Shown: in pieces, positions 1 through 64,000 of the stretch
How positions within the stretch are numbered: the first letter of the stretch is position 1
Layout of the letters: each line of letters begins with the position of its first letter
Assembly: GCA_964425225.1 (NCBI GenBank)
Contig: CAYRMD010000010.1
Location: 16,712 to 80,711 of the forward strand
From: an uncultured Pirellulaceae bacterium
Lineage (GTDB): Bacteria > Planctomycetota > Planctomycetia > Pirellulales > Pirellulaceae
DNA length: 64,000 nt
Reading direction: 5' to 3'
The notes under the pieces: generated by a model
The model's input: the letters and a program-made list of their open reading frames with translations, nothing else
Database searches by the model: none
Told to the model about the DNA's origin: nothing
Translations under genes and position numbers: made by a program

Positions 1-1635
1 GTAGCCAAGTACAGTACGCACAGCGGTGTGCGGAAGCGAAGCAGTATTGCTAGGCAACGGCGATAAAGGGCACGAACGTGATCCAGAAAGCGTGCGTGAC
101 GCCGCGCCTGTTCCGCGCGACCTCGTAATAACCAAATCGACATCACCGGAACAAAGGTGCTGGATAGAACATACGAGACGACCATGGAAAAACCGACTGC
201 CAGAGCCAGCGATGCGAACAACGACCGTGCAGCTCCTCGCATGAAAAAAGCCGAAATAAACACCGCCAAGATACAAACCATCGCCAAGAATCTTGGGCGA
301 ACCGTTTCGACGGCTCCATCGCGCACGGCTCTGGCCAAAGGAGCTCCTTTTTCCAAATGTGAATGGATATTCTCGATCGCTACAGTAGCCTCATCCACCA
401 GGATTCCGATGGCCAATGCAAGGCCACCTAAGGTCATCAAATTGAGTGTCTGGCCCGTGATCTACAAGGAAAAAACGGCCGCCATGAGGGCCGGGGGAAT
501 GTTGAGCACGACGACCAGTGCGCTGCGCCAATCTTTGAGAAACCATAGAATCATGAGTCCCACGAGAACTGCCCTCAATAGTCCTTCGGTCACGACACCG
601 CTGACCCCGCGGGTAACGTACGGTGTCTGGTCGAATTCAAAACTGACGCGCACGTCGTCGGGCAGAACCGCTTGCATCTGCGGCAACGCGGCTTTGATGG
701 CATGGATAACCGAAAGGGTTGAAGCATCGGCCCGTTTGGTCGCCAAGATGTACACAGCACGCCGGCCGTTGACCAAAGCATAACCTGCCGGAAGATCCAT
801 ATAATCCCGCACCGTGCCAATATCCCGCAAACAAATTGTGTGCCCCGCCTCGCTACGAATCGGTACGGTTGCTAATTCAGCTACCTCCTTCACAACAGAA
901 TTGACGGGCACGACCGGATACTTGTCTTAATGGCATATTGCCGGAAGGACTGATACGGTTGCTATTGGCCAACGCAACCGCTACCTCTTCAGGCGACATG
1001 CCGTAAGCTTGCATTCGCTCAGGATCCAGCGTCACGACTACCGTGCGCTGACTGCCCCAAACGGCGGCGGCGCAGAAACTCCCGGAAGTGCCGCAAACAT
1101 GGGCCGCACGCGAAACAAAGCCAAATCTTGTATTTCCGCAATCGAACGGGTTTCGCTCGACAACACCAGCCGACCTACCGGCACACTCCCGGTATCGAAC
1201 CGCATCACGAACGGTGATACGGTACCGGGCGGCATAAAGGCTTGAGAACGATTCACGTAGTTAATCGTTTCCGCCATAGCCTGCGCCATATTGGTGCCCG
1301 GATGAAACACCAGTTTCATCAACGCTACGCTATGTATATTGCGCGACTCGACATGATGGATGCCGCTGATGTAAAGAAAGTGATACTCGTAATAATTGGT
1401 CAAATAACCTTCCATCTGAGCAGGATCCATGCCGCCGTATGGCTGACAAACATAGATAAGGGGCATATTCAGTATTGGAAAAATGTCGACTGGTATTCCC
1501 CGCGGCATGGCATCGGGATACCGCCATCCGAGCGCTTGGCACAACGGCTTGCCGGTAGCCAGTAGGAATCCCAGCATCAGCCCCGCAATTGCGATCATTA
1601 CCGTTATCGGGTAGCGCAGAAACGATCAAACGCAT
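1..1635 (-). pseudogene. RND/AcrB-family efflux transporter, N-terminal part, broken by frameshifts; runs off the window start
   Basis: AcrB-like peptide continues across three minus-strand frames. ORF 1038-1598 ends in TAG, and [40 protein letters not shown] continues in another frame. Another shift lies near 925-935 before YPVVPVNSVVKEV (ORF 462-911). A further shift at about 455-462 (T6 run) precedes [30 protein letters not shown], which stays open to position 1. Confidence 0.6.
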
Positions 1636-1693
1636 GGGAAGGTTATTTCTATGAACATCAGCTTCCAGAATTCGCCGTCAACTGCACCGCGTC

Positions 1694-2095
1694 TTGCAAT
1701 ACCGTAAACTAGTGAGCATGATATCGGAAGTCAATATCGAGACCGGATATTACGACGAACGGAGCGAGCCGAAAATGGATGAAAACCTGATGAAGTATCT
1801 CTGGGGCGGCTTTGTGCGACTCCATATTTTACATCATGCCGCCGAGGGACCCATCTGTGGCGTATACATGATCCAGGAATTAGCGCGTCATGGCTACCGT
1901 CTAAGTCCGGGGACGCTATACCCGATTCTGCACCAACTCGCCCACCGCGGCTATTTGCGTTGCGGGACCCAGGTTGTTGCGGGCCGCAGGCGCAAGAACT
2001 ACCGGATTACTCCTGTCGGCAGAAAACTATTACGCGAGGCGCGCGAAAAACTCAAGGAATTGGCCGGTGAAATCCTGCAGAGCTCCATGCCCTAG
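1694..2095 (+). CDS. PadR-family transcriptional regulator
   Basis: Winged-helix PadR-like motif: ILHHAAEGPICGVYMIQELARHGYRLSPGTLYPILHQLAHRGYL...NYRITPVGRKLL. Divergent from the RND gene. Start uncertain (TTG 1694, ATG 1718 or ATG 1775). Confidence 0.8.
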   Translation: MQYRKLVSMISEVNIETGYYDERSEPKMDENLMKYLWGGFVRLHILHHAAEGPICGVYMIQELARHGYRLSPGTLYPILHQLAHRGYLRCGTQVVAGRRRKNYRITPVGRKLLREAREKLKELAGEILQSSMP

Positions 2096-2624
2096 TGCTC
2101 CAGTCGCTGTTCGCGTGCGTCGTGCTTGTCCGCGAACCACTGTTACCCTACAAGTCGCAGCTCGTTCGGAAAGCATCCTTCGCTAACCGCGTAGCTAGCG
2201 CGGGAGACATCAGGATTCACAGGCAACCGGTGTGCGCTTGATATTCGGTTGCGCTTCCGGAGAACGAGCACGAACGTCGATGGTGCCGGTAAGCAGCTTC
2301 CATAAGTCCCGACGGGGTGCCCTAAACCGATGGAGTGCCTGAACCGTACATCGACCGCGCATTTTCGTTCCCAAGGGCGGCAATAGGAACTCTTCCCAAA
2401 CATCGGCTTGCGTTTTTGGCGAAATGTACCGATTGTTGAGCCGCAGAACTTTGCCGACAGCAGTTAAGTACTCTTCTCCGAGCAAAACGCGTATAATGTA
2501 CCGTCCAACCAGGTTCTGACGGATCATAGGCTGTCGGAGATCCTTTTGTATTTGTATTGGTTGCCACCGGCTTTAGGACCAACGGCCGCACAGGGAACCT
2601 CTCCTTTTCAAACGAAAGGAAGTT

Positions 2625-4709
2625 ATGGCCAACCGCCTTATCCACGAAACAAGCCCATACCTTGTTCAACATGCGCACAACCCGGTGGACTGGTATCCGT
2701 GGGGTGAAGAAGCCCTGGAAAAAGCTCGGCGCGAACAAAAGCCGATTTTTCTCTCGGTGGGTTATTCGGCCTGTCACTGGTGCCATGTAATGGAGCGCGA
2801 GAGCTTCGAGGATCCGGAGATCGCCCGCATGCTGAACGAATGGTTTGTAAGCATCAAAGTCGATCGCGAGGAGCGTCCGGATCTTGACCAGGTATACATG
2901 GGGGCGGTTCAGTTGCTTAGCGGCCATGGTGGGTGGCCCATGTCCGTGTTTCTGACGCCGGAGCTAAGACCGTTTTATGCCGGTACCTACTGGCCAGCCC
3001 GTGCGAGCCGCGGGATGCCCGGGTTCGATCAGGTACTTCGGGCCGTAGCCGAAGCATGGCAAAAGCGCAGGGAGCAAGTCGAACATGTGGCCTCGGAGGT
3101 AGCGCAGCGGCTGCGAGAAGTGCTGGCGGCTACGGCCCCCGAGCAACCACTGGAGCCCACCATCTTGGCAGAGGCCGCGCGCACAGCCGAGCGGCACTTC
3201 GATTTTCAAAACGGAGGATTCGGAACTGCCCCCAAGTTCCCGCATGCGCTGATGCTTCGCTTCTTGCTGCGCTACGGCCCACGCTCGGGCAACGATCGCT
3301 ATCGGCAAATGGTCGAGCTCAACCTGGACCGGATGGCAGGCGGCGGTATCTACGACCATCTGGGAGGCGGATTCGCCAGGTACAGCGTCGACAATCGCTG
3401 GCTAGTTCCCCACTTCGAAAAGATGCTTTACGACAATGCACTCCTGTCGATGACCTACCTGGAAGGGTATCTGGCGACGGGCAATGAGGAGTACCGGCGG
3501 GTCGTCGAAGAGACATGCGACTACGTGTTACGCGATTTGATGGACTTGCAGGGCGGGTTCTATAGCTCGGAGGATGCCGACAGCGAGGGGGAGGAAGGGA
3601 AATTCTATCTGTGGACCCCGCAGCAGGTGCACGAGATTCTCGACCCCGACACCGCTCAACTTTTTTGCCGCATTTATGACGTAACGGACGTGGGAAACTT
3701 CGAAGGCAAGAATGTGCTCAATTTGTCCAAGACCTGGGAGCAGTATGCGGCGCTATGTGGCATCCCCGTTGACGAGTTAAAAGCGCGCATGGCCCATGTT
3801 CGGCGGCTGCTCTTTGAACGCCGTAGCGAGCGAGTCCGTCCCGGACGCGACACGAAGGTTTTGACGAGCTGGAATAGTTTAATGATCGACGCACTGAGCC
3901 AAGCTGGTGCTGTCCTGGGTCGGTTCCCCTACGTTGAGGCGGCGCAGAAGGCTGCAGACTTCATCCTGGAACACTTGACGGGCCCACAGGACCACCTCTG
4001 GCATTGCCGACAGGGACCTACTGGCTTTGTGCCCGGTTTCCTGGAAGATTATGCCGGTATGATCGTGGCACTCGTGAGTTTGCACGATGCGGACCAGGAT
4101 GAAACGTGGATTCAGCACGCCCAAAGGTTTGCCGAGACACTGTTACGAGAGTTCCACGACGCCGCCGAGGGTGCGTTTTTCTACACGTCTTCTTCCCACG
4201 ATTCACCTCTGGTGCGTGTCAAGGATTTTCAAGATACGAGCCTCCCCAGCGGGAACGGGTTAGCCGCTTGGGGGCTCATTCAATTGGGCCAGTTGCTCGA
4301 CGAGCCGCGCTATCTGGAGGCGGCCCGCCGAACCGTGGGCAGCGCCGTACCGATCCTGCGACAGTGGCCGTTAGCTGCTGGCCAATTGCTCCTGGCATTA
4401 GATTGGCTTGTCGGGCCGATGCACGAGGTCGTCATCGTTGGAGATGCATCGCGACCGCCCGTTCAAGATTGGTTGACCCAGATTCGCCGTAGCCTGTGGA
4501 TGCGGCGGCTGTTGGCGATTCGCAACCCTCGACTTCAGGAGCACTGGGCCCCGCGTCTGAACCATCTTTTTGCAGGCAGGCTCGAAGGTCCTGAGCCCGC
4601 TTGTTACTTTTGCAGTCAATACGTCTGTCAGCCTCCGGTACAGTCAACTCACGAGGTGCGTGCGGTGCTCGACCAGTTGGTTGGACAACCGGTGCCCCCC
4701 GCGACTTGA
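2625..4709 (+). CDS. Thioredoxin-domain protein (DUF255/YyaL, SPATA20-like) with C-terminal six-hairpin-glycosidase-like region
   Basis: N-terminus is [45 protein letters not shown], containing a CxxC motif. 694 aa uninterrupted ORF. Confidence 0.85.
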
Positions 4710-4828
4710 ATCAACGGAAACGAAAGTAGCTCGGTGCTTCGTAAGCGTGGCCCTGCTCAAAGTCGTTCTTGGCCGGTTACTATTTGATAACGAGCATACT
4801 TATTGCGCAAATTTCTACAAAGCAAAAT

Positions 4829-5659
4829 CTAATAGCCGTAACCGTAACGGCTGGGAGTGCCAGGTCCAAAACGGTTCTCGACACCCAGCGTAAAGGTCCA
4901 ATTATGCATTGTGTCCAGGCCAGAACTGGAGACCGCGATGTTGTCGGTGGCATCAAACCTCACGGCAAGCCAACGCCCCACGTAGTATTTGCATCCGGCT
5001 CCAATCGGCAGGTGTAAAAGAGTTTCATCGAATTCTTGACCGTCGGCACTTATAAAGCGAAAACTTGCCCAACCAAGACCAACCGATAGAAACGGTCGCC
5101 ACCGCGAATCACCCCATGGATAATGCATCAAGTGCAGATCGCTGTACCAGTGCCGCGCTATACGTGGTTCGCGGGCGGCGTTCTCATCAACCAAGTCGGG
5201 CCGGGCAAAAGCGAGCCGATATTCCCAGCCCCAGTAATGATCATGATCCCAGCCGATGCGATAACCACCGAAGACGTCGGTCTCTTGTGCTTCTTTTCCC
5301 TTGATCAGTTCGTCACCGGAAATCGAACCCACGAGCCAACCGGCGTGAAGTGGTCGATTTAACCAACTGGTTCCCTGCAGCGGCTTGCCCCACCCGACGT
5401 CTTTACCCGGCGCATCGGGGTCCGTGTACGTCATTCCAAGCCACCGGCGATAGGCGAAAACAGGAGCTCCGTCCCAAGAAGGTATAGGCAATGGCCAAAT
5501 AGAATGCCCCGGATCGCTGACAAGTAAAAAATGATGCGGGGAGAGAGCGAGCGGGGCACTTGTTACATCGCTGTTCGATACGGCCATCGGAATCGGCAAA
5601 TCAGCGCCGAGTTCGGTGGCAGTCCCAAAGAACAATAAGGGTAGCAGCACTCGGAACAT
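4829..5659 (-). CDS. Secreted, probable outer-membrane beta-barrel protein
   Basis: Signal-like start MFRVLLPLLFFGTA at 5659. Trp/Tyr/Gly-rich alternating segments and an aromatic C-terminus (RYGYGY). The longer ORF start at 5860 would overlap the upstream gene. Confidence 0.6.
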   Translation of the reverse strand: MFRVLLPLLFFGTATELGADLPIPMAVSNSDVTSAPLALSPHHFLLVSDPGHSIWPLPIPSWDGAPVFAYRRWLGMTYTDPDAPGKDVGWGKPLQGTSWLNRPLHAGWLVGSISGDELIKGKEAQETDVFGGYRIGWDHDHYWGWEYRLAFARPDLVDENAAREPRIARHWYSDLHLMHYPWGDSRWRPFLSVGLGWASFRFISADGQEFDETLLHLPIGAGCKYYVGRWLAVRFDATDNIAVSSSGLDTMHNWTFTLGVENRFGPGTPSRYGYGY

Positions 5660-5694
5660 TCTTGTTCGGCCTTCGGGAGTCCACACGATACGTA

Positions 5695-6390
5695 TCACTC
5701 GCGTCGTAAGGCGGTTTGAAGAGCGTGTTCTGCAGCTTCTCGCGCCGCTTGTTCGGCTTCTGGATAGGGGGGACGTGCAGCTTGACGCAGTCGCGCGGCT
5801 AAGTGGCGCAGATCGTCCGCATCGGCATAGCGTGCTAAGTCTTCGAGGTCGGCTGCACATTGTTCCAACTGACGTGCGATTAGCCGAAGCTGGATGATCT
5901 GACTTTTGAACCCGCCAGCGAGCACGCTGCCCGTCGGTTCTCGACGTGCACCGGTTTCCGGAGCAAGCGACTCACTTCGGGTATTGTGATCGTGTTGCCG
6001 GGAAGAAATCGCAATGCGGCGCAAGGCGTCGATGAAGTCCTCTTCAGTGGCTCCAGCAGCTATACTTGCTTGGTCAATGGGGCTGCCCAAAGCACGACGC
6101 AAACGCAACAGTGTCTCGACCACGGACAATTCGCCCTCGGTGGCACAGCGCTGGTCAAATTCCGAGGCCGCCGGCGAGGAAATCGGTGGCGGTTCACTAC
6201 CGACAGGGGTTCGAACCAATGTACTACCGTCTTGTCCTCGAGCGCCAACGGTTAGCGCAAGAACAATCGCCGCTAGGGCCGCCACAGCACAGGCGCCTCC
6301 GCGATACAACACCCGGATTCGAGAAGACCTTGCCTCTGGATTTAGCCATTTTCCACCTGACACATCGTGCATGCTTCCCTCCTTGCTCAC
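5695..6390 (-). CDS. Hypothetical membrane-anchored or secreted protein
   Basis: 231 aa ORF with one N-terminal hydrophobic segment (GGACAVAALAAIVLALTVGA) and an Ala/Arg/Glu-rich helical C-terminus. No family recognised. Confidence 0.5.
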   Translation of the reverse strand: MSKEGSMHDVSGGKWLNPEARSSRIRVLYRGGACAVAALAAIVLALTVGARGQDGSTLVRTPVGSEPPPISSPAASEFDQRCATEGELSVVETLLRLRRALGSPIDQASIAAGATEEDFIDALRRIAISSRQHDHNTRSESLAPETGARREPTGSVLAGGFKSQIIQLRLIARQLEQCAADLEDLARYADADDLRHLAARLRQAARPPYPEAEQAAREAAEHALQTALRRE

Positions 6391-6512
6391 AGGGTCGATT
6401 TACCCACTGCGCTTGAAATAGAGCTTCCGCATCGGAAAGGTCGATCAAGTATAGTAAACGAGTGGTCATAAACCCAAGAGGAAAACCGCAACCCGGGTGG
6501 GCAGCGGAACGG

Positions 6513-8001
6513 GTGTGTGCGTCTTGCTTGTAGGTGGGATTTTGGTGTAGCAGGCGGGCCATCGCGGAAGTTTCCCTATTTTCCGCGACAGGAATGGAAA
6601 CAAGGTGTCTATCCTGATGGTAGATGAAATTATCGGTTATTTGCCCGGCCTGGCGTCGCTATGCCTTTTTTGACTGGACCCAATGTGGGCCGATGTGGGT
6701 GCATCTTGGCAAAGGCGTCTCCTTGAGGCAGGGGCCGAGAGAGCCACGACCCCGCGGGACCGGCCAATTCAATTGAACGCATGAGCGCCAGGAAGACTTC
6801 GTGTAGGTTCCTTCTGATCGCCTACGTGGCCTTCGCCTCTTTGCGTTATGCCGGTTCGTCGAAACCTACCTATGACTGTCTGTGTGCCGGGGCGCCCGAC
6901 TGGCGGTGTTGCCGGACGCTCGGGTTCGACCAACGTTGGCGGTCAAGCGACGTATCAGAGCAGCTGGTTGAGTGGACCGACCGTGCGGTGCCGCCAAACG
7001 GTTACTTAACCCACTAGCCGCCGGTGCAAATTCCCATTCGGAAAACTGCCGTACAGCGATTTGGCAGCGTTTCTTTTGCTAGCGTCTTACAACATCTTGT
7101 TGGGCTTCGGCAGCTAGCGATTATCTCCGCCAATAAGCTACACCGCGTCTCAGCAATCTCGATAGTAAAAAGGTTTCCAAACGCCCGTGTCCAGCGACGT
7201 CGGCGTAGTGTGCCCCAAAGGGCAAGGTGTTTTAAAGCACCGTAACCGTTCCAGGAGAACGAGGTATACACAAGTGTGTCGATAATCATAGTCGTGAATC
7301 AAAGATGGTGGTACCGAGCCCGGGGACAGGCCATGCCGTCCCAGGGACAGGCACCATGGACAAGGGGACAGGCACCGCGGCCCTCGGCTTTGGTAATCTA
7401 CGACACCTAGAAAGAGTCGCGAAAAATATAGATTGGCTATTTTGGAGAACACAGTAATATTGGAAAAAATCTGTTACGGCCTCCAGTAACGCAAATAAAA
7501 CAGCCATTGTCGCGATACGGCGGCAAGCGGGTGCTGACATGGCTTACGTCGCGCTACATGGCGGGTTAGCGTGTTCGACGCAGTCGTTCGAGGCACGTTT
7601 TCTTCCGGGTATTGCTAGCACGAGATGTGGCGTGCGGTGTGACGAACCGTTAACGCTGTATGCGTCGGGATTGCAGTAGGTACGTGCGTCATCGGGAGTA
7701 GCAACGTACCTTAAAATCGCGTGTTTTTGAGAAAGCCTACTGCATAAGTTAATGTGCATCCCCTAGCCGTGGCCCGGCGAACCTGTTCCACCCGGGGAAT
7801 AGACGACCTGTCGGAGCGGGTTTACAAGCCGACTCGGTGGAAGAAGCTGGCCCGATGCGCATAGTGCCGCTTCCTAAGGGCCGCGGCTGCCTAACGGTCG
7901 CGGCTCTCGAAAGCTATCCCTCTTCGGAAGCAATACGGAGAACCCCGGTGATAGCCAACTCGATTGAAGCCACGTCCTACCGACAAAAAAGGCGCACACA
8001 C
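6513..8001 (+). repeat. Copy A of a ~1.5 kb ORF-less element with terminal inverted repeats
   Basis: Left end is gtgtgtgcgtcttgcttgt (6513). Right end is acaaaaaaggcgcacacac (7983-8001), its imperfect reverse complement. Aligns end to end with the reverse complement of 60727-62194. No ORF over 100 aa, and frames are not shared with copy B. Confidence 0.85.
7324..7373 (+). repeat. Three phased GGACAGGC(ACC) motifs inside copy A
   Basis: GGACAGGC starts at 7324, 7345 and 7366, exactly 21 nt apart. The same triple is in copy B with different spacer sequences. Confidence 0.8.
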
Positions 8002-8044
8002 GGTGGAGGGTGCCCCACTGGGGCAAAGTCCATGGTTCGGGTTT

Positions 8045-8152
8045 TGGTATTGAGAGCGGATAGGGCTTAACGCAAAGACGCAGCGGCGCACAAGTAGCAA
8101 GGATAACTTTAGTAAGTGCTTCGGCTCGTGGGGCTTTGCGGCATTGTGTTCC
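8045..8152 (+). repeat. Partial copy of the short-element module next to copy A
   Basis: tattgagagcggatagggcttaacgcaaagacgcagcggcgcacaagtagcaaggataac...ggctttgcggcattgtg resembles 9195-9296 and 21995-22100. Confidence 0.35.
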
Positions 8153-8471
8153 GTAACACGGGTTTTCCCTGGCTTTTTGCGTTTTGCCGTCGCTGAGGCG
8201 CCATGCCTTCTAGCCTAGCCCCCTACGGCCGCCGCAAATGGGAAGTCGAACCGCTTAGCTGATAGGCCGACTTCCAATTGAGTAAAATGGTCGAGTGCTC
8301 GGAGCGGCAACTTAGGGGCGAATAATTCTTGCACAGGCGAGGTTGGAAGCAGCCGTTGAAAAACCCCCTGAGAAGCACGGGGAATTTCTGTTGCATTGGG
8401 CCTCGGCCGTTCTATCACGTCGGGAAAATGGCAAACATCGACCGTCGACATTGGAAAAAAGGAAAGATGCT

Positions 8472-9038
8472 GTGGTCGCTGTTCGGACAAAACTGGCATG
8501 CTGCTGTGGTCGTGAGCACTGGGTGGAAGGCAGTCAGGCCGGTAGCCGAATTATCTGTACGTGTGGCTCGATGATCGAGGTACCAGCACTGCGCGTGCTC
8601 CAACAGCTCGCCGGTCCGACGCCGCAGCCAGCGCAACAGGTCGAACACCCGCGGTCGACACCATCGACTGCGATGGCTAAAGTGTTTTCGGGTGTTTTGG
8701 CTGTGGCAGCGATGGGCTGCGCTGCCGTGGCCGGTGCCCTGTGGTTCGCTCGGTTTCAAATTGACACGCGTCGCACACCCGAAGATTATCTTCAGGCGGG
8801 CCGAAATGCCATTGATCGCATGACACCCGAGGAAGCACTGGCGTTATGGCGCTACTATCGCGATCAAGGGTTAATGCACGAACCGATTCCTGAACCGCTC
8901 CGCAATTGGGCTGTGGCGACCCAACTTACCCGATGGGCGCTTGGTGTTACGCTGGCAGCCAGCGTATTGGTTGGGCTGGCTGCAGTTGCGACCGTTTGGG
9001 CTAGGCGCCAAAGACATTCGCCAATTCAAGCGTCTTGA
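8472..9038 (+). CDS. Hypothetical membrane protein with N-terminal CxCG...CxCG zinc-ribbon-like motif
   Basis: Contains ACCCGREHWVEGSQAGSRIICTCGSMIEVP followed by two hydrophobic segments. GTG 8472 is preceded by AAGGAAAG. The longest ORF starts at 8343. Confidence 0.55.
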   Translation: MVAVRTKLACCCGREHWVEGSQAGSRIICTCGSMIEVPALRVLQQLAGPTPQPAQQVEHPRSTPSTAMAKVFSGVLAVAAMGCAAVAGALWFARFQIDTRRTPEDYLQAGRNAIDRMTPEEALALWRYYRDQGLMHEPIPEPLRNWAVATQLTRWALGVTLAASVLVGLAAVATVWARRQRHSPIQAS

Positions 9039-9065
9039 ATGCTTGTAGCGGGCAGACGGATCGAT

Positions 9066-9300
9066 GTGTGTGTCTTGCTTGTTGATGAGATTATTCCTTA
9101 GTTTCGCAGGTATAGTGTCCGTGTACCTTTTTCCGCTCAACCCATTGCCACCACATATACGGTCGATACGTGATTCCTGAAAAGGGCGTTCTGTTAAGCG
9201 AATGGAGTGATGTGACGCAGAGGCACCAAGACGCAGCGAAGATAACATCCAGCGTCAATGGCCTAACTGCGCCTTAGCGCCTTTGCGTTGCATTGGATTA
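9066..9300 (+). repeat. Short, truncated related element (copy D)
   Basis: Starts with the TIR-like gtgtgtgtcttgcttgttgatg (9066). Contains aatggagtgatg...aagacgcagcg...gcgcctttgcgttgcattgg (motif at 9277-9290). Fills the convergent gap before the lpxA stop. Confidence 0.55.
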
Positions 9301-9325
9301 GCGGACGGTTTGGCCGACGAACGGC

Positions 9326-10222
9326 TTATCCAGCCAGCCTTTCCGAAGAGTCCTGCTCCGGGTCGTCACGAAAATCGGCAATGCGCAGCATGGTCGGCAT
9401 CCGCCTCCGTTCGGGAATGATACCCCGTGCACAGGATGCAAAAAACGAGTTGTATTCGGCCGCCGGTCCGTCTGGGAACAGACGGCGCAATTCGGACAGA
9501 ATCGTGAGCCAAGGTTTGTCGCTGCGATAAATGAGTCGGTAAGCTTGTTTCAATTCAACCATCTGCTCGGCTGTATAACCGGCGCGCTTTAAGCCGACTA
9601 AATTCAACCCGACGACCCGGCTGGTTTCGCCATCTACGGTGACGTAAGGAGGCACATCGCGTGTGATATGACCCTGGCCTCCGACCATCGCACAACGTCC
9701 GATACGGCAGAACTGATGTACGGCCACCGCGCCCGAAAGATACGCGCGGTCATGTACCTGGACGTGACCGGCCAACAGGACATTGTTTGCCAGAATGGTG
9801 CAATTACCGATGCGGCAATCATGGGCAATGTGCGCGCCGACCATGATCATGTTATCGTCGCCGATTTCGGTGGTTCCATTGGGAGCGACGGCGCGATGGA
9901 TCGTTGCGAATTCACGAATTTGATTGCGGGCTCCAATTCGCACCGTACCGATCACGGGTCCGGCGCGTAGGTGCTGTGGAGAACCACCTAGGCATGCACC
10001 TTCGAAAATATGATTCTCCGGACCGAGGATAGTACCAGACTTTAGGGTAACGCGCGCCTCGATAATGCAATCGTCCCCGATGACGACGCCGTCTTCCACC
10101 AGAGCAAATGCTCCGATCCGAACTCCTTTGCCCAGTTCCGCCTGGGGACTAACCAAAGCCGTTGGATGGATATTGGCCACGCGCGTCGATCCCTTAATGG
10201 TCGCCCGAAATCTGCTTGCCAT
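9326..10222 (-). CDS. lpxA: Acyl-ACP--UDP-N-acetylglucosamine O-acyltransferase
   Basis: Left-handed beta-helix hexapeptide repeats (IHPTALVSPQAELGKGVRIGAFALVEDGVVIGDDCII...), followed by the LpxA C-terminal helical domain (GLNLVGLKRAGYTAEQMVELKQAYRLIY). Confidence 0.9.
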   Translation of the reverse strand: MASRFRATIKGSTRVANIHPTALVSPQAELGKGVRIGAFALVEDGVVIGDDCIIEARVTLKSGTILGPENHIFEGACLGGSPQHLRAGPVIGTVRIGARNQIREFATIHRAVAPNGTTEIGDDNMIMVGAHIAHDCRIGNCTILANNVLLAGHVQVHDRAYLSGAVAVHQFCRIGRCAMVGGQGHITRDVPPYVTVDGETSRVVGLNLVGLKRAGYTAEQMVELKQAYRLIYRSDKPWLTILSELRRLFPDGPAAEYNSFFASCARGIIPERRRMPTMLRIADFRDDPEQDSSERLAG

Positions 10223-10342
10223 CCCTTGCCGCTAGCAGATAGTTGATCTGTCGGCCTTACGGCCCGCGTTGTCTCCTAGCAGCCGGACGAGCGGACTAAC
10301 TCGCGTTGTGGGCCCTCTTATTGCCGAAGCGGTCTTACTTTG

Positions 10343-11218
10343 TCAAGGCGAATTCTCATACCAACCCGGTTTCATGCCCAGTGCGGCAACCAGTTCTTCA
10401 GTGGCCTGTTGGAAGTGGCTCGGCAATTCGAGCCATGGCGCACATCGGCACAAGGCATGCGGATGCACTCTCTTGAGATTCTCACCCAACTCCATCTGCA
10501 AATCCGAGTATGAACAACCCCAAAAGAAGTGGGCGGCAATTCGTAACGGAGGATCGACAGTGGCAGTCGCTGACGATTCCCTACGTGTTTCTGGAGTTAA
10601 CAATTCGTCGATCGTAAGGAAAACAACTTGCCAACGTTCCCGAGCCTGAAGCTTTTCTACTTGCTCGACACACACAACTAATCCGGCCAGGGCCGATTGC
10701 CACTTAGCCTTGGTGCGCGGCGGCCATTGCCGTGCCACCAGCCGCGCTAGTGGTTGGCAGTTATGCCAATGCTGCCAAAGTTGGCCAAGCGTACAGCCAA
10801 ACCGAGGATGGCGCCAATCGGCCGCGATTTCGATCGCCGGTTCCAGAACGAATCGACGAAAGGCTAAACGCGGATGAGGAACGACCAGTTCGGGCCGTTC
10901 TTCTGTCTTCTGGTCATACAGCAGTATGTCGATGTCTAACGTGCGAGGGCCCCAACGGACTGTCCGTTGACGTCCCATTTGTTTTTCGATCTGTTGACAC
11001 TCCTGCCACGTTTCGTGGAGCGGCAGATCGGTGTGTAGATAGACCACACCGTTGACGTAATCCGGCTGTCCCCGGGGACCACCGACGGCTGAGTAACGAT
11101 GCCAGTGGCTACGGGCATGTAGTTGGCCGACGCGCGTAGCGAGTAAATCCACGGCGGTTTCGAGTTGAAGATAAGGATCGCCGAGATTCGAGCCGAGCCC
11201 CAGCAACAATGCGGCCAT
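10343..11218 (-). CDS. folK: 2-amino-4-hydroxy-6-hydroxymethyldihydropteridine diphosphokinase (HPPK) with ~130 aa C-terminal extension
   Basis: N-terminus LGLGSNLGDP...WGPRTLDIDILLYD...PHPRLAFRRFVLEP is the HPPK signature. The C-terminal third was not recognised. Confidence 0.85.
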   Translation of the reverse strand: MAALLLGLGSNLGDPYLQLETAVDLLATRVGQLHARSHWHRYSAVGGPRGQPDYVNGVVYLHTDLPLHETWQECQQIEKQMGRQRTVRWGPRTLDIDILLYDQKTEERPELVVPHPRLAFRRFVLEPAIEIAADWRHPRFGCTLGQLWQHWHNCQPLARLVARQWPPRTKAKWQSALAGLVVCVEQVEKLQARERWQVVFLTIDELLTPETRRESSATATVDPPLRIAAHFFWGCSYSDLQMELGENLKRVHPHALCRCAPWLELPSHFQQATEELVAALGMKPGWYENSP

Positions 11219-11731
11219 AATGAATACTCATAAAGCACGGAGGGCCATGCATCCGCAGAGTTGACGCGCAACCATGATTATAGAGGACGCACACGGCGAA
11301 CCGGTATAATGAGGTGCACGCGGCTTTTCGCGTACCTGGCTCGAGAAAAACACTGGGGTGGGCGTCCAGGCCGCGGGCTACGCCGGCTGTCGCATCCCTC
11401 AGTCGCCGCCCCCCAGGAAACAACCTATCCGCCTCGGCTTAATCCTGCGCGATTGCGCTGCGAACCTTGGTGGCAAAACGGTTTCGGTCACCGCGACTGG
11501 CGAACCGACCGACTGCTGACCGACAGCGGTGGCTTTCCGAGTCGCGCGGAGCATAGTTTTCGACCGCCTGTCGCGATCTGTCAAGTTCGTTAAAACTTTG
11601 AGGTAGGGTTATCTAACCGGCAAGAGCTTTTTTGCATGGTAAAAATGCAATAATTAGCTTAAGAAGCTACGGGCCGCGTAGCCAAGCTTGGCTACGGGTG
11701 ATTGTGAAAAACTCGTTGGTAGGATTCGCGC

Positions 11732-13981
11732 TTGCCACCGCTTGCTGGTAAAAAACGCTTGGAATACTTGAGCCCGCGGCAGATTTTCCGCAAAGCTCGC
11801 CGCGCGCTTATCGCAAAGCTCGCAGTGGTTCGGCCTGCCACATGGGCGATGGCCGCAAGTCTGGTAAGTGCCTCAGGAGCGATTCTAGCGCTTGTTGTGC
11901 TCGTGCCAGACCGTTCTCTTCCAGCGCATCTATCGATCCTGTTCTTGGCTGTCGCTATTTCCGCTTGCGCTGCGGCGTTCTCATGGTGGTATGTCGCACG
12001 CCGCAAAGGGCGATGGGCATGGTATCGGCGTTGGCGCGCCGAGCGGCGGCGGCTGCGTGCCGAACGGCACCGACTGGCTGCCGAACGAGCTGACTGGACA
12101 GCATCGCTCGAACAATGGACCGCCCAAATCACCTCGCGCGAAAAACAACTGATCAACCGCCTGACCACCTTCCACGAATGGATGGAGTTTCCCCAACCAA
12201 TTAGCCTGACCGAGGCTGAAAATGATGTGGCGAGCTGGATACAGAAAGACCGTCAATTGGTGGAGTTGCTCCAACGCCAAACTGAAGCGTTCTTCCAGAA
12301 AGTATTGGCGAATGCATACTTGGAGAACAATCAGTTACAGTGGGCCCGCATTCGTGACGATGCCATCGGTTTGATACGCCAAGTAGCACGCCTGTATCGC
12401 CCGGAGGTCGACGAACCGCTCTTGGAGGTAAGTGTCGAACAGATCTTGCGCTCAGCCAGCCGTGTGTGTCTGCAAATGCTGATCGTCTTGGATCGGCTGC
12501 CACTGGATGTCAAACAATACAATCTTAACCGATTGTACGGTTACATTCGGTCGGCCGTGAAGGCATACGGTATCTACAAAGCAGCCGAGCCGTATTTGCC
12601 CTACGTTAGTTCTGCCTATTACCTTGGGCGAGCGGCCATGGGAGCCAACCCGTGGCTGTTGAGTGCTTGGTGGCTCGTGGGTCGGCAGAGTCAACGGTGG
12701 GTCAAGCAATGGGCCGGACGCTTTGTCGAGCGTCAGGCACTGGCATTGTTGCGGGATGTGGTTCACCTGATTGGGTATGAAGCAGCGGCAGTATACGGAG
12801 GCGACTTTTACCACCGTGACGCCAATTGGATTTATGGCGTGGAACTGGTGGAACTCATGAGAAGTGTCCCATTGGCGCCGGATAGTTTTCGAGCAGCGTT
12901 GAATGAGTTAGGCCGATTGCCTCTGCGCAGCGAATATGATCGCGTGTTTTTGTATCGCGCGGTGGCAGTGCGACAATCGGCGGATCCGGATCGCTATCGT
13001 CCCCGCGAATTGCTCACCCCGCAAGAGCGCCAGTCAATTGGGCGTCGATTGGAAAACTTCGCACACGCGTTCTGGGTTCACGGAGACCTTTCGCAATGGA
13101 CTCGCTGGGCTCAACGTGCCGAAGAGCGACTGGGAGTTCGATTCAGTTTTCCCTGCCAGGAGCCTCTGCCACCCGAAGAGCAACGGATCGAGGCGGTCCG
13201 CTCCCTGGCAAGTTACCTGCTGGATCGAAAAGAATGCGAGCTGTCAGCTATCGAAACGTGGCTGACGAATACCCAGTGTTGGAAACGCCTGAGCACCGAA
13301 CAACAGGCTGCGATGCGCGAGGAGCTTTTGCAGAATCCACCGTATGTGTTCCTCCTGCCGATGCTCGAGGTTCGTGGTCCGGAGGTGGAACACTATTGGG
13401 CCGACCTGGTGGAGCTAGCCGTGGCCGTACCGCCGCACTTATTTGATTTGGACGATTTGCTGGCGGAAACAGCCGCTTATTTACACCGCGAAACATCTGC
13501 CGTTCGGTACCGCTTCGACCAGGCTCTGCGCCGCCGTCTGGAAACTATCCTTGCCACGCCGGACGCCTTGCGCTGCGATCCGCCATCAGGGGTGGTACGT
13601 GCCGTGCTGGAGCTTACCGCGGATCGGCCTGGTGTGGAGTTCCTTTATCCGTGTGTCATTCGAGAATCGAGCGCAATGGCCCAAGCTGTCCTCGAATCGC
13701 GTTTCGGGCGATCCGCCTGGCTACTCGGTACCGAGCAGCGTTTAATCGTCTTTTCTGTTTCTCCGCAAGGATCCCGCATGTTGTGGACTTCCGATACGCC
13801 GATTAACCTGCGGCAATATGAAAGTTGGATCGGTTCCCGCTATCTGCTTGACGGGGGCCAATGGATCGATCCGGCCGACGTCGGTCGCTCCATTTGGGTA
13901 CCGGCACCACTCTGGAAATCTCGAGCGGATTATTGGCGGCCCCTATTGAGTTCGGCTCTTGTTCGACAAACCGAAAGCTGA
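11732..13981 (+). CDS. Large hypothetical membrane/coiled-coil protein (749 aa)
   Basis: Uninterrupted 2.25 kb ORF. It has two N-terminal hydrophobic helices, an Arg-rich heptad segment (RRWRAERRRLRAERHRLAAERADW) and a long unrecognised domain. Start is TTG 11732 or ATG 11849. Confidence 0.7.
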   Translation: MPPLAGKKRLEYLSPRQIFRKARRALIAKLAVVRPATWAMAASLVSASGAILALVVLVPDRSLPAHLSILFLAVAISACAAAFSWWYVARRKGRWAWYRRWRAERRRLRAERHRLAAERADWTASLEQWTAQITSREKQLINRLTTFHEWMEFPQPISLTEAENDVASWIQKDRQLVELLQRQTEAFFQKVLANAYLENNQLQWARIRDDAIGLIRQVARLYRPEVDEPLLEVSVEQILRSASRVCLQMLIVLDRLPLDVKQYNLNRLYGYIRSAVKAYGIYKAAEPYLPYVSSAYYLGRAAMGANPWLLSAWWLVGRQSQRWVKQWAGRFVERQALALLRDVVHLIGYEAAAVYGGDFYHRDANWIYGVELVELMRSVPLAPDSFRAALNELGRLPLRSEYDRVFLYRAVAVRQSADPDRYRPRELLTPQERQSIGRRLENFAHAFWVHGDLSQWTRWAQRAEERLGVRFSFPCQEPLPPEEQRIEAVRSLASYLLDRKECELSAIETWLTNTQCWKRLSTEQQAAMREELLQNPPYVFLLPMLEVRGPEVEHYWADLVELAVAVPPHLFDLDDLLAETAAYLHRETSAVRYRFDQALRRRLETILATPDALRCDPPSGVVRAVLELTADRPGVEFLYPCVIRESSAMAQAVLESRFGRSAWLLGTEQRLIVFSVSPQGSRMLWTSDTPINLRQYESWIGSRYLLDGGQWIDPADVGRSIWVPAPLWKSRADYWRPLLSSALVRQTES

Positions 13982-14020
13982 GAATTCCCTCCGAAAGTCT
14001 AGAATTCCCTCGAAGACTTG
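13982..14020 (+). repeat. Tandem direct repeat AGAATTCCCTC(C)GAA(A)G(T/A)CT x2
   Basis: agaattccctccgaaagtct (13982-14001) is followed directly by agaattccctcgaagactt (14002-14020), just after the 749-aa stop. Confidence 0.7.
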
Positions 14021-14115
14021 TACGGGACTCCGAGCCGGTTTAGCATGAGGGGTGTAGGTGGTCAGGGCGTTGACCGCCTGTGGGTGCTAGGTAGCCGTAG
14101 AAAGGAAGAGGCGTT

Positions 14116-14559
14116 ATGTCAAGTCCTGCGGTTGGGCGGCCGTTAGAGTTGTTACTAATCGAAGACAATTTGATGGATGCCCAGGTTGCTATCCGAGCCC
14201 TGCGGGACGGTCAGGTGATTCACCGAATGACGTTAGTCGTCGACGGCGAAGAGGCGCTAGAATTCTTGAAACGATGCGGTCGGTTCAAACGTGCGCCTCG
14301 TCCGGACATCGTCTTGTTGGATCTCTTCTTGCCGAAACGCAGTGGCTTGGAAGTACTGGCAGAAATTCGGCAAGATCCGGAGTTGCACAACCTGCCGGTT
14401 GTGGTGTTGACTACCAGCGAAGATGAAGCCATGCGTGCCGAGTGTGAGCGATACGAAGTGGATTGCTACCTCGTGAAACCCGTCAACCTAGAAAAATTCA
14501 TCCGAGTGGTTCAGCAAATCAAGCGTTTGTTGCTTGAAGATGTCATCCTCCCGGTGTGA
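14116..14559 (+). CDS. Single-domain response regulator (CheY/Rcp1-like receiver)
   Basis: LLIEDNLMDA...DIVLLDLFLPKRSG...VVVLTTS...YLVKP gives the acidic pocket, phospho-Asp, Thr and Lys positions. RBS AAGGAAGAGG lies upstream. Confidence 0.9.
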   Translation: MSSPAVGRPLELLLIEDNLMDAQVAIRALRDGQVIHRMTLVVDGEEALEFLKRCGRFKRAPRPDIVLLDLFLPKRSGLEVLAEIRQDPELHNLPVVVLTTSEDEAMRAECERYEVDCYLVKPVNLEKFIRVVQQIKRLLLEDVILPV

Positions 14560-14593
14560 TTTCGGTTCATACCAAGGGCACAAGGAACGTGCC

Positions 14594-15262
14594 GTGTCGG
14601 ACGATCCGTTTTTACCGGCCCCTGCGCTTGGTATCTTAGAAACCCATGGCTTGACGCCGGCTTTAGTGGCGCTAGATGTGATGGAGAAGTCGGCTCCGGT
14701 ACGGGTCGTCGAAGCGGAGCTGAACGACGCCCGCGGGTACGTGCTGAAGATCGTCGGCCCGATTCCCGCCGTTGCGACTGCCTTGCAGGCAGCTCGAACG
14801 GTAGCCGAGCAAATGGGTGGCCATCCCATCGTTCACCAAATCGGTGCCCCCGATCGTCACGCGTGGAAAGGCGTACGAAGTGTTATCGAGTACAATCCGC
14901 TTATTCAGCAACCCATCGTATTTCAGCCCGATTCTCTACGAGCGGCTAGGCAAATTGTCCAGGAGGCACAGCCAGTGAGTCAACCGGAATCATTCGCGCT
15001 GGGGCTCATTGAAACCCAAGGTTTTACTGCGGTGTTCGAGGCCGTCGATACGGCATGCAAGACTGCCAACGTCGAAGTCATAGGCAAGGAAAAATTAGGG
15101 GGAGGTTATGTCACCGTGATTCTCAAAGGCGATGTGGCTGCGGTTAAAGCAGCGGTGCAAGCCGGTGCCCAACGAGTCGAAGGGCTCGGCAAGCTCATCG
15201 CTGCGCATGTGATTGCACGTCCCAGTCCCTCCGTTCTAAGTCTGCTTCCGCGATCCGGCTAG
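14594..15262 (+). CDS. Tandem-domain bacterial microcompartment shell protein (BMC-T type)
   Basis: Two BMC (Pfam00936-like) domains. The first is LGILETHGLTPALVALDVMEKSAPVRVV...GYVLKIVG. The second is canonical: LGLIETQGFTAVFEAVDTACKTANVEVIGKEKLGGGYVTVILKGDVAAVKAAVQAG. GTG 14594 follows AAGGAA; the alternative ATG 14534 overlaps the RR gene. Confidence 0.85.
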   Translation: MSDDPFLPAPALGILETHGLTPALVALDVMEKSAPVRVVEAELNDARGYVLKIVGPIPAVATALQAARTVAEQMGGHPIVHQIGAPDRHAWKGVRSVIEYNPLIQQPIVFQPDSLRAARQIVQEAQPVSQPESFALGLIETQGFTAVFEAVDTACKTANVEVIGKEKLGGGYVTVILKGDVAAVKAAVQAGAQRVEGLGKLIAAHVIARPSPSVLSLLPRSG

Positions 15263-15269
15263 GCACCCT

Positions 15270-15926
15270 ATGCAAGTATTGGTCGAATCCCACCCGCATC
15301 TTTATTTAAGGGGGTTTCTCACGGAGCTATCCCAACCGCTGGGACAACTATCGACGCCGGCCCGCGTCAAGGATCTGCTGCGTCTTGACTTTAAGGCTCC
15401 CATCGAGCGACCACCGGGATTGGAACCGGCGGTGCGCGACATGCTACGTTACGGGGGATTCAAACCGTCCGGAAGAAGCAAACCGTCTTCCGAATACCTG
15501 ATGGCGGCAGCACAGTCAGGCCGTTTTCCTCAAGTCAACCTCCTGGTGGATCTAGCCAACGGCGTCTCGTTGCATTCCGGGTTACCCATCAGCTTAGTGG
15601 ATCTGGGTCGGCTGAGTCCGCCCCTTATCGTGAAAATCGCGTCTGCCGGAAGTGCGTATCCATTTAACCCCTCGGGTCAGCAAATCGATGTGTCGGGCCT
15701 GGTCTGCTTGCACGATGCGATGGGACCCTGTGCTAACGCCGTCAAAGATGCGCAGCGCGTCAAGACCGATGCCACCACCACAGTCACCTTGACACTGATT
15801 TGGGGTTGCCGGGCGTTCGCTTGGTATGTCGAGCAGGCCGAGCGCTGGTACCGTTATATTTTGGGTGAGTTAGGTTTCCGTGTGACGGAGTTATCATTCC
15901 AGCGGATCGGCGAGTCGATTAGCTGA
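15270..15926 (+). CDS. B3/B4 domain protein (PheT-related tRNA-binding domain family)
   Basis: YGGFKPSGRSKPSSEYLM...NLLVDLANGVSLHSGLPISLVDL...DAMGPCANAVKDAQRVKT is typical of stand-alone B3/4 proteins. Starts 8 nt after the BMC-T stop. Confidence 0.75.
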   Translation: MQVLVESHPHLYLRGFLTELSQPLGQLSTPARVKDLLRLDFKAPIERPPGLEPAVRDMLRYGGFKPSGRSKPSSEYLMAAAQSGRFPQVNLLVDLANGVSLHSGLPISLVDLGRLSPPLIVKIASAGSAYPFNPSGQQIDVSGLVCLHDAMGPCANAVKDAQRVKTDATTTVTLTLIWGCRAFAWYVEQAERWYRYILGELGFRVTELSFQRIGESIS

Positions 15927-15976
15927 TCGAGTCGATCAGCTCACCGAGTCGGCCCGCATGCCGGTTGGTTCCAGGA

Positions 15977-17035
15977 TCAGTCGATTAGCCACCGGGTTAC
16001 GCAGGGTGCACCTTTCTCCAGAAATCGCCGGCGAATTTCATCTGGATGAGCAACGCCCGTGGTACCCAATTGTTCGATGGTGATCGACGCTACCAGGTTG
16101 GCAAACGCAGCAGCTTCCCAGGGCGAAGCGCCCGCCAACAGGCCGCTCACAATAGCGCTGCTGGCGGCATCTCCGGCGCCGACAATGTCAATCGGTCCTG
16201 TCACCGGAACAGCGTGTACCTTGACGGGCTGGGTGTCAGGTAGAGCTACCAGGATGCCCTCTTCACCCAAGGTGCAGAAGGCAGGCTGTTGCGTGCAATG
16301 TACGCGAGCCGTAACGGACTCCCACAACTGCTGCCGACTGGACATCTCGTTACGGCCAGTGGCCTGGAGAAACTCACGACGGTTTCCCTTTGCCATACCC
16401 ACGCGAAAGCATCCTAAACGCTCGCGACTATCGACCAACACTAGCTTGTCCGGCATCCAGTGACAGAGTTGCTCAAGGACCTGACGCGTACGTGGGTTTA
16501 CGACTCCGTTAGCTTCCTCGGGAACTTGATCCAACACGATCCACCCGTCGCATTCTGCAAACGCCGTTTGCAGACTTGAGGTAAGCATCTGTTGGGCGGT
16601 TTCCGACAACGGATGGCGCGAGCGAACATCCAAACGATTCAACTCGTACGGCGGTTGGCCCGTGCGTAACTCGATCGGTTTCGTGTACGTAGGCGTCATC
16701 CGGTCTGCCAGGCGTAGGATTCTCGTTGTATCCACCGGCAGTCCGTCCATGGCACGAAGTAGGTCGTACGCGTGGCCGTCGTCCCCGATGACCGTCACCG
16801 GCACGATACGGCCGACTCCAAGGGCCGCCAGATTGTTCATGATCGTGCCGAGGGCTCCCGGAGAGTTACGGATGCGAACCACCTGATGAGCCGGACGACC
16901 TGTTTCTATCGAACGCTCCTCTAGTTCCGGATCAATCTCTAGGTACCGATCCAAGAACAGGTCACCAAGAAGGCCGATGGTGAGCCCTGGCAGGTTCTGC
17001 AGGATCATCTCGAGCCGCTCACGGGTCAATTGCAT
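15977..17035 (-). CDS. PfkB-family carbohydrate or sugar-phosphate kinase (RfaE domain I-like)
   Basis: [10 protein letters not shown]...[14 protein letters not shown]...[18 protein letters not shown] (PfkB signature 2). Start taken at MQLTRERLE (17035) so that it does not overlap rpmJ. Confidence 0.8.
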
Positions 17036-17083
17036 GGGATGCCCCCATGAAGCAAACGCCTGTGCGCCTGGCACAAACTCCCC

Positions 17084-17113
17084 TTGCCATACTTCCACCA
17101 AGCTGCGTATATT
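17084..17113 (+). promoter_or_regulatory. Candidate sigma70-type promoter for rpmJ-rpsM-rpsK-rpoA-rplQ
   Basis: TTGCCA (17084-17089), an 18-nt spacer, then TATATT (17108-17113), 32 nt upstream of the rpmJ ATG. GGAGG at 17131. Confidence 0.35.
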
Positions 17114-17144
17114 GCATAATTCCCCGGTTGGGAGGAACGAGACG

Positions 17145-17258
17145 ATGAAAGTACGAGCAAGCGTTAAGCGGATATGCGAGCACTGCCGTGTGGTGCGTCG
17201 CAAGGGCCGCGTGTACATTATCTGCAAGAACCGTCGCCACAAGCAACGCCAGGGTTAG
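17145..17258 (+). CDS. rpmJ: 50S ribosomal protein L36
   Basis: [37 protein letters not shown], 37 aa. Confidence 0.95.
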
Positions 17259-17408
17259 GCTTTTGGGGTGCAAACCAGCCCGTTGCTTCGCTTGGAGCGT
17301 TCGCTTGGTCGGTGACTGCTTACTGCCCAGCGAATCAACGATTTAAATTAAGAGTTTTCGACGGGTTAAGCCCAGACACCCAGTAAACATTAAGGAGCCC
17401 GCTAGCTT

Positions 17409-17792
17409 ATGCCGCGCATCCTGGGGGTAGACATCCCAAGTGACAAGCCGACTGTTATTTCGTTGCAATACCTGTACGGGGTTGGACCCCGGATAGCCCG
17501 CGAGTTATGCCAAAAGGCTAAAGTGGATCCGCAGCGTCGAGCTCGGGAGTTGAGCGAAGACGAAGTGGGCCGCTTGGCAGCTTTGTTAGAGCGGGATTAT
17601 ATGGTCGAAGGCCCACTACGTCGGCAGGTGGCGCAGAATATCAACCGCTTGCGCGACATTAAATGTTATCGCGGGATTCGTCATCGCTTGGGGTTACCCG
17701 TGCGCGGTCAGCGTACTCGTACCAACGCCCGGACTCGCAAAGGTCCGAAAAAGACCGTTGCCGGCAAGAAAGGCGTAAAAGATCTGCGTTAG
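17409..17792 (+). CDS. rpsM: 30S ribosomal protein S13
   Basis: [26 protein letters not shown]...[26 protein letters not shown]. Confidence 0.97.
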
Positions 17793-17819
17793 GTTCGATG
17801 GGATGCCGGAGGTCAATGC

Positions 17820-18200
17820 ATGGCAAAAGCCAAAAAGAAGAAACTTCGCAGAAATGTCACGCAAGCCGTGGCCCATATTAAAGCCACCTTCAACAATACG
17901 ATGGTGACGATCACCGACATGAAGGGCGATACTCTCTGTTGGGCCAGTGCCGGTACCTGTGGCTTTAAAGGGAGCCGCAAGAGTACGCCCTTTGCTGGTC
18001 AATGTGCGGCACAGCAAGCAGCGGAAAAAGCCGCAAAATTCGGTGTTCGAGAGTTGGAAGTACGAATAAAAGGCCCTGGTGCTGGCCGCGAAAGTGCTAT
18101 TACGGCTTTGCAATCGGCCGGTATGACTATCAAAGTAATCGAAGACGTCACCCCTATCCCGCATAACGGTTGTCGGCCCCGCAAGCGACGTCGCGTCTAG
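17820..18200 (+). CDS. rpsK: 30S ribosomal protein S11
   Basis: [27 protein letters not shown]...GSRKSTPFA...[21 protein letters not shown]. Confidence 0.97.
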
Positions 18201-18264
18201 CGGGCCTGTCCGATACCAGGAAAATCAAGGCGGCTGACGCTTGCCCGTAACACAGGAGGCATCT

Positions 18265-19254
18265 ATGCACATTCGTTGGCGCGGACTGGAACTGCCCAGC
18301 AGTGTCATTTGCGAAAAAGAAACGCTCAGTCCCACGTACGGCAAATTCATCGCCGAACCATTCGAGCGTGGTTTCGGTCACACGATCGGCAATAGTTTAC
18401 GGCGCATCTTGCTGTCGAGCCTGGAAGGTAGCGCCGTAACGCAGATCAAAATCCGCGGTGCCCAGCACGAGTTCACCACCATTCCCGGTGTGCTCGAGGA
18501 TGTGACAGATATTGTACTGAACGTAAAATCGCTCGTCGTCAAAAATCATTCCGACAGCACGAAGGTCATTACAGTTGAAAAGAATCGCGCCGGTGTTGTG
18601 ACAGGTGCCGATATCCGATGCGACTCGGATGTCGAGATCATCAACAAGAATCACGTACTGGCCACGTTGACGGCGGATGTCGACTTCATGATGGAAATGG
18701 TGGTAGAAAACGGCCGTGGTTATGTACCAGCTCATGAACACAGTGCCGGTGAGCACGAGATCGGAATCATACCGATCGACGCCGTTTTTAGCCCGGTAGT
18801 GCGTGTACGATATGAAGTGGAAGAGACCCGAGTCGGCCAAAAAACCAACTACGACAAGCTCACCATGGAAATTTGGACCGACGGCTCCATCTCACCAGAA
18901 ATGGCCCTGGTTGAAGCCGCCAAAATCTTAAGGAAGCATCTGAATCCCTTTATCCAGTATCAAGAGCTCGGGCCACGTGTTTTTGCCCAACCGCGTGGCC
19001 AGTTGGCTGGTTTCGATCCGATGCTCGAGTCGAAACTGAATATGTCAATTTCCGAACTGAAACTCTCCTCGCGTGCTACGAACTGCCTAGAAAATGAAAA
19101 CATCCATACGTTGCGTGATCTGGTACAACGGACCGAGGATCAACTATTGGAAGTTCGAAACTTTGGTGAAACGTCGTTAAATGAGGTGAAAGAAAAACTT
19201 GCTGAACTCGGCCTGCGACTCGGCATGCGATTGCCTACAGTGCCGCTGCGTTGA
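18265..19254 (+). CDS. rpoA: DNA-directed RNA polymerase subunit alpha
   Basis: [34 protein letters not shown], plus a C-terminal domain [30 protein letters not shown] lies before ATG 18265. Confidence 0.97.
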
Positions 19255-19338
19255 GCTGTCGGATACCTGCGATCGATAAATTCCGCAGGGCAAGGAGGGC
19301 CCCAGTTCGTCGTACCCCCATTCCTAAGGAATACCATC

Positions 19339-19905
19339 ATGCGACATTGTAAGCGAGGACGCCACCTGGGACGCACATCGAGCCACCGCAAGGCGATGCT
19401 ACAGAATTTGGCCAGTGCTCTGTTTTTGACCGAACGGTCGGTCGATAAGGACTTGGATCCAAATCCTCCGGGCGTTCCGGGCCAAATTGTCACCACTCTG
19501 GCCAAAGCCAAAGAAGTGCGCTGGCTCGTCGAACGCTGTATCCGTATTGCATGCCAGAGTCTTCAGGCAGCGCGCGAGGCGGAACAGTTTGCTACGAGTG
19601 CCGCGCGCGGTACCCCGCAGTGGCGCGCATGGCGTGAAAGCGAACAGTGGCAAAAGTGGGCTCAAGCACGGGCAGCCGTTGTCAATGCTCGGCGCAGAGT
19701 GTTGCGCCTCTTGCGCAACAAGGATGCCATGCGCGTACTCTTCGAACGGATCGCCCCGCGTTACGAAAATCGATCCGGTGGCTATGTCCGGGTGCTTCGC
19801 TTGGCTCAACCTCGCGTTGGGGATGCTGGTACCCGAGCCTTGCTCCAATTAGTGGGTAAGCACGACCGCGTTCTTCGTAAAAGCATAAAACCCGCGGTCC
19901 AATAG
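19339..19905 (+). CDS. rplQ: 50S ribosomal protein L17 (long form, 188 aa)
   Basis: MRHCKRGRHLGRTSSHRKAMLQNLASALF...GGYVRVLRL, with an internal Ala/Arg/Trp-rich insertion. Confidence 0.93.
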   Translation: MRHCKRGRHLGRTSSHRKAMLQNLASALFLTERSVDKDLDPNPPGVPGQIVTTLAKAKEVRWLVERCIRIACQSLQAAREAEQFATSAARGTPQWRAWRESEQWQKWAQARAAVVNARRRVLRLLRNKDAMRVLFERIAPRYENRSGGYVRVLRLAQPRVGDAGTRALLQLVGKHDRVLRKSIKPAVQ

Positions 19906-20329
19906 CCCAAGTTGCCTACGCAAGTGTACCCTAACTTTTGGGTAAATATCATTTTATCTATGGGAGCGGGTTGTCGCCGATAAGGCTCGGCCCGGCAGAT
20001 CATCTAAGCGGCTAATATTCTTATTGCTCGTAGTCCGGCTGAGGGCCTCGTGGCTCGTGTGGCCCCCGAACCACAGCCTGCACTGGCAACCCAAGAAGAT
20101 TTTCCGCAAGCGATACGCCGTAAAGGCCTGCGAGTCAAGTTCCAAACGATATTCCCCGGCAAAGCTCGACTATTTTTGCCACATTTGCTAAGCGTTAAAG
20201 TTTTCCATGGCCGTGGTTGATTTGCGTGAAGAATCACTGTCGCAACGCTTGCCAGTTGAGTGGGAAAGTGTCATAAAGGGATGTAAATGGGCATGGTGGG
20301 TCTAACGCCAGTGTAACAGTGATTCGCAT

Positions 20330-20815
20330 ATGGCCGACAAGTATTTCTTCGAAGATTTGCACGTTGGTGATCGATGGGTTAGCCCGTCGCGGACGGTGAC
20401 CGAGACGGACGTCGTTAATTTCGCGGGAATCACCGGAGATTTTGACCCGTTGCACGTCGACCATGAGTTCGCGCGGCGTACACCCTACCACCGTCCTATC
20501 GCCCACGGGTTACTTGGCTTAGCTTGGGCAGCCGGGTTGGCCAGTCAGTGCCCGAGAGTCCACACGGTAGCGTTCGTAGCTGTGCGCAGTTGGGAGTTTC
20601 ACCGGCCGATTTATATCGGCGATACATTGCATGTGGTTAGTTCGGTTTCCGATAAGAAAGCCAGTGGGCGGCGTGCCGGATTGATCCAGTGGCGCCGCGA
20701 GGTGATCAACCAGGCAGGCATCGTTTTGCAGGCTGGAATCTTCGAAACGTTGGTTGCCACGCGCTTCGTAGGAGCTCGGCGTCAAGAAGTGCCGGAACCG
20801 CAACCGGTTGTGTAG
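20330..20815 (+). CDS. MaoC-like (R)-hydratase / hot-dog fold dehydratase
   Basis: FEDLHVGDRW...TVTETDVVNFAGITGDFDPLHVDHEFARRTPYHRPIAHGLL. Confidence 0.85.
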   Translation: MADKYFFEDLHVGDRWVSPSRTVTETDVVNFAGITGDFDPLHVDHEFARRTPYHRPIAHGLLGLAWAAGLASQCPRVHTVAFVAVRSWEFHRPIYIGDTLHVVSSVSDKKASGRRAGLIQWRREVINQAGIVLQAGIFETLVATRFVGARRQEVPEPQPVV

Positions 20816-21392
20816 CCTATCGACAAGCCGAGGTAGGATTAACTTTCTACATGAGAAGCTCGTCCTGAACTGTTTTTCGACCTTTGAAGCACGTTGCCGA
20901 TTCGTCCCTTCAGAATAAAGACGTATTAACGCAAAGGCGCAGGGGCGCAGTAACAAGCAATACGAAAGGCTAGATCGCGCGCCGGCTCGGTAAAACACGG
21001 TTTTTCGCATAAGCTTGCTTGGCCCTAAGCATGAAAACGGCAAGACGATACGGTATTCTCGGCTCCTGTGTGTTCGCCGAGCCAGTTGCTGGGCAGAAGA
21101 TGGCAACCGATCTGGCTCGCCTGAACTCTTTCGATTCTTGTGCGGCAACAGGCAACGAAATCGTAACAATGCGGTGCCTTGGCGAGTTTTCTCGCAGCCT
21201 CAAATAGGTCGGGCCGTGCGAAAACCAGGCGGCACTTACGAATCCCGAGAGACTGTTGAGCTACTCGGGAAAACGCGGGAAAGCGAGAAAAGTCGAGCTA
21301 TGCAATAGCCCATGGCTTTTTGGGAAAAGCCATTGCCGTAGGTTCATTATCCGGATGTGCCTAGTGGGAGCGCGCCTCACGAAAGATTCCTC

Positions 21393-21836
21393 TCAATCGC
21401 CAGCATCTCGTAGCTTTTCGGCTGCTTTAAGAACACTCATTGGGAGTATTATCCGTATCGAGCGTGACGAATCGAGAGGAACTTCTACGACAAGGTAGGA
21501 TAGTGGTCCGAACTGGCGGATACTTACCGGTTCCACCACATTCCAAGGCAAAAATATGGGCTGGTGGAAAAGAAACAACCATTGCGGGTGGCAGCGCAGT
21601 GCCATTCCGTCCTCACGTACTTCCACCCACACGCAATTGTTGTAATTGACACCGCGGATAGTAATCGACTGAAAACCGAGAATCGAGCCGGGTGCAGTCT
21701 GCCGCGATGGCACCGGGTAGCGACGGGCAAGAAGCGACCAGCCGAACCTGGAAATGCACCACATAACAAAGGTCCAGAGGCACAACCAACCCGGAACAAT
21801 CAGCAACAGGATACCCAAGCCACCCGGAAGCACCAT
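21393..21836 (-). CDS. Hypothetical membrane protein
   Basis: 147 aa ORF with an N-terminal hydrophobic hairpin (GGLGILLLIVPGWLCLWTFVMWCI). No family recognised. Confidence 0.45.
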   Translation of the reverse strand: MVLPGGLGILLLIVPGWLCLWTFVMWCISRFGWSLLARRYPVPSRQTAPGSILGFQSITIRGVNYNNCVWVEVREDGMALRCHPQWLFLFHQPIFLPWNVVEPVSIRQFGPLSYLVVEVPLDSSRSIRIILPMSVLKAAEKLRDAGD

Positions 21837-21950
21837 GTTGATTCGCCTTTTCCAACGAGGGATTGTGCTATGTGTCCCTTGTAATTGTAGGCGAGATCAC
21901 TGCTTCGTTGGGCTGGCCTAGCGTAGATCGACCGTTTTTCCGTTTAATCC

Positions 21951-22354
21951 GATGTGCGCCCGTGCGTGTCTCGGTACGCGATTCGTGGCAAACGGGTTTT
22001 ATTGAGTGAGTGGAGTAATGGAGCGCCAAGGGGCAAAGGCAAAACGAGCATCACTCCCAGCGCCCATCGCCTCACTCCGTGTTAGCGCCTTTGCGTTGAA
22101 CCGATTTCACTGCACCCTTACGATAGCAGCTTTGGTGAGCCGTGGCTTGTAAGGACGCCTTTGCCAAAAAAGGGCACGTATCGGGCCGCGTCCGCTGGAC
22201 CGGACAAAGGTAGACCTGCGCCAAGCTCGGCAAATGAAGGAACCGTTTCCGCTACCACCACGACGGACACACCATTTACACTCGTGCCGCGGAAAAACAG
22301 GCAAACTTTCCCGATGGCCTGCCCTTTGCGCCAAAACTAAGACGCACCCACATC
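21951..22354 (-). mobile_element. ~400 bp MITE-like short element with terminal inverted repeats (copy C)
   Basis: gatgtgcgcccgtgcgtgtct (21951-) pairs with agacgcacccacatc (-22354) as imperfect inverted repeats. The interior aligns with 61917-62194 of copy B (gcgcctttgcgttgaa at 22085, cgcctttgccaa, gccgcggaaaaacaggcaaactttccc) and with copy D. Confidence 0.55.
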
Positions 22355-22725
22355 AACAGACAGCGGCAATTGGTTACCTAAAGAAGCTGAAAAAAAAACG
22401 CTTAACGAAGACACAACGACTCCACGACGCGCTGGCCGTTGCGGCCCGCCCAGCTTTTCGTGACCTACTTCCTTTTTCGCCTTTGTCTTAGAGCATCTTC
22501 CTGCGAATAGCAAACTCCGGTCGAGCGCCTTTACCTGAGAGCCTCGACGAACGCATAACGTCCAGCCTCAGAACTGCCTCGAAAAACCCCCTGTTGCTCC
22601 CGACACCGTGACCCATGAATTTGCACTCATCGCATGCACGAATCATCATACTTCAGATGAAGAGCCACGATAGAAAGTCGGCATATTCCTGGTTGACGCT
22701 GCCGCTTTTGCTTGGGGAGGACAAC

Positions 22726-24621
22726 ATGGCTAACACCTTTGCACTTCGATGTACCGTCCGGCTGCTTACGGCATTTGTAATTTTGTCCATTTCCGTTGTT
22801 TCGCCAACCAGCGCGTCGTTCGGTCAGGAACTTAAAGATCGTTACGTCAAACGTGAATATCGCATCCCGATGCGCGACGGAGTGCGATTGTTTACAGCCG
22901 TGTACACGCCGCGCGATGCTGGTCCGGAGCGCCGCTATCCTATCCTCATGATGCGTACGCCCTATTCCGTGCGCCCTTACGGCGAGGAGCGTTATCCTGA
23001 TCGACTGGGACCCAACCGGCACCTGGAGAAAGAAGGATATATTTTCGTGTATCAGGACGTGCGCGGTTGCTACATGTCCGAAGGAAGCTTCGTCAACATG
23101 CGCCCCCATGTTCCTCAGAAGCAATCTGCCCACGATATCGATGAAAGCTCCGATACGTACGATACGATCCAATGGTTGGTCGACAACCTTCCCTATCATA
23201 ATGGTCGGGTTGGCATGTGGGGGATTTCTTATCCTGGTTTTTACGCGGCCGCAGGCATGATCGATGCCCACCCGGCTCTTAAAGCGGTCTCTCCTCAAGC
23301 ACCCATTGCCGATTGGTGGTACGACGACTTTCACCATCACGGGGCTCTGTTCTTACCACACGCCTTTAATTTCCTGTCCTCCTTCGGCCAGTCGCGGCCG
23401 TTACTGACAAGCTTGTCGCCGGTAAGATTCGAACACCCGACGCAGGACGGGTATGAGTTTTTCATGAGAATTGGGAGCCTCAAGAATGTCAATGAAAGAT
23501 ATTTCCGTGATCGCATTTCTTTTTGGAACGACATTGTTTCACATCCGAACTACGACGACTTTTGGCAAGCCAGAAACCTGTTGCCTCACCTTCGCCGTGT
23601 TGCGCCCGCCGTGTTGATTGTTGGGGGTTGGTTCGATGCTGAAGACTTGTATGGGCCGTTAAGCATCTATCGGACAATCGAAGCGCGCGAGCCGCAGTGT
23701 GAGAACCGGCTGGTGATGGGACCGTGGGCCCACGGCGATTGGTCACGATTGCCGGGCGATCACCTAGGGAATATCGATTTTGAGTCCAACACGTCGGAAT
23801 TCTATCAAGAATGGATCGAGTCGGTGTTTTTCCGGTCGTATCTGAAAGGCGCAGGGGAACCATCGTTACCCGAGGCTTGCTTGTTCGAAACCGGGAGCAA
23901 TCGCTGGCGTTATTATGCCAAATGGCCTCCGCAAAAAGCCGTTTCTCGCAAACTCTTTTTGCAACCTGGCGGAAAACTCGCTTGGGATGAGCCAAAATCC
24001 GATTCGGTGGCGTATTCGGAGTTCGTGAGCGACCCAAATAAGCCGGTTCCGTTTACGGAGAAGATTTCGCCGGCCATGACGCGTGAATACATGATCGATG
24101 ATCAGCGATTTGCAGCGCGCCGGCCGGATGTGTTGGTTTTTGTGACGGAGCCTTTCGATGAAGAGTTGGTAATTGCTGGTCCGTTATCCGCAGAACTGTG
24201 GGTTTCGACCTCGCAACAGGACGCGGACTGGATCGTCAAGCTGATCGATGTTTTTCCGGACCGCGCTGATCCCGGGCGGTTCTTGGAGGAAGGTCGAAGC
24301 ATGGGTGGATACCAGATGTTAATAAGAAGCGAGGTGCTACGCGGTCGTTTTCGCGAAGACCCTTCGCGACCGCGACCGTTCACATCCGGTGAGGTAACAC
24401 GCATCCGTATACCACTTCTGGACGTACTGCACCGTTTCCGGCGCGGCCATCGGTTCATGATCCACATTCAAAGCACCTGGTTTCCCCTGGTGGATCGAAA
24501 TCCCCAAAAGTGGGTTGAGAACATTTATACCGCTGACGACGGCGATTTTGTTCCGGCGGTTCATCGTGTCTACCACACGCCAACGTATCCGTCGCACATC
24601 GAGTTATTACGCAGTGATTAA
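22726..24621 (+). CDS. CocE/NonD-family hydrolase / Xaa-Pro dipeptidyl-peptidase (S15)
   Basis: Signal peptide, then RDGVRLFTAVYTPRD...PILMMRTPY...GMWGISYPGFY (GxSYxG nucleophile) and a C-terminal beta-sandwich. GGGGAGG lies before ATG 22726. Confidence 0.85.
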   Translation: MANTFALRCTVRLLTAFVILSISVVSPTSASFGQELKDRYVKREYRIPMRDGVRLFTAVYTPRDAGPERRYPILMMRTPYSVRPYGEERYPDRLGPNRHLEKEGYIFVYQDVRGCYMSEGSFVNMRPHVPQKQSAHDIDESSDTYDTIQWLVDNLPYHNGRVGMWGISYPGFYAAAGMIDAHPALKAVSPQAPIADWWYDDFHHHGALFLPHAFNFLSSFGQSRPLLTSLSPVRFEHPTQDGYEFFMRIGSLKNVNERYFRDRISFWNDIVSHPNYDDFWQARNLLPHLRRVAPAVLIVGGWFDAEDLYGPLSIYRTIEAREPQCENRLVMGPWAHGDWSRLPGDHLGNIDFESNTSEFYQEWIESVFFRSYLKGAGEPSLPEACLFETGSNRWRYYAKWPPQKAVSRKLFLQPGGKLAWDEPKSDSVAYSEFVSDPNKPVPFTEKISPAMTREYMIDDQRFAARRPDVLVFVTEPFDEELVIAGPLSAELWVSTSQQDADWIVKLIDVFPDRADPGRFLEEGRSMGGYQMLIRSEVLRGRFREDPSRPRPFTSGEVTRIRIPLLDVLHRFRRGHRFMIHIQSTWFPLVDRNPQKWVENIYTADDGDFVPAVHRVYHTPTYPSHIELLRSD

Positions 24622-25505
24622 GCGGCAGCGGCCGCCAAGAGTGCAAGCGGTCCTTCACGGCGCAGCGCCTCGAAGGCCGTTTCATCCGGCACGAGAATCG
24701 AACCGGCATACGCCATCGCATTCAACGAAATGCCGTACAAGCCGTCACGCTGGCGAGGTACGAGCAGCATCCAGCGGTTTGTGAGTAACAGGTTGTACGG
24801 GCCTAAACACCGTTGACCATCGCTCCCAACCGAATCAACGGCCAGTTCTCCAAGCAACCTTTGGTACCAACGTTCCAGGCATCGCGGCCAGTCCGGCGCT
24901 TGCGATGGCTCGTTTGCGGCCCAAGCGGCCAAGGCGTGGCGGAACGGAAGTTCACGAATCTGAATCACCTTGCCCGGTTCGGCTCGTTGTTCGTAAACCG
25001 TTACCAGCAGCTTTCCCGTCGGAATGTGTACTGCAGGCCACGGGATGTGCTGCATGTGTTTGTGCGGTTGGCTCGCTCCAGCGAGTAACCCGCCGTTGTA
25101 GAATCCCAACCCGCCGCATTCGGACAGAACTGCCCACCACGCCTGGAAATCTTCGGCTTGAAGTGGTGCCTCTTGCGGTTCAAACTCTCGTGTGACGATC
25201 AACACGTGTTGGGCAACAATGTAGTATTTGTTGAGTAAGCACACGTGTCGTGGGGCCAGATCAGCCACCCATAAATCTGGATCGTACGGAAGGAACGGGT
25301 TGGCCGGAGTATCCTTGCTTTGAGCATGCGAGGCTTTTTGCCGTAAAGGCTCAGCCAAATGCACCACGAAAGTCAACTCGCTGTCATATACGAGAGCGGA
25401 ACGCGTGGCCAACTCGATCCGGGCACCGCGCTGTTGCGCATGGGCGATAGCCCGTGCCACTCGTTGCGACAAGCCTAGCGACTGCTCCGTTCGCTCGATA
25501 GACAC
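24618..25505 (-). CDS. ATP adenylyltransferase / Ap4A phosphorylase II-like protein
   Basis: VCLLNKYYIVAQHVLIVTREFEPQ...GGLGFYNGGLLAGASQPHKHMQHIP (HxHxQ nucleotidyl-transfer motif). Confidence 0.7.
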   Translation of the reverse strand: MSIERTEQSLGLSQRVARAIAHAQQRGARIELATRSALVYDSELTFVVHLAEPLRQKASHAQSKDTPANPFLPYDPDLWVADLAPRHVCLLNKYYIVAQHVLIVTREFEPQEAPLQAEDFQAWWAVLSECGGLGFYNGGLLAGASQPHKHMQHIPWPAVHIPTGKLLVTVYEQRAEPGKVIQIRELPFRHALAAWAANEPSQAPDWPRCLERWYQRLLGELAVDSVGSDGQRCLGPYNLLLTNRWMLLVPRQRDGLYGISLNAMAYAGSILVPDETAFEALRREGPLALLAAAAA

Positions 25506-25659
25506 CAGGTTTCTCCACGAAAATCCGTCCGCAGACCATCCTCGGCAACCTGCCCTGGATTCGGAGTGGCCTGGACGATGATTGGCCTATGTCGATACAC
25601 TGCCCTAAGTAACCGGTTCTGGGCGTTAGCTTCCTTGAAAGATAGGCACGGGTCAAGCT

Positions 25660-26775
25660 ATGGAACGTCGGCAATTCCATGACGGTCGTCGCGATGGCCT
25701 GATGCCGTTAGAAAGCCTGGATCTGGGCGAAGTGACCCGTTTCGCCGACCTTTTGCGTGCCATGGCCAAAACGGCTTTTTCTGGCCGCTCATTGGGAGAA
25801 GCCCTGGATATTCTGCTCCAGATGGCCACGGATCCGGAATGTCTGGTGGTACTGACTGTCTCGGGGGCCATGACCGTGGCTAAGCAGGGTCGCATCCTAT
25901 GTGAGTTGATCGATCGCGGGATTGTGCAGGTATTGGTTGCTACCGGTGCCCTTATTGCACATGGTCTTACGGAATCGATCGGATTGACCCATTACCGGTA
26001 CGACCCGTCGATGTCGGATCAGGAACTTTTCGAAAAAGGATACAACCGAGTCTATGACACCTTGGAGATGGAAGCCAATTTGAACGATGTGGAACGTTTA
26101 GTGCGTCAAGTGCTCAACGACCATACACCGCCTGATGGTGTTTGGTCGTCGGCCAGCCTGTGCAGGGCACTGGGCGAGCGATTGAGTGAGCGCGGTGAGG
26201 GGCCGGGCATTTTACGCAGCGCTTTCGAGCGCAATGTGCCCGTATTTATTCCCGCGTTTACCGATAGCGAGATGGGGCTGGATGTGGCCTGTTGGGCGAT
26301 CACTCGCCGCTTGAGCACATTGCCAAGCGGGGGGCAACCAGGACCGGAAGAGTTATTTCGAGCCGTGCCGCCGTTCAATCCGTTCCTGGATTTGCAGCAT
26401 TATGCACGGCTCATCTATCAGGCGAAACGGCTTGGCATTTTGACGTTGGGCGGGGGAGTGCCGCGCAATTGGGCCCAGCAAATCGGGCCCTATTACGATA
26501 TTCTCAACCACCGACTGGGAACTGGTCTGGCCGTGCGGCGATTCCAATATGGCGTGCGGATCTGCCCTGAACCGGCCCATTGGGGTGGCCTTTCCGGTTG
26601 CACCTACTCGGAAGGTGTCAGTTGGGGCAAGTTCGTACCGCCGGCTGAAGGGGGACGCTATGCCGAAGTTTATGCCGACGCAACTACGGTTCTGCCCTTG
26701 TTGGCTAAAGGCCTGCTCGAAGAACTGGAACGTATGGGTTGGAAAGGCCAAAAGCATTTCCATCACTGCACTTAA
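25660..26775 (+). CDS. Deoxyhypusine synthase family protein
   Basis: LTVSGAMTVAKQGRILCELIDRGIVQVLVATGALIAHGL...GYNRVYDTLEME...FIPAFTDSEMGLDV...LGGGVPRNW. Confidence 0.85.
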   Translation: MERRQFHDGRRDGLMPLESLDLGEVTRFADLLRAMAKTAFSGRSLGEALDILLQMATDPECLVVLTVSGAMTVAKQGRILCELIDRGIVQVLVATGALIAHGLTESIGLTHYRYDPSMSDQELFEKGYNRVYDTLEMEANLNDVERLVRQVLNDHTPPDGVWSSASLCRALGERLSERGEGPGILRSAFERNVPVFIPAFTDSEMGLDVACWAITRRLSTLPSGGQPGPEELFRAVPPFNPFLDLQHYARLIYQAKRLGILTLGGGVPRNWAQQIGPYYDILNHRLGTGLAVRRFQYGVRICPEPAHWGGLSGCTYSEGVSWGKFVPPAEGGRYAEVYADATTVLPLLAKGLLEELERMGWKGQKHFHHCT

Positions 26776-29572
26776 TTGTGCGGCGCTTGTTTTGCTGGGT
26801 GCGGCAGGACTGTGGGGCAATGAATCCCCAAGCGCGACGGTGCCGAGATTCGAGATCGAGTACTATCGGCTGAGCAATGGCTTGAAAGTAGCCTTGCTGC
26901 CGGATCCCCAGCTACCGCGGGTCACGGTGGCGGTTGCCTATCATGTGGGCTCGAAAAACGAACGCAAAGGGCTGACCGGGTTTGCGCACTTCTTCGAACA
27001 TATGATGTTTCGGGGTACCCAGCACGTCCCCAACTTCGACGTGCCGCTTCAAGAAGCTGGTGGTGAACCAAACGCTTTTACGACCGAGGATGTGACCATC
27101 TATTTCGAAACGGTCCCACCCACGTATTTGAAACGCGCTCTGTACATGGAGGCCGAGCGGATGGCATTTTTACCTTCGGCATTGGATCAGGAAAAGTTCG
27201 ATACCGAGCGCGAGGTGGTCAAGAATGAGCGCCGTCAATCGATGGAGAACGTTCCGTATGGGCTGGCTGATGAGACATTGGCTGCGCATTTGTTTCCGAA
27301 AGGCCATCCCTATTCCTGGTCCGTGATCGGTTCGATGAAGGATCTGGATAACGCTACGTTGGAGGATCTGCGCCGATTTTTTTACGAATTCTATCATCCG
27401 GCCAATGCAGCGTTGGTTGTGGTAGGCAATTTCGAACCCTCGAAGGTGAAGCGTTGGATCGAGGACTATTTCGGCGTCATCCCGGCTGGTCCTCAGCCTT
27501 CAGTCCCGCCGATACCCAGTGCTCAGCGTCAACCTTCGCGAATCGTACAGCGAGATCAAGTGGAATTGCCTCGAATCTATTGGGCTTGGCGTACCTGTCC
27601 GGAAAAGTCGCCGGATGCCCCGGCGCTCGACATGCTCGCCGACATTTTAGCCGACGGGGTTGCCTCACGACTCTATCAAGCTCTTGTCGTTCCTCAATGG
27701 GCTGTTGAGGTCGAGGCTACATCACGCACCGGCGAATTAGATGGAAGTTTTCAAATTATCGTGACCTTGAGTCCTGAAGCGACGATTCAGAAAGTCGAGC
27801 AAGTACTCCAGGAGCAGCTCGAGCGGTTGAAGGAGCAGCCGGTAAGTGCCGAGGAACTTCGGCGTGCCGTAGCCAAACATCAGTTGCGCCTATTACGGCA
27901 GTTGGTCGGCCCGCATTCCCGTGCCTTTGTCGTGGCCAGTGGAGCGGCTCAGTACGACGATCCCCACGACTATCAGCGATCCTTTCGAGACTATCTGACT
28001 TTAACTCCCCAGATGCTACACCGTGCAGCCCAAAGTTATTGGAGTCGCCCGCCGGTGGTGCTCGTCGTTGAACCGGTATCGGCAGGGCAAGAAGAATCGC
28101 CCGCCGTACTGGTTGAGGCGTCGGACGCTGATCCGAGAACCGTCGAGCCTCGTGCCGTTGCCGAGGATGCCCGTTGGCAAATGCTTCCGGAACCGGAGCC
28201 GGCCCAGAGCTATCCACTTCCACGGGTGGAACGAGCCACCTTGTCGAACGGAATGGAACTGTGGTTGGTACGTCGACCTACGCTTCCCCTGGTCACGGCT
28301 CGGCTCGTGGTGGGTGTCGGCACGCAAGACGATCCGACAGGAAAGGAAGGCTTAGTATCGCTTCTTGCCCGGGTTTGGGATCATGGTACCCAGGAGTGGA
28401 CGGCTGAGGAGTTTACCGCGAAATTGGAGAATTACGGCGTTTCTCTAAGTACGATAGCGCTCCGACATGTTACTCAATTAGGCTTTACCGCGACCACTGA
28501 ACACCTTCCACACGTTATGGGACTGGTGGGCCAGATGGTGGGCCAACCCCGCTGGGACCCTGGCGATGTGCGACGCGAGCGCGAGCGGCTGTTGAACCAA
28601 TTGCGGCAGGGTGCCAATGATCCGGGTTGGGTGGCGGCGCGCGTCTTTCCGATGGTGCTCTACGGACCGCAATCTCCTTTGGGCAGGCCAGCTTTGGGAT
28701 GGAGCGACACGTTAAGTACGATCGAATCCGCGGACATCCAAGCATTTTACCAACAAAACTTCGTGCCCCGTGTGGCAACACTCGTCCTGGTTGGGGATGT
28801 GGACCTGGCCTCTGCCGTAGCTTTGGCAGAGAATAGCTTTGGTGAGTGGCAGTCCAGAGTCCCGGCCCGAAGAAACGTCTCGCGGCCGGCAGGCGAGCTT
28901 TCTCCAGCGGCTGGCATTTGGGCAGTGGATGTGCCGGGGGCCGTACAAAGCGTCTTGGTCGTGGGCCGACGCTTGTGGCCAGCCGCTGATCCCCGCTCGA
29001 CTTCGGCGGAAGTGGCAAACCGCATCCTTGGCGGCGACTTCCTCAGCCGGCTCAATCAAAACCTGCGTGAGAAACATGGTTACACCTACGGCGTGCGCTC
29101 GGTATTGCATTCCTTCGGCAGTGATGGCCATTGGGTTTGTTCAACGTCGGTTCGGGCTAACGTTACGGCCGATGCGTTACTGGAGATTTTCGACGAGCTG
29201 CAAGCAGTAGCGGAAAACCAACGGCCGCTGACGGATCAGGAGATCCAGACGGCACGACAGGCCGAACACCTGGCTTCTCCAGAACGATTTGAAACCTTGG
29301 AGCGATTGGCGGAAGCCACGGTGCGGCTAGTCACCGAACGGCTACCAACCGACTATTGGCACCAACTTGAGCGGCAATTATCCCAACTGTCCACCGAAGA
29401 GGTGCGCAAGGTGGCCCATAAGCTCACAGCGCGCAACGATCGCGTTGTACTTGTCGTAGGGGATCGGCGTATTATCGAGGAGCCGTTGCGGAGCATCGCC
29501 GGCAACCCGATACGTTGGTTATCACCGGACGGAACAGTTCTGCCGCTTGGCGACCCAAATGGCTCACAATAA
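26660..29572 (+). CDS. Secreted M16 (pitrilysin-family) zinc peptidase, two fused M16 units
   Basis: GLTGFAHFFEHMMFRGT (the HxxEH motif) in the first half; a second M16-like half lacks the motif. Start uncertain (26549, 26660 or 26672), and all of these overlap the upstream gene. Confidence 0.85.
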   Translation: MPKFMPTQLRFCPCWLKACSKNWNVWVGKAKSISITALNCAALVLLGAAGLWGNESPSATVPRFEIEYYRLSNGLKVALLPDPQLPRVTVAVAYHVGSKNERKGLTGFAHFFEHMMFRGTQHVPNFDVPLQEAGGEPNAFTTEDVTIYFETVPPTYLKRALYMEAERMAFLPSALDQEKFDTEREVVKNERRQSMENVPYGLADETLAAHLFPKGHPYSWSVIGSMKDLDNATLEDLRRFFYEFYHPANAALVVVGNFEPSKVKRWIEDYFGVIPAGPQPSVPPIPSAQRQPSRIVQRDQVELPRIYWAWRTCPEKSPDAPALDMLADILADGVASRLYQALVVPQWAVEVEATSRTGELDGSFQIIVTLSPEATIQKVEQVLQEQLERLKEQPVSAEELRRAVAKHQLRLLRQLVGPHSRAFVVASGAAQYDDPHDYQRSFRDYLTLTPQMLHRAAQSYWSRPPVVLVVEPVSAGQEESPAVLVEASDADPRTVEPRAVAEDARWQMLPEPEPAQSYPLPRVERATLSNGMELWLVRRPTLPLVTARLVVGVGTQDDPTGKEGLVSLLARVWDHGTQEWTAEEFTAKLENYGVSLSTIALRHVTQLGFTATTEHLPHVMGLVGQMVGQPRWDPGDVRRERERLLNQLRQGANDPGWVAARVFPMVLYGPQSPLGRPALGWSDTLSTIESADIQAFYQQNFVPRVATLVLVGDVDLASAVALAENSFGEWQSRVPARRNVSRPAGELSPAAGIWAVDVPGAVQSVLVVGRRLWPAADPRSTSAEVANRILGGDFLSRLNQNLREKHGYTYGVRSVLHSFGSDGHWVCSTSVRANVTADALLEIFDELQAVAENQRPLTDQEIQTARQAEHLASPERFETLERLAEATVRLVTERLPTDYWHQLERQLSQLSTEEVRKVAHKLTARNDRVVLVVGDRRIIEEPLRSIAGNPIRWLSPDGTVLPLGDPNGSQ

Positions 29573-29697
29573 AAAAGAAGCGCCCCTGACTTATGCACAT
29601 AGACACAGGGCGTTCGAAAGTCGGGTTGCCAAGTTAAGCCCCGCCGATATATTTAGTGGTTTCGGCAGCCTGAATGGAGCACGCACTAAACCGACCA

Positions 29698-29770
29698 GCC
29701 AGCGTAGCTCAACCGGCAGAGCAGCTGATTTGTAATCAGCAGGTTGTGGGTTCAAGTCCCTCCGCTGGCT
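29698..29770 (+). tRNA. tRNA-Thr (anticodon UGU)
   Basis: GCCAGCG acceptor stem, anticodon loop TTTGTAA, T-arm GTGGGTTCAAGTCCCTC. Confidence 0.9.
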
Positions 29771-29877
29771 TTATAACGGTAAAGTACGACGGTTAGAACG
29801 TCAGGCGATGCGGGGTGTTGCCGTGCGGATGGATCCAGTGCACGATTAGGGAACACTACGGCAGGGATAAAAACCGA

Positions 29878-29959
29878 GGGGGGTTTCCCGAGTGGTCAAA
29901 GGGGCCAGACTGTAAATCTGGTGGCTCAGCCTTCGAAGGTTCGAATCCTTCACCCCCCA
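29878..29959 (+). tRNA. tRNA-Tyr (anticodon GUA), long variable arm
   Basis: GGGGGGT acceptor stem, anticodon loop CTGTAAA, long extra arm, T-arm GAAGGTTCGAATCCTTC. Confidence 0.9.
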
Positions 29960-30051
29960 TTGGCTGCGAGCCCTGTCGTGTTGGCCTCCCGTCGAGTCGA
30001 CGGTCAGGCACCAGGGTGCCGGTACCGTAGAGTTCCACGAAGATCCGTTTT

Positions 30052-30122
30052 GCGGGTGTAGCTCAGTGGTAGAGCAACAGCCTTCCAAGCTGAAGACGAG
30101 GGTTCGATTCCCTTCACCCGCT
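30052..30122 (+). tRNA. tRNA-Gly (anticodon UCC)
   Basis: GCGGGTGTAGCTCAGTGGTAGAGC, anticodon loop CTTCCAA, T-arm GAGGGTTCGATTCCCTT. Confidence 0.9.
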
Positions 30123-30155
30123 TCGGACCCATCGGTCCGGCGGACGCTGCGTGTG

Positions 30156-30228
<73 letters not shown>

Positions 30229-30424
30229 TTGTTCTGCCGCCGAGCTGAAGACCCGGACTGTGGGGGCAATTCAGCCAATGCCACTTTACGCGCTTGGCAG
30301 ACTCTGTCATAATTTGAGTTTTCTAGGTTGGCGCGACCTACCGGTTGTTAGGTGTGCTAGTAACGAAATGGTATTGGGGAGAGTGGTTCGAGGAAACCTT
30401 AGTAACACATAAGGCGAGTAAGCA

Positions 30425-31621
30425 ATGGCAAAGGAGGTATTTGAACGGAAAAAGCCGCACGTGAACGTCGGCACCATTGGGCACATTGACCACGGGAAAA
30501 CGACTTTGGCAGGCGCAATCTTGGCGGTTCAAAGCCGTAAGGGTTTGGCTCAGTTCAAGTCGTATGCAGAAATCGCCAAAGGCGGAACGGTTCGAGACGA
30601 AACGAAAACTGTCACGATTGCGGTAGCCCACATCGAATACGAGACCGAGAAACGCCACTATGCTCATATCGACTGTCCGGGGCACGCTGACTACATCAAG
30701 AATATGATCACCGGTGCGGCGCAAATGGACGGTGCGATTTTGGTCGTCTCGGCAGCCGACGGTCCGATGCCCCAGACGAAAGAGCACGTGCTGTTAGCTC
30801 GCCAGGTAGGCGTCCCAGCAATGGTCGTTTTCCTGAACAAGTGTGATTTGGTGGACGACCCAGAATTATTGGAACTGGTCGAAATCGATATTCGGGACTT
30901 GTTGAACAAGTACGAGTTTAACGGTGACGAAGTTCCCATTATCCGCGGGTCGGCCCTGCCTGCCTATCAGCGACCGGATGACCCGCAAGCTACCAAGTGC
31001 ATTGAAGAGTTGTTGGAGGCCATTGACAACTATATTCCGTTACCAAAGCGCGAAGAGGACAAACCGTTCTTGATGGCCGTAGAAGATGTCTTCTCGATTG
31101 AAGGTCGCGGTACGGTAGCTACCGGGCGAATCGAGCGCGGCGTGGTGCGAGTCGGCGACGAAGTAGAAATCGTCGGGTTGACCGATGAGCCTCGAAAGAC
31201 GACAGTCACCGGCGTGGAGATGTTTCGCAAGGTTCTTGAAGAAGGGCGAGCTGGTGATAACGTGGGGTGCCTGCTCCGGGGTATCAAGCGAGACGAAGTC
31301 GAGCGCGGACAGGTGCTTGCTAAACCCGGTTCGGTAAAACCTCACCGCAAATTCGAAGCCGAAGTCTACTGCTTGTCGAAAGACGAGGGTGGTCGTCATA
31401 CCCCGTTTTTCAGCGGGTATCGGCCCCAATTCTATTTCCGCACTACCGACGTCACCGGAACAGCTAACCTTGTTAAGGCCGATATGTGCATGCCCGGTGA
31501 CAATGTTCGGCTGCAAGTAGAATTGCTCAAACCTATTGCCATGGACGAAGGGGTGCGGTTTGCCATTCGGGAGGGTGGTAAGACGGTTGGTTCGGGAGTC
31601 GTTACGAAGATCCTCGAGTAA
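30425..31621 (+). CDS. tuf: Elongation factor Tu
   Basis: [19 protein letters not shown]-type G1 motif ([13 protein letters not shown]), DCPGHADY and NKCD motifs, 398 aa. Confidence 0.98.
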
Positions 31622-31714
31622 GGTTGAGCGATCAGGCTCCGTGTCCGGCCGGCGTATAGATAGAAGGCCGAACGGTCTGCTACAATAAGTCAACAGCGGC
31701 GTTATTCGGCCCAC

Positions 31715-31787
31715 AGGGGTGTAGCTCAACTGGTAGAGCACCGGTCTCCAAAACCGGGGGTTGCGAGTTCGAGTCCCGCCGCCCCTG
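31715..31787 (+). tRNA. tRNA-Trp (anticodon CCA)
   Basis: AGGGGTGTAGCTCAACTGGTAGAGC, anticodon loop CTCCAAA. Canonical position between tuf and secE. Confidence 0.85.
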
Positions 31788-31812
31788 CTCGAATCAGCCA
31801 TTGCCTCGCTCA

Positions 31813-31854
31813 ACAGGCACACGCCCAAGGTGTCGACGGTCGCCTGTTTTTTTT
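31813..31854 (+). terminator. Probable intrinsic terminator after tRNA-Trp
   Basis: ACAGGC...GCCTGT imperfect hairpin followed by a T8 run (31847-31854). Confidence 0.45.
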
Positions 31855-31899
31855 CGGCCCGGCATGTACCTGCTGGAGTGAGCGGCGTGCGGGTGAAAC

Positions 31900-32316
31900 A
31901 TGAGTGCCATTTTTCGAGAGTTATTCCAGGTCGGCATCTACAAGCGGACTCAGGGTTTGCTGGTCCGCCAAATAACCGGCGCTGTGGTAGCGCTCGGTTT
32001 TTTGATCGCCGCTTGGCAACTCTATATTTGGCTTCGGGTAACTGTCCAGGCGGCGTGGCTGGTATACGGCGTGCCGATGTTCGTAGCCCTGGTTGGTCTG
32101 TGGACAAGCTATCGGCTGGTGAATGTGCCGCGGTTTGCTGATTTTTTAATAGCGGTGGAAGCGGAAATGCGAACCGTTTGGTGGCCCTCGTGGGCCGAAA
32201 CGGTACGCAGCTCTACCGTTGTCATCTTCGTGATGTTTTTTTTGGCCGCGGTACTATTTGCTTTCGACTTTGTCTGGACGGTTGTGTTTCAGTTCTTGGG
32301 CATTTTGAGGAAGTAA
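31900..32316 (+). CDS. secE: Preprotein translocase subunit SecE (three-TM form)
   Basis: 138 aa with three hydrophobic helices. The C-terminal helix is preceded by AEMRTVWWPSWAETVRSS (SecE signature). Sits upstream of nusG. Confidence 0.85.
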   Translation: MSAIFRELFQVGIYKRTQGLLVRQITGAVVALGFLIAAWQLYIWLRVTVQAAWLVYGVPMFVALVGLWTSYRLVNVPRFADFLIAVEAEMRTVWWPSWAETVRSSTVVIFVMFFLAAVLFAFDFVWTVVFQFLGILRK

Positions 32317-32357
32317 CTGAGCTGGTATCTGCCGCGGCAAACCTTGATAGGTCTATC

Positions 32358-33344
32358 ATGACGCAACCCAGTGACTCCATGTCGTCCAATGAGCTGCAGC
32401 AGCCGGGCGGTTCGCCGCAACCGATTGACAGCGTACGCGCCGCTCCCGCACCGCAAGCCAGCACCGTACAACCGCTAGCCACCGAGACGAATTGCGCAAT
32501 CCCGGGAGTAATGACCACGGAAGCTCGGGAGAACTTGGTACGCATCGAGGCTACCAACAGTGCTGCGGATGATTCGGTGAATCGCGCCGCAGAGCCAAGT
32601 GGCTTTTCGACCGAACCCGATGCATCGCAGGGCGATACAGAACCTAGTCCGGTGGAATCGATTGGGCCGCAGGCGGAGGAATCAGAAGCATTCGAAGTCC
32701 AGCCAGAACCAGAAGAAGTCCAGTCAGAAACCGTGTCCGAGTCGTCCGGCAGCCCAGCGGTACGTCCAATTGAGGAGGTGCCGGTAAGCCCGCCAGAAAT
32801 CCCCGAATTCCAATGGTACATCATTCGCGTCATGGTCAATCGGGAAACCGTGGCGGCGGAGGCGTTGCGCAAGCGGATCCAAATTGCCGGTTTGCAAGAC
32901 TATTTTGGGGAAATTGTGGCACCCACCGAAGATGTGGTCGAGTTTACCAAGACGGGAAAAAAGCGTACGGTTAAGCGTAAGCTTTTCCCGGGCTATATCA
33001 TGGTGCGCATGGCGCTGACCGATGAGACATGGTTTTTGGTTCGTGAAACCCCCGGAATTGGGGATTTTACCGGGGGAGCCGGACGCCCCACGCCGATGAC
33101 TCCCGACGAAGTGCGACGGATCATTAGGCCCAAGGGGCCTGCCGATCAGGAGGAACCCGCGGTTAGACTGGCAATTCCGTTCTCGGTTGGCGATCGTGTC
33201 CGAGTCAAAGAGGGATATTTTCAGAATTTCGAAGGGGACGTTGCGGCAATTGACGAGACGAATGGCCGTGTAACGGTGATGATTAACATCTTTGGAAGGT
33301 CTACGCCTGTAGAATTGCAGCACTGGCAGATGGAGCGCATTTAA
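32358..33344 (+). CDS. nusG: Transcription termination/antitermination factor NusG with long acidic N-terminal extension
   Basis: NGN domain WYIIRVMVNRETVAAEAL...FPGYIMVRM, and KOW domain VGDRVRVKEGYFQNFEGDVAAIDE. ATG 32358 is in frame. The longer ORF from 32178 would overlap secE. Confidence 0.92.
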   Translation: MTQPSDSMSSNELQQPGGSPQPIDSVRAAPAPQASTVQPLATETNCAIPGVMTTEARENLVRIEATNSAADDSVNRAAEPSGFSTEPDASQGDTEPSPVESIGPQAEESEAFEVQPEPEEVQSETVSESSGSPAVRPIEEVPVSPPEIPEFQWYIIRVMVNRETVAAEALRKRIQIAGLQDYFGEIVAPTEDVVEFTKTGKKRTVKRKLFPGYIMVRMALTDETWFLVRETPGIGDFTGGAGRPTPMTPDEVRRIIRPKGPADQEEPAVRLAIPFSVGDRVRVKEGYFQNFEGDVAAIDETNGRVTVMINIFGRSTPVELQHWQMERI

Positions 33345-33408
33345 TGGCCGAATACGGTCAGAGGTCCCTTGGAATATCCCGTGAGGTACTTCTGGAGATT
33401 CAGCGGTA

Positions 33409-33843
33409 ATGGCAAAGCAACGACAGCTTATTGGACAGGCACGCTTTCAGGTACCTGCCGGGCAGGCCACGCCTGCTCCTCCCGTGGGAACCTCGCTTGG
33501 CAAATACGGTATTAACTTGGGGCAATTTGTGACCCAATTCAACGAGCGAACGCGCGAATTGGTCGGAACTCGGGTCACGGTAATCGTCAACGTGTACAGC
33601 GATAAGACGTTCGAGTTTACCGTGAAAAGCCCTCCGGCTTCGGAATTGCTCAAGCAGGCGGCCGGTATTGTGAAAGGCTCCGGAGCGCCAAACAGAGAGA
33701 AGGTCGGGCGGGTGACTCGGGCGCAGATTGACGAGATCTGCCGCAAAAAAATGGCCGATCTCAATGCCCGTGATCTGGAACACGCACGACGCATGATCAT
33801 GGGTACGGCACGCAGCATGGGTATCGAGGTTGTGGAGGGCTAA
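33409..33843 (+). CDS. rplK: 50S ribosomal protein L11
   Basis: [32 protein letters not shown]... Confidence 0.97.
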
Positions 33844-33845
33844 GC

Positions 33846-34523
33846 ATGCCGAAGCATTCACGTCGCTATCGCCAATTGGCTGCGCTAGTCCCAGCAAAAC
33901 CGGTCGACCTGGCCTCAGCCATCCAAACGCTCAAGCAGTTCAACAACACGCGTTTCGACCAGTCGGTCGAGGTTCACGTGCGATTGGGAATCGATCCGAA
34001 GCAAGCCGACCAAATGGTTCGCGGTAGTGTCGTTCTACCACATGGTATCGGGCGTACTCAGCGCGTTGCGGTCTTTGCCAAGGGCGAGTTAGCCGATTTA
34101 GCGCGTCGAGCTGGTGCTGACATCGTAGGGCAAGAAGATCTGGTGAATCGGGTTAAGGAAGGATGGCTGGAATTCGACGTGTGCATTGCTACACCGGACA
34201 TGATGGGTCTGGTCGGACCTCTGGGTAGGATCTTGGGCCCGCGAGGTCTGATGCCTTCGCCCCGGGCTGGCACGGTGACCACGGATGTGGCGCGGGTCGT
34301 TCGTGAGTATAAAGCGGGTAAAGTCGAATTCAAAAACGACTCGGGCGGAAATGTGCATGCAGTCGTGGGTAAGTTAAGCTTTTCCGAACAACAGCTTATC
34401 GAAAATATTCAGACGTTCTTAGATTATTTGAATAGCTTGCGTCCTGCGGCCGTTCGAGGTGCTTTTATCCGCTCGATTAACGTAGCAGCCACCATGAGTC
34501 CGGCAGTTGCTATCGCCCTCTAA
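33846..34523 (+). CDS. rplA: 50S ribosomal protein L1
   Basis: [31 protein letters not shown]...[10 protein letters not shown]. Confidence 0.97.
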
Positions 34524-34554
34524 GTCGGTTTTTCCATAGGTAGGGATTCCACTG

Positions 34555-35088
34555 ATGAGTCGTTATGTAAAGAATTTGATCACCCAGGAAATTTCCCGAC
34601 GCTTACAAGGCGTCGAAGATCTACTGTTGGTGAACGTCGTCGGAATGGATGCGGATTCGACCTATCGATTGCGGAAGGAGTTGCGCGAAAAAAACATCCG
34701 CCTGATGGTTGTCAAAACTAGTTTGGCTCGCCGGGCGTGTGAGGGAACGCGTTTGGCACCGGCTTTTGAAGGGGCCACCGGACCGATTGCTTTGGTGTGG
34801 GGAGGCGACGATTTTGTCTCGCTAGCCAAAGAGATTACGCGCATCATCAAAGAAGGCAAATATGAAAAGTTCGAGGCCAAGGGTGGAGTCTTCGAGGGAG
34901 AACGCCTCACGGTGGAGCGGATTGAACAGATCAGCAAATGGCCAAGCCGCCAAGAACAGCTAGCGATGCTGCTCGGCCAGATCCTCTCACCGGGTGCCCA
35001 ATTGGCTTCGCAGATCCTTGGCCCAGGAGGCTCATTGGCTAGTCAGATTCAGCAGTTGGCCGAGGAGCGACCTTCGGCTCCTGCCTGA
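34555..35088 (+). CDS. rplJ: 50S ribosomal protein L10
   Basis: Position between rplA and rplL, and a L10-like N-terminal domain (LLLVNVVGMDADSTYRLRKELREKNIRLMVVKTSLARRA). Confidence 0.9.
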   Translation: MSRYVKNLITQEISRRLQGVEDLLLVNVVGMDADSTYRLRKELREKNIRLMVVKTSLARRACEGTRLAPAFEGATGPIALVWGGDDFVSLAKEITRIIKEGKYEKFEAKGGVFEGERLTVERIEQISKWPSRQEQLAMLLGQILSPGAQLASQILGPGGSLASQIQQLAEERPSAPA

Positions 35089-35356
35089 AAGCTCGCTCCG
35101 TAGGTAAATCAGGCCGACCTCCGCGGTACGCCTAAGAACAAGGTATAACCGGTTGAACAAACGATCTGTCGCCGACAAATGGCAGGTTCACCTGCGATCA
35201 GGAACGACAACTGACCTTGGCAGGATCCATGGTAAAGTGTCCAATGAGAACATGATGTAGTGTCTCCGTACAAGGGGTACAGCTTTCTTCAGCTTAGGGG
35301 GCAGGATAGGATGGTCGTAGTTTCAGGGTCTTTCTCGAAGAAGGGTTGATGGCAAT

Positions 35357-35761
35357 ATGGCAACGGCAACCACGGAATTTTCAGCCAAAATACGGGAACT
35401 GGGTGAGCAAATAGTCTCGCTGACACTCAAAGAGGCCAAAGAGCTCGGCGACTATTTGGAACAGGTGCATAATATTCGACCTGTCGCCGGGGGAGCAGTG
35501 GTAATGGCTGCCGGCGCTGCAGGTCAGGAAGCACCGCAAGTCGCTGAACAAACCGAATTCGATGTAATTCTTACGAACTTCGGCCCCAAGAAGCTTGACG
35601 TTATCAAAGTGGTCAAGAATATCACCGGTCTTTCGCTCTTGGATGCGAAGAAATTGGTCGAAAGCCCCAGTCCGAAGATCAAGGAAAAGGTTTCCAAAGA
35701 CGAAGCTCAGAAAATTAAGGCTCAGTTGGAAGAGCTAGGAGCAACCGTCGAACTGAAATAG
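35357..35761 (+). CDS. rplL: 50S ribosomal protein L7/L12
   Basis: Ala-rich hinge, then [36 protein letters not shown]...[18 protein letters not shown]. Confidence 0.97.
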
Positions 35762-35992
35762 CGGTTGTTATTGCCTGAGCTGCTACGGGTAACCGGTCGG
35801 CAAAGGTAGGCCGGCGCCGGGACCGATCGCATGCACGAGTCTGCTTGCCAGTTAAGATGCATCCTAGCTGGCGGTCAATCCGCGGCACAAGGTGGATGTT
35901 GCGCGCCGATGGACCGAAGCTGGCTTCTACGATCTGGAGTGTGGTCAGATTTGGATCGGTCAATGGCTCGTTTCTAAGGAGCGGTGCGGAGT

Positions 35993-38900
35993 ATGGCTAT
36001 CCCAGCCCAAAGGCGTTTGGAGTTTCGCGAGATCCGTCGCTTTGGTAGCGGTCGGGAATATCCCGTACCGCCTGATTTGACGCAACTTCAGACGCAAAGC
36101 TATACAGCGTTCCTCCAACCGGACGTTCCACCGGATAAACGCAAAGACATCGGTCTAGAAGCGGCGCTGCGGGAAGTGTTTCCCATTGAAAGCTATGATA
36201 AGCAGATTCGTTTGGACTACCTCGGTTACACTCTAGGAAAGCCGCGGTACACACCCGACGAGTGTCGCCAGTTGCGTCTGACGTATGGACGCCCCATTCA
36301 CGTACGCTTGCGACTAACCAAACCGAACCATGAAGTGATCGAGGAGTCTGTCTACCTCGGTGAAATCCCGATAATGTTGGGAGGTGGTGAATTCATCATC
36401 AATGGTGCCGAGCGCGTGGTCGTCAGCCAATTGCACCGGAGTCCTGGAATCGACTTTGTCAAGGACGAGGAGGTTCAGGCGGATCACGATATTCCTAGTT
36501 GTCGGATTATCCCTGAACGGGGTAGTTGGATCGAGCTGAACATCACGAAAAAAGAGACCTTGGCTGTACGCATCGATCAGACCGGTAAGTTTTCGGTCAT
36601 GACGCTTCTTCGGGCGATGGATCCGGCTTTTAGTACCAATGCCGACATTTTGCGCGCATTTTATCCAACAACAGTCGAAAAAATTGTCGATGGACGCAGT
36701 GCCGCCAAAATTGAAAACAAGGTGGCCGTCGACGACATTGTTTATCCGCCGGATAGCGAACGGGCCGGCGAGATCATTGTCGAGGCCGGGCATCGCATTA
36801 CGAAAAATGCGGCAGAGATTATCTGTACCAGCGGGATGAAAAAAGTCGAAGTGATGCCCGCACCGGACAGTCCTTTGATCCTCAATAGTTTGTTGGAAGA
36901 TCCGTCGACCTGCCATGAGGATGCTTTGCTCCGTATCTACCAGCGCTTAAGGCCCGGCAATCCGCCTCAGTTGGAGAAAGCACGCACTCTGCTCCATGAG
37001 AAGTTCTACGATCCGAACCGATATCGGCTGGGCAAGGTGGGGCGGTTCCGCATTAATCGTCGGTTGGGGCTCAATGTGCCCGAAACCGTCATGACGTTGC
37101 GCCCGGAGGACCTGGTTTGCGCCATTAAGCATCTGGTGCACTTAGCGCAACAAGGCTCCTCGGCTCAGCTTGATGATATTGATCATCTGGGGAATCGGCG
37201 TTTGCGCACCATCGACGAATTGGCCTGTGAAGAGATCCGCAAAGGGCTCTTCAAAATGCGCCGCACGGCGCAGGAGCGCATGAACCAGAAGGATCTGGAG
37301 GAACTGACTCCTAAGAGCCTGATCAATCCCAAGAGTGTTTCGGCAGCCATTGAGTATTTCTTTGGACGCGGTGAGCTATCGCAGGTTGTCGACCAGACGA
37401 ACCCGTTGTCGCAGTTAACGCACGAGCGGCGGCTTTCGGCTTTAGGACCCGGCGGCTTGAACCGCAAACGCGCCGGTTTTGAAGTGCGCGACGTACACAT
37501 TTCGCATTACGGCCGCATTTGTCCCATTGAGACCCCTGAAGGAACGAACATCGGTCTGATTTCCAGCCTGGCCATCTATGCCAGCATTGACGAATACGGC
37601 TTTTTGACCACGCCGTACCGTAAGGTGAAAAAGGGTGTGGTAACCGATGAAATCGTCCGATTGCGAGCCGACGAAGAGGCGGAAGCCTATGTGGCACCGG
37701 CCGACACGAAATTAGACGGCAATCGTATCGTACCGGGTCCGCATCTGATTGCCCGGCACCGAGCCGATTTCGAATTGGTTACCCCCGAACAGATCAACTA
37801 TATGGATGTGGCGCCGAATCAAATGGTAGGCGTCTCGGCCGGCTTGATCCCATTCTTGGAGCACGATGATGCGAACCGAGCACTCATGGGTTCGAATATG
37901 CAACGTCAGGCTGTGCCCCTTTTGGTTTCCGAACCACCGTTGGTAGCCACCGGCTTGGAAAAGATCGTGGCCAGCAACTCCAGTATGGTGGTCAAGGCAC
38001 GCCGAGCCGGAAAGGTCACCTATGTGGATGCCGAGCGAATTGTTATTGGACAAGACGAATACCCGCTCAAGAAGTTCGTTCGTCTCAACGAGCGCACCTG
38101 TTTGAACCAAAAGCCCGTCGTTCGCGTGGGGGACAAAGTCGAAGCCGGACAGGTCATTGCCGATGGTGCGTCGACGTATGGGGGTGAGCTTGCCCTGGGC
38201 CGCAATGTCTTGGTCGGCTTTATGTCCTTTGATGGTTTTAACTTTGAGGATGCGATTATCATCTCTGAGGAACTGGTGCGCAACGATGTCTACACGTCGA
38301 TCCATATCGAAGTGTTTGACATCGAAATGCGGGAAACGAAACTGGGCCGGGAAGAATTCACGCGCGATATCCCCAACGTCAGCGAAAAGGCGTTGCGCAA
38401 CCTGGATGACAACGGTATCGTACACGTCGGCACTTACGTTAAGCCCGGCGATATTCTGGTAGGCAAGGTAGCCCCTAAATCGAAAACCGAATTGACCCCG
38501 GAAGAAAAACTCTTGCACGCCATCTTTGGAAGAGCTGGCGAAGATGTGAAAAATGAGTCGCTGGAAGTGCCCTCGGGCGTCGAAGGAATTGTGATCAGCA
38601 CGCAGAGGTTCTCACAACGGCGCAGTTTGAGTGAGGAGGAACGCAAGAAATTTGACAGGGAGTTAAAGGAAGCGGAACAGCAAGGAAACGCCCAAATTGC
38701 CGATGCTTTCCTGGAAATGATCGAAGCCATGGAGAAAGTAGTCGGCAAACCAATCACCGATGAAGACGGCACGCCATTGTCACGCGACCAAGATCTAAAG
38801 TTCTTGGTAGAAAAAGCGCAAAGTTTCCGTTTCGAGCAGGTAACCTCGCGTTTGCGGAGCGAGTCGAAGATCGCCGAGTTAGAGAAGCTGTATAAGAAGC

Positions 38901-39721
38901 ATTGGCCGTCGGTCGATCTGGCTATCGAGGCTCGCGATCGCCGCGTCAACAGCTTGCGTCGTGGCGAAGAGCTGCGCTCCGGTGTACTGCAAATGGTTCA
39001 AGTATTCGTCGCGACCAAGCGAGTGATCTCCGTAGGAGATAAGATGGCCGGTAGGCATGGCAATAAGGGTGTCGTGGCCAAAATCCTGCCGATCGAAGAT
39101 ATGCCGTATTTGGAAGATGGCACGCCCTTGCAAATCTTGCTCAACCCGCTGGGAGTTCCCAGCCGCATGAATGTCGGTCAAATTTTGGAGACCCACTTGG
39201 GTTGGGCCGGCGCGAAGCTTGGTTTCCAAGCGATTACACCGGTTTTCGACGGAGCCACCGAACAGGACATCAACCGCTGTCTGGAGGAGGCCAGCCTGCC
39301 ACGCCATGGTAAGACACGATTGTATGATGGACGCACCGGAGAACCCTTGAGCCAGGAGACCACGGTCGGTTACATCTACATGATGAAGCTCCATCATTTG
39401 GTCGACGATAAGGTTCATGCACGCAGTACGGGACCCTACTCGTTGATTACGCAACAGCCGTTGGGTGGTAAGGCTCGGTTTGGCGGCCAACGCTTTGGTG
39501 AAATGGAGGTGTGGGCGTTGGAGGCGTATGGTGCCGCGTATATCTTGCAGGAGTTATTGACCGTCAAGAGCGACGATGTGGAAGGGCGCACCAAGATATA
39601 TGAAGCCATGGTCAAAGGTGAAAACACGCTGGAAGCCGGCACACCCGCCAGCTTCGATGTGTTAACGAATGAAATCCGTGGTTTGGCATTGAATATTCAA
39701 CTGGAAAAACGGCGTGTCTGA
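35993..39721 (+). CDS. rpoB: DNA-directed RNA polymerase subunit beta
   Basis: Conserved blocks [49 protein letters not shown] and [23 protein letters not shown] 35993 lies 11 nt after AAGGAG. Confidence 0.98.
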
Positions 39722-39822
39722 TCGGGGACAAGGCACGGAGCGTGGCGGTCGTTCCTCAGGCCGCCGACGCTCGATGTGGTTCACCCAACCCGGTAACCCA
39801 TTCTCACAAGGAGTTTGGAACC

Positions 39823-42800
39823 ATGTCGGCTAATGAAGGTTCCTACGACCGAATCAACGACTACACGGCTGTCAAAATCAGCCTGGCGCGTCGGGAGGAT
39901 ATTCTGGGTTGGTCGCACGGCGAGGTGAAAAAGGCCGAGACGATCAATTACCGCACCTACCGTCCGGAAAAAGACGGGTTGTTTTGTGAGCGGATTTTCG
40001 GACCGGAGAAGGACTGGGAATGCGCCTGCGGCAAATACCGCGGAATGAAGTATAAGGGGATGATTTGCGACCGCTGCAGCGTGAAAGTCACCCACTCCCG
40101 TGTGCGCCGCAAGCGCATGGGCCACATCCAGTTGGCAACTCCGGTAGTCCACATCTGGTTTTTCAAGTCGATACCCAGCCGTTTGGGTACCCTGTTGGAG
40201 ATGAAAACCAGTAGTCTGGAGAAGGTGATCTATTACCAGGACTACGTGGTCATTGATCCGAAGGATACACCGCTTCAATCCCAACAGTTGCTGACGGCCG
40301 AAGAGTATCGCGACGCGCGGGCTCAATACGGTGAAGGCGCATTCGAAGCCGACATCGGCGCATCGGCCATCCGCAAACTCCTGCAACGTTTAGATCTGGT
40401 GGCCTTGTCGCGCCAATTGCGAGAGGAGTTAGCCTCGACCGAGGCAAAGCAGCGGAAAAAAGATCTGATTAATCGCTTGAAACTCGTGGAAGCGATCCGC
40501 GACAGCGACAATCGTCCCGAATGGATGGTGTTGGATGTCATTCCGGTGATCCCGCCCGACCTTCGCCCCTTAGTACTTCTGGATTCCGGCCATTTTGCCA
40601 CCAGCGACTTGAACGATTTGTATCGGCGGATCATCAACCGGAACAACCGCCTGCGCAAGCTCATCGATCTGAATGCTCCCGAAGTGATCATCCATAACGA
40701 GAAACGGATGGTTCAGCAGTCGGTCGATGCTTTGTTCGACAACGCGCGCTGTCGACGTCCGGTTGTTGGTAGTAGCAATCGTCCCCTGAAATCGCTTACC
40801 GACATGATCAAAGGCAAGCAGGGGCGGTTCCGCGAAAACCTCCTCGGCAAACGCGTCGATTATTCAGCACGCAGCGTCATTGTCGTGGGGCCCACGTTGA
40901 AACTGCACCAATGTGGTTTGCCGAAAAAGATCGCCCTGGAACTCTATCAGCCCTTTATTATCCGGCAACTCAAAGAGCTCCAACATGCCGATACCATCAA
41001 GAGCGCTAAGAAGATGCTCGAGCGGCGGGACGAGGAAGTGTGGGATATTCTCGAACAGGTCATCCGCAACCATCCCGTGTTGCTCAACCGAGCTCCCACG
41101 CTGCACCGCATGGGCATTCAGGCGTTCGAGCCGGTGTTAGTGGAAGGCAATGCGATCCATTTGCATCCGCTGGTGTGCCGAGGTTTCAATGCGGACTTCG
41201 ATGGCGACCAAATGGCGGTGCATCTGCCGTTGTCGATCGAAGCGCAGGTAGAAGCCCACACGCTGATGATGTCGACTCACAACATTTTCGCTCCCGCCAA
41301 CGGACGCCCGATCATGAGTCCTTCACAAGACATCGTGATGGGCTGCAACTACATCACGCTGATGTTGCCCAATCGTAAAGGCGACGGGATGGTTTTCGCC
41401 TCGTTGGAAGAAGCGGATCTAGCGTATTCGTTGGGCATCATCGATATGCATGCTCGGATCAAAGTCCGCTTGCCCAAGGACCGGCGCGTCAAGACCGAAG
41501 ATGATACTCCGTTGCCACCCGGCCAGGTCATCGAAACGACGTACGGACGCATTCTGTTCAACATGATGTTGCCCAAGGGCATGGACTTTTATAACCAGCC
41601 GCTCAAAAGCGGCGACCTTGCCAACGTAATCTCAGATTGTTATCAGCGGCTAGGTCGCCGAGCGACGATTCAGTTGTTAGATGACATGATGCGCCTTGGC
41701 TTCCGTGAAAGTACGCGAAGCGGTTTGTCGTTTGCCACTGACGATCTTCTCACCCCGCCGTCGAAGCCCCATATCATCGCCGAGGCAGATAAGGTGGTGA
41801 TGAAATTGCGGCGCAATTACGAACGCGGGGCAATTACCGATCAGGAACGCTACAACCAGGTGATCGAGCAGTGGACGCACGTGCGCGAGCAGATTACTAA
41901 GGAGATGCTCGAGTGTATGGAACGGGACGATCGCGGAGGAGGCTATGTTAACCCGGTATTCCTGATGGCAAACTCGGGTGCCCGAGGCGGCATCGAACAG
42001 ATTCGGCAGTTGGCCGGTATGCGCGGTCTGATGGCCAAACCCAACGGTCAGATTTTGGAAACACCGATCAAGTCGAATTTCCGGGAAGGCCTGACCGTAC
42101 TGGAGTATTTCAGCTCCACACACGGTGCCCGTAAAGGGCTAGCCGATACGGCGCTTAAGACCGCTGACTCCGGTTACCTGACCCGAAAGCTCGCCGACGT
42201 CGCCCAGAACGTGGTAGTCACGATGCACGATTGCGGTACGTCCCAGGGCATTACCAAAGGAGTGATTTACCGCGGCGAGAAAGTCGAGGTACGCTTGTCG
42301 GATGCCATCTGTGGTCGTGTCAGTCGCCAAAACATTGTCGACCCGGTCACCGACGAGGTAATTGTTCGAGAAAACGAATTGATCACGGCCGAAATCGCTC
42401 GGCGTATCGAAGACCTTGGTCTGGAGAAAATCCAGGTTCGTAGTCCGATGACATGTGACGCGCCCTTGGGGGTCTGCCAACTGTGCTATGGCATGGACTT
42501 ATCGACGGGCGACTTAGTCGAAGAAGGGATGGCCGTTGGCATTATTGCTGCGCAAAGCATCGGCGAACCCGGAACCCAATTGACGATGCGGACCTTCCAT
42601 ATTGGCGGTTCCGCACAAACGCAACTTGAAGAACATGAGATCGTTGCCAAACGGGCCGGGACGGTGCACTTTACGCGCATCAAATCCACTCGCAATCGCG
42701 AAGGACGCAGCATCGTCCTTAAGGCAAATGGCGAAATCGCCTTGCTCGATTCCAAAGGGCGCGAGCTGGAAAAATACGATGTCCCCATGGGCGCAACCCT

Positions 42801-44142
42801 GCTCGTCGATGAAAACCAGCAAGTGCAAGCTGGCCAGAAGTTGTGCGAATGGGACCCGCACAGTGTTCCAATCTTGTGCGAAGTGGCCGGTAAGGTGCGT
42901 TATGAGGACGTTATCGAGGGTGTGACGGTGCGGATGGAAAAAGACCCGACGGGACACATCCGCCGGCGCATCATCGATTTCCGCGGCGATTACCAGCCGC
43001 AGATCGTTGTGGAAAGCCCCGACGGAGTCGTGCTGGACGTCTACTTCCTACACGAAAAAGCACATATCGAAGTCGAAGAAGGCCAATTGGTTAGCCCAGG
43101 TGATGTGTTAGCCAAGACGCCGCGTGAAGTGTCCGGTATTACGGATATCACCGGCGGCTTGCCCCGGGTAACCGAATTGTTCGAAGCTCGTCGACCGAAA
43201 GATCCGGCGGTAATGGCTGAGATCGACGGACGGGTAGAGATTTCTACCGAAAAGAAACGCGGAAAGCGATCGATCAAGATCATTCCTGAAGTGGGGGAAC
43301 CGGTCGAGCACTTGCTGCCATATGGCAAACGGCTCCTGGTGCACTCCGGCGACTATGTGCGCGCCGGTGCACCGTTGATCGAAGGTCCACTTGAGCCGCA
43401 CGACATTTTGCGCGTATCCGGTGAAGAAGCCGTGCAACAGTATCTGTTGCATGAAATCCAGCAAGTTTACCGCAGCCAGCGCGTGGATATCAATGATAAA
43501 CATATCGAAATCATTATTGCTCGCATGCTCCGCAAAGTACACATTGACGACGCCGGAGACACCAATTTGTTGCCGGGCAGTGAAATGGATAAGTTTGAAT
43601 TCCGAGCGGTTAATGAGCGCTTGCGCCAATGTGTGAAGATAACGGATCCAGGTTCGACGGATTTCGAGGTGGGAGCTATTGTGCCGCGTGAAGTTTTCGA
43701 GCAGCGCAATGCACAGATTGCGGCGCTCGGAGGCCAGCCGGCTAAGGGTACGAAGCCCCAAGAAGCTACCGCAAGCACCCAACTGTTGGGAATTACCCGT
43801 GCCGCGGTGCAAAGTGACAGCTTTATCTCGGCCGCTAGCTTCCAGGAGACCACCAAAGTGCTTACCGAGGCAGCCCTGGCTGGAAAAGTCGACCGCTTGG
43901 TCGGGTTAAAGGAAAACGTGATTCTTGGCCACCTGATTCCCGCCGGTACAGGATTCCGACTCTATCAAGAGGCCGATGTGCGTTTCCATCCCGAGGCGCT
44001 CGAGGCACTCACCAGCTCGGTGTCGCGCCCATCGCATGCCAGCTTCCCGCTGTTGCAGCCGGGCAACGGTGATGGTGCCGAAAGCACTCAGGCAGTCGAA
44101 GGAACCGGTGCTTTGGATCGCTTGCTCGGTGGTGAAACCTAA
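39823..44142 (+). CDS. rpoC: DNA-directed RNA polymerase subunit beta prime
   Basis: Zn-binding CACGKY...CDRC, catalytic [12 protein letters not shown], and trigger-loop and bridge-helix blocks. AAGGAG lies before ATG 39823. Confidence 0.98.
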
Positions 44143-44269
44143 CCAATGTAGCCGGTTGATCCAACGCGGGCATTGACGTGCAGGCACGTCGTGCTCAAAA
44201 TACATGTTCCTACCTGGACCGGTGGTAGCTCGTTGGCTGCCTGTTTAAAGAACTGCATCAGGAGAAATT

Positions 44270-44644
44270 ATGCCCACGATCAACCAGTTGGTACGCCGTC
44301 CACGGCGGCCAAAACGCAAACATAGCAAGTCCCCGGTTCTAGAAGGCTGCCCGCAAAAGCAGGGAGTTTGCCTTCAGGTAAAAACCATGACGCCAAAAAA
44401 GCCCAACTCGGCATTACGTAAAATTGCTCGAGTGCGGCTCAGCAATGGCAAGGAGGTCACCGTTTACATCCCAGGGGAAGGACATAATTTGCAGGTGCAC
44501 AATATTGTGTTGGTACGGGGTGGGCGCGTACGGGATCTGCCCGGTGTGCGGTACCAGGTAATTCGTGGTACCCGCGACACGTTAGGAGTCGAAGGGCGAC
44601 GACAGTCGCGTAGCCGTTACGGAGCCAAGAAACCCACCAAATAG
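44270..44644 (+). CDS. rpsL: 30S ribosomal protein S12
   Basis: [12 protein letters not shown]...[11 protein letters not shown]...[14 protein letters not shown]. Confidence 0.98.
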
Positions 44645-44706
44645 ATCTCCGTGGCTTTGCGGCTGTAAATCAACTCGGCCGGCCCGGTGACCGAGGAGGT
44701 TGTCCT

Positions 44707-45177
44707 ATGGGACGCAGGACTGCTAGTGCTATACAATTGAAACCCGATCCTAAGTACGGCTCGCTATTGGTAAGCAAATTCATTAATTGTTTGATGCATA
44801 ACGGCAAGAAATCTGTTGCCCAAAGACTGTTTTATCAGGCAATGGACGAAATCCGCCGGAAGGCTCCGGACAAAGATCCACTGGAAGTATTTCAACAGGC
44901 CGTTGAAAACGTCAAACCCCAAATTGAAGTGCGTTCCCGGCGGGTCGGGGGGGCTGCGTATCAGGTACCCATGCAGGTAAGTCGGAACCGGCAGCAATCG
45001 CTGGCGATCCGCTGGATTGTGATGGCAGCGCGCGAGAAAAAAGGGCGCGCGATGTATTTGAAGTTGGCCGATGAGCTTCTAGCAGCTTACAATCGGGAGG
45101 GAGCGGCGATTGCCCGCCGCGAACAGGTTCACCGGATGGCGGAGGCAAACAAGGCATTCGCGCATTTTGCCTGGTAA
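44707..45177 (+). CDS. rpsG: 30S ribosomal protein S7
   Basis: [27 protein letters not shown]...[15 protein letters not shown]...[12 protein letters not shown]. Confidence 0.97.
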
Positions 45178-45276
45178 ATATCCTCAGCCCAGCAACCGCG
45201 CCGGTGCTTTGCGACAGCATTGCGTGCGGTTTTTTTTTGCGCATGTTATCGTGCCGCTTCCAGGAGCAGCCATGCT

Positions 45277-47364
45277 ATGGCACGGCAAATCGAAAAGCTT
45301 CGCAACATTGGGATCATCGCCCATATCGATGCAGGTAAAACGACGCTCACCGAGCGCATGCTCTTTTATAGCGGCGCCAAGCATCGAGTCGGTTATGTCG
45401 ACGAAGGTACGACGGAAACGGATGAAGATCCCGAAGAGCAAGAACGCGGTATCACAATTTATGCCGCCTGTGTTACATTCCGGTGGCGCGATGCCCATAT
45501 TAACCTGCTCGATACTCCCGGACACGTAGACTTTACGGCAGAAGTCGAACGCTGTCTCCGCGTCCTGGATGGAGCCGTGGTGGTATTCAGTGCCCGGGAG
45601 GGAGTCGAAGCGCAAAGTGAAACGGTTTGGCATCAGGCCGATCGTTACCGAGTTCCCCGGTTAGCGTTCATCAACAAACTGGACCGCGAAGGTGCGGATT
45701 TCTATGCGGTGCTGGGGCAAATGCGAGAACGCCTTCATGCCGAACCCCTGGTCCTGCAAATACCGGCGGGGCAAGGTCCCCCGCACGGCTCCGACCCCTT
45801 TCGAGGCGTCATCGATCTCATTGAGCAGAAATTGCTCGTTTTCGACCCCCACACCGAGGGAAAATTGATTCATTATGAGTCGATCCCTGCTTCCCTGCAG
45901 GAGGAAGCGCAAATTTGGCGTGCTACTCTGGTGGAAACACTCTATAACTACAGCGACCAATTAATGGAGCTGGCCCTCCAAGAAAAACCGATTCCTAACG
46001 AATTAATCCGAAAGGTAATTCGTCAGTGTACGGTCAATCATCAGGTGCAACCGGTCCTTTGTGGTTCGGCTTTGCACGGCATTGGCGTACAACCCGTGCT
46101 CGACGCGGTCGTGGATTACCTTCCCAGTCCGTTGGATCTGCCCCCCGTGGAAGGTACTGACTTGGATCGGCGTTCTCCCAAAAAACTAATCCGCAAGCCT
46201 TTGGATAGCGAGCCGTTTTGTGCATTGGTCTTCAAAGTGATCCCCGCAAAAACGGGAGATTGGGTTTGGGTGCGCGTCTATTCCGGACAGCTCAAAGCCA
46301 ACTCACGCGTCCTCAATCCCGGTAAGGATAAGAAGGAAAATGTCTCTCAGCTTTGGCAAATTCATGCCACGAAAAGACAGCGGGATGGACAGGTCGACCA
46401 AGTCGCGGCTGGGGACATCGTGGGCCTGATTGGCCCTCGCTATTCGGTTACGGGCGATACCTTGTGTGACCCGAAGCATCCCATTCTTTTAGAGCCAATC
46501 CAATTCCCAGACACGGTGATTTCGATGTCGATCGAGCCGGAAACGTCGTTGGAACGCGACAAGCTCCGTGAAGCCTTGGAAATGCTCAAGCGGCAAGATC
46601 CGACGCTTCACGTGCGCACGGAAGACTCGGGCCAGACGGTCTTGTCCGGGATGGGTGAGTTGCACTTGGAAATTGTCAAGAATCGTCTTCTCCGGGATTT
46701 TCGGCTTAATGTTCGATTCCGGCCGCCGCAGGTAAATTATCGGGAAACCGTGGCGCACGCAGCCGAGGCCACGGGTGAATGCCACCGACAAATGGCCGGA
46801 CAAACGTTGTTCGCTCGTGTACGCCTGCGGCTGGAACCGGGCAGCGTCGAGGGTGCGCCGGGTGCCGTACGCAATGAGTGTCCGGCCGAACGTGTACCAC
46901 CTGAGTATTTGTCGGCCATCCTTGATGAGTTGCGGACGGCTACGTATGGCAGTGGGCCGATCAGCGGTTCGCCTCTGATGAATATTGTTGTGACGCTTTT
47001 GGACGCCGAGCTCACGGAACAGAGCAACGAAGTGGCATTTCGGATCGCCGCACGCGATGCATTCGATAAAGCACTGCAGGAAGCCCGGGCTGTGCTCCTG
47101 GAACCGATCATGCGATTGGTCGTCACTACTCCGGAGGAGTTTCTGGGCGACCTGGTGAACGACCTTCAACAACGGCGGGCTCTCATCGAAAAAACCGAAA
47201 TCCGCGGTCCCGTGGCGGTGATCTCAGCCCGCGCACCGCTTAAGGAATTGTTCGGTTACTCGAGTGCCATGCGGAGCCTCAGTCAGGGCCGCGCAAGCTG
47301 CTCAATCGAACCACTAGAATATGCCCCCGCGCCGGAAGCCGATATCGAGCGATTCCGTTACTGA
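45277..47364 (+). CDS. fusA: Elongation factor G (divergent, possibly spd-type paralogue)
   Basis: [28 protein letters not shown], NKLD and domains II-V. The effector region reads [17 protein letters not shown] instead of the common [22 protein letters not shown] lies before ATG 45277. Confidence 0.93.
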   Translation: [695 protein letters not shown]

Positions 47365-47560
47365 GCTTGCCTTTTCGCCGTTCTCTTTCACTGGGGATAC
47401 CCCCTAGTGCATCGGTATTTTCTATACTTCCCCCGATGTTTTTCACGGCATGCTGTTTTTCGATCCAGACCAAAAGGTCAGCGGCTCGTCAGCTTCCTAG
47501 TACTTCCCAGGCTGTTGCCGCATCGAGCACAACTATCGTGCAGCATGCTCGACATGCGGC

Positions 47561-48014
47561 GATGTGCTTGCCTGTGATGCCGATCGCGACCCGAGGGAAC
47601 AAGCACTAACCCATCCTCTTGTGGAGTTTTTGGTTAGTTTGGACCAAGCCGGAGTGCACAAAGAGTCTTTTCCCGCAAATCGGCATCGGTGTGACTAGCT
47701 GACTGATCTACTTGTTTATTTCGCCTTTGCGCCTTCGCGTTACATCAATATTTACCCCCAAACGTCGTGCGTCGTGCAAGGCCGTCATACGGCGCTGAAG
47801 GTGCTCTACCCTTTGCAAGCCGAAGTGTTTGCGTTACTGTTGAATGAATTAGCTGCGACGAGTCGCGTGGACGAGAGGGTAGCTGGGGGCTCGTTCGGTG
47901 CACGAGCCGGTTGATCGGTTGTGTGTAGATGATACGGCTCTTGACCGCCTGGCTGCGCTCGCCTACACTGTTTTGTTTACCAGCACGTGGGCAGCATGCA
48001 ACAAGACAAAGTGG
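47561..48014 (+). repeat. Probable diverged copy of the short element family (copy E), between fusA and rpsJ
   Basis: gatgtgcttgcctgtgatg (47561) resembles the TIR. cgcctttgcgccttcgcgttac (47722-47743) and tttgcgttactgttgaatgaatt resemble gcgcctttgcgttgaattgaatt. aacaagacaaagtgg (48000-48014) is a weak opposite end. Confidence 0.4.
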
Positions 48015-48058
48015 CTCGGTTTGGTGCCGCGCGAGAATAAAGCGGAACGTGAACGACA

Positions 48059-48382
48059 ATGATGCGCGAGACGATACGCATACGGATGGAGGCGTATGAC
48101 CACGCCATCCTCGATCAGAGTGCTCAAGAGATCGTGGATACGGCCCGGCGTACGGACTCGAAGGTCTACGGTCCGATACCATTGCCGACACGGATCGAAC
48201 GCTATACCGTGTTGTCGGGGCCCAACATCGACAAGAAGGCTCGGCAGCAGTTTGAAATCCGAACGCACAAGCGACTGATCGACATTGTCGATGCCACAGC
48301 TCGAACGATTGAAGCGCTGAACAAATTGAGCTTACCGGGGGGCATCGATATCAAGATCAAAGCTAAGTTATCGGAGCGATAG
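48059..48382 (+). CDS. rpsJ: 30S ribosomal protein S10
   Basis: [27 protein letters not shown]...[39 protein letters not shown]. Confidence 0.97.
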
Positions 48383-48530
48383 CCACCTGTTCGGGGCAGC
48401 GGCGGGGGGTTCAGAAACCTGATTTGGTAGTTTCTCCATCGGAAGCGAATTGACTATGGGACGGAAGTCCCGCCGGTAACGCCGCACATTGACGGAAGGT
48501 CCGGTGGGGCAAGCACGAAGGGCACGAACG

Positions 48531-49253
48531 ATGGTCAAAGGGATACTCGGCCGTAAAATCGGCATGACGCAACTATTCGACGAGTCGGGTACGGCTATTC
48601 CGGTGACCGTGATTCAAGCAGGTCCGTGCCACGTGCTTCAGATCCGTTCCATGGAGCGGGACGGTTATACGGCGGTTCAGCTTGGTTTTCTCGATAAGAA
48701 ACGTCCCCGCGGAAAGCGCATTTGGCCCAGTCAAGCATCGCGAGCCGAACGTGGCCATGTAGCGGATATTGGAAGTGCTCGTTCGCGTCGTTTGCGCGAG
48801 GCTGGTGTTGAGCTTCTGCCCAAAGCCAACTGTGAACCGAAGCGGTTTATTCGCGAACTGCGAGGCGATACGACTGGTTATCAAGTTGGTCAGGTCATTA
48901 CGGTAAGTGATTTGGCAGGGGTTGCGGCTGTTGATGTGACCGGCATCAGCAAAGGCCGAGGTTTTGCCGGCGTCATGAAGCGGCATGGCTTTGCCGGCTT
49001 GCGGGCAAGTCACGGTACGAAAAAAGTACACCGCCAAATGGGTACTACGGGTGGCTTGGCGGCCTGGCGAGGAGGTGGGCGTCCGAAGAAGGGCAAACGC
49101 ATGCCGGGGCATTATGGTAATTGTCGGGCGACGGTACGAAACCTGAAGGTCGTAAAGATCGATCCGCAACGTAACCTTTTAGTCGTGCGAGGCGCGGTGC
49201 CGGGCCCCAATGGTGGATTTGTTATCATCCGTCAGACGAACAAGGTGGGTTGA
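48531..49253 (+). CDS. rplC: 50S ribosomal protein L3
   Basis: MVKGILGRKIGMTQLFDESGTAIPVTVIQAGPC.... Confidence 0.96.
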   Translation: MVKGILGRKIGMTQLFDESGTAIPVTVIQAGPCHVLQIRSMERDGYTAVQLGFLDKKRPRGKRIWPSQASRAERGHVADIGSARSRRLREAGVELLPKANCEPKRFIRELRGDTTGYQVGQVITVSDLAGVAAVDVTGISKGRGFAGVMKRHGFAGLRASHGTKKVHRQMGTTGGLAAWRGGGRPKKGKRMPGHYGNCRATVRNLKVVKIDPQRNLLVVRGAVPGPNGGFVIIRQTNKVG

Positions 49254-49303
49254 TCCAACAGTGCACGGAATTTCGGGCACGAGGCACATAAGGGTATACA
49301 CGC

Positions 49304-49954
49304 ATGATCTACTTGCCGGTGTTCGATACAACAGGTCAACAGGTTGACCAGTATCCGATCGACGTTGAGCTGCTTGCTCCTCGCATCAATAAACAGTTGT
49401 TGCATGATGCTGTGGTGATGTATCAGGCCAATGAGCGTTTGGGGACGTTCCGCACCAAATCGCGGGGAGAGGTGGCCGGTTCGACGCGCAAACTCTATCG
49501 GCAAAAGGGCACAGGCCGTGCGCGGGTGGGGACACGCCGTACGGGCAAGCGTGTCGGCGGAGGGCACACGTTCGCCAAACGTCCGCGCGATTTTTCTTAC
49601 CGTTTGCCGAGAAAAGCACTGTTACTTGCCACGCGCATCGCGCTGGCGGGCAAGGTCCGCGACCAGCAGGTCGTGGTCCTTCAGGAATTTACGCTATCGG
49701 AGGCTAAGACACGTGAAGTGATCGGGGTGTTGAAGAATTTGAACATCGCAGGCCAGAAAACCTTGATCGTACCTGCAGCACACGATCCGGTGCTGTGGCG
49801 CTGCGCTCGCAATATCCAGGGCATCTCGATGCAGCCGGCTGCTGAGGTCAATGCTCTGAGTTTATTGCTGCCGAAACGGGTACTGTTTACGCGATCCGGA
49901 TTGGATGCTTTGATAGCTCGGTTGTTGCCAGCGGCCGTACCTGCCGGCGCGTAA
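49304..49954 (+). CDS. rplD: 50S ribosomal protein L4
   Basis: RQKGTGRARVGTRRTGKRVGGGHTFAKRPRDFSYRLPRK. Confidence 0.96.
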   Translation: MIYLPVFDTTGQQVDQYPIDVELLAPRINKQLLHDAVVMYQANERLGTFRTKSRGEVAGSTRKLYRQKGTGRARVGTRRTGKRVGGGHTFAKRPRDFSYRLPRKALLLATRIALAGKVRDQQVVVLQEFTLSEAKTREVIGVLKNLNIAGQKTLIVPAAHDPVLWRCARNIQGISMQPAAEVNALSLLLPKRVLFTRSGLDALIARLLPAAVPAGA

Positions 49955-50003
49955 ACTCAATCGTGCATTGTGGAAGCGACGAAGCTCGTAGGGGAAACAA
50001 CAT

Positions 50004-50327
50004 ATGGCGAAGCCTCGAACAACCAAATCTCCGGAGGGCAATCGGCTGCTGCCGCACCAAATCCTCATTCGACCGTTGGTAAGTGAGAAGGCCTTAGCGC
50101 AGGCAGAGCGCTATCATCACTATGCGTTTGAAGTGCATCCGCAGGCAACAAAGCCTCAAATCAAAGAAGCAGTCGAACAGTTATTTGATGTAAAAGTGGT
50201 AGAAGTCCGTACGCAGAATCGTTGCGGCAAACCGCGGCGGTATCGCTTTCGCCAGGGCCGCACCAAGTCATGGAAAAAAGCAATTGTTACTTTGGACAAA
50301 GAGTATCGAATTGCCTTGATCAGTTAA
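50004..50327 (+). CDS. rplW: 50S ribosomal protein L23
   Basis: ILIRPLVSEKALAQAERYHHYAFEVHPQATKPQIKEAVEQLFDVKV. Confidence 0.95.
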   Translation: MAKPRTTKSPEGNRLLPHQILIRPLVSEKALAQAERYHHYAFEVHPQATKPQIKEAVEQLFDVKVVEVRTQNRCGKPRRYRFRQGRTKSWKKAIVTLDKEYRIALIS

Positions 50328-50438
50328 AGGCACGCGTTGTGTCGTCCAGCCGTACTGGAAGTTAGCTGTGCTGCCTGGGGACTGAGGAAGCCCGAGGGGT
50401 ACAGTAGCCGAAGACGGCGAGCGTAAGGAGGCCCTTCC

Positions 50439-51302
50439 ATGGGCATTCGCAAATATAGGCCGACGTCGCCGGGGCGTCGTGCAGCATCGGTGAGTGATTT
50501 TTCCGAGCTGACTCCGGGGGCTCGTCCGGAGCGCTCGTTGTTGCGCCCGTTGCACAAGACGGGTGGTCGCAATAACCAAGGAGTCATCACGGCTCGCCAT
50601 CGCGGTGGTGGTCATAAGCGGTTGTATCGGCTGATCGATTTTCATCGCACCAAGGATGGGGTACCGGCTCGAGTAGCGTCGATTCAGTACGATCCGAACC
50701 GAAGTGCCCGTATTGCGCTGTTGCATTATGCCGATGGGGAAAAACGCTATATTATCGCGCCGGATGGGTTGAAGGTGGGGGACCACGTAGAAAACGGTCC
50801 TCAAGCACCACCGTCGGTGGGCAATTGCCTGCCGTTGCGTAACATTCCATTGGGGATGGATATCCATTGTATTGAGATGGTACCGGGTAAGGGCGCCGCT
50901 TTGTGCCGTAGTGCTGGCGTGCACGCCACATTGGTGGCTCGCGAAGCCAACTGGGCTCAGATTGCTCTTCCCAGTGGCGAGATCCGGCGCGTGCCTGCCG
51001 CCTGCCGCGCGACGATCGGTAAAGTGGGCAATCCCGACCACATGAACATTCAGATCGGAAAGGCGGGTCGCAATCGGTGGCTCGGTTGGCGCCCGTACGT
51101 GCGCGGAACGGCGATGAACCCGATCGATCATCCGCATGGGGGAGGTGAGGGGCGCACGAAGGGCGGCCGCCATCCGGTGAGCCCTACAGGCAAATCAGCC
51201 AAAGGTGGGGCGACGCGCAAGCGTCGCAAACCGTCCAATGCGGCGATTATCCGGCGGCGTCGTTCGGTTCGGTACGGCCAACTGAAGCTCCCGTCTCGCT
51301 AG
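50439..51302 (+). CDS. rplB: 50S ribosomal protein L2
   Basis: [26 protein letters not shown]...[15 protein letters not shown]. Confidence 0.98.
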
Positions 51303-51378
51303 CCGTTATGCAGGAGATGCAATCCCAGTGGGACGGACATGGGATAGGGTGGTTCATGGTTAGTAGTGAGGTGGGACG

Positions 51379-51660
51379 ATGGGTCGATCGTTGAAAAAAG
51401 GTCCATATGTCGATCCGAAGCTGCACGCCAAAGTGCTCGAGGCACTGCGGACCGGCAATAAGGAACCGATTAAGACTTGGGCTCGCGCGTGCACCATCAT
51501 CCCGGAGTTTGTGGGGTTCACATTCCTGGTGCACAATGGCAAGCAGCATGTCAAAGTGTTTGTCACGGAGGAAATGGTTGATCATCGGCTGGGTGAGTTT
51601 GCACCGACGCGTATTTTCCGCGGCCATGGCGGTCGTGCCGCCAAGAAAGCGGCCACTTGA
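51379..51660 (+). CDS. rpsS: 30S ribosomal protein S19
   Basis: [15 protein letters not shown]...[30 protein letters not shown]. Confidence 0.98.
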
Positions 51661-51678
51661 TCGACAGGAGATTCGGTC

Positions 51679-52035
51679 ATGCGCTTCCGTGCCATCCATC
51701 GTTTTGCCCGCATTAGCCCGCGAAAAGTGCGACGGCTCGCAGACTTGATTCGCAACAAGCTCGCGGATGAAGCACTGGAGATTCTCAAGTTTCAGCCACA
51801 TCGCGGCGCTAGAATGCTGGAAAAAGTGCTCAACAGTGCCATCGCCAATGCCATGGACCCGGAGCAGAATCCCGGTCGCAACCTCCGGCCTACTGACTTA
51901 GTGGTCGTGGACGTGCGGGTCGACGGTGGACCGATGTTTAAACGCATTCGGCCGCGTGCTCGCGGCATGGCTCACGTCATCCTGCGCCGCACGTCCCATA
52001 TCCGAGTTGAAGTCGAGGACATTGACAGATTGTAA
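51679..52035 (+). CDS. rplV: 50S ribosomal protein L22
   Basis: ARISPRKVRRLADLIR...VDGGPMFKRIRPRARGMAHVILRRTSHI. Confidence 0.97.
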   Translation: MRFRAIHRFARISPRKVRRLADLIRNKLADEALEILKFQPHRGARMLEKVLNSAIANAMDPEQNPGRNLRPTDLVVVDVRVDGGPMFKRIRPRARGMAHVILRRTSHIRVEVEDIDRL

Positions 52036-52091
52036 GATGAGTTAATCTACGGTTACGAACCGTTGGCACGTTACCAAGGAATGCAACGAGC

Positions 52092-52805
52092 ATGGGTCAG
52101 AAGGTCAATCCAATCGTCTTTCGCACCGGCGTGATGATGGGGTGGAAGAGCCAGTGGTATGCGCCCAAAAAAGAGTTTGCCGAGTTGCTGTTGGAGGATT
52201 ACAAGATTCGAGAGTTTATCAAGAACAATCCTCAGCGCCCTCAATACAAGAATGCGGGAATCGATCGGATTGAAATCGAGCGGACGCGGGATGAAGTGAA
52301 GGTGAAACTTTATGTAGCGCGTCCCGGTCTGATCATCGGCAAGAAGGGGCAGGAAGTCGACCAGTTACAGCAGGACTTGCAGAATTTGGTGGGGCGGCGA
52401 GTGAACTTGAAAATCGAGGAGATCCAGCGTCCGGCATTGCATGCACAATTGGTAGCCGAAGACATCGCTCAGCAGCTTTCCAAACGAGCCAGCTTTCGGC
52501 GGACGATGAAACGCGCGATCGAGCAGACGATGGAAGCCGGAGCGAAAGGTATTAAAGTCCAGTTATCGGGTCGACTAGGCGGTGCCGAAATGGCTCGCTG
52601 CGAAAAACAAATCGCCGGCTCACTGCCGTTATCCACGTTGCGGGCGAAGATCGACTTCGGGTTTGCCGAAGCGCCGACGCCGCAGGGCAATATCGGCGTA
52701 CAGGTTTGGATCAATCAAGGAATGTACGAAGGAGACGAACGCGATGGCCCTGATGCCGAAGCGGGTCAAACATCGAAAAAGCCAAAGAGGACGATTAAGA
52801 GGTAA
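52092..52805 (+). CDS. rpsC: 30S ribosomal protein S3
   Basis: MGQKVNPIVFR...KH domain...ARPGLIIGKKG...GRLGGAEMAR. Has a basic/acidic C-terminal tail. Confidence 0.97.
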   Translation: MGQKVNPIVFRTGVMMGWKSQWYAPKKEFAELLLEDYKIREFIKNNPQRPQYKNAGIDRIEIERTRDEVKVKLYVARPGLIIGKKGQEVDQLQQDLQNLVGRRVNLKIEEIQRPALHAQLVAEDIAQQLSKRASFRRTMKRAIEQTMEAGAKGIKVQLSGRLGGAEMARCEKQIAGSLPLSTLRAKIDFGFAEAPTPQGNIGVQVWINQGMYEGDERDGPDAEAGQTSKKPKRTIKR

Positions 52806-53160
52806 CGCGACGCGAGGCAATCGCGTCGTGTTCGGCGACTACGGCTTACAGGCCACTCAGGCCGGCTGGATTAAGGCGCAAACGATCGAGGCGGGTCGTA
52901 TTGCCGCGCAGCAGTATGTGCGCGGTGAAGGGCGGCTGTATGTCCGCGTTTTCCCCCACAAACCTGTCACCAGTATTCCCTTGGAAACGCGTATGGGCAA
53001 AGGAAAAGGAGAGCCGGAATATTGGGTGGCGTGTGTCAAGCCTGGCACGATTTTGTATGAATTAGGTGGAGTGACCGAAGAACAGGCCCGTATTTGTTTC
53101 GCTCGCTTGGCCCACAAAATGCCGGTGCGAGTCCGTTTCGTGCGTCGCCGACCGGTGTAA
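52744..53160 (+). CDS. rplP: 50S ribosomal protein L16
   Basis: MALMPKRVKHRKSQRGRLRG...RMGKGKGEPEYWVACVKPG. Overlaps the rpsC 3' end by about 62 nt. Confidence 0.95.
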   Translation: MALMPKRVKHRKSQRGRLRGNATRGNRVVFGDYGLQATQAGWIKAQTIEAGRIAAQQYVRGEGRLYVRVFPHKPVTSIPLETRMGKGKGEPEYWVACVKPGTILYELGGVTEEQARICFARLAHKMPVRVRFVRRRPV

Positions 53161-53192
53161 AGCCACGTCGGACGGTCCGGGAGTCAAAGGCG

Positions 53193-53411
53193 ATGAAGGC
53201 TCGGGAATTGCGGGAAATGAGCGACGAGCAGTTGGCGTTGACGCTGCGGGACGCCGAGCAGAATCTGTTTCGGCTCCGCATGCAAAAACAAACCGCTCGA
53301 TTGGATGCGACTAGCGAGTTGCGCAAGCATCGGAAGTTGATTGCCCGAATAAAAACGATCCAACGGGAGCGGGAGTCCCAACGCGCGCAGCCGTCCAACC
53401 CGTCGGCTTGA
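53193..53411 (+). CDS. rpmC: 50S ribosomal protein L29
   Basis: MKARELREMSDEQLALTLRDAEQNLFRLRMQ. Confidence 0.95.
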   Translation: MKARELREMSDEQLALTLRDAEQNLFRLRMQKQTARLDATSELRKHRKLIARIKTIQRERESQRAQPSNPSA

Positions 53412-53482
53412 GCTGCTCCAATGCCGTCCCGTGGGTATGGTTAACTAGCAAGTGCTACCTGTTGACCGAGGGAAACGTGTGT

Positions 53483-53821
53483 ATGCCGAAACGTCGAGCC
53501 ATTGGCATCGTAACGAGCGACAAAATGTCCAAGACGCGGCGCGTTGAAGTTCCCCGCACGACCCGACATCCGCTGTACGGTAAGGTGTTGCATCGCCGTA
53601 CGATTTGTTATGTGCATGATGAGAACAATGAATCGCAAGTGGGTGATCGGGTGGAGATTGAAGAGTCTCGCCCGTTATCGCGATTGAAACGTTGGCGGTT
53701 GGTACGGATCGTCGAACGGGCACGGGATATCGAGCTAGCCGCACGGAACGTGGCAAGCAGTGTCGAGGCCGACCCGAATCAAAGGGGTGAAGAAACTTCT
53801 TCCTCCCACATCGGGCAATAG
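53483..53821 (+). CDS. rpsQ: 30S ribosomal protein S17 (with ~30 aa C-terminal tail)
   Basis: IGIVTSDKMSKTRRVEV...HPLYGKVLHRRTICYVHDENNESQVGDRVEIEESRPLSRLKRWRL. Confidence 0.95.
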   Translation: MPKRRAIGIVTSDKMSKTRRVEVPRTTRHPLYGKVLHRRTICYVHDENNESQVGDRVEIEESRPLSRLKRWRLVRIVERARDIELAARNVASSVEADPNQRGEETSSSHIGQ

Positions 53822-53833
53822 GAGTTGTCCAAC

Positions 53834-54202
53834 ATGATCCAACAACAAACCCGCTTGAACGTCGCCGATAACACGGGCGCCAAGGAAGTTATGTGTATTA
53901 AGGTCTTGGGAGGTTCGCGACGACGGTACGCTAGTTTGGGAGATGTGATCGTCTGTAGCGTTAAGAGTGTCATTCCCGGATCGGACATTAAAAAGAAGGC
54001 CGTAGTTCGCGCGGTGGTCGTTCGCACCAAGCAACCCGTGCGCCGGACGGACGGCAGTTACGTGCGTTTCGACAGCAATGCGGTAGTGATCATCGACAAC
54101 GAAAACAACCCAAAAGGCACACGTATTTTTGGCGCTGTGGCTCGGGAGTTACGGGAACGCAATTTTATGAAAATCGTGAGCCTGGCAGCTGAAGTGGTGT
54201 AA
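53834..54202 (+). CDS. rplN: 50S ribosomal protein L14
   Basis: [28 protein letters not shown]...IRFDSNA-type block...[10 protein letters not shown]. Confidence 0.98.
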
Positions 54203-54254
54203 CCGGCGTGGCCAGCACGACATGCCGGAGGTTTCTAGCGGAAGCGGTGTGAAT

Positions 54255-54890
54255 ATGATTCCCCGGTTTTTGGAACGCTATCAAAAACAGGTGCTGCCAG
54301 CATTGGCCGAGCGACTCGGGAGACAAAACCCGCTGTCGCTTCCTCGATTGGAAAAAATCGTGGTCAATATGGGTGTCGGTAGCGCTATTCAGGATAAGAA
54401 AGATTTGGAGTTAGCGATGGATGCCTTAGCGCAGATCACAGGCCAGAAGCCGGTGATCACGAAGGCACGAAAATCGATCTCCAGTTTTCGTTTGCGCAAG
54501 GGCATGCCAATCGGCTGTAAGGTTACCTTGCGCGGGCGCAGGATGTATGAGTTTTTGGAACGATTGATTGTCTTAGCGCTGCCACGAGTGCGTGATTTTC
54601 GTGGCTTGAGCGATCAGGCCTTTGATGGTCACGGGAATTATAGCCTTGGGCTGAGTGAGCAACTGGTCTTTCCGGAACTGAATCCGGACAAGTACCCGAA
54701 GGTCCAAGGGATGAACATTACCATCGTAACAACCACCGACAGTGACGATGAGGCGCGCGAGCTATTGCGCTTAATGGGCATGCCGTTCCGCCGGCAGTCG
54801 GGCTCAGCCGATGCGGCGCAGCCAGCGGCACAATCAGGGGTTCTTGCACAAGTGAGGAGCAAGCGTGGCCAGCAAATCCAAAATCGCTAA
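54255..54890 (+). CDS. rplE: 50S ribosomal protein L5 (with ~35 aa C-terminal tail)
   Basis: [17 protein letters not shown]...[11 protein letters not shown]...[27 protein letters not shown]. The alternative start is ATG 54222. Confidence 0.95.
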
Positions 54891-55050
54891 GTCTCGACGC
54901 CCACCGAAGTTTTCCACTCGGTTTCGCCGACGCTGCAATATCTGTGGTCGTCCGCGAGCCGTTTATCGAAAGTTTGGCATCTGTAGGATCTGTTTCCGAA
55001 AATTGGCTGACCAAGGGTTAATTCCGGGTGTTCGCAAGGCGAGTTGGTAA
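54865..55050 (+). CDS. rpsZ: 30S ribosomal protein S14, type Z (zinc-ribbon form)
   Basis: 61 aa, [25 protein letters not shown] start overlaps the rplE tail. Confidence 0.95.
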
Positions 55051-55068
55051 GAGGGGACCGGTGCACGT

Positions 55069-55467
55069 ATGTTGTCTGACCCGATCGCCGATATGTTGAC
55101 CCGTATTCGCAATGCCGTGCGTGTCGACTTGCCTCATGTCGATATGCCGACCTCGAAAATCAAACGAGGTGTAGCCGACGTGCTCAAGCGCGAAGGATTC
55201 ATTTGGGACTGGCAGGAAGTCCAAGACGAATCGTCCCCGGTACCGCAACTGCGCATTGTGTTGAAGTACGTCAACGGTCAAGGCTTGATCCAGTCGATCC
55301 GGCGCATCAGCAAGCCCGGAAGGCGCGTCTATATGAAGGCGTCCGAACTGCGACCAATCCTCAACGGCTTAGGGATTCGTATTCTCAGCACCAGTCGTGG
55401 AATTATGTCGGATCGCGAGGCACGGCGGCGCAAGATCGGTGGCGAGGTGCTAGCGGAAGTCTATTGA
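55069..55467 (+). CDS. rpsH: 30S ribosomal protein S8
   Basis: MLSDPIADMLTRIRNA...GIRILSTSRGIMSDREARRRKIGGEVLAEVY. Confidence 0.98.
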   Translation: MLSDPIADMLTRIRNAVRVDLPHVDMPTSKIKRGVADVLKREGFIWDWQEVQDESSPVPQLRIVLKYVNGQGLIQSIRRISKPGRRVYMKASELRPILNGLGIRILSTSRGIMSDREARRRKIGGEVLAEVY

Positions 55468-55516
55468 GTGCAGTCGGACTGCACACAATCCGAAAAGCGA
55501 AGGAGTACTGGCTGTC

Positions 55517-56065
55517 ATGTCACGTATTGGTAAAAAACCGGTGCTCATTCCCGACGGAGTTCAAGTTACCCTGGAAAATCATACGGTCACGGTTCAAGGC
55601 CCCAAGGGCAGCTTGAGCTTGAAGTATCGGCCCGAAGTCACCGTCGAATTAGTCACAGGCGATCGGGGCAAGCAGCTAGTCGTGTCGCGTACCATCGAAT
55701 CTCGCTTGGCACGCGCCGTGCATGGCCTGACGCGGGCTTTGATCCAAAATATGGTCACCGGTGTTGTCCAAGGCTATGAAAAGCGATTGGAAATTGTCGG
55801 GGTCGGTTATTTGGCAGCCGTCCAGGGGCGAACGCTCGAATTGCGCGTCGGTTTTGCTAACGAAGTACGAGTTGCAATCCCCGAGGGTCTGCAAGTTCAA
55901 TGTCCGGATCAGACGCATATCGTGATTCGCGGATGTGATAAGCAGTTGGTCGGACAGTTTGCGGCAGCCGTACGCGCCATCCGCAAACCCGAGCCGTATA
56001 AGGGTAAAGGCATTCGATACGAAGGCGAGCACATTAAGCTCAAACCGGGTAAGACCACAACGTAG
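55517..56065 (+). CDS. rplF: 50S ribosomal protein L6
   Basis: MSRIGKKPVLIPDGVQVTLENHTVTVQGPKGSL...PEPYKGKGIRYEGE. Confidence 0.98.
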   Translation: MSRIGKKPVLIPDGVQVTLENHTVTVQGPKGSLSLKYRPEVTVELVTGDRGKQLVVSRTIESRLARAVHGLTRALIQNMVTGVVQGYEKRLEIVGVGYLAAVQGRTLELRVGFANEVRVAIPEGLQVQCPDQTHIVIRGCDKQLVGQFAAAVRAIRKPEPYKGKGIRYEGEHIKLKPGKTTT

Positions 56066-56102
56066 CGGGCTTGGCTAGCGCGACGATCGGAGGGATCAAC
56101 AG

Positions 56103-56483
56103 GTGACGTATATCAAATCGGAGTTGAAGAAAATCGATGCACGCCGGCGCCGCCGGCGTCTGTCGGTGCGCAATCGACTGCGCCGGAATTTATCACGGCC
56201 GCGTTTGTCGGTCTTTCGCAGCAATCGGCATATCCGTGCGCAGATCATCGATGACCAAGTTGGCCGAACGCTGGTTTCGGCTAGCACGTTGGACCGGACC
56301 ATCCGCGGCCAAATTGCCAAACCTTACAATAAAGAAGCTGCAGTGGTTGTTGGTCGGTTGATCGCCGAGCGAGCCTTGGCTGCCGGAATACGCCAAGTGC
56401 GCTTTGACCGCGGTCATTATAAGTACCACGGCCGCGTGGCTGCTCTGGCCGAGGCAGCTCGACAAGCCGGGCTTGAATTTTAG
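56103..56483 (+). CDS. rplR: 50S ribosomal protein L18
   Basis: [20 protein letters not shown]...[26 protein letters not shown]. Confidence 0.97.
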
Positions 56484-56494
56484 GAGATCTCCAC

Positions 56495-56980
56495 GTGGCA
56501 TCCGATGCGCCCAGTGACAAAATGATCGAACATACCGTGGCGGTCAAACGCTGTGCCGCAGTTGTCAAAGGCGGACGCCGCTTTAGCTTCGCCGCGATGG
56601 TGGTAGTAGGTGATGGAAAAGGCCGCGTGGGAATCGGCTACGGCAAGGCCAACGAAGTCCCCCCCGCGGTCGAAAAAGCCAAGAACCAAGCAGCACGTTC
56701 CATGGTCTCGATCCCCCTGGTTAACGGTACGATTCCTCACGAGGTGACCGGCCGATATGGTGCGGCCCATGTCGTACTTCTGCCGGCCGGACCCGGAACC
56801 GGGATTAAGGCAGGGGCGGCTGTTCGTGCCGTGTGTGACGCCGCCGGAGTTCGGAATGTTTTGACGAAGAGTTTCCGTAGCAATAACGGCGTATTATTGG
56901 TCAAAGCCACGTTGCGGGCTCTGCAACAACTGCGAAGCCGTGAACAGGTCGAACAAATGCGAGGAGTAACCTTGTCATGA
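56495..56980 (+). CDS. rpsE: 30S ribosomal protein S5
   Basis: VKRCAAVVKGGRRFSFAAMVVVGDGKGRVGIGYGKANEVPPAVEKA. GTG start follows TAGGAG. Confidence 0.97.
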   Translation: MASDAPSDKMIEHTVAVKRCAAVVKGGRRFSFAAMVVVGDGKGRVGIGYGKANEVPPAVEKAKNQAARSMVSIPLVNGTIPHEVTGRYGAAHVVLLPAGPGTGIKAGAAVRAVCDAAGVRNVLTKSFRSNNGVLLVKATLRALQQLRSREQVEQMRGVTLS

Positions 56981-57465
56981 ACGTCCATGACGTCCATCGG
57001 GGTATCCACCCGCACCGGCAACGAAAGCGCGTCGGACGCGGTCCCGGTTCGGGCCATGGTAAGACATCGGGCCGTGGTCATAAAGGACAAAAGTCCCATA
57101 ATGGCTGGCGGATGCCCCCGACGTTTCAAGGCGGCGCAATGCCCTTGGTGCGGCGGGTTCCCAAGCGTGGTTTCCACAACCGCTTTGCACCGATTGTGGC
57201 CGAAGTCAATGTGGGCCAACTTGAAAAGTACTTCCAGGATGGTGATCTGGTGACGGCCGATCACTTGGTAGAAGTAGGTTTAATCGGCGGTGCGTTCGAT
57301 CAAGTGAAAATCCTGGGAGATGGCAATTTGGCGAAAAAGCTCACGGTAATCGCCCACCGCTTTAGCGCTTCAGCCGAACAAAAGATCGTACAGGCTGGCG
57401 GCCAAATCCAACGGCTGCCCGGGCCGAAACCACCGCAAAGAAAAACAGAGGTGACCGCTTCCTAG
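56977..57465 (+). CDS. rplO: 50S ribosomal protein L15
   Basis: RKRVGRGPGSGHGKTSGRGHKGQKS...GGAMPLVRRVPKRGF. Overlaps the rpsE stop by 4 nt. Confidence 0.97.
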   Translation: MNVHDVHRGIHPHRQRKRVGRGPGSGHGKTSGRGHKGQKSHNGWRMPPTFQGGAMPLVRRVPKRGFHNRFAPIVAEVNVGQLEKYFQDGDLVTADHLVEVGLIGGAFDQVKILGDGNLAKKLTVIAHRFSASAEQKIVQAGGQIQRLPGPKPPQRKTEVTAS

Positions 57466-57633
57466 CACATTTGCCCATTGCTGCACGCACCCTGCCCTTG
57501 CATCCTTGCGGAGGATTTCGAGGACCGCTTGGAAACAAGCAATTGCTGTTGGCGTCGTACCCTATAACAGCCATAATGAACACGCAGTGAATAGCTCAAT
57601 GAGTACACACGGGTCGTTCACAGGACTAGGTTC

Positions 57634-58989
57634 ATGTGGGAAAAAATTCGTGTTGTTTTCACGATTCCCGAGTTGCGGACAAAGATCCTGCTGACATTAG
57701 GTCTTCTGGCTGTCTACCGTATTGGTTATTGGGTTCCGCTACCGGTTGTCGATCAAGAAGCGCTCAGCGTGCAAACCGGCGGAGGTGGGTTCGGTGATCT
57801 GATTGCTAAAGTCTCGATTTTCAGTGCCAGCGATTTGAGCCAGGCGACCGTCTTTGGTCTCGGCATCATGCCCTATATTTCGGCCTCTATTATCTTCCAG
57901 TTATTGGGTACGGCGTGGAAACCCATCGAGGAGCTGCGTAAGGAAGGGGAAGCTGGGAGAAAAAAGATCAACGAGTACACTCGGTATCTAACTGTCGGGC
58001 TGTGCTTGATCCAAAGCTATTTTTACGTCCGGTGGTGGCTCATGGGGGCTAGCTCCGTCATTGATCCTGCCTACATCAGTACCCGCACAGGAACCCTTCA
58101 CTTTGGCTGGCAAATTACCACCGTCTTGATTATGACTTGTGGCACCATGTTCCTGATGTGGCTGGGTGAGCAAATCGATGAGTTCGGAATTGGGAATGGA
58201 ATCAGTCTTTTGATTATGGCGGGTATTTTGGCTAGGATGCCGGGCGCAGTTTGGAAGCAATTGACCAACATTGAATATCGGTTGGTAGGAATTGGTCAGG
58301 GCGAGATGGGTATTGAGACCTTAATTTTGCTGGTGGTACTTTTTGTTGGTGTTGTTCTGGGGGTGGTGTTTATTACCTTGGCCCAGCGTCGTATCCCCAC
58401 TCAAAGCGCCAAGCATGTGCGCGGTCGGCGAGTGTACGGAGGGACGCGACAATTCCTACCGTTGCGTATTAATCAGGCAGGGGTCATGCCCATCATCTTC
58501 GCTAGCAGCTTGCTCATGATCCCACACATGATTTTTAACGGTCTGGCGAATTTGCCCGGCCGGTGGGGAGGCTTTTTTGCTAACGTCTCGGCGATGTTTA
58601 ACGGCGTGTCGTTTGCTTACAACGTAATGTATATCGCGTTGATTTATTTCTTCTGTTACTTTTGGACTGCGATTACGTTCAATCCCAAGGAAATCTCGGA
58701 CAATTTAAAAGACCTGGGAACGTTCATTCCTGGTTACCGTCCTGGCAAGGCGACGGCCGATTATCTTGAAAAAGTAATGGTCCGCATCACGTATGTTGGC
58801 GCTGGTTTTCTTGCCGTGGTAGCCATTGTCCCGACCATCGTATCGCACTTTCTTGGCGTAGATATGGCGATCGCTAGTTTCTACGGAGGAACAGGGTTGT
58901 TGATTGCCGTGAGTGTGGCGTTTGACCTCGTGCAGAAGATCGATAGTCATCTGGTAATGAGAAATTACCGCGGGTTGCTGGAAGCTTAG
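57634..58989 (+). CDS. secY: Preprotein translocase subunit SecY
   Basis: Ten-TM profile. Blocks LGIMPYISASIIFQLL, GEQIDEFGIGNGISLLI and QAGVMPIIFASSLL. Confidence 0.98.
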   Translation: MWEKIRVVFTIPELRTKILLTLGLLAVYRIGYWVPLPVVDQEALSVQTGGGGFGDLIAKVSIFSASDLSQATVFGLGIMPYISASIIFQLLGTAWKPIEELRKEGEAGRKKINEYTRYLTVGLCLIQSYFYVRWWLMGASSVIDPAYISTRTGTLHFGWQITTVLIMTCGTMFLMWLGEQIDEFGIGNGISLLIMAGILARMPGAVWKQLTNIEYRLVGIGQGEMGIETLILLVVLFVGVVLGVVFITLAQRRIPTQSAKHVRGRRVYGGTRQFLPLRINQAGVMPIIFASSLLMIPHMIFNGLANLPGRWGGFFANVSAMFNGVSFAYNVMYIALIYFFCYFWTAITFNPKEISDNLKDLGTFIPGYRPGKATADYLEKVMVRITYVGAGFLAVVAIVPTIVSHFLGVDMAIASFYGGTGLLIAVSVAFDLVQKIDSHLVMRNYRGLLEA

Positions 58990-59043
58990 CTTTCCGCACG
59001 TTGATAGTAAATTGGGGAGGGCAACAAGAGGAGGACGTAGCCA

Positions 59044-59649
59044 ATGATGATCGTCTTCCTGGGACCTCCCGGCGTCGGCAAGGGTACCCAATGCCGCCGT
59101 TTGGCTGCTCGGTTGCAGATCCCGCACGTTTCCACCGGTGATTTGTTTCGCAAAGCGGTTCAGGACAGATCAACCCTAGGCCAGCAGGTAGCCCAGCGCT
59201 TGGCTGCCGGTCAGTTGATCGAGGACCCCTTGGTGTTCTCCTTAGTAGAAACACGCCTCTCGCAGTCCGACTGTCGTGCCGGTTGTATCTTAGATGGTTT
59301 TCCCCGCACTTTGCCCCAAGCTGCTTGGCTCGACACCTGGCTCGCTCAGCACGGTCGCAGGCTAGACCTCGTGGTCGCCCTGGATGCCCACGAATCGGAG
59401 CTCATTGAACGCTTGTTGCGTCGTGCCCACGAGGAGCGCCGCGCCGACGACACGCTACAGACCGTACGGAAGCGTCTAGAATTATATCGTTTGCAGACGC
59501 AACCTCTGATCGACCTATACGGACGGCGCGGTGTATTGGCTCAGGTGGATGGCGTCGGAAGCCCTGACCAAGTGGCAGAACGCATTTTAAACGCGATCGC
59601 TCAGCAAACGGCAATCACGCCCGAAGCTGGCATTGGCCAGAAGGATTGA
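59044..59649 (+). CDS. adk: Adenylate kinase (short lid, no Zn-Cys motif seen)
   Basis: MMIVFLGPPGVGKGTQ P-loop, then HVSTGDLFR...GCILDGFPRT. Confidence 0.95.
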   Translation: MMIVFLGPPGVGKGTQCRRLAARLQIPHVSTGDLFRKAVQDRSTLGQQVAQRLAAGQLIEDPLVFSLVETRLSQSDCRAGCILDGFPRTLPQAAWLDTWLAQHGRRLDLVVALDAHESELIERLLRRAHEERRADDTLQTVRKRLELYRLQTQPLIDLYGRRGVLAQVDGVGSPDQVAERILNAIAQQTAITPEAGIGQKD

Positions 59650-59652
59650 TCC

Positions 59653-60483
59653 GTGCGAGGCGTGGAGTTGAAATCTGCCAGGGAACTGAAACGCATGCGT
59701 CGCGCGGGACTCGTGGTGTGGACTGCCCACCAAGTAGTTTCGCGTCAGGTAGAACCCGGTAAGACGACGGCCGAACTGAATGTCTGGGTCGAGCGCGTGT
59801 TGGAATTTTTCCGGGCCGAGCCCCTTTTTTATGGCGTCCCGGGTCCAATACAACCGTTCCCTGCCGTAAGCTGTATTTCCGTAAACGAAGAACTGGTCCA
59901 TGGTATTCCGGGACGTCGCGTGTTACACGCAGGTGATATCGTTTCGATTGATATTGGTTGTCGTTTCGAGGGCTGGTGCGGCGATTCGGCTTGGACATAT
60001 CCGGTTGGGCAGATCGACGACCGCTCCCAAAAACTTCTGGAAGTAACCGAGCAAACGCTCAAGTTAGCTATCGAGCAGTTTTGCCGCCAGGAGCGCTGGA
60101 GCCAGGTGGCCCGGAAAATGGCAGATTTCGTGCATGCGGCCGGTTTCTCCGTGGTTCGCGAATTCTCGGGACACGGCATAGGACGCCAGATGCACGAACC
60201 GCCCCAAGTGCCCAACTACGTGGATCGCTCCCTGGCAGAATGTGACATTCGCATCGTTCCGGGATTGGTGCTGGCTATCGAACCGATGGTAAATGCCGGC
60301 TCGCGCAGCGTGCGGCTTCTTCCTGACGGATGGACTATTATCACGTCCGACCGACAACCCTCAGCTCATTTCGAACATACCGTCGCCCGCACAGAAAGTG
60401 GTGTTTGGGTATTGACCGGCGCACCGGAAACCCCGGACGAAGAGGCATTTGTTCGCCCTGCGTTAGAAAAGTTCCTTGGTTAA
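59653..60483 (+). CDS. map: Type I methionine aminopeptidase
   Basis: LKSARELKRMRRAG...GDIVSIDIG...GDSAWTYPVG...FSGHGIG...LAIEPM...HFEHTV metal-ligand pattern. GTG start. Confidence 0.95.
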   Translation: MRGVELKSARELKRMRRAGLVVWTAHQVVSRQVEPGKTTAELNVWVERVLEFFRAEPLFYGVPGPIQPFPAVSCISVNEELVHGIPGRRVLHAGDIVSIDIGCRFEGWCGDSAWTYPVGQIDDRSQKLLEVTEQTLKLAIEQFCRQERWSQVARKMADFVHAAGFSVVREFSGHGIGRQMHEPPQVPNYVDRSLAECDIRIVPGLVLAIEPMVNAGSRSVRLLPDGWTIITSDRQPSAHFEHTVARTESGVWVLTGAPETPDEEAFVRPALEKFLG

Positions 60484-60726
60484 AACGTGCGCGTGCTAAC
60501 CGAACCGACGGAGGGCGAGCGCAGTTTGTTGCCGGAACGCACAAGGCTCTTTTTGGGTTGGCCACCGCTCTATCCCGCAAGAGTCTTGATGTTCTTAACG
60601 GCTCACTGCCAATCGGCCTTGGTGTATTTACCCGCTAAATTGTTCACTGCGCCATACTATACAAGTGGGGAGAGCACGCATCGGGCAACCTACCGGCGAC
60701 TGGCAGTGACACGCTTTTATCGTTAC

Positions 60727-62194
60727 ATGTGTGCGTCTCACTTCTAGGAAGCACGTGGCTGTAATTGAGCCGGCTATCACCCGGATTCTCCCTATGGCTT
60801 CCGAAGATGCATGGCCTTACACAGCCGTGACTGTTAGGGAGCGGCGGTATGCAAATCGGACAGGGCTCTTTCGGGTCGGCGTGTGAAGCCGCTCCTACAG
60901 GTCGTGCATTCCCGGGGTGGACCAATTGCGCGGCGCTAACGCCATGGGAGGGAGATTTACTGATGCCGCAAGCTTTCGCAAGGACGCACGAATTAAGGAA
61001 CGTGCTGTTCCGATGACGCACGTACTTACAGTCACGACTTCGAACAGCGTCAAAGGCTCGTCACGTCGCTGGCCGAATCTTGTGCTAGCAAAACTCCCAA
61101 GCGAACGTGTGCCGATCGACAGCCTCGTGCCACCCAACCCCCCTTGTACGGCGACTAAAGCCATCTGGGCACCCGATCGCTAACTTATCCGGTCAATGGC
61201 GGCTTTCGCCACCTTACTGGGTAAAAGGCCAGTTTTTTCCAATGTTTCTTCTTTAGCTAACGTAGTCGCGTTTTCTTGTTTCGCCAGTCTTCCCATTTTC
61301 ATCAAATTTCCAAACCAAAGAGTCACGGTGCCTGTCCTCTTGCCTAAGGTGCCTGTCCCCGAGCCGACCGAGCCTGTCCCCGGGCCCGGTACCACCCTCT
61401 TTGGTATACGACTACGATTATCGACATACTTACGTATGGCCGGGTCACCTGGCACGGTTACGGTTATTTAGAACACTTTACTCCCTCGGCGTCCACGGTG
61501 CCGACATCGCTGGACACGCGCGCTTGGAAACCTCTTTACTCCCGAGATTGCTGAGATGCGGTGTTGCTTTTCGGCGTAGATAGTCGCTAGCAGCCAAGGC
61601 CCAAGAAGACGTTGACAGACGCTCGCTAAAGAAACGCTACCAAATTGCTGCACGGCAGCTTTCCGAAAGGGAATCGGCGCCGGCGGCTAGTGGGTTAGGG
61701 AAAACTGTTGGGCGGCACCGCACGATGGGTGCACTATACCCGTTGCTCCGATACGTTCCTCGCTGGCCGTCGTTATGCGAAGCCGAGCGTCCATCACCAC
61801 ACCGTCAGTTGCGCGGATTGTCGCACAGACAATTACAAGTAGGCTTCGGACGAATCAAATAGCGCAAAGACACCGCGGCCCACGCAGACGATCGCAATGT
61901 ACATGCAGCCTTCCTTGCGCCTTTGCGTTGAATTGAATTGGCCGCTCGCTTACGGTCGCAGCTCTGTGGAGTCCTTGCTCGACGCAGCGCCTTTGCCAAT
62001 AAGCACCCGCATCGGTTGACATTGGATTGGGCCGAAAAAAAGCATACCATGCCAGACCGGGCAAGTGACCGAACCATTTTATCTACCATCAAGACAGATA
62101 ACTCGTTTCCAATTCTGCCGCGAAAAATAGGCAAATTTCCGCCATGGTCCGCCTTTTAGACCAGAATCCCATCCACAATCAAGATGCACACACT
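60727..62194 (-). repeat. Copy B of the ~1.5 kb ORF-less TIR-bounded element (inverted relative to copy A)
   Basis: Ends are atgtgtgcgtctc (60727-60739) and cacaatcaagatgcacacac (62175-62194). Identical blocks shared with copy A: ccggcggctagtgggt 61680-61695 = rc of 7009-7024; ccgatgacgcacgtac 61010-61025 = rc of 7680-7695; ggctatcacc 60772 = rc of 7947; ggcggcaccgcac 61711 = rc of 6983. Confidence 0.85.
61330..61379 (-). repeat. Three phased GGACAGGC motifs inside copy B
   Basis: GCCTGTCC starts at 61330, 61351 and 61372, 21 nt apart. Spacers differ from those in copy A. Confidence 0.8.
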
Positions 62195-62305
62195 ACCGTT
62201 ACCAGTTGGCCTGGACGCCATAGCATTCTCTCGGCAGAATCCAGCCACCCGGATGATTTCTGCCTGAGCAACTTCGCGGGAACTCCTAACATAGGATCCA
62301 TTACG

Positions 62306-62557
62306 ATGCTTCTGGCGAATACCCATAGTCAACCGTACATTTTGTTTTTGTTGCTCGCTCTCGGCACATGGCTCAATGGCTGCGCTGGTCTTGGCCAGAC
62401 GTTCACCGAAAAAGACACACATTCTGTCCGACGCGGTCACTGGATAGACCAGTTACAAGAAGCATTGGTTAGCGAGAAAGCGCGGCAAATCGAACAGCGG
62501 CTCAAACGGGATCCGGCTGGCGATTGGGACGCGTTTCACTTGACCGATCAGGAATGA
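62306..62557 (+). CDS. Small putative lipoprotein
   Basis: MLLANTHSQPYILFLLLALGTWLNGCAG, with an L-N-G-C lipobox. 83 aa. The longer ORF from 62144 runs into the repeat terminus. Confidence 0.5.
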   Translation: MLLANTHSQPYILFLLLALGTWLNGCAGLGQTFTEKDTHSVRRGHWIDQLQEALVSEKARQIEQRLKRDPAGDWDAFHLTDQE

Positions 62558-62613
62558 GACAGATTCGCGAGCCCGAGGCGGTTCGCCAATAATGAAACGA
62601 CGACATTTCCTGC

Positions 62614-64000
62614 TCACAACGTGCGCAGGAATGCGATAAGGTCAGCCAACTCCTGCTCGGTTAGTGCTTCTCCTGCCACGTTCTGCGGAGCGTGCGGCCC
62701 GCGTAACAGTTCTTCCAGCGAATGGGATCGTCCGTCATGCAGCAACCGAGGCCGTAAAAACACTCGCCGTAACGAGGGAGTATTGAACGACGGATAGGCA
62801 TCACGTTCCGAGCCAAGCCCCACGTCATGAAGCCGGCCGTCTGTGTAATAAGGCCCCGAATGGCAAGTAACACAGCCCGCCCGAGAGCCATGGAAAAGTT
62901 CGCGACCACGCTGGATCGCCTCGGGATTCTGCAGCCAGTCCGTATACGGATTCGGCGGCGCCGGCAACTGCTGGAGGTAAGCCAGCAGCGCCTCGACTTT
63001 GTCTTCTTCGGGCAGTGGCCCCTGCATTGTGGAGGTCAGTGATTTTACCAGGGCACTACGCAAATCTTTTTGCCAGCCGTGCCACGTCCAAGGCCCCGTC
63101 TCATGAACATAATAAAGCGGTAGCACGGTCTTGAACGTGTTGATCGTGCCATCATTATGCGTGTCCATGGGTTCGGCATTCGTGCCACCTTCAAAGTGAC
63201 ACGTATGGCAACTATACCACTGGTCGAGGCTCAATCGGGCATCGTAAAAGAGCATTTCGCCGCGCCGCGCTAACGAGGGTTCCTTGGCACTGCCTAAGAC
63301 AATTTCGGCCACGATGGATCGCTGTCGAATGTCTACCACTTGCACACTATTCCGCAAATAGTTAGCCACCCAAGCTCGGCGATTGTCCGGATTGATCCGC
63401 ACGGCCATCGGACGCCCACCCAGGTCGATCCGAGCAAAACGATTGCTATCCGTACGTAAGGCGACCGGTAAATGGTTCCCGGACGTGGTCTCACCAAGCG
63501 GCAGATCGGTAAGTCGCATCACCAGCAGTTCTTGCGTTCCACCTGCTGCAATCAGCATCCATTGTTCGTCACTGGTAATCGCCAATCCCGAAGGGTCGGC
63601 TACGGCACGGCCCGGTACGTCTAATGGCATGAGTTCTGGTGTGGTTTTTTTCGGTACCCTGATGCGTCCCACCCGCGAGCCCAATACCCATCCTAAGCGT
63701 ATATTCTGCGGAGTAATGGGCGTTCGCCGATAGACAACCCACGGCAGATAGACAAAATCACCGTTACGCGAAAATACCATGTGTCCGAAGTTCAAACCTT
63801 GTATCGCAGTCGAAAACAGCACTCGTTGCGTTTCAGTGTCGATGATAGCCACGCGGCGATCGGCACAGCATGCTACGGCCAACTGCCGACCGTCACTACT
63901 GAGTGCCACCGTCCGTGGCCAGCGTCCCACCGGGATCGTTGTCGTTACCATCCCACTGGACCAATCCACCACCGCGATCTGGGCATCACCGAGTCGCGCT
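62614..64000 (-). CDS. Beta-propeller (YVTN-like) / di-haem cytochrome c peroxidase (CCP/MauG family) fusion; N-terminus lies beyond the window end
   Basis: C-terminal half has two CxxCH motifs (CHTCH and CVTCH) with CCP-like spacing and FNTPSLRRV. Upstream repeats resemble propeller blades. The ORF is still open at 64000. Confidence 0.8.
   Translation of the reverse strand, partial: ARLGDAQIAVVDWSSGMVTTTIPVGRWPRTVALSSDGRQLAVACCADRRVAIIDTETQRVLFSTAIQGLNFGHMVFSRNGDFVYLPWVVYRRTPITPQNIRLGWVLGSRVGRIRVPKKTTPELMPLDVPGRAVADPSGLAITSDEQWMLIAAGGTQELLVMRLTDLPLGETTSGNHLPVALRTDSNRFARIDLGGRPMAVRINPDNRRAWVANYLRNSVQVVDIRQRSIVAEIVLGSAKEPSLARRGEMLFYDARLSLDQWYSCHTCHFEGGTNAEPMDTHNDGTINTFKTVLPLYYVHETGPWTWHGWQKDLRSALVKSLTSTMQGPLPEEDKVEALLAYLQQLPAPPNPYTDWLQNPEAIQRGRELFHGSRAGCVTCHSGPYYTDGRLHDVGLGSERDAYPSFNTPSLRRVFLRPRLLHDGRSHSLEELLRGPHAPQNVAGEALTEQELADLIAFLRTL

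What the first reader, a model, noticed from the sequence alone, without database searches (positions are those of the whole stretch)
6513..8001. Pair of ~1.5 kb ORF-less, TIR-bounded elements with conserved blocks, in inverted orientation around the ribosomal/RNAP supercluster
Region 6513-8001 aligns end to end with the reverse complement of 60727-62194. My rough by-eye estimate is about 70% identity with many small indels.
- Both copies end in imperfect terminal inverted repeats (GTGTGTGCGTCT ... AGRCGCACACAC).
- Neither copy has an ORF over ~125 aa, and the short ORFs do not keep a shared frame across the alignment.
- Divergence is patchy. Perfectly conserved runs of 10-16 nt (ACCCACTAGCCGCCGG, GTACGTGCGTCATCGG, GTGCGGTGCCGCC, TCTCAGCAATCTCG, GGTGATAGCC, CTTCGGAAGC, CACCCGGGGAAT, ACGACCTGT) are separated by freely diverged, indel-rich stretches.

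This pattern suits a structured RNA or a DNA element with several protein-binding sites better than a neutrally decaying IS. I do not recognise it as any known RNA class, IS family or intron. The two copies bracket about 52.7 kb of essential genes.
Basis: partly seen in the sequence, partly recalled or inferred. Interest (0 to 1): 0.85.

Follow-up and report, generated by a model that had tools for sequence, protein, structure and literature searches.

The report
Old gene-less transposon fossils, Pirellulaceae genome
The two 1.5 kb look-alike stretches are old copies of a previously undescribed jumping-DNA family that carries no gene, in an uncultured Pirellulaceae-like bacterium; they are decaying at random rather than encoding a structured RNA, so the finding is real but fairly ordinary.

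Summary
Region 6513-8001(+) aligns end to end with 60727-62193(-) at 72.6-72.9% identity, both copies have imperfect ~27-nt terminal inverted repeats, and neither has any coding signal.

The "conserved blocks" are not special. Exact runs occur about as often as uniform 73% identity predicts, and the longest block is not conserved in two further copies I recovered from public assemblies (L037, L038).

Four long copies are equally diverged (69-73.5%) in a star-like pattern. Half of their columns are invariant, close to my estimate for uniform decay from one ancestor.

There is no Rfam match, no net covariation and no excess folding stability. Six-frame translations, including the family consensus, match no Pfam family and restore no long ORF.

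Copy B is flanked by a 9-bp direct repeat (GTAACGGTA/GTAACGATA, 8/9). A's flanks match 5/9. Combined P is about 2e-5.

A ~490-bp short derivative (21870-22360) and a fragment (9064-9303) lie in other intergenic spacers.

Best reading: fossils of one old burst of an IS-sized, ORF-less, non-autonomous transposable element with inverted-repeat ends, each inserted independently. The 52.7 kb bracketing is coincidental.

Still unexplained: the long gene-less interior, and three GGGACAGGCAC repeats phased at 21 bp.

The parts
6513..8001 (+). Copy A, complete long element (1489 nt)
   Evidence: Colinear with copy B at 72.6-72.9%; full-length nhmmer match.
60727..62193 (-). Copy B, complete long element (1467 nt)
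6513..6539 (+). A, 5' terminal inverted repeat (GTGTGTGCGTCTTGCTTGTAGGTGGGA)
   Evidence: 22/27 complementary to 7975-8001; position-weight-matrix score 28.5.
7975..8001 (-). A, 3' terminal inverted repeat
62167..62193 (-). B, 5' terminal inverted repeat
   Evidence: Position-weight-matrix score 18.5; end alignment.
60727..60753 (+). B, 3' terminal inverted repeat (shown as its reverse complement ATGTGTGCGTCTCACTTCTAGGAAGCA)
   Evidence: Position-weight-matrix score 27.1.
62194..62202 (-). B, flanking 9-mer GTAACGGTA (putative target-site duplication, 5' side)
   Evidence: Matches the 3'-side 9-mer at 8/9; P = 5e-5 against window 9-mer pairs.
60718..60726 (-). B, flanking 9-mer GTAACGATA (putative target-site duplication, 3' side)
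6504..6512 (+). A, flanking 9-mer GCGGAACGG (possible decayed target-site duplication)
   Evidence: Matches 8002-8010 (GGTGGAGGG) at 5/9; P = 0.05; the match count peaks at n = 9-10.
8002..8010 (+). A, flanking 9-mer GGTGGAGGG
7322..7376 (+). A: three direct repeats GGGACAGGC(AC) with starts exactly 21 bp apart (GGACAGGC at 7324, 7345, 7366), followed by the AT-richest and least conserved stretch of the element
   Evidence: 8 GGACAGGC sites in the window against 2.4 expected, 6 of them in A and B. GGACAGGCACC is the longest run invariant in all four copies.
61327..61381 (-). B: the same three phased repeats (GGACAGGC at 61372, 61351, 61330)
6605..6642 (+). A: internal sequence resembling the element end (GTGTCTATCCTGATGGTAGATGAAAT), about 95 nt from the 5' end. 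Fragments D and the left arm of C begin at this point of the element.
   Evidence: Weak: by eye plus nhmmer register, below the position-weight-matrix cut-off.
21870..22360 (-). Copy C: ~490-bp short derivative. 22354->21961 matches element positions 7-398 (about 68% identity). 21870->22009 on the other strand matches positions 100-228. Both outer ends carry the end-like motif in inverted orientation.
   Evidence: No flanking duplication (0/9 by eye, using the boundary I chose by eye).
9064..9303 (+). Fragment D: starts with an end-like motif (ATGTGTGTGTCTTGCTTGTTGATGAGA, score 20) and matches element positions ~98-351 weakly
   Evidence: nhmmer E = 2e-12.

Best explanation
A and B are two independently inserted, old copies of a multi-copy, non-coding DNA transposon family with terminal inverted repeats, in an uncultured Pirellulaceae-like planctomycete.

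Inferred mechanism, not shown: a transposase encoded elsewhere (not in this window) recognised the ~27-nt ends, consensus (G/A)TGTGTGCGTCT..TTGTAGG, perhaps with an end-like sequence about 95 nt inside the 5' end. It cut the target with a 9-bp stagger and inserted the element into intergenic DNA, leaving 9-bp direct repeats.

The family amplified in one burst. The copies have since drifted apart at a nearly uniform rate to about 70% identity and are probably immobile now. Short derivatives (C) and fragments (D) come from the same family.

Shown here: homology, ends, flanking repeats, absence of coding and RNA-structure signal, star-like divergence, multiple copies. Inferred: mobilisation in trans, the kind of transposase, and any role of the three 21-bp-phased repeats.
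For: - Ends and flanks: inverted ends on A (22/27) and B (16/27), with the same motif at five further ends. The 9-bp flanking direct repeats match 8/9 for B (P = 5e-5) and 5/9 for A (P = 0.05), both peaking at n = 9. Combined P is about 2e-5, and 13/18 = 72% equals the identity of the elements themselves.
- Copy number: at least five long copies. A and B are in the window. E is known from protein P0121 on a 64 kb NCBI contig and is colinear with A and B. F is in L037 and G in L038. There is also a short form C and a fragment D. Two assemblies break inside the element.
- Divergence pattern: pairwise identities are 68.9-73.5%. Quartet site patterns are 24/20/28, with 77-113 singletons per copy, which gives a star tree. 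Invariant columns are 50%, against about 47.5% that I estimate for uniform decay.
- Non-coding. The consensus restores no ORF (111 codons) and matches no Pfam family.
- No RNA signal.
- Location and independence: all copies lie in intergenic spacers next to unrelated genes. B has its own flanking duplication, and the composite-transposon test is negative.
- Absence in relatives: the element is absent after map in the two nearest relatives, at 76% and 68% map identity.
Against: - No transposase with matching ends was found or could be looked for, because the contigs of the source MAG (metagenome-assembled genome) are not retrievable.
- A's flanking repeat is weak (5/9) and C has none.
- No empty site was seen in a relative with the same flanks on both sides.
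- Length is well preserved (1489 against 1467 nt) despite about 27% divergence, which could also mean constraint.
- The GGGACAGGCAC repeats keep an exact 21-bp phase in A, B and G.
- The antisense 3' third folds better than column shuffles (z -2.7 to -4.7).
- Only four aligned copies were available, so power against weak constraint is limited.
- The P value for the flanking repeats is uncorrected for about 10 tested lengths and for the choice of boundary; corrected it is about 2e-4 to 5e-4.
Confidence: 0.7

Rival explanations
1. A family of paralogous genes for one or more large non-coding RNAs, for example an antisense transcript of about 550 nt running from the 3' end of the element to a hairpin plus T-run near position 960-990. 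The 'inverted ends' would then be a closing helix.
For: - Length and colinearity are kept in five copies.
- Strand-asymmetric consensus energy in the 3' third: z -2.7 to -4.7 antisense against about 0 sense.
- By eye, the antisense hairpin plus T-run has different stems in A, B and F (sequences and alignment A9).
- Nine pairs have changes on both sides, against 3.6 in shuffles.
Against: - No Rfam match even at E <= 10.
- The covariation term is +0.19 kcal/mol, and about 31 unpaired cells outnumber 9 compensations. The 8-bp AGGTACGT/ACGTACCT stem is broken once in each of B, F and G without compensation.
- The structure was derived from the same alignment, so that comparison is biased towards it.
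- Compensatory pair counts equal those of column-shuffled alignments.
- Single-sequence z-scores are +0.46, -1.70, -0.45 and -0.68.
- Structure conservation index (consensus energy over mean single-sequence energy) is 0.13-0.61 on the sense strand and 0.21-0.60 on the antisense strand.
- A closing helix does not explain the 9-bp flanking direct repeats or the short derivative C.
Confidence: 0.1
2. A cis-acting DNA module kept for protein binding, such as an origin-like or regulatory scaffold. Three sites phased at 21 bp on one face of the helix lie next to an easily melted AT-rich stretch, and the module was duplicated several times in the genome.
For: - GGACAGGC occurs three times at exactly 21-bp spacing in both A and B. 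The window has 8 sites against 2.4 expected, and 0 of 100 shuffles reach 8.
- GGACAGGCACC is the longest run invariant in all four copies.
- F has lost exactly one unit, and E keeps at least two.
- The adjacent region is the AT-richest and least conserved part of the element.
Against: - An 11-nt invariant run is within the null (mean longest 9.4, 95th percentile 13).
- There is no Rep-like or other gene inside or consistently beside the copies, no DnaA-box cluster and no parS.
- The rest of the 1.5 kb decays uniformly.
- The repeats could be an inherited minisatellite. A MITE containing a minisatellite is described in Porphyromonas gingivalis (PMC4596501, title and abstract seen).
- This reading is not exclusive of the transposon reading.
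Confidence: 0.07
3. Fossils of an autonomous insertion sequence of an unknown family, whose transposase gene has decayed beyond recognition in every copy.
For: - The size (1.5 kb) and end length (27 nt) are typical of IS elements, given as about 800-2000 bp with ends of 10-50 bp (PMC10969869).
- The 9-bp flanking repeats.
Against: - The majority consensus of four star-like copies should restore much of an ancestral ORF. It gives 111 open codons (median 150, maximum 174 over tie-breaks), no more than the single copies at 105-162.
- No Pfam match at E <= 1 in any frame of A, in four of B's six frames, or in any frame of the consensus.
- No 3-nt periodicity in the mismatches.
Confidence: 0.08

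Closest known systems
[quoted passage not shown] Correia, Chunjie, QMITE1/2), as reviewed in PMC10969869
   Same: Terminal inverted repeats of 4-30 nt. Flanking direct repeats that fade with age. No transposase. Multi-copy. Intergenic location. Families include full-length, truncated and degenerate members. Copy C (~490 bp) fits the definition.
   Different: The long form is 1.47-1.49 kb, against a typical <500 bp. It is not AT-rich (55% GC, the same as the host). Its transcript-like strands are not unusually stable. No parent IS is known.
Insertion sequences with 9-bp target duplications (from my own knowledge: IS4-family members such as IS10 and IS50, IS1, IS903, IS256)
   Same: Size of about 1.5 kb, imperfect inverted ends of about 27 nt, 9-bp flanking repeats.
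   Different: No transposase ORF in any copy or in the consensus. No sequence comparison with ISfinder was possible, so the family of the mobilising enzyme is unknown.
Mobile insertion cassettes (MICs, e.g. MIC231 of Bacillus cereus; from my own knowledge)
   Same: IS-sized or larger units bounded by IS-type inverted ends, lacking a transposase and mobilised in trans.
   Different: MICs carry passenger genes. This element has no conserved ORF at all.
Large ornate bacterial non-coding RNAs (OLE, GOLLD, ROOL, HEARO; Rfam)
   Same: Long non-coding stretches conserved between copies, with no ORF.
   Different: No covariance-model match, no net covariation and no stability excess. These RNAs have no flanking target duplications.

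Membership tests
Non-autonomous TIR transposable element (MITE in the broad sense) | Terminal inverted repeats | tested here: met
   A 22/27, B 16/27; seven ends share one consensus.
Non-autonomous TIR transposable element (MITE in the broad sense) | Target-site duplication flanking the ends | tested here: met
   B 8/9 (P = 5e-5), A 5/9 (P = 0.05), combined P about 2e-5. C has none by eye. F and G lack one or both ends.
Non-autonomous TIR transposable element (MITE in the broad sense) | No transposase gene | tested here: met
Non-autonomous TIR transposable element (MITE in the broad sense) | Multiple copies at unrelated sites | tested here: met
   A, B, C and D in the window; E, F and G elsewhere; flanking genes unrelated.
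Non-autonomous TIR transposable element (MITE in the broad sense) | Small size (<500 bp) | tested here: not met
   The long form is 1467-1489 nt. Only C (~490 bp) fits. Size criterion from PMC10969869.
Non-autonomous TIR transposable element (MITE in the broad sense) | An autonomous element with the same ends that supplies the transposase | not testable with these tools
   Source genome contigs are not retrievable. No transposase among 20 window ORFs scanned.
Autonomous insertion sequence | Transposase ORF between the ends | tested here: not met
Structured non-coding RNA (any Rfam family, or a new one) | Match to a curated covariance model | tested here: not met
   Nothing at the gathering score. 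Only two chance-level hits at E <= 10 (E = 3.2 and 5.6) in A, none in B, L037 or L038.
Structured non-coding RNA (any Rfam family, or a new one) | Base pairs kept by compensatory change | tested here: not met
   Compensatory pair counts equal shuffled alignments on both strands. Covariation term +0.19; 9 double-sided changes against about 31 unpaired cells. Power is limited to four copies.
Structured non-coding RNA (any Rfam family, or a new one) | Folding more stable than shuffled sequence | tested here: not met
   z = +0.46, -1.70, -0.45, -0.68.
Composite transposon (two inverted copies mobilising the 52.7 kb between them) | Target duplication at the outer ends of the pair, none around each copy | tested here: not met
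   Outer flanks 0/9, inner flanks 2/9. B has its own 8/9 duplication.
Mobile insertion cassette | Passenger gene(s) between IS-type ends | tested here: not met
   No conserved ORF.
Iteron-type replication origin | Phased direct repeats next to an AT-rich stretch, with a Rep gene and DnaA boxes nearby | tested here: inconclusive
   Three repeats at 21-bp phase are present and the next ~100 nt are AT-rich by eye. There is no Rep-like gene and no DnaA-box cluster.
Group II intron (ORF-less) | Domain V/VI and 5' GUGYG recognised by Rfam models | tested here: not met
   The 5' end reads GUGUG, but no intron model matches even at E <= 10.

The most novel reading that the evidence does not exclude
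The 1.4 kb gene-less interior is not junk but functional non-coding cargo that the element needs or spreads. It could be an antisense RNA with its own terminator, or a phased protein-binding array that recruits a host-encoded recombinase. That would make this a selfish mobile element that is entirely non-coding yet IS-sized, and kept intact by selection; length and colinearity are preserved in at least five copies at about 30% divergence.
Probability: 0.1. Interest if true: 0.7.

Novelty: new member of a known kind. Interest (0 to 1): 0.3.

Why it matters
The practical value is modest.
- It defines a repeat family, with its ends and a 9-bp target duplication, in an uncultured Pirellulaceae lineage.
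- It explains why assemblies of these genomes break at this sequence.
- It shows that at least three database 'proteins' (P0121-P0123) are translations of non-coding repeat DNA.
- It is a worked example that exact 10-18-nt blocks in a 73%-identical pair are what chance gives.

The open point of biological interest is why an element of IS size has no gene, even in its reconstructed ancestor.

Tried and rejected
- Ribosomal RNA or another known RNA: rejected (Rfam).
- Protein-coding gene or pseudogene: rejected on stops, indel lengths, periodicity, synonymous/nonsynonymous counts, and Pfam on six-frame translations of A, four frames of B, and the consensus. Searches failed because the tool refuses translations with stops. 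PHROGs and NCBIfam were never run after that, and B frames +2 and -0 were not scanned.
- Collection scans with exact motifs:
  - Genome contigs gave 22 chance hits only.
  - Metagenome contigs, scanned twice, gave none.
  - Viral contigs, scanned three times, gave none, or unrelated 21-nt coding tandem repeats.
  - Exact-match scans are insensitive for a family whose copies are about 70% alike.
- blastn against plasmids and phages: none.
- Exact look-ups of window proteins and of P0001 and P0121: not on record, so the source genome could not be read beyond the window.
- Synteny: map in the two nearest relatives is followed by other genes, with no element, but the right flank differs, so this is not a clean empty site.
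- Protein alignments A5 and A10 were discarded because the ORFs were in different frames.
- A six-frame 'polyprotein' query of the consensus returned nothing, not even the known hits. I treat that as a failed search, not a negative result.
- My own dinucleotide-shuffle script hung and was replaced by strand folding.
- The long-range pairing of the 18-mer with 7518-7532 in A is not kept in B, so it is chance (by eye).
- Composite transposon: rejected. Origin or partition site: no DnaA-box cluster and no parS.
Full report
**Observation.** Region 6513-8001 (+), copy A, and 60727-62193 (-), copy B, are homologous over their whole length.
- blastn gives 72.6% identity over about 1505 columns, E = 0.
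- A global MAFFT alignment gives 72.9% over 1474 ungapped columns, with 15 indels of 1-17 nt.
- Homology stops sharply at both ends.
- A has a 27-nt imperfect terminal inverted repeat, 22/27. B's ends match each other 16/27 by my count of the sequences.

**Not coding.**
- All six frames of both copies carry 9-31 stops.
- Only 1 of 15 indels is a multiple of three, and mismatches fall 136/137/127 on the three phases.
- In every stretch that is open in both copies, nonsynonymous differences far outnumber synonymous ones, with no third-position excess.
- Six-frame translations give no Pfam match at E <= 1. This covers all six frames of A and four of B.

**The 'conserved blocks' are chance.**
- At 73% identity, 12.3 +/- 3.1 exact runs of >=11 nt are expected in 1474 columns; 16 are seen. 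By my estimate a run of 18 is expected about once.
- With four copies (below), invariant runs of >=8 number 4 against 2.1 +/- 1.5, and the longest (11 nt) lies inside the null range.
- Some regional heterogeneity is real but mild (p = 0.003 for 50-column windows). Alignment columns ~526-630, ~782-880 and ~1160-1214 are somewhat better kept, and ~905-1000 is worst.

**More family members in the window.**
- Profile searches found a third locus, C. On the minus strand, 22354->21961 matches element positions 7-398 at about 68%. On the other strand, 21870->22009 matches positions 100-228.
- Fragment D at 9062-9303 also matches.
- A weight matrix built from the four ends of A and B also picks out 9064(+) (score 20) and 21870(+) (score 13.8).
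- C is therefore a ~490-bp unit whose two outer ends carry the end motif in inverted orientation.
- All of these lie in intergenic spacers, and the flanking genes are unrelated to each other.

**More copies outside the window.**
- Exact-motif scans of the genome, metagenome and viral collections found no relative, and blastn against plasmids and phages found none.
- The source is an NCBI contig of 81,574 bp. Its nearest named relatives are Pirellulaceae and Pirellulales MAGs at <=76% identity in map. Its contigs cannot be fetched.
- Searching with the translation of an antisense stretch that is open in both copies worked.
  - P0121 (182 aa, NCBI contig of 64,352 bp) is colinear with A 7575-7085 and B 61137-61619 at about 42% amino-acid identity across a frame shift. 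This is copy E.
  - An exhaustive profile search added P0122 and P0123, whose contigs could be read.
- Copy F is L037 10619->9369 (element positions 251-1506), cut by the contig end.
- Copy G is L038, a 1202-nt contig lying wholly inside the element.
- P0122 is also on an NCBI contig of 26.9 kb.
- Contigs that end inside the sequence are what assemblers produce at repeats.

**Pattern of divergence.**
- A, B, F and G are 68.9-73.5% identical in all pairs.
- The three possible quartet groupings are supported by 24, 20 and 28 sites, with 77-113 private changes per copy. This is a star tree.
- Half of the ungapped columns are invariant, against about 47.5% that I estimate for four lineages decaying uniformly to 70% pairwise identity.
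- This is the signature of one amplification burst followed by independent, nearly neutral decay.

**No RNA structure.**
- Rfam gives nothing at the gathering score, and nothing credible at E <= 10 in A, B, L037 or L038.
- On the two-copy alignment, RNAalifold finds 28 'compensatory' pairs on one strand and 32 on the other. Sliding windows show the same numbers as column-shuffled alignments, with z mostly within +/-1.
- With four copies, the antisense strand of the 3' third has consensus energies below the shuffles (z -2.7 to -4.7), while the sense strand does not.
- However, its covariation term is +0.19 kcal/mol. About 31 cells are unpaired against 9 double-sided changes, and stems such as AGGTACGT/ACGTACCT are broken once in each of B, F and G without compensation.
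- Single-copy folding z-scores are +0.46, -1.70, -0.45 and -0.68.
- I read this as ancestral self-complementarity that is eroding, not a maintained fold.

**No coding ancestor.** A majority consensus of the four star-like copies should restore an ancestral gene. It yields at most 111 open codons (median 150, maximum 174 over random tie-breaks), no more than the single copies at 105-162. It also has no Pfam match in any frame.

**Evidence of insertion.**
- With the ends defined by the seven-end alignment, B is flanked by GTAACGGTA and GTAACGATA. That is 8/9, with P = 5e-5 against 200,000 equally spaced 9-mer pairs from the window.
- A is flanked by GCGGAACGG and GGTGGAGGG, 5/9, P = 0.05.
- In both, the match count peaks at n = 9 (for A, tied with n = 10).
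- Jointly P is about 2e-5, before correction for about ten tested lengths. The 72% identity of the flanks equals that of the elements.
- The outer flanks of the A-B pair match 0/9 and the inner flanks 2/9. The two copies therefore inserted separately, and the 52.7 kb between them is not cargo.
- After map, the two nearest relatives have a 137-200-bp spacer and different genes, with no trace of the element.
- Element GC (0.547-0.553) equals the window's (0.554), so the copies are long-resident.

**Interpretation.**
- The best-supported account is a family of non-autonomous DNA transposons with inverted-repeat ends and 9-bp target duplications. They were mobilised in trans by a transposase that I could not look for.
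- No transposase was found among 20 window ORFs.
- The family fits the MITE concept in every tested respect except size. The long form is 1.5 kb, whereas prokaryotic MITEs are typically <500 bp and IS elements 800-2000 bp (PMC10969869).
- It is thus an IS-sized element without a gene, even in its consensus.

**What remains unexplained.**
- The function, if any, of the interior.
- The three GGGACAGGCAC repeats at an exact 21-bp phase in A and B. The window has 8 GGACAGGC sites against 2.4 expected. The repeats are kept in G, reduced by exactly one unit in F, and visible in E's translation.
- The strand-asymmetric consensus energy.
- A weak antisense hairpin plus T-run whose stem differs between copies (by eye).
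- These leave about 10% for a reading in which the interior is functional non-coding cargo.

**Verdict.** This is a real feature, correctly located, and a new family of a known kind of element. The structured-RNA and conserved-block interpretation is not supported. Interest is low to moderate.

Noticed in passing
window 29697-31788: tRNA-Thr(tgt), Tyr, Gly(tcc) and Thr(ggt), then tuf (30425-31621), then tRNA-Trp, leading into the secE-nusG-rplKAJL-rpoBC block. This is the classic conserved arrangement.
   Followed up: partly
window 14534-15262: An ORF with two BMC (bacterial microcompartment shell) domains lies a few kb upstream of rpoA (18241-19254).
   Followed up: no
window 25660-26775: A deoxyhypusine-synthase homologue (Pfam DS, E = 3.5e-74) in a bacterial genome.
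   Followed up: no
window 8004-8032: A 14+14-nt near-palindrome (TGGAGGGTGCCCCA / TGGGGCAAAGTCCA) starts 3 nt after A's 3' end. It is not present next to B.
   Followed up: no
P0121, P0122 (L037 10001-10246), P0123 (L038 384-848): Three database 'proteins' of 81-182 aa are translations of the antisense strand of this non-coding repeat, so they are gene-calling artefacts.
   Followed up: yes
L037 (ends at 10620) and L038 (whole contig): Two independent Logan assemblies (SRR11582145, SRR11582148) have contigs that end inside the element. One contig of 1202 nt consists only of the element, which is the typical assembly breakage at a repeat.
   Followed up: partly
window 6782-6800 and 6838-6852 (A); equivalent positions in B, C, F, G: The 5' module contains the motif GCAAAGGCG twice in direct orientation and once inverted (AACGCAAAGGCGC ... 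GCGTCTTTGCGTT, about 50 nt apart). This makes that part quasi-palindromic, and explains why fragment D matches it on both strands.
   Followed up: partly
L026-L036 (IMG/VR contigs): GGACAGGC repeated every 21 nt also occurs in viral contigs, but there it belongs to long 21-nt tandem repeats unrelated to this element.
   Followed up: yes

Follow-up and report, generated by a model that had tools for sequence, protein, structure and literature searches.

The stretch of DNA analysed here (the window, 64 kb in length) belongs to a Pirellulaceae genome and contains a tRNA/tuf/rpoBC/ribosomal-protein/secY-adk-map cluster flanked, in inverted orientation, by two long elements, A and B, which can be aligned over about 1.5 kb with 72.6% identity and in opposite orientation (Table 1). 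The host is, judged from its sequence, a Pirellulaceae/Pirellulales planctomycete; the closest foreign matches come from Pirellulaceae MAGs, with 76% identity for Map and 65–68% for a YyaL-like protein. The elements have the base composition of the surrounding genome and their neighbours are housekeeping or hypothetical genes. The gene order at both insertion sites is recognisable in relatives (S10-spc-secY-adk-map and YyaL-OMP-hypothetical...LpxA-HPPK), and the syntenic sites of the nearest of these, which are distant (65–76% amino-acid identity), contain no element, box or terminus motif.

Table 1. Positions in the window of the elements, of their parts and of the candidate reading frames across the box array.
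Feature	Position	Strand	Remarks
Element A	6513–8001	+	1489 nt, ORF-less, terminal inverted repeats at its limits
Left terminal inverted repeat of A, GTGTGTGCGTCTTGCTTGTAGGTGGGA	6513–6539	+	weaker likeness to the right end out to about 6585
Invariant CGGTGCC	6986–6992	+	complementary to GGCACCG (box 3) and GGCACC (box 2)
Flank 5' of the array, GGTGGTACCG(A/G)GCCCGG	7307–7323; in B 61380–61396	+; in B −	kept in both copies
Box 1, copy A	7324–7331	+	GGACAGGC, then CAT instead of ACC
Box 2, copy A	7345–7355	+	GGACAGGCACC
Box 3, copy A	7366–7376	+	GGACAGGCACC
Long-range helix, 5' arm, CCGCGGCC	7375–7382	+	abuts box 3; 8-bp Watson-Crick helix
AT-rich stretch directly 3' of the array	7395–7500; in B about 61205–61310	+	GC 37–40%, A/B identity 52–57%
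Long-range helix, 3' arm, GGCCGCGG	7879–7886	+	partner of 7375–7382
Right terminal inverted repeat of A	7975–8001	−	27 nt, 81% complementary to the left repeat
Candidate forward ORF	7305–7457; in B 61455–61180		PGTG...GTGT...TGT
Candidate reverse ORF	7540–7286; in B 61196–61471		xVPVPxx three times
Short member D	9065–about 9300	+	about 240 nt; starts TGTGTGTGTCTTGCTTG; part of the first ~280 nt of A/B; no boxes
Short member C	21871–22352		about 480 nt; foldback arrangement; same terminus; no boxes
Element B	60727–62193	−	1467 nt, paralogue of A in inverted orientation
Box 3, copy B	61327–61337	−	GGACAGGCACC
Box 2, copy B	61348–61358	−	GGACAGGCACC
Box 1, copy B	61372–61379	−	GGACAGGC
Direct repeat at B, candidate target-site duplication	left, GTAACGGTA, 62194–62202; right, GTAACGATA, 60718–60726	−	8/9 match

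Both elements have imperfect terminal inverted repeats (GTGTGTGCGTCTTG...) at their limits, and the conservation between them begins and ends exactly at the inverted GTGTGTGCG... termini. The first letters of A are GTGTGTGCGTCTTGCTTGTAGGTGGGA and the last are TCCTACCGACAAAAAAGGCGCACACAC; a weaker similarity between its termini extends to about 70 nt (66%), and in B the termini share the same core over about 12 nt. All four ends have TGTGTGCG(T/C)CT in common and the terminus sequence of the family is GTGTGTGCGTCTT, whose matches at no more than one mismatch are all located at boundaries of family members, including those at 22339–22350 (−) and 9065–9076 (+) that open two shorter members, C and D. 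A candidate target-site duplication is present at B, the flanks of A match at only 5/9 positions, which is no convincing duplication, and no clear one is seen at C and D; the flanks of A, B and D are slightly alike, so that the exact termini are uncertain.

Stop codons are common to A and B in all six frames, which indicates that their common ancestor was already non-coding. No match was obtained when every frame of the element was compared with Pfam or when the six-frame translation of A was compared with 5.8e9 proteins, a search designed to pick up spurious ORF calls in related elements as well, and the Pfam scan of the eight neighbouring ORFs revealed no DNA-binding, rep, transposase or recombinase gene. 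A coding sequence, a pseudogene or a decayed transposase is ruled out by the shared stops, by these Pfam and protein nulls and by the flat distribution of differences over codon positions described below. The short member C matches A and B over their first ~280 nt (nhmmer E = 2e-31); C and D are devoid of the whole central region and therefore of the boxes that it carries, and the family in the window consists of two long and two short members.

These four sequences are read here as a putative family of non-autonomous, MITE-like mobile elements bounded by terminal inverted repeats. As in MITEs, the repeated unit ends precisely with the inverted repeats, neither a transposase nor any other ORF is present, several copies occur and the corresponding sites are empty in relatives. 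MITEs are usually under ~600 bp, a size that only C and D respect, and A and B are unusually long among gene-less members. In particular, the family resembles the non-autonomous elements derived from bacterial insertion sequences, MITEs and mobile insertion cassettes among them, in its terminal inverted repeats, in the lack of a transposase gene, in the occurrence of size variants with common ends, in its several intergenic copies and in a 9-bp repeat that, at one copy, is a candidate target duplication; it differs from MITEs in the 1.47–1.49 kb of A and B, from insertion cassettes in having no passenger ORF, and from both in that a convincing duplication is found at only one of the two long copies. 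A further likeness is to BrickBuilt, a MITE of Porphyromonas gingivalis for which a regulatory role was proposed, and which also has inverted-repeat ends, an intergenic location and an internal array with a period of ~21–23 nt (PMC4596501). In BrickBuilt the 23-nt units of the array follow one another head to tail with no spacers, and their number varies (PMC4596501), in contrast to the 8–11-nt core, the three units, the unrelated spacers and the absence of a Tandem Repeats Finder call in A and B.

Relatives were sought in several collections. The most conserved 18-mer of the elements gave two matches in a scan of a genome collection, both unrelated; the flank with two boxes gave two unrelated matches in a metagenome scan, one being a tandem repeat and the other due to chance; four scans of viral contigs returned only simple 21-nt tandem repeats or no match, and blastn against plasmids and phages found no match to the element. 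No further long copy emerged from any collection scanned, none of which includes the source genome, and, since no relative was found in them, all the readings considered below rest on two copies.

The sequence-only reading of this DNA had pointed to three boxes spaced exactly 21 nt apart in both long elements, and the letters are as it described: GGACAGGC starts at 7324, 7345 and 7366 on the forward strand of A and, on the reverse strand of B, is read from 61379, 61358 and 61337, with the longer form GGACAGGCACC at boxes 2 and 3 of both copies. This is the sole 8-mer with at least three occurrences in each of A and B. It occurs eight times in the window against 2.36 ± 1.53 expected, a count reached by none of 100 dinucleotide shuffles, and the two matches outside the elements (18204 and 33433) are solitary and in line with chance. 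The pattern that had been put forward for searching, GGACAGGC-N13-GGACAGGC-N13-GGACAGGC, turned out to be unspecific when used bare, since it also occurs in unrelated viral contigs, both of those inspected being plain 21-nt tandem repeats. The mid-element location of the array and the conserved flank before it were also described correctly: each element has one array only, separated from the two ends by 811 and 625 nt, no box is seen at the termini, and the flank, found in A as well as in B, includes GGTACC and CCCGGG palindromes and a GGTG able to pair with the CACC in box 2. No other part of the central region is as rich in GC as the array (65–70% GC), and directly after it comes the stretch that, in both copies, is the most AT-rich and the least conserved of the element.

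The comparison of A with B bears out the claim that the spacers have diverged and the boxes have been kept, 24 of 24 box positions being identical against 15 of 26 spacer positions (Fisher exact p = 2.7e-4). The spacers of units 1–3 have no relation to one another and Tandem Repeats Finder, at a score of at least 30, calls no repeat at the array, which is therefore not a recent tandem triplication; a simple tandem repeat or minisatellite is ruled out on the same grounds. The shared 21-nt phase carries little weight by itself, since about one indel per 100 nt is counted in the A/B alignment and 50 nt free of indels are thus to be expected. That one and the same block of adjacent positions is maintained in each of the six units argues for selection on this block, and the boxes are confirmed as real and as apparently kept by selection at the nucleotide level while their spacers were randomised; with two long copies, the conservation of the motif rests on a single pairwise comparison.

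The explanation preferred here, with a confidence somewhat short of even, is that the boxes are candidate docking sites on the same face of the DNA for a protein supplied in trans, and that they form an internal cis-acting site of a non-autonomous element. Three cores separated by two helical turns would be exposed on one face of the duplex as putative sites for a DNA-binding protein that recognises a specific sequence and is encoded in another part of the genome; an autonomous partner element could supply it, or it could be a host regulator. Three bound protomers, together with the easily melted or bent AT-rich stretch, would then build a cis-acting nucleoprotein site that could act as a transposition enhancer, as an iteron-like site or as an operator/UAS-like site. 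This explanation is favoured by the direct repetition at 21 bp, by the length of the core, 8–11 bp, which corresponds to one recognition element, by the succession of a GC-rich array and an AT-rich stretch in both copies and by the weakness of the evidence for RNA structure. On the other side, the element is gene-less and the eight neighbouring ORFs offer no DNA-binding or transposase gene in Pfam, while a hairpin between box 1 and spacer 1 and a compensatory helix at box 3 favour a single-stranded nucleic acid. The sequence-only reading had seen in the array the signature of a binding array or else a repeated RNA module, and this is retained as reasonable in its general form, as a conserved nucleotide motif fits either a binding array or a nucleic-acid module; its more specific labels of iteron, transposase or recombinase site are not borne out, the boxes being unlike the termini and no such gene being found in the element or in the eight ORFs.

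Transposable phages and transposons offer known systems with which such docking sites can be compared. Mu carries a cis-acting enhancer in its interior, a long way from the ends, and the arrays bound by TnsB in Tn7 and by MuA in Mu are located at the ends. With these end arrays the boxes share the repetition of sites at a phase of ~20–22 bp in a mobile element whose ends begin with TGT, and their internal position resembles that of the transpositional enhancer of Mu. In contrast to Tn7 and Mu, the boxes are found mid-element, once instead of at both ends, and are unlike the termini, and the candidate duplication is of 9 bp and not of 5 bp. Because the array is mid-element and differs from the termini it is no ordinary transposase end-binding site, and a Tn7/Mu-type end-binding array was rejected, there being a single array, at 811 and 625 nt from the ends, with the box absent at the termini. 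Two other candidates were discarded: a box derived as a copy of the terminal repeat, with about 6 of 11 positions matching by eye, and a promoter of the sigma-54 or sigma-70 type overlapping or following the boxes, which by eye is unconserved between A and B and of which a consensus scan found none.

Three further explanations move the constraint away from duplex DNA or deny that there is any, and a fourth narrows the DNA-binding reading to one type of site. The possibility, on the doubtful side, that the element is transcribed and that the boxes belong to a folded domain or serve as repeated motifs for an RNA-binding protein, in an RNA or ssDNA module, draws on several signs of pairing. In RNAalifold the flank (AUGGUG..CC..CCC) pairs with box 2 and box 1 pairs with spacer 1; among the predicted pairs a double change turns one U-A into G-U and two G-C pairs become G-U, changes that are tolerated on the element strand only, and between A and B the box 1/spacer 1 hairpin differs at all three loop positions and at three of eight stem positions, two of which remain G-U. 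The arms of the long-range helix that abuts box 3 read CCGTGACT (61328–61321) and AGTCACGG (60832–60825) in B, that is, with three compensatory double changes, and in an element-wide search 5 of 150 block-shuffled alignments matched a helix with three such changes (p about 0.03, from two sequences). Conserved complementary segments of at least 6 bp number 18 against 7.6 ± 3.1, the control with direct repeats giving 12 against 7.8, and the CGGUGCC at 6986–6992, unchanged between A and B, can pair with boxes 2 and 3. Sponge RNAs for CsrA/RsmA, of the CsrB/RsmZ type, contain repeated GGA motifs, and a GGA is found inside each box; the likeness consists in the regular recurrence of a short motif with GGA along non-coding DNA or RNA, and it is limited by the number of motifs (three only), by their context, (G/A)GGGACAGGC, which is off the CsrA consensus, and by the lack of an Rfam match. 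Against a structured RNA are also the z-scores around the boxes, which are −1.4 to −1.5 for the alignment folds and −0.4 and −0.9 for the single sequences, the covariation of local helices, which is at the shuffled background (13 vs 9.4 ± 3.4), and the minimum-free-energy folds around box 1, which differ between A and B. The Rfam search, by which a known RNA family is ruled out, gave nothing at the gathering score and, at E ≤ 10, only two chance-level matches far from the boxes; no conserved promoter or terminator was found in A and B, and intramolecular pairing cannot account for all three identical boxes. On the reverse strand of the right end an alignment z-score of −3 to −3.7 hinted at a structured RNA, a lead that stays weak with single-sequence z-scores of only +0.2 and −0.9.

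That the boxes encode the heptad repeat of a small protein is extremely improbable: 21 nt do correspond to seven codons, the array is covered by ORFs on both strands of both copies and in the reverse ORFs the distance from the homologous ATG to the repeat is 44 codons in both copies, but the differences are evenly spread over the codon positions (13/13/13 around the boxes, 23/31/27 in the reverse ORF), pS and pN are 0.32 and 0.26 in the forward ORF, with other frames no worse, and 0.33 and 0.38 in the reverse ORF, pN being about equal to pS or above it. Moreover, past a frame shift the forward ORFs of A and B bear no relation to each other in their C-terminal halves, no match exists in protein databases or Pfam, most differences change the amino acid, and the positions that would be synonymous are invariant in nearly all six boxes in both frames; the constraint that appears to act on the boxes is at the nucleotide and not at the amino-acid level. 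It is unlikely, if less so, that the array is a functionless relic, namely the decayed internal repeat of a dead element in which conservation is due to chance, to local differences in mutation rate or to gene conversion. Only two copies are available, identity is uneven along the element anyway (52% to 87% per 60-nt window), the element family has no detectable relative in the collections scanned and no neighbour indicating a function was found; yet a 21-nt tandem repeat decaying at random would not yield the same contiguous 8–11-nt block in six units with unrelated spacers, the Fisher test separates boxes from spacers and the A/B alignment lacks the long identical tracts expected of recent gene conversion. 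The fourth explanation, a specific version of the DNA-binding one, is that the element carries an iteron-type replication origin or partition site, and it is held to be very unlikely. The iterons of theta plasmids, as in RK2 oriV and pSC101, are direct repeats at a phase of ~21–22 bp beside an AT-rich region, and in RK2 oriV the order is DnaA box, iterons and AT-rich region. A similar order is seen in both copies, where three direct repeats with a conserved core at 21 bp are followed by the AT-rich stretch and a conserved 9-mer with one mismatch from a DnaA box (TTATCGACA) is located 39 nt upstream (7277–7285 and 61418–61426). Unlike RK2 and pSC101, the elements have three boxes only, are located on a chromosome between housekeeping genes, have neither a rep nor a par gene within them or adjoining them (Pfam) and show no similarity to plasmid or phage records by blastn; in addition, the window contains about as many 9-mers resembling a DnaA box as chance would give (10, with 8.95 expected).

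Going beyond the docking sites that are preferred for the boxes, a broader and distinctly unlikely view is that A and B as a whole are a mobile protein-free module, which could be a 1.5-kb ncRNA gene with the 7375–7382/7879–7886 helix and protein-binding boxes or a cis-acting DNA module (origin-, centromere- or enhancer-like), either of them spread by a transposase borrowed in trans in a sparsely sampled lineage of Pirellulaceae. As inverted repeats, A and B bracket ~53 kb of essential translation and transcription genes and could therefore also serve as substrate for large inversions. If the array is a relic, it is an ordinary repeat within a decayed transposon. If the boxes are instead a selected docking array, a gene-less element of 1.5 kb would carry a function and would not be junk; a borrowed transposase would then be moving a large non-coding cargo, which is rare among bacteria, in a phylum about whose mobile elements and regulators little is known.

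The long elements A and B, ORF-less and bounded by terminal inverted repeats, contain, beside the three boxes spaced by 21 nt, two arms of 8-bp perfect complementarity that lie about 500 nt apart. The arms differ between A and B at three positions and both arms are changed every time; such paired changes could be due to selection for pairing, or one arm may have been converted once with the other as template.

Other short motifs are located at homologous positions of the two elements. TTATCGACA, which corresponds to the DnaA box consensus with one mismatch, is found 39 nt upstream of the first box in both copies; DnaA-box-like 9-mers counted throughout the window showed no excess over chance. 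A second short motif (TGGAAAC / GTTTCCAA / TTGGAAA) is repeated in both orientations, with invariant sequence in A and B. In addition, a weak 5-bp hairpin followed by TTTTTTCCAAT is present in both elements on the strand opposite to their orientation; its stem sequences differ between A and B, and only the B copy was called as terminator-like by a consensus scan.

Coordinates of features in elements A and B and in the short members of their terminal-repeat family
Feature	A	B	C	D	Length
8-bp complementary arms	7375-7382 / 7879-7886	61328-61321 / 60832-60825
TTATCGACA, DnaA-box-like 9-mer	7277-7285 (-)	61418-61426 (+)
TGGAAAC / GTTTCCAA / TTGGAAA	6595-6601, 7173-7180, 7460-7466
Weak 5-bp hairpin and TTTTTTCCAAT	7466-7490 (-)	61216-61243 (+)
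CGCGGAA-N11-TTCCGCG hairpin	6555-6590	62150-62115	~22310-22275
Short member C			21871-22352		~480 nt
Short member D				9065-9300	~240 nt

The short members C and D belong to the same terminal-repeat family. A left-end module common to A, B, and C contains the CGCGGAA-N11-TTCCGCG hairpin, retained with minor changes in all three, and a subsequent T-rich sequence. C has a foldback architecture in which two end modules are placed face to face, and its neighbours are a divergent S15 peptidase gene (22615-24621) on one side and a small membrane-protein ORF (21836-21393, -) on the other.

Viral contigs of IMG/VR (L003-L008) carry GGACAGGC repeated with a 21-nt period; the two that were inspected, L005 and L008, one of which derives from a giant-virus MAG, contain perfect or near-perfect 21-nt tandem repeats and are unrelated to the window.

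The interval between a conserved hypothetical gene and lpxA is variable: in the window (6391-9325) it contains elements A and D and a membrane ORF of 231 aa; in the relatives' loci it is occupied by DUF6978 and DUF1828 together with a methyltransferase and a hypothetical gene (L014, 13340-16385) or by a small TPR ORF (L015, 11017-11859). Elsewhere, of the 1021 positions of the AcrB/ACR_tran profile only 30-173 are covered by the match to the 186-aa ORF at 1038-1598 (-), and the AcrB-like gene of L014 is likewise called in two pieces (226 and 890 aa).

A (6513-8001) and B (60727-62193), inverted repeats of 1.5 kb each, enclose about 53 kb including a tRNA cluster, tuf, secE-nusG, rplKAJL, rpoBC, the str, S10, and spc operons, secY, adk, and map. 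If A and B recombined with each other, this entire block would be inverted.

Follow-up and report, generated by a model that had tools for sequence, protein, structure and literature searches.

The tandem-domain microcompartment (BMC) shell gene on this Pirellulaceae contig is very likely an ordinary stand-alone copy of the BMC-Ts gene that most planctomycetes keep apart from their PVM-type operon for the breakdown of sugars (fucose/rhamnose). The genes for a receiver protein and a tRNA-domain protein that flank it would, in all probability, represent a lineage-specific juxtaposition and not a new system, as comparison with related loci suggests. We use "the window" for the whole 64-kb stretch of DNA analysed. 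The features that matter to the argument are these:

10343-11218, minus strand: HPPK (folK-like) gene, PF01288 at 118.7 bits
11732-13981, plus strand: P749, a hypothetical protein of 749 aa with one sub-threshold Pfam match only
14116-14559, plus strand: receiver-only, CheY-like response regulator (RR), PF00072
14560-14593, plus strand: RR-to-BMC-T spacer of 34 nt, with a Shine-Dalgarno-like AAGGA 8 nt before the GTG at 14594
14594-15262, plus strand: BMC-Ts shell protein of 222 aa, putatively of the PVM-satellite type, tandem non-permuted PF00936
15270-15926, plus strand: stand-alone B3/4-fold protein of CtdA-like architecture (PF03483, AF2 model, Foldseek)
15977-17242, minus strand: PfkB-family sugar kinase, RfaE domain-I-like (PF00294 at 75.5 bits; TIGR02198 at 107.8 bits, below its cutoff)

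An earlier note on this DNA, made by reading the letters, had called the three central open reading frames (ORFs) a receiver, a tandem BMC protein and a B3/4 protein. These calls and the ORF coordinates stand: PF00072 and PF00936 score above their GA thresholds, and PF03483 falls just below its own and is backed by family and fold. The larger ORFs in the 0-35 kb part of the window are housekeeping genes by Pfam. A reading of the locus as a defence system was dropped, as PADLOC returned only trivial receiver-domain matches.

The shell protein

When the longer ORF (14534-15262) is compared with PF00936, it scores 134 bits over two stretches, and the first BMC domain taken alone reaches 49.4 bits against a GA of 24.5. 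The BMC assignment thus passes the HMM thresholds, and domain 1 is diverged yet genuine. The earlier remark that this domain is divergent was apt, but the divergence runs through the family across the aligned orthologues and is not peculiar to the window gene. We place the true start of the gene at the GTG at 14594, on the strength of the 222-aa database gene call, an AAGGA-N8-GTG stretch conserved with the closest relative, KatS3mg110, and the short N-termini seen in an alignment of 28 BMC-Ts orthologues. The spacer stretch GGC-CAAGGA-GTGCCGTG is common to the window and KatS3mg110. With this start the gene begins 34 nt after the RR stop codon, without overlap; the overlap allowed for previously is therefore not found.

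Both BMC domains are colinear with the profile from its position 1 (1-75 and 1-65 of 75 positions), that is, non-permuted, unlike BMC-Tsp and BMC-Tdp. The AF2 model (pLDDT 86.5) repeats its order of secondary structure elements twice, and by fold it comes closest to 6ner, the tandem BMC-H fusion from Haliangium ochraceum (TM 0.70-0.88, normalised either way), which is also the best match by sequence (E 1.6e-46). Whereas 6ner is a synthetic fusion, the window protein is a natural one, and it differs from 6ner and from the basal BMC-H proteins in the domain 1 pore loop (LND-x-x-G, not G-G-G) and in a linker of 35-40 residues bearing a conserved NPLIQQ. Domain 2 shares some 50% identity with the basal BMC-H proteins (HO-5815, PduA, EutM), keeps their K-x-A-N and RP(S/H) interface motifs and is nearly invariant across the family, with the edge lysine and the RPS corner motif retained; domain 1 retains K32 and RPD. 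Across the 28 orthologues the edge lysines K32 and K156 are invariant, and the ACK-x-AN and ARPS motifs of domain 2, together with RPD-x-x-AW of domain 1, are all conserved. The edge and corner residues used for facet tiling (an edge lysine and a (P/A)RPH-like corner) are accordingly present in both BMC domains. These features suggest that the 222-aa product is most probably a standard, trimer-forming BMC-Ts shell protein.

The same tandem BMC-Ts architecture is seen in PduT/BMC-T^SE, the Fe-S cluster-binding BMC-Ts proteins that are paired with PduS/MNdh and are often PVM satellites too (PMC11626177), and whose pore cysteine motif is defined as CP(G/S)K (PMC11626177). We rejected a PduT/Fe-S identity for the window protein: CP(G/S)K is absent, and the adjoining genes are those for the RR and the B3/4 protein, not PduS/MNdh. 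The sole cysteine sits in TACKTAN, off the pore loops, and the sequence is closer to the tandem BMC-H fusion (E 1e-46) than to PduT (E 1e-11 to 1e-13).

A probable satellite shell family of planctomycetes

In a search of species-representative genomes, with each species represented once, 561 candidate stretches were matched, and 525 of them encode a BMC-Ts relative. By label, the best 80 loci comprise 77 from Planctomycetota, two from Verrucomicrobiota and one unclassified. Judged by its sequences, this is a large planctomycetal family under strong constraint. Its genes are mostly solitary: in 78 of these 80 loci, with varied contexts, there is no other shell gene nearby. Being an "orphan", which the earlier note had singled out as unusual, is thus the normal state of the family. 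The note's companion observation, that the 64 kb holds no other BMC gene or core enzyme, was borne out by tblastn with proteins of a related PVM-type locus as queries, in which no BMC-H, BMC-P, AldDH, PTAC or acetate kinase was found in the window and the sole match was the BMC-T gene itself. The two exceptions, L029 and L076, have the BMC-Ts gene 4.5-9 kb from PTAC-BMC-H-BMC-H-acetate kinase-BMC-P-AldDH(-BMC-P) clusters.

The microcompartment catalogue of Sutter et al. 2021 (Nat Commun 12:3809; PMC8217296) contains, in its Supplementary Data 4, a clade Ts_mud/"T_pvm" of planctomycetal BMC-Ts proteins of 207-233 aa, which are typed as "PVM (sat)", for example in Pirellula SH-Sr6A and Rhodopirellula (PMC8217296). 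At 222 aa, and from a likewise planctomycetal host, the window protein would belong to this clade, a placement founded on taxon, length and the uniqueness of the family and not on the score of that clade's HMM. It has in common with these satellites the planctomycetal host, the tandem non-permuted PF00936 domains, the lack of a pore cysteine and the position off the main locus. What sets it apart from the catalogued satellites is its tight packing: a receiver gene ends 34 nt before it and a B3/4 gene starts 7 nt after it, and the promoter-like element found upstream of many orthologues appears to be missing. Of the options raised in the earlier note, that of a satellite shell gene is the right one; planctomycetal BMC-Ts proteins of this kind are already classed by the catalogue as satellites of PVM loci. 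The product would then form a pseudo-hexameric trimer serving as a minor facet tile, with BMC-H, BMC-P and the enzymes presumably encoded elsewhere in the genome. A PVM main locus has genes for BMC-H, a BMC-P triplet, AldDH, PTAC and a class II aldolase.

We weighed two other destinations for the protein. It might serve a microcompartment of a non-PVM type, such as FRAG5, FRAG2 or MIC3, as the catalogue has planctomycetal FRAG5 with BMC-Ts lacking the pore cysteine, besides MIC3 and FRAG2 members (PMC8217296), and the main locus does not lie within the 64 kb of the window. This appears improbable: the orthologues in L029 and L076 stand beside PTAC-BMC-H-BMC-H-AckA-BMC-P-AldDH clusters with further BMC-P copies, a PTAC/BMC-H/AckA/BMC-P/AldDH content that is PVM as described by the catalogue (PMC8217296) and by Axen 2014, and the planctomycetal 207-233-aa Ts clade itself carries the T_pvm label in the catalogue. 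Alternatively, the tandem BMC protein might act outside any compartment, forming for example a sheet, scaffold or filament where the genome encodes no shell, a reading akin to the non-compartment use of the BMC fold that the earlier note had entertained. While the absence of a shell partner from the 64 kb and the solitary position of the gene in 78 of 80 relatives would fit, the latter is the catalogued satellite pattern; further, the facet-forming BMC-H interface motifs are kept in both domains, the fold is that of 6ner, a shell-building tandem BMC-H tile, and two orthologues adjoin full PVM-type loci. We consider such a role highly improbable.

The receiver gene and its upstream neighbours

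The RR matches PF00072 at 62.3 bits (GA 30.2) over residues 13-132 of 147 and has no output or other domain. In five RR orthologues the acidic pair E16-D17 and the residues D69, T99 and K121 do not vary. It thereby resembles CheY-like single-domain RRs, which are likewise receiver-only with the full set of phospho-acceptor site residues, but differs from them in having no kinase or partner identified nearby and in having HPPK and P749 as conserved upstream neighbours. HPPK marks the upstream edge of a synteny block common to the loci with a linked RR: L001/L008, L005, L009 and L010 all have it on the upstream side, as do the RR-only relatives L093 and L096. P749 has 173 homologues, all unannotated and almost confined to Pirellulales-type planctomycetes; it lies upstream of the RR in L001, L005, L010 and L106 and is missing from L009. 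A role for P749 as a kinase-like partner of the RR was rejected, as no Pfam domain is found in P749 and two cultured Pirellulales genomes lack the pairing: in Anatilimnocola aggregata and Lignipirellula cremea, P749 is followed by neither an RR nor a BMC gene.

An orthologous RR precedes the BMC-T gene only in L008, L009, L010 and L032 (4 of 80 genomes, with the metagenome L005/6 in addition) and in the window, and these loci form one clade in a neighbour-joining tree. The conserved synteny of the RR-BMC-T-B3/4 trio that the earlier note had proposed as a check is seen in the window and its closest relative only, the RR link itself marking one shallow clade. Even there the spacing varies, with an RR-to-BMC-T spacer of 24-34 nt in the window and L001/KatS3mg110 only and of 229-560 nt in the remaining genomes. 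Viewed from the receiver, only one of its nearest 80 metagenomic relatives has a BMC-T gene, on the same contig as L010; the remaining nearest relatives keep HPPK/P749 upstream and have Lar_N-like/SUKH or other genes downstream.

The short spacer of the window lacks the AGCTATA(C/T)T element found upstream of many BMC-Ts orthologues and has no promoter-like motif of its own. In the 11.2-17.5 kb interval, a consensus promoter scan gave a weak promoter-like site at 13978-14005, upstream of the RR, and a terminator scan gave nothing above shuffled expectation. To judge solely by the short intergenic spacing, the RR, BMC-T and B3/4 genes are probably co-transcribed in the window lineage and its closest relative.

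These observations bear on the reading in which the receiver and BMC-Ts form a functional pair in this subclade, with the phosphorylated receiver binding or gating the trimer, or co-expression tuning permeability in response to a signal, and, in the two closest genomes, the B3/4 protein as a further partner. The orthologous genes adjoin on the same strand in five species-level genomes; the adjacency spans fairly divergent genomes (identities of 57-78% for BMC-T, 40-66% for P749 and about 40% for HPPK) and in L009 outlasts the loss of P749. The close spacing in the window and KatS3mg110, with 24-34 nt before the shell gene and 7 nt after it, is also in keeping with this reading, as is a receiver that has all phospho-acceptor residues and, having no output domain, must act via protein contacts. 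Against this, the association is monophyletic and shallow: the orthologous RR is not adjoining in 75 of 80 BMC-T loci (the flank lengths available vary), and the nearest RR orthologues precede other genes. Moreover, three of the five genomes have spacers long enough (229-560 nt) for separate promoters, and L009 has the promoter-like motif of the BMC-Ts family between RR and BMC-T. The B3/4 gene, for its part, is linked in two genomes only and its family lacks a BMC association in the three contexts examined. Hence, the operonic wiring to phospho-signalling asserted in the earlier note is not borne out by comparison, the adjacency being shallow, tight in two genomes only and broken in the nearest RR orthologues. 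We regard a function shared by RR and BMC-T in this subclade as unlikely. Its more specific form, with the receiver recruited as a phosphorylation-dependent partner of the satellite BMC-Ts tile in one Pirellulaceae subclade and co-transcribed with it in the window lineage, would be more doubtful still. If true, it would put the composition or permeability of the shell under a two-component system; the literature searched contained no case of a receiver domain controlling a shell tile in this way.

The B3/4 protein and the proposed history of the locus

The B3/4 gene follows the shell gene directly, as the earlier note had it, its ATG lying 7 nt past the BMC stop. PF03483 scores 26.6 bits on the window protein, just under the GA of 29.3, and matches in 30 of 30 aligned members of the family (best E 2e-12). 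The AF2 model (pLDDT 91) finds CtdA as its top Foldseek match (9mkl/9f7e; E 1e-10, TM 0.70, 16% identity), followed by the B3/B4 region of PheRS beta. CtdA, a canavanyl-tRNA(Arg) deacylase, is itself a stand-alone B3/4 protein (PMC10018355, PMC12449066). Both proteins consist of one domain, some 220-230 aa long, in the PheRS-beta B3/B4 editing fold, but they are only 16% identical and the window protein is of a separate subfamily; a profile search against the CtdA chains gave E values of 0.3-0.8. The window protein is presumed to be an aminoacyl-tRNA trans-editing factor.

The family has 2038 homologues in Planctomycetota, Gemmatimonadota and other groups. Outside the window, KatS3mg110 alone among the 80 loci has B3/4 and PfkB genes adjoining the shell gene, and B3/4 homologues at 52-56% identity lie in unrelated contexts (three contexts examined). 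This distribution speaks against the functional wiring of the shell gene to a tRNA-domain protein that had been suggested. The PfkB gene, convergent with the trio, is called at 413 aa in L007 and 353 aa in L001; its real start is probably internal to the ORF at 15977-17242.

The preferred reading, a lineage-specific juxtaposition, can be set out as a sequence of steps. In most planctomycetes the BMC-Ts gene would stand by itself and would have changed its place on the chromosome. One such move, in the ancestor of a single Pirellulaceae subclade, may have brought it to the downstream edge of the HPPK-P749-receiver block. In the window lineage and its closest relative the spacer would then have shortened to 24-34 nt, and the B3/4 gene would have arrived 7 nt downstream. 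The receiver, an ordinary single-domain CheY-like protein, and the B3/4 protein would be unrelated passengers. The B3/4 protein belongs to a widespread family of stand-alone PheRS-beta-like proteins, and the relatives that have been characterised are deacylases of aminoacyl-tRNA.

The shell gene can thus be placed, with the likelihood given above, in a class that the catalogue already has, that of PVM-type BMC-Ts satellites, for which being an "orphan" is normal. The locus also carries a caution, in that a tight three-gene cluster that comparison reveals to be shallow is a poor guide to function. What novelty remains is the possible co-transcription of a shell gene with a receiver gene in two genomes, and its wider interest lies in whether joining the receiver transcription unit alters the timing of tile production.

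Gene order around the shell gene

We mapped the receiver (RR), the tandem-BMC shell gene (BMC-T) and the B3/4 gene, together termed the trio, along with their flanks:

10343-11218, minus strand: HPPK gene, upstream flank, divergent from the trio
11732-13981, plus strand (as the trio): 749-aa ORF of the hypothetical family P749 (ORF map)
14116-14559, plus strand: receiver, 147 aa (ORF map and sequence; PF00072, 62.3 bits; no second Pfam domain)
14594-15262, plus strand: tandem-BMC shell gene (PF00936, 134 bits in two stretches)
15270-15926, plus strand: B3/4 protein, 218 aa (PF03483, 26.6 bits, slightly below the gathering score of 29.3)
15977-17242, minus strand: PfkB-family kinase, downstream flank, convergent with the trio

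The earlier note had offered 14534 (a TTG) as an alternative start for BMC-T; the public gene call (222 aa), the short N-termini in an alignment of 28 orthologues and a CAAGGA-N-GTGCCGTG stretch at the start, common to the window and its nearest relative KatS3mg110, instead point to the GTG at 14594. Thus, the gene begins 34 nt past the receiver stop codon, and the B3/4 ATG follows 7 nt after the BMC-T stop—spacers from which we infer that the trio would be co-transcribed in the window genome.

The shell gene is surrounded by core translation genes: rpmJ-rpsM-rpsK-rpoA-rplQ (17000-19905) directly adjoins the trio, and peptidase and Ap4A-phosphorylase genes spanning about 10 kb separate these from a tRNA(Thr,Tyr,Gly,Thr)-tufA-tRNA(Trp)-nusG-rplA-rplJ cluster (29697-35100). 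The NusG domain of the 388-aa ORF at 32178-33344 (plus strand) begins only at residue 212; this may be a NusG with an N-terminal extension of ~200 residues lacking a Pfam match or an ORF over-extended at its 5' end. Further, a 186-aa ORF (1038-1598, minus strand) adjoining a PadR regulator (1694-2095) matches only positions 30-173 of the 1021 in the AcrB/ACR_tran model, and could represent either an efflux-pump gene cut short or a pseudogene fragment.

The shell protein and its family

An HMM scan bore out the domains that the earlier note had assigned to the trio (receiver, two-domain BMC and B3/4), the last only at the family level. Its description of the first BMC domain as divergent and the second as canonical also holds in the sequence, but the divergence is a trait of the whole family rather than peculiar to the window gene. 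Since domain 1 scores 49.4 bits against PF00936 on its own, it is, by profile, a diverged yet genuine BMC domain, and both domains are colinear with the Pfam model (profile alignment). Across the 28 orthologues, domain 2 is nearly invariant, with its edge lysine and ARPS corner retained, and domain 1 retains K32 and RPD-x-x-AW. The AF2 model (pLDDT 86.5) displays the canonical BMC fold in two repeats. The shell-building tandem BMC-H fusion 6ner is the top match by both sequence (E 1.6e-46) and fold (TM 0.70-0.88, normalised either way); basal BMC-H proteins come next, and PduT and HO-5812 are more distant. Thus, comparison and model identify a predicted non-permuted BMC-Ts, the standard tandem-domain trimeric shell protein. 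The Fe-S PduT/BMC-T^SE type, described with a pore-cysteine motif CP(G/S)K (PMC11626177), was rejected because that motif is absent.

A scan using one genome per species found BMC-T relatives in 525 of 561 pattern-matched stretches. The best 80 of these 525 comprise 77 from Planctomycetota MAGs, two labelled Verrucomicrobiota and one unclassified, with Pirellulaceae, Planctomycetaceae, Thermoguttaceae and Isosphaeraceae among their families. We then searched these 80 loci, with flanks of up to 10 kb on each side, by tblastn with the window neighbours and components of the fucose/rhamnose-type planctomycetal microcompartment (PVM). At 78 of the 80, the fetched flanks lacked AldDH, PTAC, acetate kinase and any further shell gene. 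At the other two (L029 and L076), the distance from BMC-T to a cluster of PTAC, BMC-H, BMC-H, acetate kinase, BMC-P and AldDH (Pfam) is 4.5-9 kb; this cluster has the genes reported for the PVM locus (PMC8217296; Axen 2014). Two to three distinct BMC-P genes surround AldDH in these clusters (L029:2831-6127; L076:1575-3608), and would agree with the triplet of BMC-P genes reported for PVM. The surroundings of BMC-T vary widely from lineage to lineage across the 80 loci, and the neighbourhood in the window is unremarkable and lineage-specific.

The BMC catalogue (Sutter et al. 2021, PMC8217296) defines satellite loci. In its BMC-Ts tree, Pirellula, Rhodopirellula, Planctomycetaceae and Phycisphaeraceae proteins of 207-233 aa make up a clade named "Ts_mud" or "T_pvm", with most entries typed "bmcType=PVM (sat)". 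Going by taxon, length and family uniqueness, the window protein would belong to this clade. Genes of this class, and their habit of lying as satellites, are already in the catalogue; the window gene is a further member.

Possible links to the receiver and B3/4 genes

The shell gene had been seen as operonically wired to the receiver and a tRNA-domain protein; across genomes, this synteny is shallow, the receiver link being confined to one clade and the B3/4 link to two genomes. A receiver orthologue of 61-84% identity, marked by a distinctive KPVNL-KF...DVILP tail, lies directly upstream of BMC-T only in KatS3mg110 (L008), L009, L010, L032 and the near-identical metagenome contigs L005/L006, and the receiver-linked BMC-T sequences form a single clade (NJ tree). 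The spacer, 34 nt in the window, measures 24 nt in KatS3mg110, 229 in L009, ~436 in L005 and ~560 in L010. The adjacency is kept over moderate divergence and outlasts the loss of P749 in L009, and is the sole argument for a real, though improbable, partnership in this subclade. In a metagenome scan, BMC-T accompanied 1 of 80 receiver relatives, on the contig of L010. Receivers at the next level of similarity (50-61% identity) frequently retain HPPK and/or P749 on their upstream side, with Lar_N-like and SUKH-1 genes, or other variable genes, downstream. At three metagenomic loci without BMC-T (L089:836-3544, L093:5964-7289 and L096:6508-9115), the orthologous receiver has a Lar_N-domain (lactate-racemase-like) gene next downstream, in the same orientation, and then SUKH-1/SMI1.

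P749 has 173 homologues of 700-760 aa, seen almost only in Pirellulales-type planctomycetes, and no Pfam domain. The 749-aa protein has an Arg-rich, hydrophobic N-terminus, and its sole Pfam signal is a faint 8xMP match (16.6 bits). In two cultured species, Anatilimnocola aggregata and Lignipirellula cremea, neither a receiver nor BMC-T lies beside the P749 gene.

Of the best 80 loci, KatS3mg110 alone shares with the window B3/4 and PfkB genes 3' of BMC-T (tblastn), and three B3/4 homologues (52-56% identity) occupy unrelated contexts. The family has 2038 homologues, with PF03483 in all among the matches listed and in 30/30 aligned members; the assignment is secured at this level. The AF2 model (pLDDT 91) matches the stand-alone deacylase CtdA (PMC10018355, PMC12449066; TM 0.70, E 1e-10), although at only 16% identity; the next matches are B3/B4 editing domains from numerous PheRS beta subunits. 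By analogy with CtdA, the most plausible role of the B3/4 protein is aminoacyl-tRNA trans-editing.

Upstream elements and proposed history

At ~22 of 79 loci, in different planctomycetal families, a promoter-like element, (G/C)N(A/G)AGCTATA(C/T)T, precedes the BMC-T start by 25-130 nt (L011:9937, L013:1260, L016:9934, L022:6191, L023:9935, L066:9911, L077:9965, L080:9915, L087:9904 and others). The exact AGCTATA(C/T)T occurs 17 times in 1.03 Mb of fetched sequence (both strands; ~5.6 expected), 15 of them at this position. The element did not turn up near the PVM-type clusters of L029 and L076. It resembles an extended -10 or an operator that is specific to the satellite gene and travels with it. 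Its absence upstream of BMC-T in the window (13982-14593) and KatS3mg110 would fit capture of BMC-T by the transcription unit ahead of it. Between P749 and RR, a direct repeat AGAATTCCCTC (13981-14011, two copies 9 nt apart) coincides in part with a weak promoter-like site, CTGAGA-16-TAGAAT; KatS3mg110 has no such repeat at the equivalent place (alignment).

We propose that the satellite shell gene was inserted once, in one subclade, at the downstream breakpoint of an HPPK/P749/RR synteny block; the juxtaposition with B3/4 and PfkB would be a second, later event in the window's immediate lineage. BMC-T may, with low probability, belong to a non-PVM planctomycetal BMC type, as the 64 kb covered do not include a main locus of this genome; a role outside any compartment is unlikely. 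In the reading we favor, BMC-T would form pseudo-hexameric trimers tiling a PVM-type shell encoded elsewhere, with the receiver and B3/4 protein probably acting independently of the shell.
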